From Spizellomyces punctatus DAOM BR117 (lineage: Eukaryota): a stretch of 61,411 bases of DNA. The stretch is from NCBI GenBank assembly GCA_000182565.2, contig KQ257460.1; one strand, 5' to 3'. The position numbers and the translations under genes were made by a program. Position 1 is the first letter of the stretch. Each line of letters starts with the position of its first letter. Of this stretch, positions 1 to 61,411 are shown piece after piece. Below the pieces are notes generated by a model. The model had not been told where the DNA came from. It ran no database searches and saw nothing but the letters and a program-made list of their open reading frames with translations.

Positions 1-380
1 GGACATGACACTGTCATCAATGGATTCGATGGCGAATAAAGCTTGACTTTCTATAGTTGTACTTTCTATAAAATTTATATGCATCTAGGTTATGTCCAGT
101 AGGTTGTCCAACCTTTGTATTCCGTCTGAAAGCACAGCAGAATAATCTCACGTGAAAGAGCGGCCATTATCATGTGCTTGTCCATCCAACAGGAGGCAAT
201 CTCGATTTGGGTTTCTTGCTTCTTCATGCAATGACCCAAAGAGTTCATTTTGACAGGATCCTAGTACTGGCAAGAGATTGCGGGACGGCGGTTCGTTCTC
301 TGCTCACGGAAAGTCGTAGTACACCCACTGCTCATGCAACTGAGAGGAGGGAACCCAAACAGTCTTTGCTATTAATTTTG

Positions 381-1349
381 CTATATTATAAAGGGACATT
401 TCCATCTTTTCACGTCTGCGTCCCTCAAAAGATCCTGAATAGGTAGGCGACCTTCGGCCTCCCATCGTTTTATGATCTCTTCTGCAGCGGGCGCCAGTAG
501 ATCTCTGTGCATCACCTCTCCATTTCCATACACCGTCATTCCAACAACTCCGTCCGCCAAATGCTGAGCTACAAACTGCACCAGTTCTTCTTCATTGTAC
601 TTTGAGGTAGCATAATAAACTCTATCTCCTTCTCTCTTTCTACCACACGCGGCAAGAAAATATTGCAGTGCCATGTTATCTTCCTGAGGCATATGTTCAC
701 CGGTCACAACGATGTGGAGATTCTTCGATGCGCCAATGTCTGCAATGATTTCGTGGAGCTTGTGATCGAGAGCTTCGAGGCACGAGAGGGTTGCTTCATA
801 CATGTTGGACATGAAAGCAGAGCGAAGACGGCGGAAAAACGACGATAAATCGGTTTGAGGAAGCTGCTTATCCGTGGCGGGATTGTGGGATGTGTAAGTA
901 TGGATAAGCTTGATCGTCTGATCCACCATGCTGAGATTTCGCTGGCGCTGCTCCTGTGTAAAGCTGTACTCCTCTTTAACAATGGCCTCTTTGACCGCCA
1001 CCGCTTTGGTTTCCAGTTCTTTGAGCTTTTTCTGACTTGTTTCCAAGTCTGTGTGGCCGGCCACAACGGCTAATACTGCTAGTGGAAGATGACACAGAGA
1101 CTTCAAGCGATGGAACAAAGGGACGTTAAAAGAATACATTTTCCGAGATAATTCCGAAAATGGGACCGCACGGTTTACGGTTGACTTTGCATTATCGTGG
1201 AAAAGCAACTTCAAGTCTGACCCGGTCAGGATGAGAATCGAGTTCTTTTCCCAATCGATTGATCGTGCCTTTAGCGCGGCGTAATGCGACATGAAAGCGT
1301 CGTCCACGTCCCTGAGTGGATCTGCTGAGGTGCTACTACCGATGCCCAT
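381..1349 (-). CDS. Intronless hypothetical protein (about 322 aa) with N-myristoylation-like start MGIGSSTS
   Basis: Long uninterrupted ORF with globular-protein composition. The first in-frame ATG is at 1349 (the ORF track starts at TTG 1394). No family can be named with certainty. Confidence 0.75.
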   Translation of the reverse strand: MGIGSSTSADPLRDVDDAFMSHYAALKARSIDWEKNSILILTGSDLKLLFHDNAKSTVNRAVPFSELSRKMYSFNVPLFHRLKSLCHLPLAVLAVVAGHTDLETSQKKLKELETKAVAVKEAIVKEEYSFTQEQRQRNLSMVDQTIKLIHTYTSHNPATDKQLPQTDLSSFFRRLRSAFMSNMYEATLSCLEALDHKLHEIIADIGASKNLHIVVTGEHMPQEDNMALQYFLAACGRKREGDRVYYATSKYNEEELVQFVAQHLADGVVGMTVYGNGEVMHRDLLAPAAEEIIKRWEAEGRLPIQDLLRDADVKRWKCPFII

Positions 1350-1548
1350 CCAAGATCTCTTGATTTTGTAAATGGTTTCCCTTAAGTGTTTCAACTAGTG
1401 TGTTCTACTTGTACTGATACGTTGGGCCTGGATAATGATGATGTCAGGTTACCAAAGCCAGCTGCGCCATGACCACGACGTGGCCGCTGGCGACTATAAA
1501 CTCGTCGTCATGTCACATTTCCGAAATTAAAGACTGCACGCTAATACC

Positions 1549-2874
1549 ATGGCCCCTATCAGCATTCTGGAAAGAGGTGAATGGCCCTGCTGCTCTGCAA
1601 GTTCCTTACTTGTCCAAGTACTGAACCAGTAGATCCGGCTTTTGCACAACAATGCAGATCGTTTTTCCACACTTCCCCAAGAACTTTCTATTCAGATTAT
1701 CAAGTTCTTAAGCTGCTCAGATGTAGGGAGACTAGCCCAGGTAATTTTTGAAACTTTTGGGCGTTATGATCTCTCCCCTTAGCTAACGGTACCTAGACAA
1801 GTCGTCATTTCTCGGTTGTAACTCGTGATGAATACTTATGGAATTTGATGACTGCATGGCGATTCGGGAAGGTGGCTGCCACTATAATTTGTGCACGTTG
1901 TCAACCTGCTTTTGCTAAGATTGAATGTGTCCATCGGCCGACTCTTAGGACGCTCTGTCTGCTCAAGGACCCATACACAGCCCTAAGGAGTTGTACCAAA
2001 CGCTAAGCGCAGGTAGGCTTTCACGGTCTTCCAATTCAAAGGCTGTGGTTCACTAAACTGGTGTACGTTCAATCCTTAGATGGACTTAGCCTACGAGCGG
2101 ACAAGCTAAGCATAGTTTGGAATGACGGGCGATACTGGCAAATGGAAGAGGATCTTTCAAGGTAGGTAAAACCGTGGATAGCCTCACCTACATGCCGAAG
2201 ACGGTGTTAAGATCCCTCCATCATTAGCCAGTCTGGGTTGGTTGCGACTTTGCGCTCCGTATGTTGGTTTGATGTACGCGGTCAGATTAACGGTGTCCCG
2301 AGAGGAAAGTACATCCCAATCTGGAGAATCAAACTTGTCGGACGGGGCCCACATACCCTGTCTGGTGTAACCTTCAAAGCATCAACAATTTCTGAAGTAA
2401 GCTAAGCAGTTTTCTTAGAAGCCAACTGCTTGAGATATTCATAAACTTGATCCCTTTCAGGAAGCTGCGGCCCACGACTCAACTGCATCCACCCGTATAT
2501 TAGGCAATTTTCCAGACGACCCCAGTTACAGTCTACCCACATTTGTTCCGGGCGAGGCAAGTCGCCCGTTGCGTCCAACAGATTGGACCGACTTCGTGCT
2601 GCCGGAGCTTAGTGTAGGGGACTGGGAAGGCGCACCGCCATATTTAAAAGTCGAGGTTGAGGCCATCGATCATGCGGATACGTGGAAGTTCGGCTTAAAA
2701 ATTGATGGTGTGCGATTGGTCAGAGTGGGGGAGGAGGAGAGAATTGCCCAAGAAAGTCAACCGAATGAAGGATCTGCGGACGAGGAAGGAGTGGTCCCAT
2801 TGCTGTTGAGGGGACTGAGAACCGGTGTGGCCCAGGTCGGTGGCGTTATGAGAGATGCATTGGGACTGATTTAG
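1549..2874 (+). CDS. F-box protein with C-terminal PP2/Nictaba-like lectin domain (multi-exon)
   Basis: Manual splicing (first intron 1577-1657) gives MAPISILERDRFSTLPQELSIQIIKFLSCSDVGRLAQ|TSRHFSVVTRDEYLW (F-box), then LSIVWNDGRYWQM, VATLRSVCWFDVRGQI and WKFGLKIDGVRL, which match hallmark PP2-domain motifs. Confidence 0.8.
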
Positions 2875-3079
2875 GAATATGGTACAGAGCATTAGAATTG
2901 CAGACGTAGTGATTGGAATGTAAAAAGTTGCGCTTGAGAAACATTGGAAAACGCATCCGGAATATGCTGATTGAAAATGCAGATTTAAGACAGTAACAAT
3001 GGAAAAATCTGAAAGAGTCCTCGATCCAAGCCAGCCATTGTACCCATTCTAGAAGATAGATCTTCAGTGCCTCCCACCT

Positions 3080-3677
3080 TTACCTTAGGCCTCCTTGACG
3101 GCCAGCTCGATGCCTCCAGATCTTCCACCATGGCTTCCGTCTCACAGGTTCCATTTGCGCGTGCGTTTCTTGGCCAGTGTACACGTATGCACCGGGATGT
3201 CGGCGAAACCCTGCAGGCGGCGGACTAGTCGGCGGAGGTGGGATGGCGGAGAGAATCGGCTGGAGACTGTTTATTTCAGGATTGGGTTGTAGAATACCTG
3301 GAATTTGTGGTTTTTTGATACCCGATTGACTTAAAAGTTGACGAATATTGTCCTATGATTTGGACCTCAGAGGGATAAGATGGGATGGGTTGTGTTGGGT
3401 AATAGATTCCGAAATTTCCTGTACAAGACACCTATATGTTCCCTCCGCATCACAACAACCCGCTCCCACAGGGCCGTTGTGCCTTGCTCCTCGCGGCGAT
3501 CCTCTTCTTCCTGATCACTAATAAATGACTCGAGCTTTTGAAAGAGCTCTATAATATGTTGATCAATAATATTGATGTTCAGTAACTGAGCCGGGAATGC
3601 CGCAGACCTGCAATGCTCGATAATGTAGTCGCCGTTGGTGACTGAGGAGCTCTAGTTACTTCATGCGGTGATGCCAT
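3080..3677 (-). CDS. Small spliced hypothetical protein (absent from the ORF track)
   Basis: ATG at 3677 gives MASPHEVTRAPQSPTATTLSSIA|ELFQKLESFISDQEEEDRREEQ with a GT-AG intron. The putative last exon is Pro-rich and ends KPWWKIWRHRAGRQGGLR*. Middle exons are unresolved. Confidence 0.4.
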
Positions 3678-4276
3678 GAGTAAGTTTAACTAAGGGACGG
3701 AAGGTTGACTGTGAAAGATCAGTAAGAATGCCTCCTCGATGTTTGGACTTCAGGTGGCAGATCCCAGTAGCTGCAACTCAAGAGCAGAACCCACAGCGCT
3801 TTGTTAGTTGGCATGTTGTCCTGCACCGCATTGGCTATTCGTTGTAAGCAAATGAAACATATCGCCATTGAATTTTCGCTTGTCAGTTCATTTTTTGGCT
3901 TGGGTCAAAGCCTCTGGGGAATACTTCCGTTTTGACGACATCCGTTCTCAGAAGCTGGCAAACGAACGACACAAGTACCCCCAATGACAAGCTCACGGCC
4001 CTTTCAACTCTACAGATGCAAACATTTGATCAACGTAAATAGATCGCACGCAAATGTGGGACGCTTGCAAAATGCTTGTAGGCCATTTCGTGTCATGACG
4101 AGGATCTAAACGACAGGTTCACAGGTGTGGGAATGGTGGCAAGAATTGTTTTGCCACAATAGATTGCACAGCCACTCTGATGTCAGCCCTTCCGTCAGCG
4201 CGACGGTCTTTGCTTAACGGGTCCGTTTTTCACCACACACGCATGAGGATTGAATAGGATTGAAGATAGCCGTTAA

Positions 4277-6060
4277 ATGGGGTGTGCGCCGTCAAAAAGC
4301 TCAGTTCAGGGTAACAGCTATCCGGGAATGGGACCGGGCCAAGGGCAACCTGTCAACCAGCTCCCGCTCCCGCCGCGCCCAAATCAGCCGCAACCTTCTA
4401 CTCAACCCACTCACTCCAATCCACAAATTGCTCCCGCACCTTCAGATTCATCGGGAATGTCGTTCATCACGCGACAGGGCCACACTCTATACGAAAATGG
4501 TCGACCATTCCGTTTCATCTCTATAAATGTTCCCAACCTTTTCTTTATCGAAGATCGCCCAGATGCTTGCGGGTGGGTCCTTCCAGACCCTTACGAACAG
4601 CACGACGCCCTCCTCACTGTGGCGCATATGGGTGGCCGAGTTGCGCGAACGTACACGCTGGGGGCCGGATGTAACTTTCACGTCACTCAGCCCCGGAAAT
4701 ATAATGAAGACTGCTTTGTGGCGATGGATCATGCTCTGGCGATCGCCAGGAACGTGGGTGTGCGTTTGATTGTGCCCTTGGTGAATAATTATGGCGGAAA
4801 GGATGAAGTAGGGGCATGTGGGGATGCTCTTTTTGGGAACTATGCTGCGTTTGCGGGTTTACGAGGAAAGAAGCCCAGTGCATTCTGGACAGATCCAGAG
4901 TTGGTTGAGGATTTCAAGCATTTGATCTCCTTTGTGTTGAATAGAGTCAACACCGTGAATGGAATACGGTAAGACATTTATAGATGATCTTGATCCACTA
5001 GCTTCAGTGACATTAAGAACACGGCAAATCAGATACGGCGATGACCCCATTGTCCTAGCATGGCAACTTGGGAATGAACTCGGAGGATGGAATGGACCGA
5101 ATCCTCCTACATCCTGGACATTGGGCATGACAGCTCACATCCGGTCGTTGGCACCCAACACGCTTGTCCTAGATGGAACGATGGGAGGGCTCAAAGCGAA
5201 AGATAAATACGACCGACAGGCATTGTCATCTCCCGCAGGACCCGATATCTTCACAAACCATTATTATTACGGCGAATCCGATATCAAGAGGCTGAAAGAC
5301 GATTCATCCTTTGTTGCAAAGCACAGTAAGGCCTTCATTGTCGGAGAGTTTGGATTTAGTAATACTGGAGTGTATGGACGGATGTATGAGGATATTTTGC
5401 GCAATGATAAGGTTACGGGCAGTTTGATCTGGAGTCTAAGGTGATACATTGACATTCTTTCAATCTTCCTTGCCCCTGATAATGATTTTTCTATGATATC
5501 TCCACATTGCAGATTTCACAGCATGTTCGGTACGCACTTTTCCATGCTTTCTTCTTTATTTGACGACTGACATTATCTATTCAACATTAGGTGGCTTTTA
5601 TGTTCACTCAGAGGAAGGCGGAAAATATTGGTCGTATCACGCACCAGGCTTCCCTTCCCGTAATCGGGGATTCTGTTTCGAAGAAGCTGAAGTGATTCCT
5701 CAAATACGCAACTACGCACTCCGCATTCAGGGTCTAGACCCACGTACTGTTCCGTACCCCGTCCCTCAGGCACCTTACCTGTTGGAGGACATTCGACCAA
5801 AATGCTTCCGATTTCGGGGAAGTGCTTGGGCAGCTCGCTATGTGATTTATAGGGGACGAGCTAGAGATGAGTTTGGGGGAGTAGAATGGGAGCCAAATCC
5901 CGTTGCGACAAATGTAACGGATGATGTGTGCAGTGGGTCAACGTTGTGGAGGGATGAGGGAGCGATGGAAGGGGTACCCTACTATTATGCTGTACAGGCG
6001 GTTGGAGTGGGTGGGGACTGCAGCCCCTGGTCTAATGTCGTCGGGCCAACATATGTGTAG
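4277..6060 (+). CDS. Glycoside hydrolase family 5 (beta-mannanase/mannosidase-like) with C-terminal FN3-like domain and N-terminal MGCAPSK acylation motif
   Basis: Motifs RVNTVNGIRYGDDPIVLAWQLGNE (acid/base Glu), DIFTNHYY, IVGEFG (nucleophile Glu) and GSLIWSLRFH; C-terminal YYYAVQAVG...SPWSN. Introns at 4969-5032, 5441-5512 and 5530-5590, with a 17-nt microexon at 5513-5529. Confidence 0.9.
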
Positions 6061-7287
6061 CAAGCAGTTCTTTAGGCATTATCTTAGCAAGCCATCAACA
6101 ACATAATACCAAGCAACTTTGCCCAACGGCAGCGACAACTAACCCACAACCGGGCCTGCATTCCATTATACTCAGCCTCCATAAGATGTTTGTAGAATAT
6201 TCGATCCGCCGAAGTCGCTGACCGATCATTTTTATCTCTGCCAGCTGTTTGGGAAACGAGTCAGTTATTCGCGCATAGCTGAACTCACACTCTTCGGTAA
6301 GGGGACATTGCTGTTAGCACGGGAAATACCTCTTCGGCGTCGAGTATGTGCAGAATGCTTTCTATGTAAGGAATCCTGTGGCGTGGCGAGTGAATTGAAG
6401 TAAAAGATGCCGGTATAGGTTTGAAACCAGAGCATGGCTAAATCGGGTATATCGTTTGCTTTAGCGGTGATGTGATGGTGTACTGGGAAATATTCCGACA
6501 AACTGAGACGATGCAGATTATCGTTTGTCTCGCGGGTCCCGGTATTTTCAACCGCATGATTCCATTCTGCAAAATAATCGATCCAGTTGCTTTATTTTGC
6601 AAATGTATATCCCAGTACCGGATAATGCTTGGGCAAGAATGGAAGGACATATTGGAAAGAATTGATCCAATTACTTAATGTCAGTCTTGCCATGACTTAC
6701 CAAGACGCGGATGTTCATGCACATGGTAGGAATCTGGTTAGGATCTCAAACCTCTTGCATTTTCTTGGCAGAGTAGGTGGATCAGACTTTTTGATATGAA
6801 ATCGGTGCACCAGGTCAACCCTCTGGCAGTATTTGAACCTAATACTGTTTTCCATGAGCTCTGAGGCGACACTAATGTATTTAAATATGGATATGCATAA
6901 AATGAGCGCCAAAACGAACGTTTATTGACCAAGGACAACTGAACAAACCCTTCTTTTCATTTTTGTACACAGTATGTTCTTTATACGTCTGAATACACTT
7001 TTTCAGATGGGATCTCTGAGGATATCGATGCGTAAAGAAGCTGCCATGAGTAGACGAAGGCACCAGCAAGCCGATCATGTTACGTAATGGTTGGAGTGCA
7101 CCATGCAAATGCATTGCAGCCTTGCGGTCAACGGCACGACCCTCATCACTGCCGGGACTTTCGGAGGGGTAGAACTATTTTGACATGTAAACAAACAGAA
7201 AGAAAACATCACTTTTAAAATCTATACAAACTCGTGAAGACGACAAAACCTTGGTTGGGCTTTTGTTGTTTTGTGCATTGACGCACC

Positions 7288-8961
7288 ATGACATCCCTGA
7301 ACGGCTTTGTAAAGCGAACTGGAAAGACACTGTTGGACCCTTCGACAAATGCACCTTTGCGCTTCCTCTCGTTCAATACTCCAACGCTACACCTCCATGA
7401 CGATCCTCAATTCGTTGTTCCAACCGAATACGAGCAAGATGATTTGCTTGCGTCCATTGTCGAGATGGGTGGCCGGGTGGTCAGGCTCTATTCGCTTGGT
7501 GTCCAAACACCACAAGAAGATTCGACAGCTGCAAAGCATATAATCAAAAGCGGAAGTGGGGTTGCGCTCAATGAACGGGTGCTTCGGGGATTGGACTCTG
7601 CGTTGAGTGTCGCCAATAGGCGAGGTGTGCGTGTCATTATCCCGCTTATCGATAGGTGGGAATGGTGGGGAGGGGTGGAGAGTTTCGTGCGATTAGTGAA
7701 TCCTACATTACCACCTTCAGCTTTCTATACCGATAATGGGATCCGGAACCAGTTTAAATCGATCGTTCAGCAACTTGTCAATCGTGTCAACACCGTTACC
7801 AACATCACCTACAAGGACGATCCGACAATTCTCGCCTGGGAAACTGGAAACGAACTAGAAGTGGAGGGAAAGAGGATTCCGGCGGACTGGACTGTTGATA
7901 TTGCTTCTCATATCAAAAATCTGGATCAGAACCATTTGGTTATGGATGGGTCGTGGAAACATGGATGGGACGAACAGGTGTTGAGGAGCCCGAATGTCGA
8001 TATCTTTTCGAATCATTATTATAGAGACGTAAGACTTTCGACAGGGGAGTGGATTGGAATCGGTGCTTTGGCGGCCGTAATAGGAGTTGCCGTTATAATA
8101 GGTGCTATGGCAGCCTGTATGCCTAGGAGAGTTGGTTGGATCAAGGTTCAGGAAGAGTCCAAACAGTTTACCAAGGTAAATCTTCTGTCGCGAGTCTTTA
8201 TTATCAATCGTACTAATCGCTAATCGGATTTACAGTCCCGATACCGAAACAGGCGCGTTATAACTGTCATTCTCGCTCTCCTTATCATCCTGGGCTCGGC
8301 GGGCGGTCTGACAGCCCTAATCTTGAACCGCATATCCAACCCTCAGTATGGTGCCTGGAGCGCTTCAGATGCCGAAACTGTATCCTCATATGACAAAGTC
8401 TTCATCACTGGCGAATATGGACTGGCATCAGCGTCATCTCTTCGGGGAGTTATGGACAATGTGATTCAAAATAAGCCCGGCTTTGCTGGTGCCTTGTTGT
8501 GGAGTTTGAGAGGACATTCCAAAGACGGTGGATTCTACATACATAAAGAAATGCACGGGTACTGGTCGTATCACTACCCCGGCTTCCCTACCGCTCCCGG
8601 ATTCGGCGAGGACGAGAGTACCGTTGTGCCGATGGTTGCGTCTTACGCTGCAGAATTGGCGAAGCAAACCAGCTTCACCATCCCACCCAAAGCTATACCC
8701 TCCCCGCCAACACTTTTGAATACTACTACTCCCGAGTTGAAATGGAGAGGGGTTAGCGGGTCGTCAAGCTATGACGTCGAAAGATCCGTGGGCAGTGAGC
8801 TGTGGGATGTTGTGGCGACCGTTGTAGATGCCAAGAAGCCTGGTGAGACATTATTTGTAGATCAGAATGTACAGGTGGGGAGAACGTATATGTACAGAGT
8901 TCGAGCGAGAAACTCGGTTGGCGTTAGCAATCCGAGTAATGTTGTTAATATTGGTCTGTAA
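7288..8961 (+). CDS. Second GH5 (mannanase-like) paralogue with two internal hydrophobic helices and C-terminal FN3-like domain
   Basis: Motifs RVNTVTNITYKDDPTILAWETGNE, DIFSNHYY, ITGEYG, GALLWSLRGH and TYMYRVRARNSVGVSNPSN. One intron at 8176-8235 joins the two ORFs in frame. Confidence 0.9.
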
Positions 8962-9108
8962 AATGTTCTGTAGATAGAGCTGTAATATTTGAACATTTGC
9001 TTAGGGATGACCTGCATCCTACATAATAGTATATTCTATGTAATACAAAGAGTCTGACATCACTATTGCTCATCTCCCTTGCGAATATGAGGTTCTGCAT
9101 AATCTTAA

Positions 9109-10026
9109 TTACCAAGTCCTAGCAAGCACTCGGTTGCGGATAAGCATACGAGTGCGTGTTAAGTAGATGGACAAGAGCCGCGTTTTATGAGGTTTAGGTA
9201 GTGGCGGGAGAGGTTTGCTGTCGAGATCTGGCAAGACGGGTTCATTTACGGATGTGGATTGAAATGTGTGGGGCGATCTCCGCGCGGAGTCTGGTCCGGG
9301 TGGGAGAGGAGGTAAGGCGGGTATATCGACGGCACTTTCGGATTGTTTCTCTTTTTCATTCAAAGTTTGCACCAGCATACACCCTTCTGCTCGAGTATGA
9401 AAAGCTTTGGCAACTGCCATGGCATAAGAAGCCGTCCCACCTTTAACATTCTCCTGTCGGTCGCGCTTGACCACCATGGAATTTCTTGGGCGACAATTCC
9501 AACGATCGTCTGCGTACAATATATCATACATTGAAGCCTGGGTTTTGGTACTGCCTGTTTCGGCCATTTCTAATTCCTCATCGGTTTCCCAATCACTTCC
9601 AGTTCCCAAGGAATCAGCAGTGCTCCTAAAGGTCCGCAGGTAGAATGACAGATTTGAAATGCTGGTGCGGGCAAGCCTAACGGTGTTCTTGAGAGTGGGG
9701 ACACTGCTGGACGTACTGATGCGGTGTTGTCTTTTTGACGCTGGACTCTTGGAGTGCGTCGGACTTGGACTTGGAGGTGCAGGAGGGGAGACCAGCTCCG
9801 TATGGAAGGCAAGAGATCGCCACTGGTCTTCGAGAGTCGGCGACGTGGGCGTCTGAGGCTGCGCGGATACTTCACTGTTACTCGATGCAAACGTCCTCAG
9901 TGATGACACAGAACCCCGCGACGGAATTGCTTCGTTCCTCCATTCTGTGGGAATTGGGAATCGAATTTTCAATTTTTCGAGGACTTGAACCAACACCTTC
10001 TTTTTGCGAGTGTCTTGGTTCGCCAT
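9109..10026 (-). CDS. Ser/Pro-rich, largely disordered hypothetical protein (305 aa)
   Basis: ATG-initiated uninterrupted ORF with PxxP motifs (KPLPPLP). No recognisable domain. Confidence 0.65.
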   Translation of the reverse strand: MANQDTRKKKVLVQVLEKLKIRFPIPTEWRNEAIPSRGSVSSLRTFASSNSEVSAQPQTPTSPTLEDQWRSLAFHTELVSPPAPPSPSPTHSKSPASKRQHRISTSSSVPTLKNTVRLARTSISNLSFYLRTFRSTADSLGTGSDWETDEELEMAETGSTKTQASMYDILYADDRWNCRPRNSMVVKRDRQENVKGGTASYAMAVAKAFHTRAEGCMLVQTLNEKEKQSESAVDIPALPPLPPGPDSARRSPHTFQSTSVNEPVLPDLDSKPLPPLPKPHKTRLLSIYLTRTRMLIRNRVLARTW

Positions 10027-10570
10027 GGGAGTTAGCTGAAGCCAGAAGGAGTAGCGTTATTTGCAAAGGATTACAAGGGCAAAATGGGGAGATTCAAAGC
10101 TTGACAGAGTATACTAGTAATACGCCTTGGTTTTGTACCGCTCTCGCCTTTTTGACAGCTCGCGGCTTTCATTTCCCACGCGCAGAATCGCCTTTTCGAT
10201 CTTTTTGCGACAAGCACAGAACGTCAAGGCAAAGCACAAGATTTCACCTTCCCATCCTTTGTTATCCTGCGTGATACCCGAATCCTTCACCACGTTTTCT
10301 TGATCCAATGCAAGGGACGGAAGCTATAAACTCTGTGGAAAGAAGGAGACAAGGGCAGTTTGACGGGCAGATGGCACAGGTGGTAACAAGCCACAGCTTA
10401 ACTAATCAATTGGTGGTTGCCCGATCGGGTCGACAAAGGCTTAGTTCTTGCCCAAATTCCCACGCCCACTAGTTGATTTTCCAATCGACACTATAACGCC
10501 GGGAACCGCCTGCTCTTCTTCCTGTGTGCACAGGGTCCGGCGCCAGTCTTTGGCGGATTGGCAAAGAGCC

Positions 10571-11119
10571 ATGTCGGAGCCGTCCACGCAAGTGGCGAGC
10601 CCTGTGCTCCGTGTGATTGCATGCCCTACCAAGGTGCACAATCTGAGGCCAAGGAAGCCGGTTTCCTCTAACCGACGTCCTTCGCCAACGGTTGATCGCA
10701 ATGGGGATGCAAAGGAAGCTGCAACGTCCTCGGAAGAGGATGGGCAGAGTGCGGTGGATCTTGTAAAGGACTTGGTGAGTCCTTCAAACTTGGAGGATTC
10801 GCTCAGGTCTGGCAAGACGGTTGGAAGTTCAATAAACACTGTATCCATGGACCAACTCTTTTTTTATGTCCCGGTATTGTTCGTTGAAGGGAATGGAGGG
10901 GAAGGTCTCGTCACTTATGTCGGTGCCCATTCAATCAGGGAAGAGTCCTCCCCGATGAAGAGAGGGAAACTATCGTGGCATTTGCGGATGGGAGCTACAG
11001 ACGAGTGTATCATAAAAACAAGCATTGTGAATACAATTGTGGATCCATTGGAGTCTTCTTTCCGAATACGGAGCGGTGGTGCGTCTTCGCAATTTCGTTC
11101 TCCATCGCCATTTGGTTAG
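10571..11119 (+). CDS. Hypothetical protein, first exon (may continue through introns to about 11500)
   Basis: ATG at 10571 within a 223-codon ORF, with a possible donor GTTAGG just before the stop. Downstream exons are unresolved. Confidence 0.45.
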   Translation: MSEPSTQVASPVLRVIACPTKVHNLRPRKPVSSNRRPSPTVDRNGDAKEAATSSEEDGQSAVDLVKDLVSPSNLEDSLRSGKTVGSSINTVSMDQLFFYVPVLFVEGNGGEGLVTYVGAHSIREESSPMKRGKLSWHLRMGATDECIIKTSIVNTIVDPLESSFRIRSGGASSQFRSPSPFG

Positions 11120-11960
11120 GACAGTCTCATGTGGTATCCGTCTAGCTAACTTGAAGTACTTGAAAGTCACATATCTAGACCAGTATCGGCATCCAGTTCC
11201 GTGCAAACAGAAGTTCTGGTGAGTTCATTTATCTCAAGGCTCTGTGAACGTCTTCGAACCTGTCTTGTTTCTGGTGCCAGGCTGTGGCACTTGCGCTGCA
11301 CCGAATAGGAAGGTCTGCAGATGTGGAACTTTACACAGATTGTCGCCAAGTAATCTTAAGTAAGTGCTCGCTAGTCAACCTATAGAACAGCATGTGTATT
11401 AATTTCCTGATTTTAGCCATGAATTCATTACACAAGGAACCTGCGAAAACAAAAGTGTATCCCTTCGAGGGAGCCCTATATCAGGTATACATTGTGTAAA
11501 CTGGAAATGTGAGACTCTGGCGACGATGCTGACTTGTTTATTAGCTTATAATGTCCCGAGATGCAAGTACCACCATTCATTGGATTAAAGGGCATTCGAA
11601 TAACTACGGAAATGAGGAAGCAGATATGTTAGCAGAGATTGCTGCAATGTCATTGTTAACTACATGGAGACAGGTATTAGCTTGGGACACATCTTGCATA
11701 GCCACCTTCTTCTGATATATATGTTTGTATAGCAAAATGTATCGCACTGGCTGCATACAATCGGAGAGGCAAAGCCATACAAAGATCAGCGACGAGAAGC
11801 TAAGCAGATAAAAGCTGCTTATTCCCCCCGAAAGTCGTATAATCTCAGTGTCTTGCAGCTTCCGGGATTTCCCCAAATCAATCCTTGGAACCAGACTTCA
11901 TCTGTGACTTCTGCTCTTAGCGGAGCGGTTGCAGCGAACCTGACGAACCCCGTAAGATCA

Positions 11961-12401
11961 ATGAATGGATCAAAAAAGCGGAAACTGCAGGCTACGGAGG
12001 ATGTCGGCAATCCTGTAAAAAAGAGGGCCAAAAAGAAAACGAAGAAAAAGAAGACCAAGAAAAAGCACGACATCTCGATTAAAGCTGCTCCGCAAACGGC
12101 TGAGAGTTCCGCGAAAATCTCAGAGGTCCAAAAACAGAGCCAGACGAAGGCGAAAGATCGGCAGGCCGATCATAACTTGACACCAATCTCAGGCAATTCG
12201 ACCGAGAATCTGCCGTCGAATGAGAAGAAGGTACAGGAAGCTGGCAATGACTCGATGACAGCTGCAACCGTCAAAAAGAAGAAATCAAAAAAGCGGAAGT
12301 TGCAGGCTACAGAGGATGTCAGCACTCCTGAAAAAAAGAAGGCTAAAAAGAAGACGAAGAAGAAGACCAAGAAAAAGCAAAAGCACGACATGTCAAATTA
12401 A
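11961..12401 (+). CDS. Very lysine-rich low-complexity protein with an internal duplication; the frame stays open to 12539 past a TAA
   Basis: ATG at 11961 and two copies of SKKRKLQATEDV...KKKTKKK...HD, with NLS-like basic clusters. Confidence 0.5.
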   Translation: MNGSKKRKLQATEDVGNPVKKRAKKKTKKKKTKKKHDISIKAAPQTAESSAKISEVQKQSQTKAKDRQADHNLTPISGNSTENLPSNEKKVQEAGNDSMTAATVKKKKSKKRKLQATEDVSTPEKKKAKKKTKKKTKKKQKHDMSN

Positions 12402-12428
12402 GGTGCTCTGCAAACAGCTGAGAGTTCA
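11969..12428 (+). repeat. Direct duplication of about 140 nt (copies start at 11969 and 12284, offset 315)
   Basis: atcaaaaaagcggaa(ac/gt)tgcaggctac(g/a)gaggatgtc... through ...gctgagagttc is visible twice. Confidence 0.9.
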
Positions 12429-13375
12429 ACAAGCACGAAAAAAAAGAAATTGAACAAACGGCAGAGGAAAGCAAGAAGGCGCCAGGCTGAGAAGGTTCAA
12501 AAGGAAAAAGCCGAAAGTCGAAAGTCTACTGCAGGGTAGTTCTAGCGAAGATCTGGTAGATTGAAAATACCCTGCAGCCTTCAGCCGTTGTGAAAGGTCT
12601 GGATGTCGCAACAAAGGCAGCGGCGAGTTCATTTTAATTGTAGATAGCATATAATAGTATTTAGATGGTATTGTAATATTGATGGACACACTGATAGTAC
12701 GACGTCTTTTCTTACATTCACCAGATTGTTGGGGAAGCAGAAGCGCGATGGTGCACAAAACCCGTATCGGCTTATTGATCATTCAAGCATAGTGGGAACA
12801 TTGCAGCGCGTGCGTTAACCATGGGTGGCCTACTGGAATAGTTGAATAATTGCTATACCAGTTCAAACCCGCTGCTATGCTTGAACAGTAAGTAGGTCGT
12901 ATCGCTAAATCCGCCCCAATGCCGGAGAACAAGACACCCCATTCTGGTTTTCTCAATGGACGCTTTCCAATGGGTTTGTAAATCTCATGACGCCATATTG
13001 AGGGTAGTGCCATAATAGCAAATAAAAAGACAATCTGGAAAAGCAGAATAGACACATACGCACGTGATTGCCTTGACTCCCAAAAGGCTAACTCACGTAT
13101 TGACATCTTTGTGGTCAAAGTTTTAGGATTTCTGAATGTTATTCAAGATCCTGTGATTAAGGGATGTTACCAGACAAATGACTGCCATGTTGCTACCTAA
13201 AAATAGCTTGCCCTTAATTAAACAACATTACTCTGGTCTAGAAAACTCGAACATAGCGTTAGAATTGCGCTTGTTCAGTCCGTTCCGATTAAACCTTTTC
13301 TTTTCCGGGAATTTGACGGAGCTCTTATTTTCAGCTCGTCCTGTACTTATTCGAGTGCAACACCATATCTACAAA

Positions 13376-14879
13376 ATGGCAGCACCATCACCCGCATTTC
13401 TTGCTTGTCTGGGGGACCCATATGTGTGTAGTTGCTGGCAGTTTGATATTAAATCACTATTATCCTCACCAGAATTTTTTTTAGTGCGTTGGTTACATCA
13501 AAGGTGCAGTGAAGGCATCTGCGGAGGGATACGGTGCTGCGTCAATTATTGTCGGCGCAGCATTGCCGATAGTGGTGGCGAATGTTGCGATAAGTATCTC
13601 GCGCATTATACGGTCGAAAAGAAATTACAGAGCGTACATTCTTCTCGTTGGTAAGACGGCTATGAAATAGGTACTTGTACCCCTTGATTATTGACTTTTG
13701 TTTCATAGGTTCTCTTGCAATGGTGGTGACGGCTGCAGAGATTGCGCAAAGTGTTTTGGTGTATGAGGGGAAAACAAAGACTACCGTATCGCTTGGGTTG
13801 GGATTTTGGATTATTGGGCACGTATGTCCTGCGTCAAAATATGCTTTCCGTTTAAAGAAACGACATTCATTAGAAGTTTTTTATATTCAGCTTGCGCTTG
13901 TCATTGCAGGAACCATAAGGTTTGCACTTTTGATCTCTTTGCTCAATGTGGACGATGTTACTCATTCGTTATGTAGGTTTTCTATTCCTCTGACAATGCA
14001 CCGATATCAGCAAATCTATATTGGCTTCTCGACCGTTATGATCGTTGCATTTGGGATAGCGCTCCTTACAGTGGGGCTAGGTGAAATTAACACTTGGACA
14101 TTGCCGTGAGTACAGATATATTCCTGTTTTTGATCGTTTCAGCGAGTTGGTGCTGACGGTTTAACCTCCCTATGATGGCAGGAGTTCTACTCCACAAGCG
14201 TTTTCTAAGAAGATGGCAATTCTCTGTCTGATTTTGCCCATATATTATGGGTTCTCAGGATTAGTGTGCTTTAGTTATCAGGTATTTAGTCTGCGATGGT
14301 TTTAGTAGAGTAAGCATATTGAGAACCGGCATCTCAGCTGAACAGGTCGTTGAGAAATGCTCCCATCGCCCATAGTCGCTCTGGTGTGGACAAAGTGGCG
14401 TCTCTAGAACTCGCAAACCACGTTATGATGGCTTTGACTCTCACTATAGTCGCTGTTTACCTTGGATGCTTTTCTATTTTCAAAGGTAACCTTATCCTTA
14501 GCAATTTTATCAAACCTGATAACTAAAAGACGACGTCTCGCACCACCTTCTAGCCGATACCAAGCTGGATTCGCCAACGGCTCTTCTCTTTAATTGTCTC
14601 TTCATCATGTGCGAAAACGCTTTTGAAAGCATCACTAATGTTGTGCATGAGGCAGCCGTATCATCACTGAGCCGATCAAGCCTAAAGTATGCCTTCCATT
14701 TTGGCCTAGTTCATTCGCATGATTTCTTTAGTTCTCATTGTCATTCATTGTTCAGACAACCGAATTCGTATCAAACGGCCGCTGATGCCCCCGCGCCTGT
14801 TCCTGTTCCTGTTCGTGCTGCTTCAAAGTCGGCAGTAGATGGTGCGCCGTCAATATCGCATTCGCAATCTGTATGTTAA
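13376..14879 (+). CDS. Multi-exon multipass membrane protein (about 6-7 TM, possible orphan receptor)
   Basis: Spliced hydrophobic segments ASIIVGAALPIVVANVAISI, AYILLVGSLAMVVTAA, LGLGFWIIGH|LALVIAGTI, IYIGFSTVMIVAFGIALLTVGL and VMMALTLTIVAVYLGCFSIF, followed by a polar C-terminal tail. Exon structure is only partly resolved. Confidence 0.6.
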
Positions 14880-15120
14880 ATGATGGTCTATTTGATAGGC
14901 GTAGAATGGTAGAGTGCTGCTCAGAAGTGAACCACTGCATGGTTCAAGATACCCAAATTCCCTTTGCATTGTTCCTGCTATATAGGCAATAGATCTGCTG
15001 TCATGAGGCTTTTATTTGCATCATCATATCATGCGCACACTCAGAAAGCGCACATGCGTTAAAAACAACCCTGACATTATAAAATATATCTACACAACGT
15101 CCTACTATCGAGTCGGCAGA

Positions 15121-16349
15121 CTACGGAGACACAACCGGATCTTCCAAAGCCTCTGCCGTGATGACGGGGATGCTGACATCTAAACGTGCCGGAGGTATAC
15201 CAAGTTTGGCTCTATCCAAAAGCTCAAATTGTACGACAAAGAAAACTGCAGACTTGTCTCGGCTTCTGCAGACAAATCGCACCGGTTGCCCGTCCCAGTA
15301 TTTGAAAGCATTGACAGAGAACCCGGGGAGCTTCAAGGATATTGTATTGAAGTCGAAGTACGCATCGTAATAATCCATGCAGTACACCAGCTCGGGGAGA
15401 AACGCAGCTTCCTTTCGGGCCTTGGCTTCCGCAAAATGCTTCTTTCGCTTTTCGTAGGCCGTTAAAGCTGGGGCTTTTGATGCGTCTGGAAAGAGAAGGG
15501 CGGGATCTTCTGGTACGAGACGAGAATGGAAAGACCAGGTTCCGATGTTGATGGACGGAGGAGATTGAGGTGCTGAGTGCTTTACTGGTGATTTAATAGA
15601 CATGCCTTCTATGGCAGCGGTTGTCGAGTCAACAGCATCGCCAACTCCTACCGCTGCATCCCAGACCCAATTCTCACCCTCCACGGCGTAGCCCGAGGGA
15701 TTGGGAGGACCATTTGTATGTGGATGTACCTTATTTCCTTTGATCTTTGGCGGTCCATCCTTTTCGGCCATCGCATGTGCGGATGTATCCACAGCAGGCA
15801 GGACATCGTTAACTTCTGGAGCATCAATTTTGTACACTGCCAGCGAATTCATCGCAGATAGAAGCGGCGAAAAGATCCACGGCTTATCCCCACTCAAAGA
15901 CGCATCCAGCGCCGGATCTAGCCATTTTGCAATCTTCAGAGCTAGTGACACACCTGTCGGAGTACGCACTTTTGTATCAAAGTCGACACCGAACAAGATA
16001 TCATCGCCATTCCACTTTTTCTTGAAGCGGCCTTGAATCATTATACTATATCTCCGATTTCTTCCATGGAAGTAGTGCGACTGTGGGTTCGGTATAGGGG
16101 TCGAGGACTTGTCGGCAGCGAGTCCGATATAGTTTGCCATGCGGACAAGGATATATCCTACCAGAGCGAATGAAGAGTGAGTTTTATTCTTTAATTTGGT
16201 TCTTCACAGCCATGTTTACCTGTAAAATGCTCCGAGTCTATTATAATCGGATTTGCTTCGTCGTTCACGCTAAGGGTGACATGACTGGATGGATCGTAAC
16301 CAGGACCAGCCCTTACTCGGAGAGCATAGTCTGCCGGCGATTTTGCCAT
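15121..16349 (-). CDS. DUF1769 family protein (2 exons)
   Basis: N-terminal LRVRAGPGYDP, YFHGRNRRYSIMIQGRFK, DILFGVDFD, PWIFSPLL and C-terminal YWDGQPVRFVCR resemble fungal DUF1769 proteins. Confidence 0.8.
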
Positions 16350-17347
16350 GGTGTAGCTGGACAGCTCCCAGCCTACTGCCAAAGAAATACCCAGTCTATC
16401 ACAGAAACGTCTGCCGCTGGACGAGTTGCAGTCCAGAGCAATTGGGCTGTAGGTATGAGCGGGACCTTCCTCAATGGGTGATCATTGCGTAAGACGCCCG
16501 ACCGGCACGCGTCAACACGTGGGCGCTGTGACTGGCTGTCAAAAAGCTAGGCAGGTCAAACCAAATAGGCTTCACACATGTTATTATTATTATTGTTGTT
16601 GTTGTGTTAGTTTCATTTTTTATCTTTATTTATCAAAGTTGGTAGGAAATAGGAAGAAAATAAAAAGGAAACCGGTGACTCGTTAAAAGCAATATGGGCT
16701 GGTCGTGCCTGGCAGCTGGTTCCAAACTAGAGACCTAGGTTCGGCCGTTGGACCCTGGCTATGCATTCCCTGGTGTCTCACCTACGTGTTCATATCCTAT
16801 ACCCTGCTGTAGGCTACATCATATGCACATTCCATAGAATACAGTAGATGTGTACCAACCTGGTCATGCCATTGGTTAACGATTGGTTGACCTGTGACGG
16901 AATGTCGTGGCGACTGTGTTTCTCCGTTGTCAAATCCACCCCACCCATTGTAGCCACACAAGTGCGAAGCAACATCTGTTTTTGTTTTGGTCTTTGGCTG
17001 ACGCCATTCATTCGTGCATGTTGCTTTTTGGACCAGCGGCCTGTCCGGCGGTCAGGGCTCTTTGTTCTCCTTTCAACTCAGCTTCAACAACGACAAAAAC
17101 AATGCCATGTTTGATTTTACGTAAACAAGTGGCATAGTTTTGCTGAGGCAAGGGCGCACATCTTAGCACTGCCATGTGAGGACCAGGCGTGGCGGAACCG
17201 CTTGACGGAGATGTGGTATGGCATCCCTTGCTGACCGCAAAGCCCTGGACGACTCTGCGGTCGATGCTTCAGGCCACGGGTTTGTGCAGATGACAGCGAG
17301 CTCGCAACCGTTTTGAGGTTACCGCCACGACTGTCGACGATGAAAGT

Positions 17348-17354
17348 TATAAAA
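17348..17354 (+). promoter_or_regulatory. TATA box upstream of the C2H2 transcription factor gene
   Basis: TATAAAA about 130 nt before ATG 17482. Confidence 0.5.
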
Positions 17355-17481
17355 GGAGGACGGAAGGGGCACCTCCGTGTTTCTGTACAGTCAACCATAT
17401 CAAAGGCAAACTTGCAAAGTAACAATCCTTGTGAGGCAGCCTCGATCGATCCCTGTACACATTCACGTAGTCACACCGATA

Positions 17482-18771
17482 ATGTCCCTTGAACAAGACT
17501 TTGTCTGGCCCTGCACAGACGACATATCTACGTTGGAAAAATACCCCTTTGGAATCTCCGCAGAGCACGCAGTTTCCACCAATATACCCACTCTCATCGC
17601 TTCTGATTCCAGTAACGTTCAGACCATTGACAGCTTTTATACCGCCGTCGGGGAAAGTCTATCTGCTACATCCGAAATTATGTGGGATACCCCGGACCTG
17701 TTACATACCAAGAGCGGAAGTACTGATGTCGATACCGCCCTCGAAGCCCAGGTGATGGCGCTGTTGTGGGGGGAACAAGATATCGTTCAGCAATCGCCAC
17801 ATGGCGTCTTCGCTCCCTCTGCTGAATCTATCATGGAGCCTTTCGATGTCCTTGCGGCATATCCAGTTGGCGATGATGCGTTTCTAGCGGCATTGGGCAA
17901 TGCGGAAGCGCCAACTCCAGACGAAGTCCGAATGCCGGCCGTGGGTGACGAGTATTTCGGTGGTGAATGGGCAGAGGATGATAATGGCTTGAAAGCCTTG
18001 TTGACGTTCGATGAAGGAGTAGCTGGCCAGCCTCTATCGAGTGCCCTTCCAGCTGATTTTAACACGTCCACATTTGATGGGCAGTCGTGTACTAGCTTGT
18101 CGGATATTGGCACGCCCTGTCTAGAGTTAACACCCTGTACTAGCTTGTCGGATATTGGCACGCCCTCTTTAGAGTTAACACCCTCTATGACGTGGTCGAA
18201 CTTTGGACAAGACGTGCTCTCCGTACCGATGCTCAGCCCTCAAACTCGACGCGGCAGCGATGCATCCACATACTCTTACGATTCCGATATCTCTTCCACG
18301 TCCATTTCATCGCTTGACTCGTTTTTCGAAAACGAGTCACTCAATACATTTGTCGTCAACGATTCAAAACCTACGCCCCATCGCGCCGCAAAACGTTCAC
18401 AAAAACCCACCAAGGCAAAGAAAATTCACACATGCCCTCTCCCCAATTGCAACCGAACATTTACACGTAAATTCAACCTGACGTCACACATTCAAGCAGC
18501 CCATTCTGGTCTTCGACCGTTTGTTTGCCCACATTGCAAGACGACGTTTGCTCGCAAGCACGATTTGAGGAGACACATCGCGTCGTTGCATACGGCAGGC
18601 CCGCATCCGTTTCGGTGTCCTGGAGCTGGATGCACCATGACATTTGCAAGGTCCGATGCATTGAAAAGACATTTGTTTGTCGAGGCGAAAAGATGGAGAG
18701 AAGGTGCTTCTGAGACAGAGGGTCATTGGGAATTGTTTGCAGATGATACCATAGCTTGTAATGGCTTGTAA
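17482..18771 (+). CDS. C2H2 zinc-finger transcription factor (acidic N-terminal region, three C-terminal fingers)
   Basis: CPLPNCNRTFTRKFNLTSHIQAAH, linker SGLRPF, CPHCKTTFARKHDLRRHIASLH, CPGAGCTMTFARSDALKRHL. Intronless. Confidence 0.92.
   Translation: MSLEQDFVWPCTDDISTLEKYPFGISAEHAVSTNIPTLIASDSSNVQTIDSFYTAVGESLSATSEIMWDTPDLLHTKSGSTDVDTALEAQVMALLWGEQDIVQQSPHGVFAPSAESIMEPFDVLAAYPVGDDAFLAALGNAEAPTPDEVRMPAVGDEYFGGEWAEDDNGLKALLTFDEGVAGQPLSSALPADFNTSTFDGQSCTSLSDIGTPCLELTPCTSLSDIGTPSLELTPSMTWSNFGQDVLSVPMLSPQTRRGSDASTYSYDSDISSTSISSLDSFFENESLNTFVVNDSKPTPHRAAKRSQKPTKAKKIHTCPLPNCNRTFTRKFNLTSHIQAAHSGLRPFVCPHCKTTFARKHDLRRHIASLHTAGPHPFRCPGAGCTMTFARSDALKRHLFVEAKRWREGASETEGHWELFADDTIACNGL
18088..18183 (+). 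repeat. 48-nt in-frame tandem duplication inside the zinc-finger gene
   Basis: tgtactagcttgtcggatattggcacgccct(g/c)t(c/t)tagagttaacaccc twice, encoding CTSLSDIGTP(C/S)LELTP twice. Confidence 0.95.
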
Positions 18772-19053
18772 AATAAACGACAATACGGATTAGTGTAACT
18801 GGATCATGCCCGGGAAAAGCACGCAATACTTGCTAACCTCAATGACATCACATCTCCTTGTGGTAACATCGATACAACAATACATCACATACACAAAATC
18901 TCAATAATATATTTTCAAATAAAAAAGCCGTTTATGGAGGAAACAAGTCAACTTGTAACAAATCTAAACTGCAGAAGTCCATGGCTACGATAGCCTGGGA
19001 ATCGAAAAGGGGAGAAGTGCATGGTCACGGCCAACCATATACTTGTAGAGAAT

Positions 19054-19588
19054 TTAAGCAGACGCAGAGAATCGGCTCCACTTGTCAAACTTTCCAGAGG
19101 GGTCGTAGATCTTTGTGGTCTGGTTCGCTTGGACGGTGTTCCAGGGTTGGGGGTTGCTCCTAATACAAGAAGTCAACGGGTTAACGTCGATTGCAGGGAA
19201 CAATTACTCGCCAAGCCAGAGCAAAAGTAGAGAGATTCAGATAAAATAATCGTTTTCTCGACATGGATTATTTCCGAGAGATTCCCATTGTAACGAATAT
19301 CCATCATCATGATCGACTCTTGCCCAGGAAACAACGACTTACTTTCTGGACCACACGCAGTCTGGTCCTGCGGTCTTGTGCGCTACAAAGTAAGTGGCAC
19401 CACCGACAGCGAATGCCATGATGGCAAACAAGGGATATACCTGCAAAGGCACGAGAACGTCAGTTACAATGCAAGAATTTACGCCGTGAGGTTTCTCATG
19501 TGCACACGGCGAGATACTGCTGGCACAAACCCATCACTCTTCAACTTACTCCAGAAGGAACTTTGGTGAGGGTGTAGTGTCCAGCCAT
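19054..19588 (-). CDS. NDUFA4: NDUFA4/MLRQ (B12D-family) mitochondrial respiratory subunit, 3 exons, about 80 aa (absent from the ORF track)
   Basis: Splices to MAGHYTLTKVPSG|VYPLFAIMAFAVGGATYFVAHKTAGPDCVWSRK|SNPQPWNTVQANQTTKIYDPSGKFDKWSRFSASA*. The YPL-TM-PDxxW..NPxPWN pattern is typical of the family. Confidence 0.85.
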
Positions 19589-20566
19589 TGTGAAAGGTCG
19601 TAGAGCGTAGGTGAAGGATGAGCGATGAGGATCGGAAGAGCAAGCAGCAAATCGTGCCCGAATAGCTTAAATAGGCCGCCGCCCGCGTTTTGCAGTTGAG
19701 ACGCTCATCTTCATCGGTAAAATAAAATGGAAAAAAAAAGTTTTTCTCGTTTGTTTACACATGTTTTCGGCAATATTTGCAGTTTTAGAACCCGTAGTAA
19801 CCCGCAGCTTTTGGTTTCATCCATCTCTGGCTTGGAAAGTGTGGATTGGTCACGTAAGCAGCCCTCCGCTCCGACGCTCCATTCATGGCCGGAATGAGCT
19901 ACTCACTCTAGGACAGTGTCCCGTGGGGTTAGAGTGCAAGGATGATAGGATGATGTGGCGTTTTAGTCCTGGCGCACCTAGTACCTTTCAATTAATCCAA
20001 CCTGTGATGCACCAGTGAGTATTTGTCGCCTATTTAAAGCTCCAATGAATAGCAGTTGAAGGAGCCGAGAATTATTAGTTCTCCGGCAAATCAGGCTTGA
20101 TAAACACACTTTTTGTACAGTGCCCCCACCTATTTAGAGTCCAATGAATAGACGTCAAGATTAAGTGTGCTCCGGTGACGGCCAAACATAGGATCGACCA
20201 TAAGGCCTCCATTCCACCAAAACAAAGCAATTGCGATATATGGGATTTGTGAATGGGTTTTGATTGAAGGATCGCCGATTCCCATTATGGCGAATCGCGC
20301 GGACTTGTCAAACCTGCGTTCAGCAGTTATGCTTCTTACAATCTTGTAACTAAAAATAGTTTGTTTTTGAGGTTACATTGCACATTTCTAGCCCAACCGA
20401 CCCTCACTCAAATAACACCTGTCAATGTTGAACAGTATTCTTGGCAGCATGCGGAGAAACACCAATGTCCAGAAAATTGGGAATGAGGACGACAAGCTTA
20501 GATAAATATGAACTTGAAGGTTGCAATTCCTCTTGCGCACAATTCTATACTTGTTCATAGCTCAAA

Positions 20567-21028
20567 ATGGAAAGAACACAAGCTACCTCTCAGGTGTTTC
20601 GGCCAAGTACGTTACTACAAGCGGACCGTTCCTTTTGCGAAGGAATGAACCGTGCTCAAGCAACCTCCCAATTTGTTCTCGCCAACCACCCTGACTCTGA
20701 AAGTACCATATCCGCTCCTATATTCCAAGAGTTTGAAGTCAGTGTCAAGCAAGCCAGAGCTCGAGGAACAGTTTACGGTCTTGCGTGTAACGACTTGGGC
20801 AGCGCAATGTCTGTAGAATCGCAAGCGACGTCTCGGTCCCGGAGCGCTTCGATTGGTAGTCTAGCAAGGAAAAGCGCCCTGTCGTGTGCCGAATCCTTGG
20901 AACCCGTTGTTGTGGATCGTTTTTCCACGCTGACACGGCCGAAGGAAGGATGTTCGTCGGCTGGGGCAAAATGGGGGAAAGGCAAACGGGGATTTGTCCG
21001 CAAAATGCGGAGATTGTTCGTGCGATGA
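20567..21028 (+). CDS. Small hypothetical protein (153 aa) with basic C-terminus
   Basis: ATG in AAAATGG context, with an internal near-repeat MERTQATSQV / MNRAQATSQF. Confidence 0.5.
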   Translation: MERTQATSQVFRPSTLLQADRSFCEGMNRAQATSQFVLANHPDSESTISAPIFQEFEVSVKQARARGTVYGLACNDLGSAMSVESQATSRSRSASIGSLARKSALSCAESLEPVVVDRFSTLTRPKEGCSSAGAKWGKGKRGFVRKMRRLFVR

Positions 21029-22263
21029 GTTTTCACTTTTGTTATTGGCTTGGTGGGATGTTGATTGTATAATTTGCGATGTACCCGGCGTACCGGTTGT
21101 ATTTCCTTGTATTTAAAAAATTGAGCTAGTCTTAAGCGAAGGGAATGTGCGCAGTCCTCTTTTCTGTGGGATTTCTTTTGACGAGCCTGGTTCGTTTTTC
21201 CTGCATTTTACGTTCTTTCGGAATACCAACGTACTAGTCTTTAAGGTCGGATTTCCAGCGAATCGCTCTTACCAACAGTCTTTTGATGATGGGTTCGGCA
21301 AATGTAACAATTCCCTATATACAGCGTTCTCGTTACAAAGCTCGATCCATATGCCAGATGAATCTGGAGAGCATGATGCTGCATTCAGGCAAAATGCAAC
21401 CTTTCTCATTCTGGCATCATCAAATATATGAACCATGATTCCCATGAACTTCCCTGAAACGTACCTATTTTGGATACTCCATGGCTCGTAATTACCGTCG
21501 AAGTTCATGCTGGGGCTTGTTAACATCTGTCGGCTACGAGAAAGTGGAAAAAGCTCACGATTTGAATCTCTTTCGCTACGATAACTTTTGGTCAGCACGA
21601 GTTAACCTAATCCAAATCATTTTGTCGTCATAGTATCTGGTTGCTCTATCAGCGCACAACTAGTCAGCAATGTCTCCTAAATAGCGTCCCCGTCTAAAGC
21701 TAGTCCGGAACTCCGAAATACACCGGATCGCGCATCGTCATGGATTTAGGTGGAATGCTGTTGTCAAATATTTCTTCGAAACTGTTGTACATGAAATCCT
21801 GGCCCCTCTCGAGAATGCCGGCCGGAACACGGTGACATACTTGGATATTTACCATGGTCCCAACAGAGCAGCACCAAAATTGTGTACAATGAAGAAATCG
21901 TCCTGGTTTTGTACATGTCGCTTTGTCTCTGCTGTAGCTGATGCTTTGTACAGGTTTTCACCCTGTCGTGTATAATGTGTATATGGATGTCACTGGAACG
22001 GCTGCGGGTGTCGAAATACATATCTCTGCAGGACTACTCTGACGCTAGAGATCGAATATATATGCTATATGCAGTAATATGAAGACTAGGCCATTCTGCC
22101 GCCTACGTGAACAACTGCATTAGATCATGCGAGTGTAAAAACAATGATACTACATGCGATTCAGCAAAAATGCATCCATTAAACATGCACAACAGTAAGC
22201 GATGCCTTTCAAAGATATGACGTCTTGATTAGCTTAAAGAGTCTGGGACTATCTGAATCTCAT

Positions 22264-24077
22264 CTACAGCTTTGCAGTCTTGGGGTAAAATTTCATGGCT
22301 TGCCTAACTCCCAAATCAGCCATAATTTCCTCACTTCCACCAAGAATAGCGGCAAATTTGTAGGTTCGTTGGAAGCCTTCGATTATTCTACCCATTCCCG
22401 TCTTTGTAATGGCACGACCACCAAAGATTTGGCATGATTCATCGGAAACGTTATGGGCAACACGCGTGCAACGGAGCTTGAGAAGAGCAATTGGTCCTCC
22501 GAGTTTGATGGACGCTTCGTTGTACGACATTCTCGTCATCTGGTAAGTGAGGTTTTCGAGCCAGTTATGGACGGCTTCGGTTTCAGAGATCTGATAAGCG
22601 TTGCGAAAAAATACGGTGTCATTAAAACCATAAGATTTTGCTTGAAGAGATACGATCCTTACCATGTGGGCCAACTTGGCTCTGATCACAGGTTGCTCGA
22701 TCAATGGCTTGCCAAAGACTAGTCGCTGCTGAGCCCACTTGAAGCATTCCTCGATTACCAGCCTGATGCTACGCGTGACGGTTGCAACGATAAACCAACG
22801 CTCATGGTTGAAGTTATACATGATAACCTGGAAACCTTGGCCCTCCTTGCCAAGGAGGTTTTCAACAGGAACTTTGACATTCTCAAAGGTGATATATGCC
22901 GTGCCAGCAGCAGCGGAGTAAGAAGTCTTGATGGCCTTTGTCTCCAAGCCTTCACTATTTTCATAGCAAACTATAAGCCATGTCGGATAAGGTTAAAGCG
23001 ACAAACCATCATCATACACACCTGCGCTCGATCAACAACATGGAAATGCCACCAGGTCCGTCACCGGTACGAACAGCCGTCGAGAAATAGTCGCAGAATG
23101 TACCGTTGGTAATCCACTTTTTGGTACCGTTTACAATGTAGTACTTGCCGCAAGGGGACTTTTTTGCCGTCGTGCGGATAGCTGCAACGTCGGAACCAGC
23201 AGTAGCTTCGGTGATTGCAAGACAGATTCTCTTCTTCCCACTCAAAACTTCGTTAACAACCTTTTCCTTGACGTTCTTGGTTGCAAAATGAAGGACGGGA
23301 GGTAAACCGATAACCATTCCGGTGGCCACCGAGTCCTGGAATCCAGGAGCACCAAGAGTGCCAATTTCCTCGTGGGCAATCATTTCATGGAAGTAGTCAA
23401 ACTCCTCTGGCTTGACACCTCCGGGAAGTGTTCTTCCGTTGAGGTGGGGACCAGGGCCCATACGGCAGGCCAACAAGTTGAATGAACCCATCTTTTCGAA
23501 AAGCTCCTGGTCAGCAATGGTGCCCGACTCTTCATTTACAGCAGCATCGGGTACGATCTCCTTTTGTATGAATTCTCGGACGGCCGCACGGAACCTAAAG
23601 TGGGATTCGCTGCAGGACATGCATGATTGGTTTGTGGGAACAAGTATGGATTCCGTCTTTAACCGCAAACTCACTTGTAATAAGGAGAGTAGAACCCTTG
23701 CCAAGCGCTGGACTCTGCATAAGGAACCTTGCTGATGTCACCGGGCTTTTGAAGTACGATCTTGGATTTCACACCCTTGACAGTTCCAATTTCATATTTC
23801 GGGCCAAACTTGGCGAGTACAGACTGGCGATGCAAACCGTAGAACTCCTCTATGTGTAGTCATATTCGTCAACATATGGATGGTACAGAGAGACGAGGAC
23901 ACAATACATACGCGTGGCATCTTTGCCCGCAACCTCCAGCAAGACTGTCAAACCACCAGGATGCAAGTCGGCAAAATTTGTCAAGTCATAAACTCGACCG
24001 TCTACAATGATCCACAAGCTCTCTTCATTGTTATGGGCAGCGACCTGTTCAATGGTGTACTCTTGTTGGGGTGCCAT
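22264..24077 (-). CDS. Cytochrome b5 domain-acyl-CoA dehydrogenase fusion protein (multi-exon)
   Basis: b5 motifs LWIIVDGRVYDLTNFADLHPGG and AGKDAT; ACAD motifs CLAITEATAGSDVA, VNGTKKWITNG, NFNHERW, QIFGGRAIT and AILGGSEEIMADL. Confidence 0.93.
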
Positions 24078-25241
24078 GTTGAGAGTAAGATGCGGTGAAA
24101 ATGCTCGGGAGAAGAAGGAAGCCAAACCTTGGCTCGTGATCGAATCTAATTACACGTGATAAGACCAAGCCATGAAAGTTAAACATTGCAATGCCCCATA
24201 CGTAACCCTCCAAGTTGGGTAAGGCTAATAAGGGTTAAAGCACATTTTGAACTTTTACTGCCAGTGATGTGTATATCCATTCATTTGGCACAAGTTTTGT
24301 TTTGCTTGATACATATTGCACGCTATCAGCATGAAAGCGCAAGCTGAGGCTCCTATAGTTTTTGGTTCCAAGGGACCCAATACGGTCTGTTACCCTTCAG
24401 GTACTGATCGACATTACGATTTCATCAAAGTTGGAAGATGCAAGGTCGTCATTTCCAACAAGAGCCCCTCATGACATATCTTTGCTTTCGCAGCAGTGGC
24501 AACGACGCCGTAGCTTTCGGACACCCGAGCAACGTACGTCATGTGATATTGCTGACGAACCGCGGAGAAACTGGCCTTCCTTTTCGGCATTTCATAAACG
24601 GTTTTGGTGACAAAAAGTGTGAAAAAAAAGGAGGAAGGCCCGACGTGGAAGTCGTCGGTTTGAGCGCCGTGCGGTCGGTCGTTTTAAAGTCCATTTTTAC
24701 GAGTGTTTGGGGTTCTCCTCGCCTTCCAAAATAAATCACACTTGTTCTTTTTTTCTGTGATTCATTGCATTTCGGGCCTTTTTCCTTGCGCATGAATTCC
24801 GAAATTTGTGATCGCAAGCAAGTCTCCAAAAACAACTTCCGAACTTTGGATTTTAAGGGATTAAAAAAAAACACATTGACAAATACAAGGTGAGTTGCAT
24901 AGTTTCTTCATGTCATCAACCACGGGACTGGGGGCGACAGACAAGCAAAAGACAAATGCTGGTGCTTGCCAAGGGAGGGGAAGTCTTTTTGTTGAAAAAT
25001 ACCACGCGAACACTGCAGTCATCTTTATATAGAGGATTTTCGATAGAAAAAGCCCTCGTTCAATCTTATACAGACCTGCAACACATCTACACTGTTGCCA
25101 ATTTGTTTATACCGCTCAACCCTGACGTATGATTTGCTAATGACGCATGATAAAAAGGTCAATCCATTCTACCTCGTGCACCTTCTTCGCTCGTTCCCAT
25201 CCTTGGCAAAATCCCGTTCCAACGCTCGATCGCAACCCGCT

Positions 25242-26752
25242 ATGACATTTGAATCACAGGACGCCGCGGTGTCTTCCCCAGATATAGTGGCGTACAACAC
25301 AAATACTGGAGCATCGGCTGCTGGTGCATACACCGAAGCTTCAGCAAAGGTGGCATCGGACACTGGTGGTTCGTCGGAAAGCTCGACAGACATGGAGAGT
25401 CTTACCGGCTCACGCCAAGGATCAGCCGCGAACGGTAAAACATTAGGACTTGGACACAATGACAGCGCAATCACCGTCGTCACTCAACGCGTAGGAGAGA
25501 GTCAACCGGACAGACACGCCAAGCACCTCTCACAGTCGTCCAGTCGATTCGGCGATCAGTCGTCTGGCCCAGAAGACACGCATACAGATGATGAGGAACC
25601 CGCGAAATCTGGCACGCTAGAGAGGGTCAGCAAGGCATTTGCTCCTTATGTTCCTCTTCGGCGAAAGAGACGCTCACTTTCGCAATCCTCTTCATCGTCG
25701 TTGGATGACGACAACTCACCCGAAGGAAATCCCACTGCAACTGCGGCAGAACCACATGGAAAGAACGGTGTCCGTGAAGCTATAATCCGAAAGTTGTCGT
25801 TGGCAAGACAAAGGAGATGCCGAACTGCTTCTGGGGAATCGAGTCCCGATGCCGGAGATGGAGAGGGCACGACGGGGACAACGACCACTGACGAATCCGA
25901 CTCACCTGTTGATGGAACATTGCGGCGAACGAGTGCGGTGGATTCTACACCAGCTAGACTGCTGTATCAGGAGATTGCGCACGTAATGGAGTATTCGGAA
26001 AAGAGAAACAGATCGTTGCATCGACTGTTCCCTGAACTACCCGAGAGTGAGACTCATGTTGATGGTATGTTTGACAACATTATATACACTTCTACAAGCG
26101 TGATCACGGCTAACCTGTAAGCCTGACATGTAGACTACAGCTGTGCGCTACAAAAAGAAATTCTCATACATGGTCGTCTCTACCTCACCTCTGAACACTT
26201 TTGCTTCAACGCCAACATCTTTGGATATGTGACCAACCTCGTCATCCCTATCACGGATGTTGTGAGCATTGAGAAGAAGTCTGTATTGATCATTCCCAAT
26301 GCTCTGTTGGTGACGCTGAAAGGAAACAAGGTCCGTACTTCATATTGGCTAAAACCGTATCCTGTATTCTTATCTTGTCATTCCTCTAGCAATATTTCTT
26401 TGCATCTTTTGTTAAACGCGACGAAGCGTATCTAAAAATGCTCACCCTCCTTCACGCTCACCGCAAACTGGACGCACAATCTACCACAATAAACCCCGCC
26501 GACCCGCAAGAAGCGTCATCCTCGGCCACACTAATGGACGAAATTCCCTCCGACTTGCCCCCACCAAAGGCGCCTCAGCCTGACCAAACCCTTATCATGC
26601 TTATCGTCATCATCGTGGGTTGGTCGCTTGTCATGACCCTTACTTCTGGGGTGGTGCTGTGGAGGGTAAAAAATGTTGTGGGCGGGTTGGAGATTTTGTC
26701 TGGTATATTGAAAGACGTGGTACCTAAGGATATCGGGCGTACAATTAGATAG
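25242..26752 (+). CDS. GRAM-domain protein with disordered N-terminus and C-terminal transmembrane helix
   Basis: HRLFPELPESE..D|YSCALQKEILIHGRLYLTSEHFCFNANIFGYVTNLVIPITDVVSIEKK...IPNAL...YFFASF (GRAM), plus TM LIMLIVIIVGWSLVMTLTSGVVLW. Confidence 0.88.
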
Positions 26753-26815
26753 GTTGATTCTGGTTCTATATTTATTGGTTGTAGATATGAGAGATGGGAG
26801 AGTTTTGGTTATACC

Positions 26816-26990
26816 ATGCTACGATATGGGTGTATCTTGTGGATCTGGAGTGTCCATATTTCTATTCTGGTGGAATGCCACGAAATGGGTGTATCTTTGG
26901 GGTGTCCATACTTCTATACTAGTTGGTTAGACATGCCACAATACGGGGTATCTTGTGAATCTGGAGTGTCCATACTTCTATACTGCTGGG
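26816..26990 (+). repeat. Degenerate tandem repeat, 3 copies of about 58-59 nt, just downstream of the GRAM gene
   Basis: Units start at 26816, 26875 and 26933: atgc(t/c)ac..at..gg.gtatctt(gtg.atct)gg.gtgtccata.ttctat.ct. Confidence 0.85.
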
Positions 26991-27275
26991 TTTAGTGGGG
27001 TATTGCAATTGCTTTGTGTATCCGACGCGCCTCTATGTAAAGAGGTCATTGCAATATCAACCTGCAAGTTATTCATATAAGCTACTGCAAATACTAATTA
27101 TATTGCAAAGGGTAAAACGAAACGAATGTGTGCGCTTGACACAACGCACTACTTGATATCCCACTATACATTCAATCCTATATGCCGCCCTTCCGCTGCC
27201 CAATCCAAGACCATACAAAAACTTTCAACAGGTAAACGGAAAAAAGCACGTCTTAACATATTCTTCCAAGCGATT

Positions 27276-27910
27276 TCATTTGAACGCCAGTGCAAAGTTT
27301 GCAATTTGAACTCCCGTAATGAAAAGGAACAGGATCATCTCGAGCCACCAGTAGCCAGGCGTGAAGGTTGAGATGAGGATCCAAAAGAGCAGCAACAGGG
27401 CAGCAACCCAGGTTAAAACTACGACGGCCTGCATGGAACAGTATGAGAATATTGTGCATATGCGAATAAAGCCCTCACGTACAGTTGTGATGCCCCGGCC
27501 AGCTTCGTTTGCTACAGTTGTAGCGAGAAGGATGAGGAAGGCATCACGGGCAGAACGAGCGAACCGATTTGCGCCGCCCGACTATGATAATAAGCATCAA
27601 TATCATATATCAAAGAGAAATTTCATTGTGGGAACATACCGCTCCTCCATGCCTTTCCTCAGCTTTCGCGGCGCCCCACCTATGCAACACTGGCGCTAAG
27701 AGCAAACCGAGGAGCCAAAGAATAAAGGCACAAAAGACGGCAACCCAAGCAGCTTTTTCCAAAATAGGTTAGTCCAAAGCGAAGACAAAAGATATATTTG
27801 GATATCTTACATTCCGTCAAACCGTTTATAAAACGATTGGTTCCAGGTGCACCCCCGCCTTGTCGGGCAAAGAGATGGACGCTTTCCTGCAGAGGTGCCA
27901 AGGTGTACAT
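27276..27910 (-). CDS. Small multi-exon membrane protein (about 4 TM); start uncertain (27910, or a spliced start at 28051)
   Basis: Segments AAWVAVFCAFILWLLGLLLAPVL, AFLILLATTVA, AVVVLTWVAALLLLFWILI and WWLEMILFLFITGVQIANFALAFK*, separated by GT-AG introns. Confidence 0.6.
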
Positions 27911-28354
27911 ATCTCACAAATTATGGGAGTAAGTTGAGGTATGCTAGCCAGAAAAAACAGTAGGAAGACGAGAACTACCAAGTTTAACCTCTGGGAGAAG
28001 CTTTTTGGTAAGCATGAGTACATTGCGGCTTTTGACGACGTAACTCACCATCTCTTGGTCGCCGGGGGAGAAAACGGGGTTGGATGCGGGCTTTGTCGTT
28101 CTTGTGTAGACTAGGGGCTTGAAATTAGAACTGGGATTGACGCATCTTTCGCTCTGGTATACTTACACACATATCGGTGAACTTGAGAAGGGAGGGATAT
28201 AGGATTCCCTTGGACAGTCAACCATCTATCGTGCTAGAAAAATCATTGTTTATTTGGGCATACACGATTGGTGAGTACATCTGTCTACACATTAGAATCT
28301 AACCACGAGTTGCCACTCGCTTGACATCCGTCTGACATCCACTTGATCATCAAG

Positions 28355-28636
28355 ATGAACGACACAGTTAACGGTAGCCCTGCTAGTCAGGGACCTGCAC
28401 CTGTTTCAACGAGCGACATTGCGGCGGTTATGGCTGCGTTCGGTGTGACCATCCACCCGAATGTCAGGATGCCTTCGGCTGCGCAATTGGCAGCCTTTAA
28501 GGCAGCCCACCCTGCTGTTACTAGTACCGAAATGCTTCATGCGTTCTTTGTATATGCGACTTGGGGTCCGGACACATGGAGAGCGTTTGGCGATATGCTT
28601 TCTCCTCTTGAGGAAAAGGAGGGTGGTTGTGCTTGA
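28355..28636 (+). CDS. Small hypothetical protein (93 aa)
   Basis: ATG-initiated ORF with protein-like, Ala-rich composition. No domain recognised. Confidence 0.45.
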   Translation: MNDTVNGSPASQGPAPVSTSDIAAVMAAFGVTIHPNVRMPSAAQLAAFKAAHPAVTSTEMLHAFFVYATWGPDTWRAFGDMLSPLEEKEGGCA

Positions 28637-28892
28637 TCTGGTAGTCCAAAGCCATTATTGTCATTGCTAAGGAGGAACAAATAAGATACCCATTCTGGCC
28701 AATTTGCAGAAGCGAATTTATGTAATTGTCTGTACATATGCTGTATCCTACGTGCAATTAAGGCTCCTATTACATGCTTGTCCTGTTGCCACCTGCCGAC
28801 AACTACACTGAATCTCATGTACATCATGACTACGTACAAAAATTATTGAACCTCAATAATAGAGTTGAAGCTCGGCTGCTGCAAAGTCCTCC

Positions 28893-29306
28893 CTACTGAG
28901 ATATGCGGGCGTTCCTAGCTCTGAGTTTAGCGCCCCTAACGCAAGGAGGGTCGACACCAGGGAGTTGTTTGGGGGGAATGACGTTAATGGGAGCATGCCT
29001 CATCTCCTCAGCGAGTTCAGCTACGCCAGGGCGACCACCAAAGTTGGCGAGCAGCTGATCAGCCAAATCGGAGCGTTCACACGCACCAGCCGCCGTTGTA
29101 GCTTTTGCCGCCAATATCGCACTGTGAAAGGGGCCGCTAATGTCGAAGCAGTTTGTGCCAGCAGCACCTAGCTCGCCGTTGAGACTTTGACAAAAGGCGA
29201 TCAATTCGGCTTTGATCCTCGTAGTCCTGGGGTCCTCGAGTGCAGTGACGGAACTAGCGCACAATCCGAGAATAAGGAGGGAAGCAATGGATTTGCATGA
29301 AAGCAT
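28893..29306 (-). CDS. Small secreted cysteine-containing protein (137 aa)
   Basis: Signal peptide MLSCKSIASLLILGLCASSVTA, four Cys in the mature part and an upstream TATA box. Confidence 0.78.
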   Translation of the reverse strand: MLSCKSIASLLILGLCASSVTALEDPRTTRIKAELIAFCQSLNGELGAAGTNCFDISGPFHSAILAAKATTAAGACERSDLADQLLANFGGRPGVAELAEEMRHAPINVIPPKQLPGVDPPCVRGAKLRARNARISQ

Positions 29307-29323
29307 GATGATCAAGTATTAAT

Positions 29324-29431
29324 GGCGTGTGTTTTAGGAGTGCTGGGTGGAAGGAGAACGGCGTGTGTTATTGGAGTGCTGGGTGAAAGGAGAACGGCGT
29401 GTGTTTTTGGAGTGGTGGGTGGAAGGAGAAC
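29324..29431. repeat. 36-bp tandem repeat, 3 copies, between the TATA box and ATG of the secreted protein gene
   Basis: ggcgtgtgtt(t/a)t(a/t)ggagtg(c/g)tgggtg(g/a)aaggagaac at 29324, 29360 and 29396. Confidence 0.95.
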
Positions 29432-29447
29432 AAAGACCCCCGGGCCC

Positions 29448-29454
29448 TTTTATA
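29448..29454 (-). promoter_or_regulatory. TATA box of the small secreted protein gene
   Basis: TATAAAA on the minus strand about 140 nt upstream of ATG 29306. Confidence 0.55.
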
Positions 29455-32049
29455 GACCATCTGCACTACATTACATCTGCTTCGGATTGATGTGACTTTC
29501 CCTAGAGAAAACATTCTGTAATAATGCACGAACAACATCATGAAGGGTTGGCTGGGGAGTCTCCTGTCATCCATTGCAGTCTCGCTCCATCATCATTTCT
29601 TGTAGGCATGCAACTTGCATCAAAGGTCTTCCAGTTCCAAGGGGAAAGATTGCATATCCCAGGGGCTCAGTCCACCACGTTGACGACAATGACATTGCGG
29701 ACAGACAAAAACGTTGACTCAACCGCGCGCAAATAACGCGGGTATACGTTGACGACAGTCGCCGCGGATGAAGTTTTCAAAACTCCAAGCTATGGACGAT
29801 GAATACGTTGCACAGACAACTCAGGTTAGATCACCCCCCGTGTAAAGCATCTCCCAAACCAGAGCGTTTTGTAGATGATGATTCTTGACAAGACTCTTGA
29901 CTCAACAGCATTTGCGATGAAATCCCCCTTCATATGCCTTAGCGCTTTTGCGTTCGAAGCATTCCTTATGCGCGTCTGATACTCTCATTTTTGAGAGGCA
30001 AGTGAGAGTAGAAGAGCGTCTCTGAAGAATAATACCGCCAAAAGTAGATTTGTGGCTGCATCGGGAGCGCTCAGCTGCACATGCTTTGGTTTCTGAGGCA
30101 CTGGTATCAGGTCTCGCGGGTTCCCAGCAAAAGGGTAAAGCGGGGAAGAGACAAACTTCACGTCACTGAAGCTCTGGAACGGTATCGTAATGCCGCTGAG
30201 CGCAACTGTCATGCTTTATCATTTCAATTTAGCTGGGCAAATTTCGGTGATCACTGCGATTTCGGTAACCTTGACCAGGGTGACAGCGACCAAGGTGAGC
30301 AGAATTACGTTGCAGACAGTTGTTCAAACCTTTTGCTATGTACATTTTTGGTCATCAGGGCGTCCTCGTGTCTGTCGTGATCCTCAACAAACGACTCGTT
30401 GTGTCTGTAGGTTTGGGTGATTTCTTGTCAGTTGAGCAGCACCTGCTCTAAGATCTTGTTAGGACTGGTCGCATGTACTGTAGGTCCGTGTACGTAGGAC
30501 ACGAGTGACTCCAATTTGAGTAGTGATTGGCACCGTTTTTTGATATTGGCAAACTCTTGTATCCAAAGACCCCCATCTGCACAAAAGTTCACACCTACGG
30601 TTGGATCTGTGCAGAAATGTTTGCTCGCATTTTGCAGGCAATGCTTGCTTTGTGAATACCTCTAGAATTTCTCTCGTGGAACTTGCATTTCCTGAAAGCT
30701 GTGACCTCCAATCACTTATTGGCGTTGTAACATACCCAATCGTCTTTGAAAATATTTCGCTTACATGCTACTGACCTTCCCTATTGGATGTATTTGAGAA
30801 TGAAGGAGATGGTCGCTGACTTATTGAAACATTCTTTATGACATGCATAACGGCGTGAATAAGTGTTGGATATGCTATGGTTCGGCAATGTCTTCTTCCT
30901 AATTATCTCGGCTGCTCGTTGTTCCATGAAAGAGTCCATCCCATTAATGATATCGGCTCGTGCGTATTCAACGCCACGTTTCTTTGCCGGCACACCTGCC
31001 CGTGGCTTTTTGGCAAGTATGTAGACAAAGGAAGGAAGAATTGCGGCGTGGCATCGATGAGGGCGGAGGCGTGAAATACTTTTCTATTACTGTGTAATAT
31101 TCAAGTGACGTGCCCACGGCAAAAATTAGGAGCTCTGATGAACTGCATTTTGTGAGTTATTTCCAATGGCGGGCTATCTAACGGCGATTCTTGCCACAAA
31201 TACTCTTCTCGCGGACGGGGACCCCAAAGTGAAAAAAAAAAAAAACAACATTGGAATGCACACATTTACAGCTACATAGTTGAACACCTCTCCCATGCAA
31301 TGATAACGAATCTGTTGCAGTCTATTTCAAGTTGCAACCTACACAAGCCTTAGTTAATGCACAGGAAGCTTAAATGCAAAACGGCAATAATAAACAAAAA
31401 GTCGATTGGGTTTGCAAGTAAGAAAAAAAAAAAGAACACTAAAAAGACGATCGATTACATAAGCGGGGAGCGGTGAAACGCCTACAATTTGAAACGCACG
31501 AGCACCACAAGGTGACCAAGTTTCAACCCAAAGTGTTTTTGGTGGTGCGTCCGGAAAGGAAAGCTATAGGTCATTGCGAACCAAAAAAAAAACCAACGCA
31601 AACACACTTGCAACATCAAGATCTGACGAGCTTTGTCATTGTAGACAGCAAACCTCGACTCGAGTACATTTACCTTTACGGACCTCATTTTCTTACTTGA
31701 ACTCCCGTTTCTGTGGAGTGTACGTTAAACAATTTTCCTGGAAGCTTGATGCAGAGGGACTGTCGACGGCACCGGATATTACGATTCAAAAAGCGTCTGA
31801 TTTCGACTGTGACTAGTGGACATTTCCCTCTCTCTCCACGCATCCCTTTATCGCCTGGAGTTTGCTGCGACTTAAATCCACCCGGGCTCTACGCCCTTTT
31901 AGCGTAAAAGGTGCGGGGCCGAAAAAGAGAAGGACGTTGAACACAACCCCAGTTCCTCCCTCTTTTCAGCTACCGTCGCTTTGTCGCAACCCATTCTTTC
32001 CTCCGACCTCTTTCTCGAAAACCCCTGAAATACAAGCCTATACCCTACA

Positions 32050-34780
32050 ATGTCAGACGACGTTTACTCCACGCACTACGATGTGATGAGGCGCTACCTC
32101 ACGACCTTCCTGCAGGAACAGGGGTCGATGTTGGGGCGAAATAATGCAAAGGAGAAGCTTGGAAGACTATCAGAAAGGCAGTTCTATGACTTGTCGACAG
32201 ATGTGTTTGATGAAATAAATCGAAGGCGGGAGAACGATCGGAATGGTAGGTTGATTACTGTAGGAATTGGGCACTTGAACGAGTTTGAGAGGGAAACCAT
32301 GCTCGTTTTTTTTTGTGGATGGATGCTGGACAACGGAATGTTAAAGGAGCATGCGAAAGGACACGGCATGTTCCATGAGGCTGGAGGAACATGTACTGCC
32401 AGGAAGGAGGAGTCGCCGGCTAGAGCACTGAGCTTGGGATCAGCACTTTGGTGTTCGAAACTTTTGGCTAACCTAGCGATATCATCATGCTTAGTTCCTT
32501 TCCTTCCCGTACGAAATGAATTTACCCCAAAACGCAACCAAGCTCGACAAAAACTTGCCACTCTCCAAGAATTCCGCTTTAAGGAGCTTGCTTCCGAAGT
32601 ATTCTTTGAACTCGAACGACGATTTCCTCGCATTGTACAAGAAAATGATGCGCGCTATGGGGTATGGCTGGATCTACAATTCATCATATTCTCTCGGAGT
32701 GGGAACTCATGTAACCGTCTTTTTTTAGCCTCTGTACACAGACAGCAGTTCCCGTCCAGGTGTAAATGGTTTCCAAGGTCCGCGAGCCGTCTCCCCCAAC
32801 CGTCCCTTACCAAATCCCTTCCAACCACCCGCACGTATGCCAACGACAGCCTCAGGTCGACAGATTCCCCAACGAGGGGCATCGAGAGGCGCAATAGACA
32901 CTGCTGGTAGAGCCCGGCGAGGGGGATCCCCTCCACCGCCGATGCCGATGCCGACGACGCGGGGCATGGAGACATTGCAACGGCAACCTACAGAGTTGAT
33001 GCCCCGGAACGGGACGTCAACGAGGGGCACGACAGGAAGAGGTGGAGTCACAAATGTACGTTACGTGCCGCAGAAGAAGAATCGTTTGCTGTGATAGATG
33101 TTCTGACGGAGTATCTCCATTCGGCGATATAGGAAGAATTTGAAAGAATGAAGGCAAGATATGAAGCCGAGATTGAGACATTACGAAAGCAACTGGTTTG
33201 TGTTTCCAGCCTTTCATTCTCGATTTCAATCATCGACTCATTTGGTATATCAAATTATAGAGCGGACAAGCACCGTCGCCTGAGATAAAAAAGCTAAATG
33301 CCGAGCTGGCCATGTCCAAAATGGTAAGCAATCATAGATGTCCATTAATTTGACGTTATTTTAAATCTTCGTGACTGTTTGATAAGGCCAAACGAGATAT
33401 AAAGCAAAAGTACGATGTGCTGTTAACAGACTATGAAACCATCCAAGAAGAATTAAAAGCGCAGGAACAGGTTTGTGTAAAATTAAACAAACTTTTGGGT
33501 CTGTACAACTGAGGCATGCAATGCTGAATTATGTACATTGATTGAAACAGGCGGCGGAGGCCCTGCGAAAAGATGTGAATTCGCTGTTGGAGGATGTTCA
33601 GACACTTTCCCAAAAGAACCAGCGACTAAAGGAAGACAAGGAGCGAGATGCGGAAACAATCCGACAGTTACGGGAGGAGGTGGAACGATTGGGTGGAGAA
33701 GCTGGGAGCGTTACGGCTTCTACACCAAGAACGCGGAATGACTCCGCCAAGGGTGACTTGTTCTTTAGTGCGGAAGATGACGGTGAGGATCCACGAATAT
33801 TGGCGTACCAGGATGCTGCAGAGAGATTGGTGATTGCTGCCAGGTACGTAACTTGTTATTGTAGCGTGGCTTTGTGGATCGGAATCTGATTGTGTTATGC
33901 ATCTTTAGGGGCAGCACGCCAACCAATGTCTTGATAGCCATGAAGTCTGTCATTATAAGCATCAAGGGCATCACCGAAGACGCCGAGCGATTAGAAGCAC
34001 GAGTAGAATCGACAGACGACTTTACAGATCTCGAGACAGCGCGGGAGCAGGTCTCGGACGCACTGGCGAATCTTGTCGCCATCGCTAAGGAACATGCGAC
34101 CTCTTACAATAAAAATGATATTGGAGTTCTCGAGGATGGAGTGCAGAGAGTTGATGAGGATGTGCGGAACTTAGTAGCAATCATGAAGCGGGCTGGTGGG
34201 GATGCGCTGCTGGAAGGCGGACCGGATGATGATAGGGATGATACTAATGGACTGGAAAAACGAAGGCGGGGTAGTAGGGTTTTGGAAGTTGTCGAGTTGA
34301 AGGTATGGCACATGGAGAGTCGCTGCCGATATAGATGTCAACGCTGAAACATTTCCTTCCATCAGATATTTATCGAAGACGAAACCGACGCTATTGTCTC
34401 GCTCATCCAAACTCTCGTCTCCTCTCTCAAAACGGGAACACCCGAATCATCCAACTCTACCATTCAATCCATCAAGTCCTCCGTAGACGACATCATATTT
34501 GAGACTGGGCGCACCCGACCCATGCTTGATTCCGACACACGAAGTCAAAGCGATGTGATTTTGGAAGTACTGCAGGAGGCTGTGGATAATCTTGTAGAGA
34601 CGGGTGAAGAGTTGCTGAGATCAGAGGGCAACAGGACCGTAAAGCAGAAGATTGGGACTTGTAGTTATGAAGTCGCCAAGGTTTGTCCACTGCATTATGC
34701 TCGCAATTGGGTATCATCTTTGTTAATGCCTTTATCTTTGCATGCAGCACGTCAAGAGTCTCCTCGGACTCTTTGAATAA
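32050..34780 (+). CDS. SPA2: Spa2/GIT-like polarisome scaffold (two SHD/GIT repeats, coiled coil, GIT1-C-like C-terminus), multi-exon
   Basis: AKEKLGRLSERQFYDLSTDVFDEINRR and PKRNQARQKLATLQEFRFKELASEVFFELERRFP; C-terminal CSYEVAK|HVKSLLGLFE*. Confidence 0.88.
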
Positions 34781-35279
34781 GATGTACTTTCCTTCAAATC
34801 CCCTCCTCCATGATTCTGCCCGGCGGGATGATACCTCTTGTTTTGTAGATAGCACTCCTCTGTGATTTTTTGGGATCCTCTTGGATGTATATACTGTAAA
34901 TTAGGCACGTTTTTTTTGAATAGGTTTTAGAATAGGTTTGTTGGTAGTCTAGAATGCTTTTTTTTCTTAATTTACGCGAGGATCTTGGTTGCTTACAAGA
35001 ATGAAAAAGTGCATACTGGCACATATGTATATCAGCCATATGAGCTACCAACCTTCAACCAAACACTCGAACACGATGGCCGCAAGTGTTCCCCCATGGC
35101 TGAGTAATCAACAGAACGGCCATTTTCGATTGGAAGTTTCTGAGAAAACGCGCGCCTTCCATTTGTGTTCAGCCGCATGAAATGGAACACAGAAAGTGAA
35201 GTGATTCTGCTTGTAATGGCCGTGGGAAAAAAAAAAAAATACTTGGAATTTGAAAAAGGGCAAATGGGTGGGAGGGGAA

Positions 35280-35286
35280 TATAAAA
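35280..35286 (+). promoter_or_regulatory. TATA box upstream of the chitin deacetylase gene
   Basis: TATAAAA about 100 nt before ATG 35383. Confidence 0.5.
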
Positions 35287-35382
35287 GGATTCCTTCAGCT
35301 TTCGTTTTCCCCACAGCTAGTTTTTTTTTAGATTTTGTTTTCGTTTTTTTCTTGTTCCATACGCATATTCGTTTTTAGCATC

Positions 35383-36609
35383 ATGCATTCCACCATAACA
35401 GCTTTGGCTGGGATTCTCCTCGTAGCTTCATCTGCTGCTGCTCAACAGTGCACTCCCTACACTTCCGGGATCGATGCGACAAAGTATCCCACACCCTGGA
35501 CAACGGCTACCAGCAATGGCGTGCTGAATACACCCGAATTCCAAGCAGTATATAACGGAATAGACTGGACAAAAGTCCCAAACATTCCTCCAAAAAACTG
35601 GACTGCTGATGGGGCAGCTGTTACCACCGGTTATTCAGCGACAGATCCAGACTGCTGGTGGACCGCTACGCAATGCACGACACCGAAACATCCCAATATC
35701 CTGGCTGACATTGTCGCCTGTCCCGAACCAGGAACATGGGGAATAACCTACGATGACGGCCCCAACTGCACAAATACGGCCTTTTACGATTTCCTAAAAC
35801 AAAATAACCAAAAAGCTAGTATGTACTATATTGGATCAAATGTTTTGGACTGGCCCAATGAAGCCAAGCGAGGGTACACGGATGGCCATCACATCAACGG
35901 TCATACTTGGTCCCACAAACCAATGACGAGCTTGACAAACCAAGAGATTGTTGCCGAATTGTACTATACAACAAAGATCATTAAAGAAGTGACCGGCGTT
36001 ACTGTCTTGTACTGGAGACCTGTAAGTCATAAAGGCACCAATGCAAAAAAGGCGTTCACTGCTAATTCCTCATGACTCTAGCCTTTCGGAGACATTGATG
36101 ACCGTGTGCGCGCGATCGCAAGTCAATTGAAGCTCACGGCCACCATCTGGAATCGGGACACAGACGACTGGAACATTGCCATTCCTGCCTCGCAAATCAC
36201 GACAAACTTTCAAAACTTTATCAACGAAGGCAAGAACGGAACATGGTCCAAATCCGGTGTCATTGTTCTCGAACATGAAATTGACTCGCGGACTATGGGA
36301 TTGGCTATGCAGTACTACCCGGAAATCAAGAACGCTTACAAGCACCTTATGCCTGTTGCTAGCTGCATGAACATTACAAAGCCGTACGCTGAAGACATTA
36401 CTTACCCCGATTTTGCAACTCTTGCTGGCCTCGCTCCCACCAACACCTCAACGTCGACCACCACAGTTGCCTCTTCCACCGCACCTTCCCCTACCGATCC
36501 AAGGGGAACCGCTGCAGCGGGCCAGCACTCTGCCGCCAGTGATGTCGCCGCCAACTGGGTTATGGGATTGATTAGCATGTCGGCTGGATTGGTTGCTTTG
36601 GTGTTTTAG
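35383..36609 (+). CDS. CDA: Secreted, probably GPI-anchored chitin deacetylase (CE4), 2 exons
   Basis: Signal peptide, ITYDDGP, HTWSH, YWRP|PFGD and IVLEHE motifs, a Ser/Thr-rich linker and a hydrophobic C-terminus. Confidence 0.93.
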
Positions 36610-36892
36610 ACAGCTGCCGGCTCGGCAGATCATTCGGTGTTTTCAGGTATAGACGCTGCACATTACGTATAGTGAATAATCGTTAATCTTATTATGCATA
36701 GTTGTACCGTAGTCTGTTTGTAGTCACTATTTGTATAAAAAGACTGATATTACCTCATCCTGATGTGTAACGATAAAGTCCTGCATCGAGGACGGGTTCC
36801 ACCACTCTAAACGCATTGGATATTATTCATGTACAACCAAAACCTATGCTACAAGATTTGTATAAACCAGCAATGTTACAGATTAACCATAT

Positions 36893-39800
36893 CTACTCTC
36901 CACACAGCTCATTAAACCTCCGTATAATCTCAACTGCAACCGCCCCGTCCAGTACAGTCGTCTCCACGTTCTGTTTCGGCTTTTCCGATGCCTCTACCTG
37001 ATGTGTCTCAGCAACCTCCTCAACAGGTAATGGCGGCATGCGGAACGCCAGTGCCCCCTTCACATGCGCCGGGTGTGCCGTAGCACTTGCGATTCGACCA
37101 TTTATGCCGGCCATGGTTCGCGAGCGGGGCATCCCAGTTGCTCTCGTGTCCAGAACCTCGCCACCTCTGCTGTTAACAGGTGTAGAATGGGACCTGGATC
37201 TACTCAACTCGGGTTCACTGACGCTCAGTGTCGATTGCATCGGCGTGCCGAGGGGATCCTGGCTAGTTTCATAGGTACCTTCTTCGGCTATAGACTGAAT
37301 GGGCTTCAATTGATCCCAGGAGCGACGGCCTTCAGGATACGTATCGATGGATTCGTCGCTGATGCTAATCACGGGAGCTGAAGGAACGGGTGGGAGGGGT
37401 TTGGTCATATTTGCGCGAAGAGGGAGATTACCCTCCTTGACAGTGATGTTTTTGCTTGAAATTGGCACAGGTTGTTCACCAGCCAAAACTCGTGACACTC
37501 GGACAGTTCGCTTCGTGGGTGGTTTCGAATCAATTGGCAGCACTTGATTGCGAGCGCTTTGCTGAGCATCAGACGTTGGCGAGGAACTGGACAAGACGCG
37601 GACCATGTTGGGTGAGGTTGGCGCTACAAGTTCACCAGTCGCGGATGCCGCGGGGGAAGATGCGGTCCGAGGAATTCCAGTACCATCCCATTGCATGGTG
37701 CGCATTTGCACGGGGGTTTTCCCAGTTGGAGACTCTGTAGGACTGGCATGGGGACGTGGGGACCTTCGTCCAGAACGTCCCCATGCGCCGCGTATGGCAT
37801 CTTTTATGTTGTGCAGGCTTTCCACAGGACTGTATCGCGAATGTTGCTCGGTTCCAGGACGAGTGGTTGGTAATGAATGCGAGTACTCAGCGACTCTGCA
37901 CTTTCCAGCACCTGCAGAATCAACAAGTGTAAGGAAAAGGATCAGAAAAAAATAGCTGCTAGCGCGAAATAAGACTCTCAGCGTCCATACCTTTGACGGG
38001 GGGAAGCTGATTATCTGGGAGCCCATCCTCTGTCACCTTACCATCATGCCATCTCCAAACGCCCGATTCTGGAAAGGTACCGCTAATGGACGCGTCAGAG
38101 AGGATTTGCGACTCGTCTACAGCTTGTTGGGTCCGATCGTCATGCCCAATCTTTTTGAAATCCCAGTATTTCGTGCTGTACTTTTCCAAATCTTTACGCT
38201 CAATCTTGCCGGCTGCGATCAAGATCTCCGCCACGCTTGCCGATAATTTCAAGTGGCGCTTCTGACACCAAAGCGTAGCCATCGCTTCGGGCTGAATATC
38301 GCATCGCATGTCGTTAAGAGGAAGATGTCGGTGGAATGATCGAACACCTTCTTTGACACCATTTTCTGCGCGCATACGTGCTCCCAAGTCGCTAGCACGT
38401 TGCCGAGTTGGAGGTAACTTGGTAAAGTTGAGAGCTTCAACGAGTTTCCTTACTGTCAGTCGCTTGAAAGGAATAGGTGACGGGCCGACGCCTTGATTCG
38501 CCACCATAGCTCCCCAAAACGGTTGATCGCCGAAAAAGGGTACAATAATGGTAGGTTTACCAGCTCGAAGTCCTGCAGCCGTCGTTCCTGCTCCGCCGTG
38601 ATGGCATACGGCAGCACAGTGCTCGAAGAGCCAATCGTGTGGGACGTTGTCAATCAAAAGAACAGACTCTGGCACAGCACCTCCCCCTATACCTCCCCAG
38701 CCCTTCGAAACCACAGCCCTGACGCCAGCCTTTTCCACAGCCGAAAAAATGAGGGAAGTCAACTTGTCAGGATAATCGACCACAATGCTGCCAAATCCAA
38801 TGTAAACTGGTGGGGGTCCAGCCGCTAGGAAGGCAGCAAGATCGGTTGGTGGTGTATAGTTCGTGGCCAAATCAAGGAAAAAGAATCCCGCGATGTCTGA
38901 AATAATTGGACAAATTAGATATTGTATCGCAGACCCTCCTATATTGCGCATATAGTTACCGATATGCGATCCCCAATCTGGCGGCTTTGGAATCAAGCTC
39001 GGTGTCCAACAATACGTAAATGGAACCTTCAAGCCACTGATCAGATTTGGTGCGACGGACGTTGAAAGTGCAGGGAGCTTCAGAGTTTTGATCCTGAAAT
39101 CATTAATAAGATCCCCTAACCCTTGCCAAGTGAGCAACTCTGTCAAATAGTATGAAAACATATTAACAGTTGGTCTTGGTGCCTTTCCGTAGGTTACGTT
39201 TGTAAGAGGGTGAGGAAACGCCTTGGTTGGGCTCCATGGCATGGTAAAGAACATGTGAAGTGGGATTTCGAGCCTTTCCGCGCAGTGGATGTGCCCGAAT
39301 GTAACAGGGTTGGATATGATAGCGTCAGGAATGAAGGGAGTGTCGGTTTCGACATCGGGAGCATTGCATGCCTCCCAAGTTGATGCTAGGATTTCCGTGA
39401 TCATTCGACGCTTCTTTCCAACGTCACCAGCCATGATACTGGCTATTCCCGGAAGTAGACCCGGATCTGAGAACAACCCAAAATGTGAATAATGGAATAT
39501 GGTATACAACACGTCCAGTATACTTACTTCTCACCATATATGCCATCAACTCCGCCGGATCTCCGGCTAGCGGAAAGAATTCTAAACCCGCGTTGCGCAC
39601 AAACTGCTTGAAGGTGTCATGTGTGGCCAGCCGAACTCGATGGCCGAAAGCTTTGAGCTCTTTTCCAAGAGCAACAAAAGGCTGCACGTCACCGCGACTG
39701 CCAACAATCAAAATTAATATGTTCATGTAGGGAACAACTACGTCTTCTTCAGTTTTCGCTCCGTTTGACGTGCCTTCGGCAGGATGTGGTATAGATGAAG

Positions 39801-40865
39801 ATCGTGAGTGGGGATCTTCGTCGTCATCGGAATCGTCGGTATTGTCAGCAGATTTCGGACTTATGTCGATATCTAGTCGTCCATCATATCGTATCTTTGC
39901 TGAATACGGCCGCTTTAATTTCTCTTCGCCAATATCGATAACTTTTGGGGGGCCAGAATCGCGCCGTTTCTGCTTCCGTTGCTGTCGATACCACCGAACG
40001 TATTTGAGCGGGCTGTCAAAATTCTATGATCAGAGGTAATTAGCGGTAGTCCCCTGGTCGGTCACATCCTCGTTCCCACCTGGTATACTGGGACATATAT
40101 CTTTTGGCCTCCCTGACGAATTGGGACAGGAAGTCTCCACGCCGGGTCATCTGTAACCAGAAAGTCGACCAACTCGTTGATGAACTTCGTTAGCCGGACC
40201 CCATATGGTTCCCAGTATGGATACGTTGCCGGTCTACTACTGTGCTCTCGCCTCCATTGTACGAAAAAGGCTCTCACATCGTACATATTGCGCGTGGTAC
40301 GGCCCATTTCCACAATGTCGTGTTTCGAATGGGTTATTTTCCACCTATTCAACAGTTCCTCAGTGGACTGGCCAGGTTCGCGTTCAATCGTCAAATCTTC
40401 GTCTGGGCCCTTATGTCGAGACAAGGACGGTCAATCACGATCTGGAATTGTGGTATTCCCACGGTTTTGACATACAACTTCAACTTCATCCGGTTCATAA
40501 TCATATCGCGTCAGCTCTTCTTCCCAAGCGACCAAAACATAGGGCCGTCGGGTTTTCTTATAAACATATGGGAGCCATCCTTGACTTTCCACTGGACACA
40601 GCCCGATGAAGACTTGGCGCATTTTGATCTCTGCAGATCGTCGCAGCGGGCTTTCAAATACTTTTGGCGGAACCTCCAGCAGTTCGACACGTTCAATCGA
40701 CTCGGGGACGCCCCGAGGAGATGAACCGTTGTCTTCTTCCAGCTCCATCGCGCGAACGACACGCTGGCCAAAACACTTCGGGCCTCTAGATGCCCCGTCG
40801 TCCTGAACGGAATCACGTGAAAATAAGCCTGATTTGACCTGATTTGACATCGGAGGAACCCACAT
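36893..40865 (-). CDS. Sterol 3-beta-glucosyltransferase-like protein (GT1 / Glyco_transf_28) with long N- and C-terminal extensions, multi-exon; start uncertain
   Basis: DGRLDIDI, IVGSRGDVQPF, HRVRLATH, FFTMPWSPT, PPVYIGFGS, HHGGAGTTAAGL and PFFGDQPFWG. Manual splicing links the ORFs at 40431-40865, 40062-40424, 39424-39726, 37959-39512 and 36893-38026 in frame. Confidence 0.88.
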
Positions 40866-41318
40866 CGTCGGGACATATCACACTTGTTTACACGACCACA
40901 TGTAGGCCCATATTCCCGACCCGTCTCTCGTTTACCGTCTGTGTCGTCCCCGCCTGCCGTCGGCCGCGGTCGCAACGACTGACGCTCAAGTCTTCCAAGT
41001 CCGCTTACCCAAATGCGCGGATCTGCGAATCATCTGTTGGCACGTGCCAGGACCCGAAGTTTACCCGACGGTTTGGATTCATTACCGAAAAAGGGATATG
41101 TGTGACGCTCATGCCCACGAGCCATGGAGCCTTGAGGTGAGCTTAAAAAAAGGATTGCGCTTGCTCTTTGCTCATTTTGTTTCTCCATTTGGTCCAAGCA
41201 TTCCATCTCCCACCAACAAACTAGTACGTAAATAACATACTGTGTTTGCTGTCCTGCTGTGCGATGGACATGGCTGACTTTGACTTTTTCCAGACGTTAA
41301 GACCTCTTCACTATTGAC

Positions 41319-43134
41319 ATGTCCAAGTCCAAGAACCCCGACAGGCCATATCACATTATAGGTATGCATGTCTCATGCAGAAGGCTTCACTGTGGACATG
41401 ACTTCTGACCACATCTGCCATTTATTCTGGCCCTTTATGATCGGATTAGTGTGGTATGTAGTATGGTCCATCGTATCTATTTCTTGGGATGCCTTAGAAT
41501 TTAACGCTCTGTTGTATTATAGGGGCGCTACTGGTTTCACAGGATCGCTTGTCGCAGAGTATCTCGCTCAGCATGCACCAAAGGTACGTGTACGTCAGTA
41601 GAGTAACCTAGGTGACAGGATCTTTTAACGCATCCACTACGGTCTTCAGAACGTCAAATTTGCGATTGCCGGTCGTAGCCAAAAAAAGCTAGAAGATGTC
41701 AGGAACAAAGTTGCCAAACTAGCACCAGAGAGGAAGGTACAGTGATTGAAGCACCATGTTTCGATGGATGTAAGAGTTCTGCCGCTAAGTCCTATTTCTT
41801 GACAGAACATTCCTCTTATTATCGCCGACTCTGGCGACGAAGCATCTCTTGACAAATTGGTTTCTCAAACTCGCGTCATTATTTCCACTGTCGGACCGTT
41901 CCTCAAGTACGGAATTCCACTAGGTATGTTCTTTGGCATTGTGTATATACGGATGTAAGTCTCATAGGTCTTTCTAGTCGGTGCCTGTGTGCGCAACCAA
42001 ACCGACTATGTCGACATTACCGGAGAACCGCCATTCATCCGCGAAATCATTGATAAATACCACGATGAAGCTGTCAAGAATGGCACCTTTATCGTGCCCA
42101 GCTGTGGTTTCGACTCCCTACCTTCGGATTTGGGAACGCTCCTGTGAGTCAGGAATTTGGCAGCAGTCAGAGATGAAATCTGACCAACTCTACACTTTGT
42201 AGCGTTGCCGACCACTTTGCCAAACAAGGGAAGAAGACCGCCAGCGTGCGGATGAGTGTTGATGCTTTGAAGGGCGGTCCATCTGGGGGAACGGTTGCTT
42301 CTCTCATGGGGGTTCTGACCGAAACCTCGTATAAGGAACAATGGAAAATGTTGGATCCTTATTACTTGAACCCCAGAGATGGTGAGTTGAACATGTGCAC
42401 ATCCCCTCCGATTGATGGTCGTTGAATTAAGTCTATTACCGTTACAGCACCCAAAGGACCTGACAGTTCCATCCCATCCTTTTTCGGTTACGACCGTGAT
42501 CTCAAAAAGTGGCAGACTTATTTCGTCATGGAAGCCATCAACACCCGTAACGTTCGTCGCTCTAATGCTCTTCTGGGTCTTGCCTACGGACCTGATCTCA
42601 GGTACACCGAGACACATGGGCAACCCGGTTTCTTGTCAGCATCGGCAATCAGCGTTGGGTCTGCCGTTGCCGGAACAATGATGGTCGTTCCTCCTTTCCA
42701 ATGGGCTGCCAAGTGGGCTGCCAACAAGTTTATTCCAGCGGGAACTGGTCCGACTCGCAAGGAAATTGAGGAAGGGTTCTTCCGAGTTAAGCTTGTTGGA
42801 GAGGCTGTCAAAGAGGTGTGTGGATGACGAACGGGTGGAGTTTGCACGTCTGCTTGCTCATTTTTGAAATTATTAGGCCAATGAAGAGAAGCCTCTAAAG
42901 GCCATTGCCACGGTTACTGGAGTCCAAGACCCTGGATATGGCGAAACCTCTAAAATGCTCTCCGAATCAGCCCTCTGCTTGGCTCTCGACCGTGACCGTC
43001 TTAGCACAAAAGAAGCAGGGTCCTTTGCTGGCAAGGTCAACGGCGGTGTGGTGACAGCTGCTAGCTCCATGGGAATGGTGCTTGTTGAGAGGTTGAGGAA
43101 GGCGGGAATGGGCTTTGAAGTCCAGAATGTTTAG
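41319..43134 (+). CDS. Saccharopine dehydrogenase-like oxidoreductase (SCCPDH-type), many short exons
   Basis: GATGFTG Rossmann motif, AIAGRS, STVGPFLKYG, YVDITGE, SCGFDSLPSDLG, SGGT, DPGYGETSKML and GGVVTAASSMG. Confidence 0.9.
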
Positions 43135-43425
43135 TTTGTAACTTACACATTATTGTCATGTCATGCATATTCTATGATTAATATATTACAGGTTTTTTCA
43201 TATATCGTGCTGATAGTGCTATGAACCGCATCTAACATATCCTTGGTCACTGCTTTATTCACCTTCGCTTATACCACAACGACGACGCTCGGAGCTCTTC
43301 CCTTTTATGCATGCCAGACTGACATTTCGCACTCCGCCCCCCTATAACTTGACTAAGTTGGCCTAGTGGTTGTCGAGATTACTAGGGCTGGGATTCGAGG
43401 CGCAGTTCATTGATCCTATACTGAG

Positions 43426-43580
43426 GGATAGACGCAGCGGAAGCCATTTGTCTACTGCACGGCATCCCACCATTCTCTCAGTATGGAAGGAATGGGTGCC
43501 AGTAATGCATTCATTGCTTCAAGACTGAGAGAATGGTGGGATGCCGTGTACTACACAAATGGCTTCCGCTGCGTCTATCC
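43426..43580. repeat. Long inverted repeat: 57-nt arms (43426-43482 and 43524-43580), 54/57 complementary, 41-nt partly self-pairing spacer; candidate hairpin RNA or MITE
   Basis: The left arm ggatagacgcagcggaagccatttgtctactgcacggcatcccaccattctctcagt differs from the reverse complement of the right arm at 3 positions. Confidence 0.93.
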
Positions 43581-44033
43581 GCTACTCGCTATTGTGTAAG
43601 TGCGTGAAGCTTAACAGAATATAAATTTGCAGATTTGCTATTAGATTGCTGCCCGTTGTTTTTTGTTCAGATCTCGTTCGTCCGTTCTTTCAGGACAAAA
43701 GAGCACAATAGTGGAGTAAACACACTATTACGCTGTTTGTACTGTGTGGAAGGTAAACAACACCGTGCAAAAGGTGAAAGCACCTATCAAAATGCCTATT
43801 ATAGGGGTTATTTAAAGGTTCGCAATAAATATCCTGACATTTTGTCCTGCACCCTTTTCAGTAAACGGCGGGCTCTCCTGCCACCCACGGAGAGGCTTGA
43901 TCCTTAGCCACGTGGATCTGATGACTAAGCATTTCAGGTTAACTCAGGTCAACATGGTGGTCTGTGGCTTTCTTTTAGTCTAGAGTTTCGCCGTCTGAAC
44001 ACACACTTGCCATCTATTTATATTATACATTTA

Positions 44034-47000
44034 ATGGATTCGCATCGCGTGGAGCTGGGTGACTCCAATGAATCCGTCTCTGTCATTGACGATGCCGATG
44101 TTTTAGATGACCAAGGATCTGGAAGAAGACATGGCAAGCACGGCGGCCCAGAGGGAACGAGTCGAGATGGTCATCAAAATGAACATGAGATGCACAGTAG
44201 AGCGAAAGTTGGCTGGGATGACAAAGGGCACGAGCGATATACCCATGAGGAGAATAGTCGTGATATAGACTTTGACGACAAAGCAATGGGCGAACACGAG
44301 GATGGCATAGACGAGGACGAGGATGAGGACAAGATAAAAGATACAGTTCCGAAAGAGTTTAAATCTGCAGATGCAAATCAGGAAGAAGAGACCGGCATTG
44401 AAGATACATCAGACCTTGACGTCCCGGCACCGAAACTGCTTCGGATAGTAGATTCTAGAGAACTTCTTTTCTTGGAACGACATCGTGCACTGGAGTTGGA
44501 AGAAGCTGAGGACGAGGACGATGAGTGGCAAGTCGAAGAGGACGTAGAGGTCGAGGATATGGGGGAAGGGCTTGAAGAAAGCGAACCATCCAGTGACAGT
44601 CAAGATGTTGAGGATGATGAATTAGAACAAACTTCCAGTGAACAGGACGATGAGAATGATCATGACAGGTTCAGAGTACACCATTTACATGAAGATGCGA
44701 CTACTGAGACTGATGGTGAACATTTCACCTCAGAGAGTGAGATGGACGGGAACAAAGCAGACGATGAGGACCAAATGCTCTCGAGTGCGTTTCAAAGCGA
44801 TAGTAGCTCGTTGAATCAAGGGAATCCACGTGCACATTCTAGCGAAAGTATGGATCGGCTAGCGAGCTCTATGAGCGACCTCTCTGAAAATAGTGAAAGT
44901 GTTAGCTTGAAAGACCTGAGTGAGGCTGACATAAAATGCGCTGATGTGGCACCAGAAGGTCAAGAGTCTTGCACAGATGATGGCGATGTCGATGACGAGG
45001 ATCGTAGTTCATCTATTACAAACGATGAGAATCATGAATTTGACGAATCCTCATTAGCCGACGAAGAGGATCATCCCGTTGGAAATGACCTGGAAGCACA
45101 TTCTGCTTCCCGTTTGAATTCAGATGATAAGAGTGGCGATATGGGCAATTATATAGACGGACAAGAAACTTGTGAAGATATCATTGACACTGGAGTCGGA
45201 CCAGATTACCCGCAAGATCTTGGACAGGATAACGTGGGGGAGCCGCTGCATTCGATCTCTGACCAAGAAAAAGCGGTGGAGTCCTCAATCATAACCACTT
45301 CGATGACTATCCCGTTGACTTCTGAGCTCCAGATGCCAGCTCATCATGAAGAAACACAACAGAGTAGCGATAAACATCTAGAAGACAATTCCTGTGAAAA
45401 CTGCCAAGATATAGACGATATGAACAACATTGTAAATATCGCAGATTCGCAGATGGAGAAAGGAGCGAACCAAGAAAAGCTTGAAGGTGGCCGCAGTGAC
45501 GCCCTGGACATCAATGAGAGCGAGAACGAGCCTAGCTCTACGTCAGAAGATGCGAGCCAAAACGACGCACATGGCATGGACACCTTTGCCATCCGTCATA
45601 CCAATCAGGAACTCAATAGTTCAGAGATAGTTCCAGACTCCCACGAGCCAGTAATGACCCGCATTATAGCAATGACCGACGACAGCGGGCTGACGGAGGG
45701 TGATGCAGAACTGCAGACGGGCGAAGATGCAGAAGAGCTGGTAATCCATGAAAATCGACCAGCCCGTATTGCAGTGACTGGATCTAGGCCACATGAGGTC
45801 GAAGCAAAGGCAGGAGAGTCCGCCTCTCCGCTGAGCAGTCATTCGGAGAGAGGGGAGCCAACCCAGGTCAACCATGGACTTGTAATAGTGGCACCTACTG
45901 TGATAGGAGGTCCCAAGGATAGGCTAGACACAAATGACGATGTCGAAGGCTTGCTGGCGTCATCAAAGACCTGTAGCACAGGACATGGTATCCCGTCAGT
46001 GGAGCAGGTCTCGAACAGACAGGTTGGCGACGGATTGGATTTAGTTCCGCAAAGTAACAGCGGTCCGGCACCGCTTTTGGTTGAGAACGACGCTTCGCAA
46101 AATGATCAAGTAGTAGAAAAGCAAGATAAGCAACCAACACTATGCAGAAATCAAAATTCCAGCGACGAAGACTCCATTGAACAGATGGATCCAAGAACAG
46201 CACACAGTAATAAGCGACATGAAGACATCAATGCAGTTGCTCAGCAGTCCCTGCACCAGGATGATGACGTCGACGGTGATAGAGCCACTGAAGGGGCAGC
46301 GGGCTATGTGGAAGTTCACATCACACGATCTGTCGCAGGAGAGAATGCAGACCTGGAGGGAAGCAAGAATCTTACTGCCGACGCGTATATTACTCAAGCA
46401 CCCAAGAAATCAGAGCCTCCCGCCCTTGAGATTGATGTGTTGGACATGGCCTTGATTCAAGCTCAACTGCGAGAATCAACTGTGACTGCGGATTCAATGA
46501 CTACAACGTCCGCTTCCAGCACCAACTCGACAATCGCCCAGCTTACATATCAGATTCAAACTGCAGTTCAGACATATTCGGTCACAGAAACGCATCTCCA
46601 TGCCATCCAAGCTGAACACCACTCTCTCCTCTCTACTTTTACCAGTCTGCAGGCAGACGTGATAAATGCCCTTGGTCACGCTACTACATTGCTTTCCCGA
46701 ATCCAACAACAGCGACTTGCTAATGCTGAAGCGAGAGATGCATTAGAGAGCATTCGCCGTCAGATTGTAGATGAAAAACATTCCAGGGACAAAATGGGAT
46801 CTGCGCTCATGGAGGTTCGACAAGCCTTAGCCAAACGAAAACCATTGACAGAAACTGCGGTTAATAAATCGGCTGGTACCGGTGGTTCGTCATCGGGCGA
46901 CGTCACCATCAAAAGACCTCTAGAGGATAAGCTCCGCGCCGCCGAAGCCACCATGCAAGAGCAAGTCCGTTGGAGGCGTGAAAAGGCGGATAGAATAGCT

Positions 47001-47213
47001 CACTTGTCTACTCTGACACGCGCTGCATGGGAGGCGTCAGACAGAGACGCCAGCGAAGGAGACATGAGCGAAGAAATCAGACACATTCGGACTGAAATTG
47101 AACAGCGTCTGCTAGAGAGAACTTCTTGGGTAGAATCATTCGCACGTCAGTGGAAGGACTTTGAGGCGCGACGGGTTTCCGTGGCAGAACGATGGAAAGA
47201 GCATGAGGGCTAG
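44034..47213 (+). CDS. Large intronless acidic (D/E/S-rich) disordered protein with C-terminal coiled coil (about 1059 aa)
   Basis: 3.2-kb open frame, first ATG at 44034, with heptad-like helical character in the last 230 or so residues. Confidence 0.85.
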   Translation: MDSHRVELGDSNESVSVIDDADVLDDQGSGRRHGKHGGPEGTSRDGHQNEHEMHSRAKVGWDDKGHERYTHEENSRDIDFDDKAMGEHEDGIDEDEDEDKIKDTVPKEFKSADANQEEETGIEDTSDLDVPAPKLLRIVDSRELLFLERHRALELEEAEDEDDEWQVEEDVEVEDMGEGLEESEPSSDSQDVEDDELEQTSSEQDDENDHDRFRVHHLHEDATTETDGEHFTSESEMDGNKADDEDQMLSSAFQSDSSSLNQGNPRAHSSESMDRLASSMSDLSENSESVSLKDLSEADIKCADVAPEGQESCTDDGDVDDEDRSSSITNDENHEFDESSLADEEDHPVGNDLEAHSASRLNSDDKSGDMGNYIDGQETCEDIIDTGVGPDYPQDLGQDNVGEPLHSISDQEKAVESSIITTSMTIPLTSELQMPAHHEETQQSSDKHLEDNSCENCQDIDDMNNIVNIADSQMEKGANQEKLEGGRSDALDINESENEPSSTSEDASQNDAHGMDTFAIRHTNQELNSSEIVPDSHEPVMTRIIAMTDDSGLTEGDAELQTGEDAEELVIHENRPARIAVTGSRPHEVEAKAGESASPLSSHSERGEPTQVNHGLVIVAPTVIGGPKDRLDTNDDVEGLLASSKTCSTGHGIPSVEQVSNRQVGDGLDLVPQSNSGPAPLLVENDASQNDQVVEKQDKQPTLCRNQNSSDEDSIEQMDPRTAHSNKRHEDINAVAQQSLHQDDDVDGDRATEGAAGYVEVHITRSVAGENADLEGSKNLTADAYITQAPKKSEPPALEIDVLDMALIQAQLRESTVTADSMTTTSASSTNSTIAQLTYQIQTAVQTYSVTETHLHAIQAEHHSLLSTFTSLQADVINALGHATTLLSRIQQQRLANAEARDALESIRRQIVDEKHSRDKMGSALMEVRQALAKRKPLTETAVNKSAGTGGSSSGDVTIKRPLEDKLRAAEATMQEQVRWRREKADRIAHLSTLTRAAWEASDRDASEGDMSEEIRHIRTEIEQRLLERTSWVESFARQWKDFEARRVSVAERWKEHEG

Positions 47214-48188
47214 ATGGTACCATGCCGTGGTCCGACGTCTCCCTTTGGTCTTCCGACATTTACCCAGTGAATGGAAATGAGTCCTGATTATTGTAGATAA
47301 CGTGCAGATCCGTAGATATCCCTAAATCTAGTTTTTTTTTAGATTCTGGCCCCCATGGTGGCAAATCTACTGGTGCAGTTATGTAGGACTAACGCCTGTA
47401 CTCGCACTCAGCCATAAAATACCTGCTAAATGCAGTTTAGAACAATAAGAAACCTGACTCTCAGCAAACAGCCCGTATTAAACTAAACAGTTGTGGCTAT
47501 GATGTGGGTGCCGCAGACGGCCTACATGATTATTTTTGTGAGATATCCGGTAATCTGGTACCAGGCTAAGCATACACTATATTGTGCGCAAGCCACCTTG
47601 GCAAATGTAAGCTGTACCTGTCCGTACCCCGTTCCAATGGACTCTAGAAAACAGGGGCCATGTGGCTTGATAGTGGAATGAATTGGTCCACAACACTGAA
47701 TCCGCCTTTCCGGACCCTCGGAGCTAATGTAAAGTCATTGGTTCCGATCGGTAATTAAAATGGCGCCTGTTTTACTTTGGGTTTTTAGCGAGTTTGGAAC
47801 CTGTGTCCTTCCAGTAGGAGGCGTTCAACTCTCGTGAGTTGGTCTGTGTGCTTGTTACAAATTGCGTGTCCACCAAAGGGCCTAAATTTGAAATCTTGTC
47901 AAAGGGAGATGGGTTTTGGCCTCAAAGCAAATGGTAAAAAAAAGGTGTGACTTTGTTATCTCCAAGTTTGTCAACTGGAATTCTTTTCTTTTGTTTGGGT
48001 TCTTTTTTAAGCACACCCTCAAAATCTTGTCAATCATTCATATGTCTGTTGTTGTTTTGGAATACATAAGCCCATAACATTTGAAAGAAGGTTGAGTAAA
48101 AATATGAATGCCGCTAGTCACTAGTTCCATCCCAAAGCCCGCCCAAAGCCCGTATTGAAGAGAGAAAACCCTACCTTAGTTTGTTCCG

Positions 48189-51100
48189 ATGGGATATCAT
48201 CCCACAATGCCCTTGTGCATTCATTTTATTGCCCTAGTACTCTGGGCAGCTTCCTTGGACATTGTCCCTTTAGCGTACGGCCAGACTACCATCACATATG
48301 GAGTGGTCCTTTCGTCCACTGACCCATCAATCGGTTCGTTTACAAACGCCCTGAACCTCGCCGTCGCCGATGTGAATGCCAATCCTACCCTGTTGTCCAA
48401 TGCGACACTAAGCCTTCGGTTCTACGATTCCAAAGCAAGTCCACGAGTCGTCGTGGCAGAGGGATTGAGAGCCATAGCAGAGGGTGTTAATGCGATAGTT
48501 GGTAGGTTCACAATGCCCTGAGTACTGAAATGTCGGGGTGGAAATATTGACTGCTTTGTGCTCCCCCATGAAAAAAGGCGAGGCAGATTCTGGTATCACT
48601 GAGGTAAGTTGAGATCGGTCAACTGTTTTGTCTAAGAGCGGTGGTACTGACGTTGCCGGTCTACTGGGCAGCCTCTTGTCCTTGCAACCGAAACGAAACT
48701 GATACCTGTCTGCTCGGGGGCTTCGACATCGCCCTCGCTTTCCAACAAAAGCGAATTTGCAACCTTCTTTCGAACGCTTCCTAGTGACAATGCTCAGGGC
48801 GCTGCTATGGTTTCGCTCATGTGGAAAATGGGATGGATGCGCGCAGGGATCATCAGTGAGGCCACTTCGTATGGCCAAGGCGTTGGAGACGCGCTTTTGG
48901 CGGCGATCAGGGAACAGAATGCGGGCATCAGTATCGACACACGCCTGTAAGTCCAGATGATCGAATTCTGCTTAGAAATTGCCGATATTAATCATGTTCT
49001 GTAAAGATCGTACGTGCCTGGGGATCAGATACAAGTCTCCAATCAACTCCAGTCTTTGAAAGAATCTGGAGTTCGCATTATTGTGGCCATCGGGGCGGAT
49101 TTCACACGTTTTGTCAATGTCATGAAAGAAGCCGACAACCTCGGTTTAATTGGAGACGATTATGTGTGGATCCTGTCCGATGCAGTAAGTATAGTATGGT
49201 TCTCCATCCCTGATCTGCGGATGCAGAACATATTCATTGGCTTACCGTGGTTTGGATTACCTAGTTTTTCCCTGTCTTTACCGAAGTCAAATCAAATGAC
49301 AAGCGCCTTTTCAAAGGTGCTTTGGCTGTATACCCTCAAGAGGGCGCCGGACCAAAATATACTCAGTATCGAAATGTACGTCAGAGGAGGTCTGATTTTT
49401 ATTGACATTGCAACCTCAGCTTATGTGCTGTATTATATATTGCAGGCTGGCAACCGGGAAAACCCTTACGACTTGTTTTATTATGATTGTGTAAGTTGCC
49501 TAAACTCTCCTTTCTATGCCAGGTTTTCTTTCTTCTAACGCAACCTGCATACAAAGGTTCTGGCACTTGCAGCAGCACACACTAAAATGTTGAGCGAAGG
49601 CGTCTCTCTTGCCAACTTGGCAGCAAACACTGTCCCGCCATTTAATATTACTCAGTTCACCCGCGTGAACTTTACTGGCATGACCGGGACTGTCGTATTT
49701 GACAAAGATGGAGATCGGGATGGGTAAGGCGGTTATGCAACGTGTGCTGAATTGCATCTAGATATTCTAAAACACACTCTCTTGGTTACATAGTGATTAT
49801 GCCCTCCACAGTTTCGACGGAAATACCGCGACACAAGTGGCAGTCATTCGCCGTGGCAAAACATTTGACCCTCCTCAACCCGTCATCAAATTCCATTCTG
49901 GATCAACCGTCGTCCCACTAGACACTCCGTCCTTTAAGCTGAATGTTGTCGAATGGACATCACCCATGGGCATCGCCATCAGTGCAATTTTCGGCGTCAT
50001 GATAATAGTGTGTATCGTCTCCATTGTCCTTTCCTTGACCTTCCGGAAGAGTTCCATCTTGAAGCCTGTCAGTCCAGTCTTTTGTGGGATCATCTCTTTC
50101 GGGCTTGCTTTGGTATTTGGCAGTGAGCTGGCGGATGTTGGTTGGAAGTCTACATTTACGTGCAACCTGTACCCTTGGCTATTGGGAATTGGATTCGCGA
50201 CTGCTCTGGTGAGTTTCTGATACGTCGCATTATTGGCCGATAGTCGTATATTCATATCGGAATTAGGCTTCGGTATTCGTCAAACAGTGGCGTATCTTTA
50301 GGATCTTTGAAAACGTTCAAATGGCCAAGCGGCCCATTCGGGATGGACGTCTTCTCTACATCTTCTCGGGTATTGTGAGCGTGCAAGTGGTGCGTAGTAT
50401 AATGATCCCTCTATTGCGCTGATCTTGCATTCATAGTTGGAGTTTACATTTCAGATTTTGTTGGGTATCATGACAGCCGCGTCGCCCCTTCGTCCCATCA
50501 GGATAATTGATCGGAAAACGGAAACGACTAGTTTTGTTTGCACAGCGACAAATACGGACATTCAGAATGGCCTAACCTACATAATATATGCCTACTGCGG
50601 TATTTTGCTGATTGTATGCACTTACCTTGGTAAGTTTCTTGTCCACTCTTACCACACGTTCAATCCAACTTACCATTTGTGCAGCTATCCGTACTCGCAA
50701 TGTTTACTCTGCCTTTAACGAATCAAAGTGGATCGGCCTCAGTGTATATAACATCATTCTATGCGGTCTAGCAGCTCTAGCAGTCACATACATTGGCGGC
50801 AACACCATGTCGGAACCGACGCGATTTGCTGTCCGGAATGCTGCAGTGTTTTTTGCAGCGACTGTGGCATACATTTCACTCGTCGGACGACTTTTGGCTG
50901 TGTTGATCGCAAAGGAAACAGGGTATGCCTCTGATATCATCAGCAGCGAGGATGGCAGCATAGGCCTCAGAAGCATGCCAAGTATCTTCCCAAGTCTAAA
51001 TTCTGGCACCCCTCGGTCGGCAAATGCCTCGCTGATGACCGCACAAATTCGGCAAGCTAGCTTCCCGATGAAGCACGTGGGGAAAATGGGTGCTGTGTGG

Positions 51101-51598
51101 AAACAACAAACTATGACCTTGGCACTTGGTTCTGAAAAGGTTTTAAGCTTGATAGAGACCAATGCAGAGGTACAGGTTAATCTGTTTTCTAGTATACATT
51201 CTGAACATACTCATTCATTAACGGCGTTTATGTCTGTTTCTAGAACACGGTAGGACTACTCATACGACTCAAGGACGTTAAAGCTCGGCTGTTGGTCCCA
51301 GAAGATCCTGACCCACATGACCTCCGCCATTGTCGGTTCGAGATAAGATGGGGAAATGTGATGATGAAAGTTCAAGGTATACACTGATGATACCTATTCG
51401 CTATTGTCATCACGTATTTACTTTGTAAATTCTTCATCAGGTGCAACAATAGCAGAGTGCGAGGAATGGGTTTATCTCATAAATAGCGGGGGATTAAGCT
51501 CGGGAGCTTCACAATCTCCTGCACGAGGGGTTAGAGACCGAGATGTGACGACAGCGCGGACGTCTGGATTGCAGGTCGACCAGATCAAATCGGGTTGA
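48189..51598 (+). CDS. Class C (GABA-B/glutamate-type) GPCR: signal peptide, Venus-flytrap domain, 7TM and PH-like C-terminal domain; many exons
   Basis: LAVADVNANPTLL, STSPSLSNKSEFATFFRTLPSD, FTGMTGTVVFDKDGDR (periplasmic-binding/ANF-receptor fold); SPVFCGII, CNLYPWLLGIGF, KQWRIFRIF and TRNVYSAFNESKWIGLSVYN (7tm_3 motifs). Confidence 0.9.
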
Positions 51599-51991
51599 GC
51601 CTAGTTCAACAGTTCAACCCCATATTTTGCGAGTGAAAAAGAATGTTTTTTAGAGTTTTACGGCATTATAGAATTACAATCAATTGACAGTTCATATACA
51701 TTAAGTTTCCTTCCCACCTTGTGCATGTATCTGTCACGTGTTGAGCAAGGCCATAATGACACCGAACCAGCTACGTTTCCCTTTTTCAATGAGCTATTGC
51801 ACGATATGGACTGAGTGCATACAAATCTATTGTGATACATGGGACTTCATGCACTTGACCCTTTGTGTGTACAAAAGCTAATTCATTGATTTTCACATAT
51901 GTGTCTAGATTTACAAAATGACAAGAAAAATGACAAGGCCGAAGCCGGGGAATTCTAAGAGAAAGAGACGTTCTAATCCACTATCTAGTGC

Positions 51992-54183
51992 TCAGAAAAC
52001 AAAACTGGCAACCAAAGCAACCAATACGGCGCTAAATCCTCCAACGGAAGAATGCATGGCACTGGAGATGATTGGTATGTTGCCAGTCGGGTTCTGATCA
52101 GGGGTCGAGGTGTTGTTACCGATGGTAGGCTGCGTAATAACTTCTGCGTCCTCGGGGAGAGGAAGGGGTTTGTAGTCAGGCTTCTTATCAACAGTATCAC
52201 CGTCTTCATTTGTAACAGGGCCGGCATTATAGGTAGGCAAACTACCCGCGTCTTCCTGGCATGTCAATCCAGAGTAACCCGGTTTGCACATGCACCCGTT
52301 AGGAGTGCAGACTCCGTTCTGGCCGCACCCACTGGGGCAAGAATTGGTTCCCAAGCCGTTTTCCTTTTGAACCTTGTCACCTTCTTTTTGTTCCGCAGGG
52401 TCGGCAGAGCACTTTTGAGCGTCAGTTTTGGCACGGCAATTGCCCAACATTTGTGCTTTGATGCCCTCTGAGAAGATGAAAGAACCTGTGCGAACAGCGT
52501 CCTTGACACAAGACATGATGTAGAAGGGGTGATCGACTTGAGACTCGCAGCCGGGAACGTTGAAGAGTTTTGTACAGTAATCAACAGCCTGATTATAGAA
52601 TTGTTCAGGGCAGGTCGGGGGACGAGGGACCGTGGGAGTTTCGCCAGGCATGTAGATGGGCTCATTGTCGCCACCGTTGCTTGGTTGGGCCGGGGTGGCC
52701 GTGACCGTAGCGGTGGCAGTAACTGTCTGCGTAATAGGAGTGTATGTCGGAAGTGCGGTGATGGTTGTGTAGTACGTATCCGTAACCGTTGAGGTTGCTG
52801 TCGTGTAGGCAGTCGACGGAGCAGCTGTAACAGTGACCTCTTGAGTAATTTGTGTAGTTTGGTACACAACGCTACTGACGACAATGGTGGTAGCAGAAGC
52901 CGCAACGGTGGTGGAGGCAGAATCCCCAGCGGTGGTCGTGGCTGGCGCAGTGGTGGCAGGACCAGAGGACGAAGCAATTTCAGTAGCTGCCACCGTCGTG
53001 GTCGTGGCCGGAGCGGTTTCAACGGCCGTGGAGGTGATAGTGTTCGTAATAACCGTAGGAATTACAACAGTCGAAACTTGAGTGGCGACCGGCGGAATGG
53101 GTTGAGCAGTGCACGCATTACCACCATTGTAAACGGGAGGTTTTCCCTTATGCGCACAGTTGGCACCGCAGACGAAAATGTCATCTTCGGGAGGGACTTT
53201 CCAAGTGTCACCAAATACGCTGCCCTTCTTGGTCTTGGTGCCATCTGCACATACCAAATCCGTATCGTCACCGTCTTCGTAAACGTTACAGAGACCTCCG
53301 ACTTGTTTGTAGTAAGGACCGCCGAGACGAACCGTCACATCAACATAGTTGAAAGTGTTGAAAACGTTGGAATTCAATTCAATCTGGGAGCCATCTTCGG
53401 CAATTTCGATAACGTAATGGCGCAAATCCGCTCCAGCCGTAATCTTCAGGCCTTGAATAGCAGCGGATGCTTGGCGGAGAATCATGGCCGCCTTATTGCC
53501 TTTCTGCTCGGTGGTGATGACAACTACTGCTTCACCATAGCGAATGGCGACTCCATTATTGCAGCCGACGCCTGGGCTGCAGTAAAATTGGGTTGTTTGG
53601 ATAGTCAACATGTCATGTTTGACGAGGTAGTGAGTACCCTGAGAATGGTCTGTATAGATAGGTCCAAGAGTGTTAGATGTCAAGATTTGAAATCCCAGAT
53701 AAAAGTGAACAACAACTTACAGTCATAGCGAATTCCACCAAAGGTCTTGTAGTGGGGATCGCCAACAGTCGTACAGGTAACTGCCTTTTTGTACTCTCTC
53801 TTGACTGGGTATTTGGCCTCTCCACCGTGGTATACGGATCCAGGTGCATTACACCGCCCGAGAAGGTTGTACGTAAGCTCGCCGATCTTTGTATACTGGT
53901 TGATGGGGAAGAGCGTGATGCCTTTCCAGGTATTCCAGTCGTTGGAATTGTATTCGGTCGTGCAGTTGCTTGATTTCATGCCAGGTGTGTCCCAGATGAT
54001 GGTGGCCTTGTCCTTTGGGGGACTCTTGAGTCGGCATTTGAACTCTGTTGCAATCTTGACGTCGGCAATGGAGAGGAGTGGAGGATCAAACTCTAGGAAA
54101 TCTGTAATGCTCTGTCCCAAGACCGAGGTCGACGCCCCAAGCAACAAGCTTGAAGCAAGGAGAATCTTTGATAGAAGAGGCAT
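51992..54183 (-). CDS. Secreted, probably GPI-anchored surface protein with VWD domain, Thr-rich mucin-like stalk, C8-like Cys region and EGF-like domain (2 exons)
   Basis: Signal peptide; CTTVGDPHYKTFGGIRYD|Y and VGGLCNVY..D..D..FGDTWKV (VWD); Thr-rich tract; C..VDHPFYIMSCVKD (C8-like); CPSGCGQNGVCTPNGCMCKPGYSGLTC (EGF); hydrophobic C-terminus. Confidence 0.88.
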
Positions 54184-55124
54184 AACTGAGAGATCTATAG
54201 ATCTATAAAATTGTAGGCAGGAGGTCTATAGGAATGGGGGACAAGGGGAAACCTCGACGGACAACCCTCTTTTAAGTTGGCAGAGGAGATGCCCTTGTCC
54301 TTTGCACTTCTCGTAAAGGACCACAGCCTCTTCTCTCTTTTTCCAACGACAACGGAAGGAAGGTCATGTCTTTCTTACTCTAATCTTTCTAGTGTCCAGT
54401 TGGAATAGTTCATTAAAAAAGCAAACCCTTTATTCCGTGGCGAAAGTTACGGCAAACTCTCTCTCCATGGCTGTATAGTTTTCCAAAGTTCGACCTAGAT
54501 GTTCCTTTTGTCCAACAATATGAAATTAAAGAGAAATTTCTCTCCTTTGCCTTGCCCACCACCATTGCTGAATGCAAGTGGTTTTATTTCCTTTTATTTT
54601 GCAAAAAGCAACTTGAAGGCCACACTTTTATCTGCGGTGGAGTCTTTTTCCTCTTGTTCTTTTTAACAAACAATAACGAATAATGCCACACCCATGCAAA
54701 AAATGGCTATCCATTTTACGATAATCTCATTGGTGTTTGCTAGTGCTCATCGTTTTAAAAGCAAAAGCTGAACTTGGAAAAGAAAGCGGCAAACCTTGTC
54801 CACGTGATTTTGATGTCATCCCCCCTTTTGTCTCAGGTGCGGATCCTTGCGGTTCGTTAGGGATTAGGTAAGGGCACGCGCTCCTTAAACCCAGACGCTT
54901 GACAAGGTGTGTGTAGTCGGGTGTTTTTGTTTGACGTGCGAGAAACAAAAAAAAAAAAAAGGAAAAACAAGGTCTGCGAATAAGGGGCTCGCAAAACGAC
55001 TGGGAAAGACAGCCATCATGACTTCCGGCCCCTCAGATAGCGACAATATGGACCTTCTTTGTGGAAAACTTGTTTTCAACCTCCTCGTGGTTGTTGTCGT
55101 TGTCTGCGCAACGAGTAGAGCACC

Positions 55125-57319
55125 ATGTCTGAAGGATGTCGTCTTGTCGTGGCAGACCTGCCAATAGAAATTATCTGCCATATATTCTCGTTTCTTTCCT
55201 TCCATGAGCAAATACCAGGGTTAGCAAAAGTGTGTCGTACTTGGCGAGGTGCTCTACGGGACCTTCGTGTAAGATATCTCCACGTTTACAGCGGTTCTCT
55301 ACTACCTTTTAACAAATGCTAATTTTTCATCTCCGGATATAGACATTGAGCTTGGAGGCCACAATTTCTGTTTTGGATTATACACTGCCTAGGATTCTAT
55401 CAGGGTATCCCCGCCTCGAACGTCTCATCATTGAGCCGTCTCGTTACATTGACACCATCGATGCCGCCTACCTTCTGACAAAGGTAGCACAACAGTTTAG
55501 AGGACATTCCACGTTACGCTATCTCTTTTGCTCGAGCGATTGGATAGTACCTGGCGCAGTGGAGGGTTGTCCTCGATTAGAGGTCCTTATTGTACCAAGC
55601 TTGCGGGGAAAGGAAGAAGAAGAAGAGGAAGAACCGCAAGGGGTTAGTGGAATGGAAGAAGATGGTAGAGGATCCGGTATGGATACAATGGATGTGGAGT
55701 ATCCAGATGATTTGCACGAAAGTGAACGAAGAATAGGAGGGAGGCATTGGGAAATTTGGCGAGGGTCGGGAATGAGAAGAAATTTGACATGGATCATGAA
55801 GCACAAACCTACTCTTACCCACATTGAGATGAACAAGCCGACTTTTTGGAATCGTATACCAAAGGTGGCTCCGGCTTCTCCATCGCCAATATTAAAACAT
55901 CTGAAACTGTCGGATATTTGCTCATGGGCACTGGTCAACTTTCTTGATGTCCTTCGACAGTCTGGTCAACTAGAGCGACCTGGCCTACCGCACCTCACCA
56001 CATTAACGTTGGATTTAGACTGGCTCATCGTCCCAACGAACGCGTACGAAGCTATTTCTCTTGGCTGCCCGAATTTGCAATCCCTTACCTTCATATACGC
56101 CAACTTGACACCGGCTGGCGTGGAAGCTATAGCCACTCATCTCCCTCGGTTAAAGTGTCTGGTGATGGACAAATGCGACATGTGGTTTTACCACGGCTGG
56201 ATGTCTTTGGTACGGTACCTCTGTAGTAGAATGAAGGAACTGGAAAAAGTTGGCTTGGAAAAGTGTTCTTTCAGAGAGCTGCCGCTCACGATGCAAGTAC
56301 GGTTCCCTGTATATAGTACGCGAGCAGGAACAATGGGATGGTGGACACATTCACTGCGGTCGCTGAAATTGTACGCAAATGATGAATATCGACCAAGTAC
56401 AGCCGATCTCAAAGAGGTAGTGGAACGCTTTCCACAGCTGCAGGAGTTGAAACTGGAAGTCCCAGCGGAAACGTTTACAAAGGATGGAATCGCGGTGTGG
56501 GGTCCTGCTGCGGTCAACTTACACGGCTTGAAGAAACTAGTCCTGCGGAGTGGCAAGTACGAACCATACGGGACAGAGCCAGTTGCGGGTGATACTCCAC
56601 TCCACTTGCCGAACCTTCAGACCCTGTCCATATGGTCATGCCCCATTTTCCCTTTCAACTTTATTCTACCGAATGCATCGAATCTTACCACTCTGAAGCT
56701 CAATTTTCTTCCCACAATCTTACCTGACACGACCTTTATCAGTCTTCCAAACCTTCGCTATCTTGCTGTCCGAGGGATAACGATACTTGCTCATCAAATA
56801 TGTCTGTCGATCGTTAATGCCCTCACCGCGGACAGCCCCAAACTTGAAGTTTTGATAATGGAGGCACTCCATCGAGATTGCTCGAATCTCCCGTCCACAT
56901 TTTTTCCCCGTCTTGTCGAAAAGTGCCCAAAACTCAAGGTGATACGGCTAGATCGCTTCATAACCCCAAGGTGCACTCTTACACTGCTGGCAAGTGCCAC
57001 TATTTGGCCTGATCTCGTGTCTTTTCATGTTTGGGGCCAATCGGCTATTCATGGAGCCACATTGGAATGGGAGCAAACTTCACTCGGTCCGTTTTTGCAA
57101 ACCCACCGATTGCTCCGATCCTTCCACGTCGGCTTGCATACTCTGGAAGTGCCGGGATTTGAACTAGAGGGTAGATGTATGGATGAGCACGGGTATGCCC
57201 GGAATGTTGTCTCGTATGCAACGTATGCAAGGTCTATCAAAGCACGTTGGTGGTGGTTAGAAGATGTTGTGGTTCATGGCCCTATTAAGCGACGAAGCGT
57301 CGCAGACTCGCTCCTGTAA
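55125..57319 (+). CDS. F-box / leucine-rich-repeat protein (2 exons)
   Basis: DLPIEIICHIFSFLS...LAKVCRTWR (F-box) followed by many CPxLxxLxL / LPxLxxL repeats. Confidence 0.88.
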
Positions 57320-57630
57320 CAACGCAACAAGAAACAGTTTCATAGATAGTATATAGGTATTTGTAGATGAGGCTTGTGGAAATAAACTTTTGGTTATCTT
57401 GATCAGGAGGATGCACAGCCCAACAAAAGGACCCCATAGTTTTTAGCGCTAGTGGCTTAGTACGATGCGAGACAAAAGGGGAACGCGGGTTGTTTCAGCG
57501 GCAAGTTTCATTTGCGCAACCCCCAAGCCGCACAGCGCTTACGGCACCAATTTTACAAGACCTGAGCTTGCAAGCGACAAGTGTTCCCATTTCATTCTTA
57601 CCTCGTCGCTCATTTGCCTGGCGCAAAAGA

Positions 57631-60600
57631 ATGAGTGAGGGTGCGACCATGCGAGAGTTGGTTTCAACAACCGCTCGAGATGGAGATCCGTCAAGCCCAC
57701 ACCAGCGACAGTCCATAGCGTCGTACTATACGGACATGACATTTCCCACCCTAACTCAAGCTCTCCGAATTCGAACTAGTGCTCACTTTGAGGCAAGGGA
57801 CTCGAACTGGAGCGGATCGCCTTCATTGATATCAGCTCCATCTGATTTTGTGTCGGAGCCCCGGAGCTCACTTGCGGCTTCCTTCACATACGATAAAGAT
57901 GGCGAGCAGGCATATTTTATGTTAATGCAGCAACAGCAACAGCTACAGCAACAACAACCGGCAAACCCTATCAGCGGTCGTTTGACTGGATCTACACCAA
58001 GGCGATCTATCATCAAAACTGCCGCGAAGCAGAGGTCAAGGTCGCGGCCCATGTCCCGAGTATCGGAAGATGCTTCCGCGCTCAAAGGTAGTATTGGTGA
58101 ACTAGAAATAAATACCGAGCTACATCCCACCAGCGATATAGAGGCGAAGCAATATATAGCGGGCGCTCCCCATTCAACCCGATATCGAGAAGCTCCTGGC
58201 AAGGAGAGCGGATCTGACAATAGCCAGCGCGACTCAGTTCTACCATCTGCTGAATCGCAGAAGATCCCTGCTCTGAACTACTATTCACTGCCCTCTCCAA
58301 AGTTTGTTTCGATGGTGAATCTTCCCGACGTAGCGCAACCTAAATATGCGGAAACGAGGTCATCGGCCTCGTTCGGAATGACACCAGTGAGCGCGCAAGA
58401 TGGCGTAACCCCACCTATATCACCCCCAGATAGCGCATTACTGCCTACTCCGTCTGTGTCTATAAGTTCACCGTCTGTGACCAACGGAACCGTGACTAGT
58501 GCGAGCCAAAGCGATACAACCATAGATTCCAGAGGGAATATGATGCATTCTGTGATGCAGTCCTTGTTTCCATCGTCTCTTGGTGCAATCTCTCCTGTTT
58601 TCTCGGGTCATTTGTATAAACTGGGGCGAAACAAGCGATGGCAATGGCGGGTAAGCCATTTTTCGACAGTTCAGAAATTATGCTTCCGGCTGTTCTAACA
58701 TATCCTTGTTGCAGCTCCTTCGCTTTGATGGTACCCTGTTGACATGCCTTGGCACTAGTAAAATAAAACTTCCCAGAAAAACAGCCGCCGTTTTGTCATC
58801 AACAACTAATACAACCTACATTCCTATCCCTAATGCTCAACCGATGCCTCTTCTCACAAGTGCTCTACTTGCGGACGAACATCATTCGCCGCTGACTACC
58901 AACGCTGGGTCGCCAGTGTCCAAATGGGTTCACCTTCCAAAATGGACGATCCACATTGGGAGTGTAACGCATATTTCTTTATTAAAGCGTACAAAGAATC
59001 GGCGAATGTACCAACCTGTCGACCTTCCCATAGATGGGGCCTCACCGAAGAGTACAACGGCAGGTGGTGATGGCAAGTCGGAGGCGGGCACACAACCGGA
59101 ACGTACTACGCCTGCGTGGTTTGGAAACGCCAAGAAATGTTTTGTTATCCGAACTAATGACGGGAAGAACTATATCTTGCGGGCCAAGAAAAATGAAGAT
59201 CTGGAGCGCTGGTTGTTTGTACTTGTGGCGATGTGGAGAGTAGTGCGTGCTGGCATTGCTGATGGTTCCACGCAACTCTCTCAAAGGCAATCGGTGTCGC
59301 TGGGTGGTGACATGTGGATGGATACTATCGGAAGAATTAGACGACATGTTTCCTTTGTACCGCCCCCGATTGAGCATTCTGTAGAATATCCACAAGGACG
59401 ACGAAGATCCACTTCAGAACCTGCTCCAGTGGATATGCTAGCGATCATGTCATCATCTTCCTCTAAATCCGGGCGAATGTCGGTGGCAAGTAACAGGATA
59501 TCCGTGGACCATGCAATGCGTCAGCGTCGGGAGTCTCAGCAGCGTCAAGCAGCTCCAAAAAGTGCCCCTATTCCGGAAGAGGGACCACTTTCTGCCAATG
59601 TCGTGGACGACGATAAATCTTGGATACATGATGTAGATCTCGTCACCAGTGGAGCGCAAATCACACCGATTGATGTTACATCGGATTCCGATCCGAAAGG
59701 CGACAGCGGTTCCTCAGTACGGCCAATAACCGTTTTTAGCGTCACGATCATGCAGCAGTTGGATGAACTTGCTCGTGATCTTCGCGGTGCCCAGCAGAGA
59801 CAACTGGAGTTGTCCAAATTGGGGGTAAAGACCGGCATGGTTACGCTACCATGGTACCCTGAAAGAAAAGATTCGCTGCCTGAAGTCACTGGCGCTCCCA
59901 ACGTAGTCACTCACGGACGACCTACGAACCGCAGAATGGAGGATCGGCGTGGAGAACGCAGGAGTCCTGTCAAGCAACATCAACCAATGCCGGCGCCAGG
60001 ACAAGGGCGAGACAGAGTTTTAGAGCATTCTCGGGAGGACGAGAGGCCGATGGAGCAACCTCAGGAACGCGGGCATCCGTATGAAGAACAGCAGCCAGAA
60101 GCTCTTCAAGACATCACGTACCCGCCGCGTTTAGAATCTAAAAACTCACACTTTTTGCGGGGAGGAAAGGGTAAAAACAAGCTGGCACAGAAAGGCTCTT
60201 CTGACGACGACGTAGTTGCAACGCGTAGAGAAACCGTCGTAACTTACCATCCCGATGACGCAGCCAATACGCACCACGTAACGGTATCGGAGAACGGCAG
60301 CATCAAAGCCGACTCACCACCTGTAACTGCAACTAATATGCCAACTCAACCTATAAAACCTTCACGTCTCAAGACCCTGCAATCGACACCTACCATTACG
60401 TGGGCCCCACTCCCACCTTCCATCTCATCCGGCAACGCCGAAAAACGCGTCCCCCGTTCTTCAGCCTCCATCTCACAGGCTGTAGCAGACGCATGGCGAT
60501 CATCCCTGGCCAGTCTCATCGAACATGACAAAGGCGTCCGAGTATCGGTGTCTGGGGAAGCTCCAGGTGAACTGAGCTTGGATCGCTGGATCGAAATGAG

Positions 60601-60658
60601 AAGGCGCCAAGTCGATTGGAGTCGAGTTGAGGTATCTACCGGCCAGGGAACCATCTAG
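57631..60658 (+). CDS. PH-domain protein with long disordered flanks (2 exons, intron at about 58651-58714)
   Basis: FSGHLYKLGRNKRWQWR|LLRFDGTLLTC...PKWTIHIGSV...CFVIRTNDGKNYILRAKKNEDLERWLFVL, plus a polyQ tract. Confidence 0.85.
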
Positions 60659-60948
60659 ATAGCTGCTATATTATTTCTAGAATTGTAGCAAGTAGCCACT
60701 GATCGAACATTTGCGTCATGTGTTATCTTTGAGTAGGTTTTATATAGATATTTTAATCTCTGTTGCAGATTAGACCTATGAGTGTAGATTATTCTAGATG
60801 GAATGTGTAAGTAATTTCTCTCTTCAGTATGTCTCTTTTTTCCCGAATCTCTTGTTAAGCTGTGTGTGCAGTAAGTATGACAGGCAAATGTCCGCGTCGG
60901 AGCTTATGTTATTGATAAGTACATCCTGACCTCTCGTACTGATAACAA

Positions 60949-61020
60949 TCCGCATTGGTCCAGTGGTTAGGATTCCGCGCTCTCACCGCGGCGGCCGGGG
61001 TTCGATTCCCCGATGCGGAA
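60949..61020 (+). tRNA. tRNA-Glu-CTC: tRNA-Glu (anticodon CTC), intronless
   Basis: Acceptor stem TCCGCAT/ATGCGGA, D-arm region TGGTCCAGTGGTTAGGA, anticodon arm CCGCG-CTCTCAC-CGCGG and T-arm CGGGG-TTCGATT-CCCCG; 72 nt. Confidence 0.97.
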
Positions 61021-61243
61021 CTATGGGGTTTGCGTGACCGATATTTTTCCAGATGCCTCTAATCGGTGCTGACAGGCAATCTATGACATGACCATATTGA
61101 TTTTGCTCCAAATCAAATCGAGCTGGACAAAGGACAGTAGATTTCTTTCTAACAGTATCTGATATATTCACATCAAGGAACAGACCGGAAAAATTATATG
61201 TACATGCAAGACAAATTTGGACTATCGCCTAGTCTCCAATAAT

Positions 61244-61411
61244 ATGTCTGCGCCTAATAGAAGGTTTGACGCAACAGCACAAGAGGGTTCACACCAACAA
61301 CAGTCTACGCTCAAGATCCTCCTAGATTCAGCTCACTCACAACCCCTTCCATTAACGAGCTGTGGTCCGGATGTGAAAAGACGACATTCTGTCGTACGTG
61401 CTGCGAATCTT
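61244..61411 (+). CDS. Possible 5' end of a gene running off the window
   Basis: ATG at 61244 with the frame open to the window end (MSAPNRRFDATAQ...). No motif recognised. Confidence 0.3.
   Translation, partial: MSAPNRRFDATAQEGSHQQQSTLKILLDSAHSQPLPLTSCGPDVKRRHSVVRAANL

What the first reader, a model, noticed from the sequence alone, without database searches (positions are those of the whole stretch)
8020..8350. GH5 enzyme with a two-helix membrane hairpin inserted inside the catalytic TIM barrel
Seen: the neighbouring paralogue runs NHYY to GEFG in about 25 residues, while this gene has roughly 80 extra residues there: WIGIGALAAVIGVAVIIGAMAACM, then a basic loop PRRVGWIKVQEESKQFTK|SRYRNRR, then VITVILALLIILGSAGGLTALIL. 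Both catalytic Glu motifs (GNE, GEYG) are intact, and there is no signal peptide (an in-frame TGA lies just before the ATG). Known: in clan GH-A barrels the acid/base Glu ends strand 4 and the nucleophile lies on strand 7, so the insert sits in the loop after strand 6, on the active-site face. Inference: the enzyme is tethered with its active site next to a bilayer, suiting a glycolipid or lipid-linked glycan substrate rather than free mannan. Topology is puzzling, because the positive-inside rule puts the loop in the cytosol but nothing explains export of the N-terminal half.
Basis: partly seen in the sequence, partly recalled or inferred. Interest (0 to 1): 0.8.

Follow-up and report, generated by a model that had tools for sequence, protein, structure and literature searches.

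The report
Chytrid GH5 enzyme with internal membrane hairpin
A sugar-cutting enzyme of chytrid fungi carries two membrane-spanning helices spliced into the middle of its catalytic barrel, an arrangement conserved across chytrids that pins the active site to a membrane and poses an unsolved puzzle about how the enzyme gets there.

Summary
The gene (ATG 7288, 60-nt intron 8176-8235, stop 8961) encodes exactly the database protein SPPG_06394 of Spizellomyces punctatus. After the strand-6 motif NHYY it has 107 residues before the nucleophile motif, against a median of 24 in 131 insert-less relatives. The extra part is two hydrophobic helices around a basic loop.

It is coding, not intron. I found 45 relatives with the same two-helix insert. 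All 20 that carry an organism name are chytrids; seven taxonomy look-ups place those looked up in four orders. Its GC content is exon-like. AlphaFold2 models an intact GH5 barrel with a helical hairpin at pLDDT 96.

None of the insert-bearers screened has an N-terminal leader (0 of 27, 0 of 20). The loop is net positive in 45 of 45, and cysteines cluster on its side of the membrane (37 against 1). This favours a cytosolic loop and an exoplasmic enzyme exported without a signal peptide.

The adjacent paralogue instead starts with a conserved N-myristoylation-type motif, which keeps a cytosolic-face topology open. Substrate is unknown. Four literature searches found no description. Verdict: a new variant of a known kind.

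The parts
7288..8175 (+). Exon 1 of SPPG_06394 (residues 1-296): N-terminal 3/4 of the GH5 barrel, TM1 and the first part of the basic loop
   Evidence: ORF. Pfam PF00150 at 3.6e-08, 33.7 bits against a cut-off of 23.5. 100% identity and coverage to P0121. The spliced translation equals P0121.
8176..8235 (+). 60-nt intron (GTAAAT ... CTAAT ... TTACAG), in frame, with TAA at 8221-8223
   Evidence: Sequence. Removing it reproduces P0121 exactly. GC is 0.367, like the three introns of the paralogue (0.344-0.375), against 0.503 for coding sequence.
8236..8961 (+). Exon 2 (residues 297-537 plus stop): rest of the loop, TM2, helix 6, strands 7-8, C-terminal beta-sandwich
   Evidence: AlphaFold2 secondary structure.
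7849..7854 (+). N188-E189, the Asn-Glu acid/base motif at the end of strand 4
   Evidence: Both residues are invariant in the 117-sequence alignment A2. Assigning the role to them follows general GH5 knowledge (recalled).
8011..8022 (+). NHYY (residues 242-245), end of strand 6, with the conserved GH5 His and Tyr
   Evidence: H243 and Y245 are invariant in A2. Strand 239-244 in the model.
8023..8049 (+). Nine-residue linker RDVRLSTGE between strand 6 and TM1
   Evidence: The GE(W/Y) before TM1 is conserved among the Spizellomycetales orthologues in alignment A1.
8050..8121 (+). TM1, W255-M278, hydrophobic helix, with Cys277 (8116-8118) at its loop-side end
   Evidence: Kyte-Doolittle 2.54 over 19 residues. 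Helix 252-277 in the model. Boundary cysteines across 45 relatives: 37 on the loop side against 1 on the outer side.
8122..8256 (+). Basic loop P279-R303 (25 residues, 9 K/R and 2 D/E), interrupted by the intron 8176-8235
   Evidence: The loop is net positive in 45 of 45 insert-bearing relatives.
8257..8325 (+). TM2, V304-L326, hydrophobic helix with a Gly-rich centre (GSAGG)
   Evidence: Kyte-Doolittle 2.51. Helix 295-330 in the model. The Gly-rich centre is shared by the Spizellomycetales orthologues.
8326..8346 (+). Seven-residue linker NRISNPQ back to helix 6; NP.YG is conserved among orthologues
8410..8421 (+). GEYG, with the nucleophile Glu356 on strand 7
   Evidence: G355, E356 and G358 are invariant in A2. 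Strand 351-357 in the model.
8695..8949 (+). C-terminal fibronectin-III-like beta-sandwich (residues about 450-534)
   Evidence: phmmer match to the myomesin FN3 domain, 4.7e-07, residues 450-534. Pfam fn3 only at E 0.008, below the cut-off. Beta strands in the model.
8029..8346 (+). Hypothetical alternative in-frame intron (GTAAGA ... CTAAT ... CCCTCAG, 318 nt) that would delete the whole hairpin and leave a relative-like loop of about 23 residues (my count); no evidence that it is used
   Evidence: Splice-like ends printed. Against its use as the main form: exon-like GC (0.49 and 0.55), local introns of only 60-72 nt, and conservation of the insert as protein.
4277..6060 (+). Tandem paralogue SPPG_06393 (exons 4277-4968, 5033-5440, 5513-5529, 5591-6060): same family, no insert, N-terminus MGCAPSK followed by a Pro/Gln-rich linker
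   Evidence: 100% match to P0241. Exon bounds reproduce P0241 exactly. MGC.PSK is conserved in orthologues.

Best explanation
SPPG_06394 is an integral-membrane GH5 (clan GH-A, mannanase-like) retaining beta-glycosidase. It belongs to a clade whose named members are all chytrids. In this clade a two-helix transmembrane hairpin with a basic connecting loop is inserted into the strand-6 to helix-6 loop of the (beta/alpha)8 barrel.

Shown:
- The insert is translated sequence under selection.
- The catalytic residues are intact.
- The barrel is predicted to fold around the insert.
- The linkers to the hairpin are only 9 and 7 residues. The strand-6 C-terminus lies on the catalytic face, so that face must sit within roughly 1-1.5 nm of the membrane surface. 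The distance is inferred from residue counts and the secondary-structure string, not from coordinates.

Favoured but not shown:
- The basic loop, probably S-acylated on its boundary cysteine, is cytosolic, and both barrel halves are exoplasmic.
- TM1, which is long and has positive charges on its C-terminal side, would act as a reverse (type III) signal-anchor and carry the leaderless 250-residue N-terminal part across the membrane.
- That part is six of eight beta/alpha units and so is unlikely to fold stably on its own (my inference), which would keep it competent for translocation.
- TM2 would then act as a type II anchor and export the rest, and the barrel would close only on the far side.

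Inferred function: cutting or transglycosylating a beta-linked glycan that lies at the membrane surface, such as a chain emerging from a synthase or a glycolipid head-group, rather than a free polymer.
For: The insert is real and coding:
- The spliced model equals the database protein.
- 26 of the 158 homologues in which both motifs were found have two hydrophobic segments in the same interval, with a gap of 83-197 residues, and one more has a single segment; the remaining 131 have none and a median gap of 24.
- 19 further 50%-identity representatives, out of 113 new ones examined, have it too.
- All 20 insert-bearers that carry an organism name are chytrids. Seven taxonomy look-ups place those looked up in Spizellomycetales, Rhizophlyctidales, Rhizophydiales and Chytridiales.
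- Orthologues conserve GE(W/Y) before TM1, C.PRR.W.K after it and NP.YG after TM2.
- The insert's exonic parts have GC 0.49 and 0.55, against 0.34-0.375 for the four local introns.

The enzyme looks intact:
- R66, N188, E189, H243, Y245 and E356 are invariant, and H84 and W385 at least 90% conserved, in 117 sequences.
- AlphaFold2 gives pLDDT 96.2 and pTM 0.93.
- Foldseek's best matches are GH5 mannanases and mannosidases (8gf3, target-normalised TM-score 0.83).
- phmmer gives 8gf3 at 1.1e-24.

The loop looks cytosolic (n = 45):
- The loop is net positive in 45 of 45.
- In the 8 residues next to the helices, K/R to D/E is 270 to 27 on the loop side and 90 to 75 on the outer side.
- Boundary cysteines number 37 on the loop side (in 23 proteins) and 1 on the outer side.
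- The catalytic domain is cysteine-poor (0.36%, with 14 of 45 proteins having none), against 0.97% in the myristoylation-motif clade.

Type III insertion is plausible. Passages of Wahlberg and Spiess 1997 (PMC2139883) say that flanking charges are the main determinant of orientation, that long hydrophobic segments promote N-terminal translocation even from an internal position, and that the N-terminal domain must be unfolded.

Within the same 29-row clade, the two Zopfochytrium proteins lack the hairpin and instead have an N-terminal hydrophobic leader.
Against: - No insert-bearer screened has an N-terminal leader (0 of 27 and 0 of 20, against 91 of 131 and 26 of 40 insert-less relatives). If the barrel were exoplasmic, keeping a signal peptide would be the simpler route.
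- Translocating a 250-residue N-terminal domain without a signal peptide is unusual.
- The sister clade, which includes the gene next door, starts with a conserved MGC.PSK motif of the N-myristoylation/palmitoylation type. That modification happens only in the cytosol (recalled), so a cytosolic, membrane-tethered GH5 exists in the same family.
- Three other insert-less members of the 29-row clade are leaderless (P0012, P0015, P0138).
- N-glycosylation sequon counts do not settle it. In the soluble halves I found 197 against 167.6 expected. Part of that comes from a family-wide NNT motif, and the sequences are not independent.
- Substrate and activity are untested. Identity to any solved mannanase is only 14-20%.
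- I had no dedicated topology predictor and no model coordinates.
Confidence: 0.55

Rival explanations
1. Cytosolic-face enzyme. The hairpin inserts with both barrel halves left in the cytosol and the basic loop on the luminal or extracellular side. The enzyme then works on the cytosolic leaflet, for example on glycolipids or lipid-linked oligosaccharides. The paralogue reaches the same place by N-terminal acylation.
For: - No leader in 0 of 27 and 0 of 20 insert-bearers, and the protein starts right at the first strand of the barrel.
- The sister clade has a conserved MGC.PSK start plus a flexible Pro/Gln linker: at the very N-terminus in P0241, P0244, P0245, P0248 and P0249, and internal in P0243 and P0246, which have longer predicted N-termini.
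- The two clades group together in the tree, SH-aLRT 92.
- Only a short loop, not a 250-residue domain, would need to cross the membrane.
Against: - A loop with net charge about +7, positive in 45 of 45 proteins, would have to be translocated, which goes against the positive-inside rule.
- The cysteine cluster next to the basic residues (37 against 1) looks like a cytosolic S-acylation site (this reading is recalled knowledge).
- The catalytic domain is cysteine-poor, unlike the myristoylation-motif clade.
Confidence: 0.3
2. Organelle anchor. The hairpin and its basic loop are a post-translational targeting and insertion signal for a membrane that does not follow the ER rules, such as the peroxisomal or mitochondrial outer membrane. 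The enzyme would face the cytosol.
For: - No leader.
- A basic cluster flanked by hydrophobic helices resembles peroxisomal membrane targeting signals and outer-membrane anchors. This resemblance is recalled and was not tested here.
Against: - No tool result points to any organelle.
- The helices score Kyte-Doolittle about 2.5 over 19 residues and span 23-24 residues each (my count). By my recollection that is longer and more hydrophobic than typical outer-membrane anchors; I did not test this.
Confidence: 0.07
3. Annotation artefact or regulated skipping. The hydrophobic stretch is really part of a 318-nt intron (GTAAGA at 8029 to CAG at 8346, in frame). The mature enzyme would be a soluble, leaderless GH5, or this splice would give a second, soluble isoform.
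For: - The splice-like ends and a CTAAT branch-like site exist.
- By my count, skipping would leave about 23 residues between NHYY and the GEYG block; the insert-less median is 24.
Against: - The frame is open on both sides of the 60-nt intron, and the other two frames hold stops in part 1 and one of them does in part 2.
- GC is exon-like, and the four local introns are 60-72 nt.
- 45 relatives keep an open, hydrophobic-basic-hydrophobic insert of varying length and sequence.
- AlphaFold2 models it confidently, with block-mean pLDDT 81-97.
- The deposited annotation, made genome-wide with RNA-Seq support (passages of PMC4991717), keeps it.
- A minor isoform cannot be excluded.
Confidence: 0.05

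Closest known systems
GH5 endo-beta-1,4-mannanases and beta-mannosidases with solved structures (8gf3 BlMan5_7, 3pz9 and 6tn6 from Thermotoga, 1rh9 from tomato, 4lyp from Rhizomucor, 1qno from Trichoderma)
   Same: (beta/alpha)8 fold, the Asn-Glu acid/base on strand 4, His and Tyr on strand 6, and the nucleophile Glu on strand 7. They are the best sequence and fold matches.
   Different: Identity is only 14-20%. phmmer aligns only residues about 50-245, up to the insert. None of the alignments covers a hydrophobic insert, and a search for 'GH5' with 'two transmembrane helices' found no paper. Whether this enzyme acts on mannan is untested.
Insert-less members of the same family (database label PF26410 plus PF00150), including the tandem paralogue SPPG_06393
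   Same: Same barrel and C-terminal beta-sandwich and the same invariant residues. The chytrid members form one clade.
   Different: They have a loop of median 24 residues where this protein has 107. Most insert-less relatives have an N-terminal leader (91 of 131). The paralogue clade instead has an MGC.PSK start. My local Pfam copy did not report PF26410, so I cannot give that family's name.
Membrane-bound glycanases such as plant KORRIGAN (GH9) (recalled, not tested here)
   Same: A polysaccharide hydrolase held at a membrane, thought to act on chains near their synthase.
   Different: It belongs to a different GH family and has a single N-terminal type II anchor outside the catalytic domain, not a hairpin inside the barrel.
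Type III (reverse) signal-anchor membrane proteins (Wahlberg and Spiess 1997, PMC2139883; passages read)
   Same: No cleavable signal, a long hydrophobic segment, positive charges on the C-terminal flank, and an N-terminal part translocated only if unfolded.
   Different: I know of no example, and my calls turned up none, in which the translocated N-terminal part is three quarters of an enzyme barrel that is completed by a second export step.
Cytosolic-face membrane-associated beta-glucosidase GBA2 (GH116) and cytosolic fungal GH5 glycolipid hydrolases (recalled)
   Same: Precedent for a leaderless beta-glycosidase acting on glycolipids at the cytosolic leaflet. This matters for the rival topology.
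   Different: They belong to other families or subfamilies and, as I recall, have no transmembrane hairpin.

Membership tests
Glycoside hydrolase family 5 (clan GH-A) | Match to the family profile above its curated cut-off | tested here: met
   PF00150: 33.7 bits for exon 1 and 32.5 bits for the whole protein, against a cut-off of 23.5.
Glycoside hydrolase family 5 (clan GH-A) | (beta/alpha)8 barrel fold | tested here: met
   AlphaFold2 pLDDT 96.2. Foldseek's best matches are all GH5 barrels, with probability 1.00 and target-normalised TM-score up to 0.83.
Glycoside hydrolase family 5 (clan GH-A) | Acid/base Glu in an Asn-Glu motif after strand 4, and a nucleophile Glu on strand 7 | tested here: met
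   N188, E189 and E356 are invariant in 117 sequences. Strands 181-185 and 351-357 in the model.
Glycoside hydrolase family 5 (clan GH-A) | The other conserved GH5 residues (Arg, His, His, Tyr, Trp; the list is recalled) | tested here: met
   R66, H243 and Y245 are invariant, and H84 and W385 at least 90% conserved. Mapping them to the canonical positions is my assignment.
Glycoside hydrolase family 5 (clan GH-A) | Retaining beta-glycosidase activity | not testable with these tools
   Needs an enzyme assay.
Endo-beta-1,4-mannanase (EC 3.2.1.78; the name UniRef gives it) | Closest characterised relatives are mannanases | tested here: met
   but at 14-20% identity.
Endo-beta-1,4-mannanase (EC 3.2.1.78; the name UniRef gives it) | Mannan specificity and CAZy subfamily assignment | not tested
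   No dbCAN/CAZy subfamily tool and no assay. The name in the database is automatic.
Two-span (hairpin) integral membrane protein | Two hydrophobic helices of membrane-spanning length with polar or charged boundaries | tested here: met
   Kyte-Doolittle 2.54 and 2.51 over 19 residues. Helices 252-277 and 295-330. Conserved in 45 relatives. No dedicated topology predictor was on hand.
Type III / reverse signal-anchor biogenesis | No cleavable signal, a long hydrophobic segment, and a positive C-terminal flank | tested here: met
   Criteria taken from passages of PMC2139883.
Type III / reverse signal-anchor biogenesis | The N-terminal domain is actually translocated | not testable with these tools
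   Needs protease protection or glycosylation mapping.
N-myristoylated / S-palmitoylated proteins (the paralogue SPPG_06393 only) | N-terminal Met-Gly-x-x-x-Ser/Thr with an adjacent Cys (motif recalled) | tested here: met
   MGCAPSK in P0241. MGC[KSR]PSK at the very N-terminus of P0244, P0245, P0248 and P0249, and internal in P0243 and P0246. The modification itself is not testable here.

The most novel reading that the evidence does not exclude
This would be a 'split-barrel export' mechanism. A leaderless enzyme crosses the membrane in two pieces, using a hairpin placed inside its own TIM barrel. TM1 acts as a reverse signal-anchor and carries a 250-residue N-terminal part that cannot fold alone. 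TM2 exports the remainder. The barrel closes only on the exoplasmic side, with its active site clamped against the outer leaflet. Chytrids would thus have their own way of making a membrane-pinned beta-glycanase, next to a sister clade that is tethered to the opposite face by lipid anchors.
Probability: 0.35. Interest if true: 0.8.

Novelty: new variant of a known kind. Interest (0 to 1): 0.65.

Why it matters
Catalytic TIM barrels are normally anchored to membranes from one end. I know of no glycoside hydrolase with a transmembrane hairpin inside the barrel, and my searches found none.

The arrangement is found in four orders of chytrids, including the amphibian pathogen Batrachochytrium dendrobatidis (P0135), so it probably serves a core function of chytrid cell surfaces or membranes rather than plant-litter digestion.

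It also makes a clean natural test case for membrane-protein topogenesis. Strong positive-inside and cysteine signals conflict with the complete absence of a signal peptide, and the neighbouring paralogue offers a built-in contrast.

Spizellomyces punctatus can be transformed (recalled, not checked here), so the question is directly testable.

Tried and rejected
- Codon-usage scoring of the insert against the two genes' own codon table did not separate the coding frame from one off-frame (about -0.04 to -0.08 in two frames). The training set is small and the composition is that of a membrane segment, so I dropped it in favour of GC content.
- N-glycosylation sequon counts as a topology indicator were inconclusive. 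I found a mild excess in the insert clade's soluble halves (197 against 167.6), none in the loop (6 against 10.4), and an unexplained five-fold deficit in the myristoylation-motif clade (4 against 20.2, n = 9 related sequences).
- The ESM Atlas search with the hairpin alone (residues 246-333) gave no usable hit.
The taxonomic statement therefore covers only proteins that came with a name.
- Literature: no paper mentions SPPG_06394, SPPG_06393 or BATDEDRAFT_27925. None of the 15 listed of 28 papers with 'GH5', 'chytrid' and 'transmembrane' looked relevant by title or abstract start, and I read passages of only one of them. There were no hits for 'glycoside hydrolase' with 'transmembrane hairpin' and 'TIM barrel', nor for 'GH5' with 'two transmembrane helices'. 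The four hits for 'mannanase' with 'myristoylation' were irrelevant by title and abstract start. Supplementary tables, such as chytrid expression data, were not searched.
- A single origin of the insert is not settled. The quick tree needs two changes. The AU test does not reject holding all 24 insert rows together (p = 0.186), but I named that group after seeing the tree.
- Not attempted: genome contigs holds only bacteria and archaea, so I fetched no orthologous fungal DNA. As a result I could not check conservation of the intron position, the cryptic splice sites, or dN/dS.
The distance of the barrel from the membrane is therefore inferred from residue counts.
Full report
**What is in the window**

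On the plus strand an ORF starts at ATG 7288, with an in-frame TGA at 7279-7281. It runs to 8175 and is followed by a 60-nt stretch with GTAAAT at its 5' end, two CTAAT branch-like sites, TTACAG at its 3' end and an in-frame TAA. The ORF resumes at 8236 and ends with TAA at 8959-8961.

Joining 7288-8175 to 8236-8961 gives, letter for letter, the 537-residue database protein P0121. That protein is annotated as SPPG_06394 of Spizellomyces punctatus DAOM BR117. The only slip I made was my own, reading the start one base off (corrected). The genome paper states that the annotation combined several methods with RNA-Seq (passages of PMC4991717). That is a genome-wide statement, not evidence for this particular junction.

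**The insert**

After the strand-6 motif NHYY (residues 242-245) come these elements:
- nine polar residues;
- a 24-residue hydrophobic segment (W255-M278);
- a 25-residue loop with nine K/R and two D/E;
- a 23-residue hydrophobic segment (V304-L326);
- seven polar residues;
- helix 6, and then strand 7 with the nucleophile motif GEYG.

Both hydrophobic segments score about 2.5 on the Kyte-Doolittle scale over 19 residues. The tandem paralogue has 25 residues between NHYY and GEFG.

**Is it coding or intron?**

A rival reading exists in the DNA. GTAAGA at 8029 and CCCTCAG ending at 8346, with a CTAAT 25 nt upstream, would define an in-frame 318-nt intron. Removing it would delete the whole insert and leave a loop of relative-like length. 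I reject this as the main form for four reasons.

1. Relatives keep the insert as protein.
   - Among 240 homologues from two word-index searches, my two motif patterns were both found in 158. Of these, 26 have two hydrophobic segments in that interval (gap 83-197 residues), one has a single segment, and 131 have none (gap median 24, range 13-39). The other 82 were not counted. Several of them are fragments that end just after the first hydrophobic segment (P0002, P0003, P0007, P0008 and P0010).
   - A profile search of 1.84 billion cluster representatives gave 13,288 hits at E up to 0.001. Of the 113 new proteins among the best 150, 19 have the two-segment insert, 40 do not, one is doubtful, and 53 did not match my patterns. 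Six of those 53 show two hydrophobic segments after the strand-6 motif.
   - Pooled, 45 proteins have the full insert.

2. Sequence inside the insert is conserved among Spizellomycetales orthologues: GE(W/Y) before TM1, C-x-P-R-R-x-x-W-x-K after it, a Gly-rich centre in TM2, and NP-x-YG after it. More distant members keep only the hydrophobic-basic-hydrophobic pattern.

3. The two exonic parts of the insert have GC 0.49 and 0.55, like the coding sequence of the two genes (0.503). The 60-nt intron and the three introns of the paralogue have GC 0.34-0.375 and are 60-72 nt long.

4. AlphaFold2, run with a 117-sequence alignment, models the whole protein at mean pLDDT 96.2 and pTM 0.93. The helices are at 252-277 and 295-330, with block-mean pLDDT 81-97.

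A minor hairpin-less isoform remains possible and is untested.

**What the protein is**

- Pfam PF00150 (GH5) is matched above its cut-off.
- The best PDB sequence matches are GH5 mannanases (8gf3 at 1.1e-24, 3pz9, 6tn6, 1rh9).
- The best fold matches are the same set plus GH5 mannosidases (8gf3 with target-normalised TM-score 0.83), at only 14-20% identity.
- In the 117-sequence alignment, R66, N188, E189, H243, Y245 and E356 are invariant, and H84 and W385 are at least 90% conserved. I map these onto the canonical GH5 residues; that list is recalled.
- The model puts strand 4 at 181-185, strand 6 at 239-244 and strand 7 at 351-357. The insert is therefore in the strand-6 to helix-6 loop. In a (beta/alpha)8 barrel that loop lies on the catalytic face (established knowledge).
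- A C-terminal beta-sandwich (residues about 450-534) resembles fibronectin type III, with a weak Pfam match.

With linkers of nine and seven residues, the catalytic face must sit close to the membrane surface.

**Distribution and origin**

All 20 insert-bearers that came with an organism name are chytrids:
- Spizellomyces, Gaertneriomyces, Powellomyces, Geranomyces, Phlyctochytrium arcticum, Thoreauomyces (two proteins) and Fimicolochytrium (three proteins);
- Rhizophlyctis and Borealophlyctis;
- Globomyces, Kappamyces, Homolaphlyctis, Polyrhizophydium and Batrachochytrium dendrobatidis;
- Dinochytrium (only one segment detected in a partial protein) and Phlyctochytrium planicorne (two proteins).

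Taxonomy look-ups place those I looked up in four orders of Chytridiomycetes.

I built a quick maximum-likelihood tree of 71 proteins on 459 columns, keeping only columns filled in at least half of the rows.
- It groups the chytrid sequences (49 rows, SH-aLRT 92).
- One subclade holds the paralogue and its relatives (20 rows, 99).
- The other is a 29-row clade (96) that holds all 24 insert rows plus five insert-less proteins.

The insert needs two changes on this tree. An AU test does not reject holding the insert rows together (p = 0.186), but I named that group after seeing the tree. One gain with one loss and two independent gains both remain possible.

**The topology puzzle**

For a cytosolic loop and an exoplasmic enzyme (n = 45):
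- The loop is net positive in 45 of 45 proteins.
- In the eight residues next to each helix end there are 270 K/R and 27 D/E on the loop side, against 90 and 75 on the outer side.
- Cysteines at the helix boundaries number 37 on the loop side (in 23 proteins) and 1 on the outer side. They often sit directly before the basic cluster, for example Cys277 here and CC runs in P0321, P0330 and P0363. Juxtamembrane cysteines beside basic residues are typical cytosolic S-acylation sites (recalled).
- The soluble catalytic domain is cysteine-poor: 0.36%, with 14 of 45 proteins having none, including this one. The paralogue clade has 0.97% (n = 9), leader-bearing relatives 0.57% (n = 110) and leaderless insert-less relatives 0.72% (n = 40).

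Passages of Wahlberg and Spiess 1997 (PMC2139883) state three things. Flanking charges are the main determinant of signal-anchor orientation. Long hydrophobic segments promote translocation of the N-terminus even from an internal position. The N-terminal domain must be unfolded; the paper cites Denzer et al. 1995, whose title says that folding state rather than size matters. TM1 fits that description. The part upstream of it is an incomplete barrel, which I infer is unlikely to fold stably alone.

Against this reading:
- No insert-bearer screened has an N-terminal hydrophobic leader (0 of 27 and 0 of 20), while 91 of 131 and 26 of 40 insert-less relatives do. The proteins begin right at the first strand (M-x-x-F-V-T-R).
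- The paralogue next door (P0241, SPPG_06393) begins MGCAPSK, followed by a Pro/Gln-rich linker. MGC[KSR]PSK is conserved at the very N-terminus of four orthologues and lies internally in two with longer predicted N-termini. This is the N-myristoylation/palmitoylation pattern (recalled), and that modification is cytosolic.
- So one clade of this chytrid family is very probably tethered to the cytosolic face, and a cytosolic hairpin-anchored enzyme would be the parsimonious sister.
- The insert-less proteins inside the insert clade are mixed: two Zopfochytrium proteins have hydrophobic leaders and three others have none.
- Sequon statistics did not help.

I weigh these as about 0.5-0.55 for a cytosolic loop with an exoplasmic enzyme, 0.3 for the cytosolic-face enzyme, and the rest for organelle targeting or an artefact.

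**Mechanism**

Shown: an intact GH5 catalytic centre, a conserved two-helix membrane anchor in the strand-6 to helix-6 loop, and no leader.

Inferred: the active site is clamped near the bilayer. The enzyme therefore acts on a beta-linked glycan at the membrane surface, such as a nascent chain at a synthase or a glycolipid head-group. In the favoured model, export is by a reverse signal-anchor followed by a type II anchor.

The substrate is unknown. [quoted passage not shown]

**Novelty**

The proteins are in public databases as hypothetical or automatically named entries. Four literature searches found no description of the architecture, and a fifth, on mannanases and myristoylation, found nothing relevant. 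[quoted passage not shown] Supplementary files were not searched.

I rate it a new variant of a known kind: a known enzyme family with an unreported way of being built into a membrane.

Noticed in passing
window 4277-4300 (start of SPPG_06393); relatives P0243-P0249: The tandem paralogue starts MGCAPSK, an N-myristoylation/palmitoylation-type motif, followed by a Pro/Gln-rich linker. The motif is conserved at the N-terminus of four Spizellomycetales orthologues and lies internally in two models with longer, possibly mispredicted, N-termini.
   Followed up: partly
window 5513-5529: The annotated paralogue needs a 17-nt micro-exon (encoding FHSMF) between introns of 72 and 61 nt to reproduce the database protein exactly. 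The insert-bearing gene has no intron at this point.
   Followed up: yes
window 8029-8346: Good splice-like ends (GTAAGA ... CTAAT ... CCCTCAG), in frame, bracket the whole hairpin. If used, they would give a soluble isoform with a normal loop length. This may be chance or a relic of how the insert arose.
   Followed up: partly
window 11545-11712 (+): A short ORF matches the C-terminal end of the RNase H domain (PF00075, 5.5e-06, 27 bits against a cut-off of 25.8). It is probably a fragment of a retroelement.
   Followed up: partly
window 11733-12401 (+): A lysine-rich ORF holds two near-identical stretches (KKRKLQATEDV...KKKTKKK). It has no Pfam match.
   Followed up: partly
window 60949-61021 (+): tRNA-Glu (anticodon CTC), the only tRNA that ARAGORN found in the window.
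   Followed up: no
relatives P0241-P0252 (paralogue clade): N-x-S/T sequons are five-fold rarer than composition predicts (4 against 20.2 expected in 9 related proteins). This is unexplained and may simply reflect shared ancestry.
   Followed up: no
relatives P0257-P0265: Batrachochytrium salamandrivorans has many close paralogues in the paralogue-side clade, all without an obvious leader in the deposited models.
   Followed up: no

What the first reader, a model, noticed from the sequence alone, without database searches (positions are those of the whole stretch)
48189..51598. Venus-flytrap class C GPCR apparently fused to a C-terminal PH domain
Seen: a complete signal peptide + VFT + 7TM receptor with no obvious Cys-rich linker (GABA-B-like). 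After a Ser-rich spacer come exons reading QASFPMKHVGKMGAVWKQQTMTL...LLIRLKDVKARL...CRFEIRWGNVMMKVQ|GATIAECEEWVYLINS, a beta-strand series closing in the ExxxW helix typical of PH folds. Known: class C GPCRs are absent from most Dikarya but occur in early-diverging fungi, and animal class C receptors do not carry PH domains. Inference: a small-molecule or nutrient sensor with a built-in phosphoinositide- or G-beta-gamma-binding module, possibly for zoospore chemotaxis.
Basis: partly seen in the sequence, partly recalled or inferred. Interest (0 to 1): 0.7.

Follow-up and report, generated by a model that had tools for sequence, protein, structure and literature searches.

The report
Chytrid class C receptor with PH tail
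This chytrid-fungus gene encodes a GABA-B-like nutrient or small-molecule receptor whose inner tail folds as a PH domain, a combination not found in the papers searched and possibly common to early fungi.

Summary
Window 48189-51598 (+) is a 13-exon gene whose spliced product equals the 867-aa protein SPPG_06409 of Spizellomyces punctatus. It has a signal peptide, an ANF_receptor Venus-flytrap domain, no Cys-rich domain and a 7tm_3 core. Its closest solved relatives are GABA-B2 and GABA-B1.

After a disordered 42-residue Ser/Thr-rich linker, residues 729-831 fold as seven strands plus a C-terminal helix (AlphaFold2 pLDDT 80.8). The best structural match is the pleckstrin C-terminal PH domain, Z 11.8. 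An independent ESM Atlas model agrees.

The module is about as conserved as the flytrap domain in four chytrid orthologues. TM5-7 and the first three PH strands lie in one exon. An RNA contig shows intron 11 spliced out, so the transcript does not stop at 51253.

The canonical phosphoinositide motif lacks its key Arg in 4 of 4 orthologues. Lipid or G-beta-gamma binding is untested.

By eye only, the same tail appears in most class C receptors of S. punctatus, Allomyces and Rhizopus listed in a 2012 supplement. This is a new variant of a known kind.

The parts
48189..51598 (+). Whole coding region of SPPG_06409: 13 exons (48189-48501, 48578-48603, 48672-48946, 49007-49184, 49265-49375, 49446-49490, 49557-49723, 49794-50208, 50267-50389, 50455-50629, 50685-51169, 51244-51376, 51441-51598). 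It encodes 867 aa plus the stop.
   Evidence: Exon-chain search. The translation is identical to P0001. P0001 is 100% identical to exon 11.
48189..48284 (+). Putative signal peptide, aa 1-32.
   Evidence: Hydrophobic segment 5-31. No signal-peptide predictor was run. The orthologue P0002 and the older 863-aa model start at the second Met.
48345..49818 (+). Venus-flytrap ligand-binding domain (ANF_receptor, aa 53-380), interrupted by introns 1-7.
   Evidence: Pfam E 2.2e-53, 182 bits. The exon 3 peptide is best matched by the human GABA-B1 extracellular domain, 4mqe_A, E 9e-8.
49819..49950 (+). Short stalk, aa 381-424, with no Cys-rich domain.
   Evidence: No NCD3G hit at E up to 10. The only Cys in residues 396-460 lies in TM1.
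49951..50914 (+). Seven-transmembrane core (7tm_3 at aa 425-672; hydropathy segments to aa 686), interrupted by introns 8-10.
   Evidence: Pfam E 5.1e-46. Seven hydrophobic segments. Best solved relatives are GABA-B2 at 2.5e-42 and GABA-B1 at 1.4e-33.
50915..51040 (+). Cytoplasmic linker, aa 687-728: Ser/Thr-rich, poorly conserved, predicted disordered.
   Evidence: Residues 687-733 hold 13 S/T in 47. 4 of 47 columns are invariant. pLDDT is 21-27 and there is no secondary structure in the full-length model.
51041..51487 (+). PH-fold domain, aa 729-831, encoded in three pieces: 51041-51169 (strands 1-3), 51244-51376 (strands 4-7) and 51441-51487 (C-terminal helix with the invariant Trp825).
   Evidence: AF2 pLDDT 80.8, pTM 0.74, seven strands plus a helix. 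ESM Atlas model: TM 0.68-0.74 in 10 of 10 rows, 9 of them PH-domain protein clusters. Foldseek. VIA Z up to 11.8. 31 of 97 columns invariant. Coordinates.
51170..51243 (+). Intron 11 (74 nt, GTACAG..TCTAG), between PH strands 3 and 4. If it were retained, the frame would stop at 51251-51253.
   Evidence: RNA contig in run X1 skips 74 nt with GT..AG ends, cut +2, that is 51169 joined to 51244; one contig, depth 4.4. The frame 50612..51253 ends in a stop.
51377..51440 (+). Intron 12 (64 nt, GTATAC..ATCAG), between strand 7 and the helix.
   Evidence: Predicted only. No read or contig laid bridges it. It is supported by conservation of the helix peptide in 4 of 4 orthologues.
51488..51598 (+). 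Disordered C-terminal tail, aa 832-867, plus the stop codon.
   Evidence: 3 of 37 columns invariant. pLDDT below 50 for residues 833-867.

Best explanation
SHOWN. Window 48189-51598 is one real gene, SPPG_06409 of the chytrid Spizellomyces punctatus. It encodes a class C GPCR built like a GABA-B subunit: signal peptide, ANF-type Venus-flytrap domain, no Cys-rich domain, and a 7tm_3 core. The GABA-B coiled-coil tail is replaced by a disordered Ser/Thr-rich linker followed by a divergent but genuine PH-fold domain (aa 729-831).

INFERRED FROM TOPOLOGY. With the flytrap outside and seven membrane passes, the PH domain is cytoplasmic. It is tethered about 45 residues from TM7, so it is held at the inner leaflet. 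Class C receptors are dimers in animals, so it would be present in two copies per receptor.

INFERRED MECHANISM. A small ligand, perhaps amino-acid-like, closes the flytrap and activates the 7TM core as in other class C receptors. The PH domain acts as a built-in docking module for a cytoplasmic partner, such as a G-protein subunit, a small GTPase or an effector. It may have weak help from anionic lipid, but it is not a specific high-affinity phosphoinositide sensor.

ODDS. The architecture and the fold: about 0.9. The docking-module reading of the PH domain: only about 0.4.
For: Gene and identity:
- The spliced translation equals P0001, which NCBI names SPPG_06409 of S. punctatus.
- Domains: ANF_receptor 2.2e-53 and 7tm_3 5.1e-46, with no Cys-rich family.
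- The closest solved sequences are GABA-B2 at 2.5e-42 and GABA-B1 at 1.4e-33, ahead of mGluR4 at 5.5e-26.

PH fold:
- AF2 of the module gives pLDDT 80.8, pTM 0.74, with strands at 6-17, 25-33, 37-43, 52-55, 60-64, 78-83 and 86-91 and a helix at 95-107.
- The same elements appear in the full-length model.
- The ESM Atlas's own model of residues 728-835 aligns at TM 0.68-0.74 in 10 of 10 rows. Nine are clusters of PH-domain proteins; the tenth is an oxysterol-binding-protein cluster with no PH family listed.
- Foldseek against the PDB: 38 of 39 listed rows are PH-domain entries. The best is ASAP1 PH, E 3.5e-4. The exception is SsgB at rank 50.
- VIA-align across 48,161 chains: 163 chains at Z 8 or more, top SHARPIN PH at Z 11.7, rmsd 2.6 over 96 residues.
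- VIA second look: pleckstrin C-terminal PH 2i5c_A, Z 11.8, rmsd 2.5 over 93 aligned residues of the 94-residue chain, 20% identity.
- Weak sequence echoes: Pfam PH is sub-threshold in 2 of 4 orthologues (best E 0.0028). The only PDB hit of the module profile is the TAPP1 PH domain, E 0.046.

Real fusion under selection:
- Exon 11 (50685-51169) is one open frame from TM5 to PH strand 3.
- The same tail occurs in P0002, P0003 and P0004.
- Invariant columns: PH 32%, flytrap 36%, 7TM 44%, linker 9%, tail 8%.
- Indels between orthologues and both introns fall in predicted loops.

Expression:
- RNA-library contigs more than 99% identical cover exons 8, 10, 11 and 12, and one contig shows intron 11 removed.
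- The two differences in those contigs are synonymous.

Against specific phosphoinositide binding:
- In the alignment to TAPP1, the W-K-R-R stretch aligns to W-K-Q-Q, W-K-Q-M, W-K-M-H and W-K-T-H in the four orthologues.
- The domain has 12 K+R against 12 D+E.
Against: - The fold rests on predictions from an alignment of only 4 close sequences.
- Foldseek E-values are modest (3.5e-4 and weaker) and TM is about 0.6.
- Pfam's PH model reaches its cut-off in 0 of 4 orthologues.
- No RNA evidence bridges exon 12 to exon 13.
- The species' own RNA run gave only 8 reads on the gene, with about 6 in 100 of the run read.
- One X1 contig (50382-50575) runs unspliced through intron 9. That library therefore also holds pre-mRNA or DNA.
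- No partner, lipid or ligand was tested, so the docking-module mechanism is inference only.
- Two conserved basic residues, on beta1 (K/R) and at the start of beta2 (K), are retained in 4 of 4 orthologues. Two orthologues have His where the canonical Arg sits. Weak, pH-dependent or non-canonical lipid binding is therefore not excluded.
- The topology (tail inside) is inferred from hydropathy only.
Confidence: 0.8

Rival explanations
1. The PH domain is a true phosphoinositide sensor. It binds PI(4,5)P2 or 3-phosphoinositides in the inner leaflet. It thereby gates, clusters or polarises the receptor, for example at the front of a crawling or swimming zoospore.
For: - The closest folds include many inositol-phosphate-bound PH domains: pleckstrin C-PH, TAPP1, DAPP1, ARAP3 and ASAP1.
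- The beta1 Lys/Arg and the Lys after the beta2 Trp are invariant or conservatively kept in 4 of 4 orthologues.
- Two orthologues have His at the canonical Arg position.
- Further invariant Arg residues (R799, R802, R806) sit around strands 5-6. From recall, non-canonical sites lie there in some PH domains.
Against: - The last Arg of the canonical K-Xn-[K/R]-X-R signature (motif recalled from the PH literature) is Q, M, H and H in the four orthologues.
- The net charge of the domain is zero, with 12 K+R and 12 D+E.
- From recall, most PH domains do not bind phosphoinositides with high affinity or specificity.
- An integral membrane protein needs no membrane-targeting module.
Confidence: 0.28
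2. The PH domain docks G-beta-gamma, as the GRK2 PH domain does. It would hold or sequester the released dimer at the activated receptor.
For: Analogy only. In the literature listing (top 10 of 45 shown), 8 of the 10 listed titles concern GRKs. The module is a classical PH fold tethered to a GPCR.
Against: No sequence or structural match specific to GRK2's PH domain appeared among the rows listed. That absence is not evidence against the idea.
Confidence: 0.12
3. The PH domain is an intramolecular or dimer-forming regulator. The two copies in a receptor dimer would pair with each other, or one would fold back on the 7TM cytoplasmic face. It would take the place of the GABA-B coiled coil.
For: - The tail has no coiled coil. 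The only helix after TM7 longer than 4 residues is the 13-residue PH helix.
- A top structural match, the SHARPIN PH domain at Z 11.7, serves as a dimerisation module; that role is from recall.
Against: No test ran. The homodimer prediction never entered the queue. The full-length model is too poor (pLDDT 54.7) to read contacts. The long, variable linker argues against a fixed docking geometry.
Confidence: 0.1
4. Gene-model artefact. The PH-encoding exons would not be part of the receptor mRNA, through read-through to the stop at 51253, a separate downstream gene, or non-coding sequence.
For: No RNA evidence exists for the exon 12/13 junction. Very few reads came from the species' own RNA run. 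One contig is unspliced at intron 9.
Against: - TM5-7 and PH strands 1-3 share one exon.
- An RNA contig joins 51169 to 51244.
- Exons 12 and 13 encode peptides conserved in 4 species at 39-84% identity.
- The three pieces only fold as a domain when joined.
Confidence: 0.02

Closest known systems
Metazoan GABA-B receptor subunits GB1 and GB2 (class C GPCR)
   Same: ANF-type Venus-flytrap domain joined directly to 7tm_3 with no Cys-rich domain. They are the best sequence matches among solved structures: GB2 at 2.5e-42 and GB1 at 1.4e-33. The lobe-1 stretch S-G-A-S-T-S-P-S-L-S-N aligns best with ligand-binding GB1.
   Different: The tail has no C-terminal coiled coil and carries a PH-fold domain instead. 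Krishnan et al. 2012 report that fungal Glutamate-family receptors cluster apart from the metazoan ones (passage seen). This receptor is therefore GABA-B-like in build, not a shown orthologue.
Classical PH domains (Pfam PF00169), e.g. pleckstrin C-terminal PH and TAPP1 C-terminal PH
   Same: Seven-strand sandwich capped by a C-terminal helix with a conserved Trp. Z 11.8, rmsd 2.5 over 93 residues to 2i5c_A. TAPP1 is the only PDB sequence hit of the module profile, E 0.046.
   Different: Below Pfam's cut-off in 4 of 4 orthologues. The last Arg of the phosphoinositide signature is missing. It is attached to a seven-transmembrane receptor.
GRK2/GRK3 PH domain (binds G-beta-gamma and PIP2 to reach active GPCRs)
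   Same: A PH domain working at the cytoplasmic face of a GPCR. In the listing, 8 of the 10 listed titles concern GRKs.
   Different: In GRK2 the PH domain sits on a soluble kinase recruited in trans. Here it is part of the receptor chain. No specific similarity was shown.
GPCR-bigrams of oomycetes and Dictyostelium RpkA (GPCR with a C-terminal PIPK, INPP, AC, TKL or DEP domain)
   Same: A seven-transmembrane receptor with an added cytoplasmic signalling domain at the C-terminus, in a zoosporic microbe (passages seen).
   Different: The bigram domains listed there are catalytic, or DEP. None is a PH domain, and the passages seen do not mention class C or 7tm_3. GPCR-PIPKs are reported absent from fungi.
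Dictyostelium Grl receptors (e.g. GrlE) and other non-metazoan Glutamate-family GPCRs
   Same: Protist class C receptors with ANF or other periplasmic-binding-protein domains. GrlE is reported to bind GABA and glutamate (passage seen).
   Different: No C-terminal PH domain is mentioned for them in the passages seen. Their tails were not examined here.
Homer EVH1 domain binding mGluR1/5 tails
   Same: A PH-like fold working on a class C receptor tail. Homer3 EVH1 appears among the structural neighbours at Z 9.6.
   Different: Homer is a separate scaffold protein that binds a proline motif in trans (from recall). Here the PH-like fold is in cis and is closer to classical PH than to EVH1.

Membership tests
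Class C (Glutamate family) GPCR | 7tm_3 seven-transmembrane core above Pfam's gathering score | tested here: met
   PF00003, 157.8 bits against a cut-off of 33.5, residues 425-672. Seven hydrophobic segments between 426 and 686.
Class C (Glutamate family) GPCR | Large extracellular Venus-flytrap ligand-binding domain | tested here: met
   PF01094 ANF_receptor, 182 bits against a cut-off of 25.4, residues 53-380. Peripla_BP_6, 77 bits.
GABA-B-type subfamily | Flytrap joined to the 7TM core with no Cys-rich (NCD3G) domain | tested here: met
   No NCD3G hit at E up to 10. The 44-residue stalk (381-424) has no Cys; the only Cys in 396-460 lies in TM1.
GABA-B-type subfamily | Closest sequence relatives are GABA-B subunits | tested here: met
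   Among solved chains, GB2 at 2.5e-42 and GB1 at 1.4e-33 come before mGluR4 at 5.5e-26. No phylogeny was made here. Krishnan 2012 places fungal receptors in a separate cluster.
GABA-B-type subfamily | C-terminal coiled coil that mediates heterodimerisation (feature from recall) | tested here: not met
   After TM7 the models show a disordered linker, a 4-residue helix at 724-727, the PH sandwich and its 13-residue helix, but no long helix. The full-length model is of low confidence.
GABA-B-type subfamily | GABA-contacting residues of GB1 | not tested
   Only the lobe-1 Ser-rich stretch was seen aligned to GB1. No residue-by-residue check was made.
PH domain (PH-like superfold) | Seven-strand antiparallel sandwich closed by a C-terminal alpha-helix | tested here: met
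   AF2 secondary structure. ESM Atlas structural neighbours: 9 of 10 rows are PH-domain clusters. Foldseek. VIA Z 11.7-11.8.
PH domain (PH-like superfold) | Conserved Trp in the C-terminal helix | tested here: met
   W825 is invariant in 4 of 4 orthologues, within C-E/D-E-W-V-Y-L.
PH domain, Pfam PF00169 | Score above the Pfam gathering threshold (25.1 bits) | tested here: not met
   0 of 4 orthologues reach it. As full proteins, P0003 scores 13.7 bits and P0004 12.8 bits. As isolated modules, 2 of 4 match, with best E 0.0028.
Phosphoinositide-binding PH domains | Basic signature K-Xn-[K/R]-X-R across strands 1-2 (motif from recall) | tested here: not met
   The first K/R and the K after Trp are present. 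The final Arg is Q, M, H and H in the four orthologues. In the profile alignment, TAPP1's W-K-R-R faces W-K-q-h.
GPCR-bigram | C-terminal catalytic accessory domain (PIPK, INPP, AC, PDE or TKL) | tested here: not met
   No catalytic family was found in the tail. The tail domain is a PH fold.

The most novel reading that the evidence does not exclude
The PH-fold tail is not a quirk of one gene. It is an ancestral, family-wide and so far unnamed domain of fungal class C GPCRs, spanning Blastocladiomycota, Chytridiomycota and at least Rhizopus. It has gone unseen because Pfam's PH model does not reach it and because the surveys seen here discuss N-terminal or extracellular domains. It would give these receptors a built-in transducer-docking or lipid-reading step that animal class C receptors lack.

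Basis, by eye only, in supplementary file 1 of Krishnan et al. 2012:
- S. punctatus: 9 clear plus 2 probable of 14 entries.
- Allomyces macrogynus: 9 of the 10 entries whose C-termini are shown in part 14.
- B. dendrobatidis: 1 of 3 entries.
- Rhizopus: the single entry.

All of these show, after TM7, the same ordered motifs: [FY]-P-[VM]-K, then W, then C-x-E-[IL]-R, then a helix with W. None of these sequences was scored by any tool here.
Probability: 0.45. Interest if true: 0.75.

Novelty: new variant of a known kind. Interest (0 to 1): 0.62.

Why it matters
Class C receptors are among the best-studied sensors in animals. Their cytoplasmic tails are thought of as disordered or coiled-coil scaffolding sites.

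A folded PH domain built into the tail would be a different wiring of the same receptor. The adaptor, which animals recruit in trans (GRK2's PH domain, Homer's EVH1), would be part of the receptor itself.

If the tail proves family-wide in zoosporic fungi, it offers three things:
- a handle on how chytrid zoospores, including those of pathogenic chytrids, read chemical cues;
- a new Pfam-type family that would improve annotation of hundreds of fungal receptors;
- a natural example for engineering GPCRs with built-in effector docking.

S. punctatus can be grown and electroporated (search listing only), so the idea is testable.

Tried and rejected
Steps that led nowhere:
- No whole genome is held for this window, so paralogues in the same genome could not be searched.
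- The module profile (4 sequences) against 1.84 billion representatives found only its own two clusters, P0002 and P0004.
- A word-based search on residues 725-835 found 3 proteins, all orthologues.
- The 7TM region search found 6 proteins. The two outside the orthologue group (P0005, P0006; 30% and 28% identity) end just after 7tm_3 and have no tail domain.
- The metagenome scan with two module patterns gave 70 pattern matches and 0 confirmed relatives.
- The ESM Atlas feature search gave no usable hit for P0001's module. For P0004's module it gave a PH cluster at 0.75, which is a lead only.
- The full-length AF2 model (4-sequence alignment) was poor, with mean pLDDT 54.7 and pTM 0.43. It was used only for secondary structure and disorder, not for contacts.
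- The PH homodimer prediction never entered the queue.
- The species' own raw RNA run X8 gave only 8 reads, with no junction information.
- X3 and X4 cover introns and behave as DNA.

Ideas considered and rejected:
- Descent of the module from the PH-like region of the neighbouring gene. hhalign gives probability 0.19 and E 0.31.
- A gene-model artefact (see rivals).

Literature:
- No paper holds 'SPPG_06409'.
- No paper holds '7tm_3' + 'pleckstrin homology' + 'domain architecture'.
- No paper holds 'Allomyces' + 'GPCR' + 'PH domain'.
- 'PH domain' occurs 0 times in all six papers checked. 'pleckstrin' occurs 0 times in Krishnan 2012, the J Fungi 2025 survey and de Mendoza 2014. It occurs only in the expansion of 'DEP' in PMC6033456 and PMC5784254. 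Its single occurrence in PMC12716839 was not among the passages shown.
- Not seen: supplementary figures S2-S3 of de Mendoza 2014 (domain architectures), and InterPro, UniProt or Gene3D entries. Any of these could already list a PH-like superfamily hit.


Full report
**What is there.**
The stretch 48189-51598 on the + strand holds a 13-exon gene. An exon-chain search requiring GT..AG introns and an open frame gave 8 models, which differ only at three alternative splice sites. One of them translates exactly to the 867-aa database protein P0001.
- P0001 is 100% identical to the exon 11 peptide, and NCBI names it SPPG_06409 of Spizellomyces punctatus DAOM BR117.
- S. punctatus is a chytrid of the order Spizellomycetales.
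- The 12 introns are 55-80 nt long with 33-51% G+C. The exons have 49% G+C.
- The one correction is that QASFPMKH... is not a separate exon. It is the end of exon 11, which also encodes TM5-7.

**The receptor part.**
- Pfam finds ANF_receptor at residues 53-380 (E 2.2e-53) and 7tm_3 at 425-672 (E 5.1e-46). No Cys-rich domain is listed at E up to 10.
- Hydropathy shows an N-terminal signal-like segment and seven membrane segments. The 44-residue stalk has no Cys.
- Among all solved structures, the best sequence matches are human GABA-B2 (2.5e-42) and GABA-B1 (1.4e-33), ahead of mGluR4 (5.5e-26) and CaSR.
- The lobe-1 peptide of exon 3 aligns best with the ligand-binding subunit GABA-B1 (4mqe_A, E 9e-8) and keeps a Ser/Thr-rich stretch there.
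- 'GABA-B-like class C receptor' is therefore right as a description of the build.
- It is not shown to be an orthologue. Krishnan et al. 2012 report that fungal Glutamate-family receptors cluster apart from the metazoan ones (passages).
- That paper counted 14 such receptors in S. punctatus. Its sequence supplement lists SPPG_06409 as an 863-aa older model.

**The tail.**
After TM7 comes a linker that is Ser/Thr-rich (13 of 47 residues), poorly conserved (4 of 47 invariant columns) and predicted disordered. Residues 729-831 then form a compact domain. Several lines point to a PH fold:
- AlphaFold2 on the alignment of the four orthologous modules gives mean pLDDT 80.8 and pTM 0.74, with seven strands followed by one helix. 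The same elements recur in the otherwise poor full-length model.
- An independent predictor agrees. The ESM Atlas holds its own model of this protein. Residues 728-835 of that model align at TM 0.68-0.74 in 10 of 10 rows, nine of which are PH-domain protein clusters.
- Against solved structures, Foldseek lists 39 rows. All but one (SsgB, rank 50) are PH-domain entries, and the best is ASAP1 PH at E 3.5e-4.
- VIA-align run over 48,161 representative chains without Foldseek gives 163 chains at Z 8 or more. The top are SHARPIN PH and the Exo84 Ral-binding PH at Z 11.7. I recognise every one of the 50 listed rows, by title or from recall, as a PH-like fold: PH, PTB, RanBD, EVH1 or PH-GRAM.
- The VIA second look puts the pleckstrin C-terminal PH domain first: Z 11.8, rmsd 2.5, 93 residues aligned of the 94-residue chain, 20% identity.
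- Sequence-level echoes are weak but point the same way. Pfam PH is sub-threshold in 2 of 4 modules. The only PDB hit of the module profile is the TAPP1 PH domain at E 0.046, aligned over positions 16-109.
- The Trp of the closing helix is invariant.

**Is the fusion real?**
Yes, for four reasons:
- Exon 11 is one uninterrupted frame from TM5 to PH strand 3.
- The same tail is present in Spizellomyces 'palustris', Phlyctochytrium arcticum and Thoreauomyces humboldtii. NCBI files two of these three under Spizellomycetales and P. arcticum under Chytridiales.
- The module is under constraint like the other domains. Invariant columns are 32% for PH, 36% for the flytrap, 44% for the 7TM core, 9% for the linker and 8% for the tail.
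- The two large insertions in P. arcticum and both introns fall in predicted loops.

RNA evidence:
- Contigs of an RNA-seq run labelled root metagenome (X1) lie on exons 8, 10, 11 and 12, with 0-1 differences each.
- One 267-nt contig joins 51169 to 51244, removing intron 11.
- The two differences in these contigs are synonymous third-position changes.

Limits of that evidence:
- It is one contig at depth 4.4.
- Another X1 contig runs unspliced through intron 9.
- Nothing bridges exon 12 to exon 13.
- The species' own RNA run gave 8 reads.

**What the PH domain may do.**
The fold says little about function. The canonical phosphoinositide signature across strands 1-2 (recalled from the PH literature) is only partly present.
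- The strand-1 Lys/Arg and the Lys after the strand-2 Trp are kept in 4 of 4 orthologues.
- The Arg two positions further on is Q, M, H and H. In the profile alignment it faces the second Arg of TAPP1's W-K-R-R.
- The domain carries 12 basic and 12 acidic residues.

An integral membrane protein does not need a membrane-targeting module. I therefore favour, at about 40%, a docking role for a cytoplasmic partner held at the receptor. A lipid-reading role comes second (about 28%), then G-beta-gamma docking specifically (about 12%), then a dimer or auto-regulatory role (about 10%). None of these was tested. The one test open to me, a homodimer prediction, never entered the queue.

**A wider pattern, seen by eye only.**
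Reading the sequence supplement of Krishnan et al. 2012 to check that SPPG_06409 was listed, I saw that many other fungal class C receptors there end in a similar segment after TM7. The segment has the same ordered motifs: [FY]-P-[VM]-K, a Trp about ten residues on, C-x-E-[IL]-R, and a final helix with Trp.

My tally:
- S. punctatus: 9 clear and 2 probable of 14 entries. Three show none (00031, 05818, 07119).
- Allomyces macrogynus: 9 of the 10 entries whose C-termini are shown in part 14.
- B. dendrobatidis: 1 clear of 3.
- Rhizopus oryzae: the single entry.
- The paralogue SPPG_04432 even shares V-W-[KR]-x-x-T-M-T with this gene.

I scored none of them. The HMMER profile search did not link them at E 0.001 or better. 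This is a lead, not a finding. If it holds, the PH tail dates back at least to the common ancestor of the zoosporic fungi and Mucoromycota.

**Comparison with what is known, and novelty.**
Animal class C receptors have coiled-coil or disordered tails.
- In the literature listing (top 10 of 45 shown), 8 of the 10 titles concern GRKs, whose PH domain acts on GPCRs in trans.
- The C-terminal accessory domains described for GPCR-bigrams are catalytic, or DEP.
- The surveys of fungal and protist class C receptors that I could read discuss N-terminal or extracellular domains only and do not mention PH.
- Searches for the locus tag and for the architecture found no paper.
- I could not see InterPro or Gene3D, which may already flag a PH-like superfamily hit, nor de Mendoza's supplementary architecture figures.

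**Verdict.**
This is a real gene with a correct observation. The PH fold is well supported and the function is open. It is a new variant of a known kind, with moderate to high interest that would rise if the family-wide pattern is confirmed.

Noticed in passing
window 57403-60658 (+): The next-but-one gene downstream appears to carry its own, more canonical PH domain, split by an intron or a long insert. The ORF 57403-58698 ends in G-H-L-Y-K-L-G-R-N-K-R-W-Q-W-R. The ORF 58655-60658 has a partial Pfam PH hit (E 0.0084, profile positions 63-97) at its residues 156-187. It is not related to the receptor's module by hhalign (probability 0.19).
   Followed up: partly
window 51992-53716 (-): A 574-aa open frame converges on the receptor's 3' end. 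It is Thr-rich (80 Thr), with a mucin-like middle, a Cys-rich EGF-like stretch (EGF_TEN, E 7.4e-4, far below its cut-off) and a hydrophobic C-terminal end. It looks like a cell-surface glycoprotein.
   Followed up: partly
window 43929-47213 (+): A 1094-aa uninterrupted open frame lies upstream. It is very acidic and Ser-rich (127 Glu, 121 Asp, 117 Ser) and has no Pfam family at E 0.001 or better.
   Followed up: no
window 50382-50575: One RNA-library contig of run X1 runs unspliced through intron 9 (50390-50454), while another contig of the same run shows intron 11 removed. The cause is pre-mRNA, intron retention or DNA in the library.
   Followed up: no
window 48189-48206 and 50380-50460: The older 863-aa model of SPPG_06409 printed in the 2012 supplement starts at the second Met. 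It also reads the exon 9/10 junction differently from the current 867-aa model. Pfam's 7tm_3 alignment runs continuously across the current junction.
   Followed up: partly
orthologue P0003 (Phlyctochytrium arcticum): NCBI files this species under Chytridiales. Yet its receptor is closer to the S. punctatus protein (58% identity) than that of Thoreauomyces, a member of Spizellomycetales (45%). The filing of the species may be out of date.
   Followed up: no
Krishnan et al. 2012, supplementary file 1, parts 14, 17 and 18: By eye, most listed class C receptors of S. punctatus and Allomyces, and the single Rhizopus entry, carry a PH-like segment after TM7 with the same ordered motifs as this gene. 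The main text of that paper does not mention it.
   Followed up: partly
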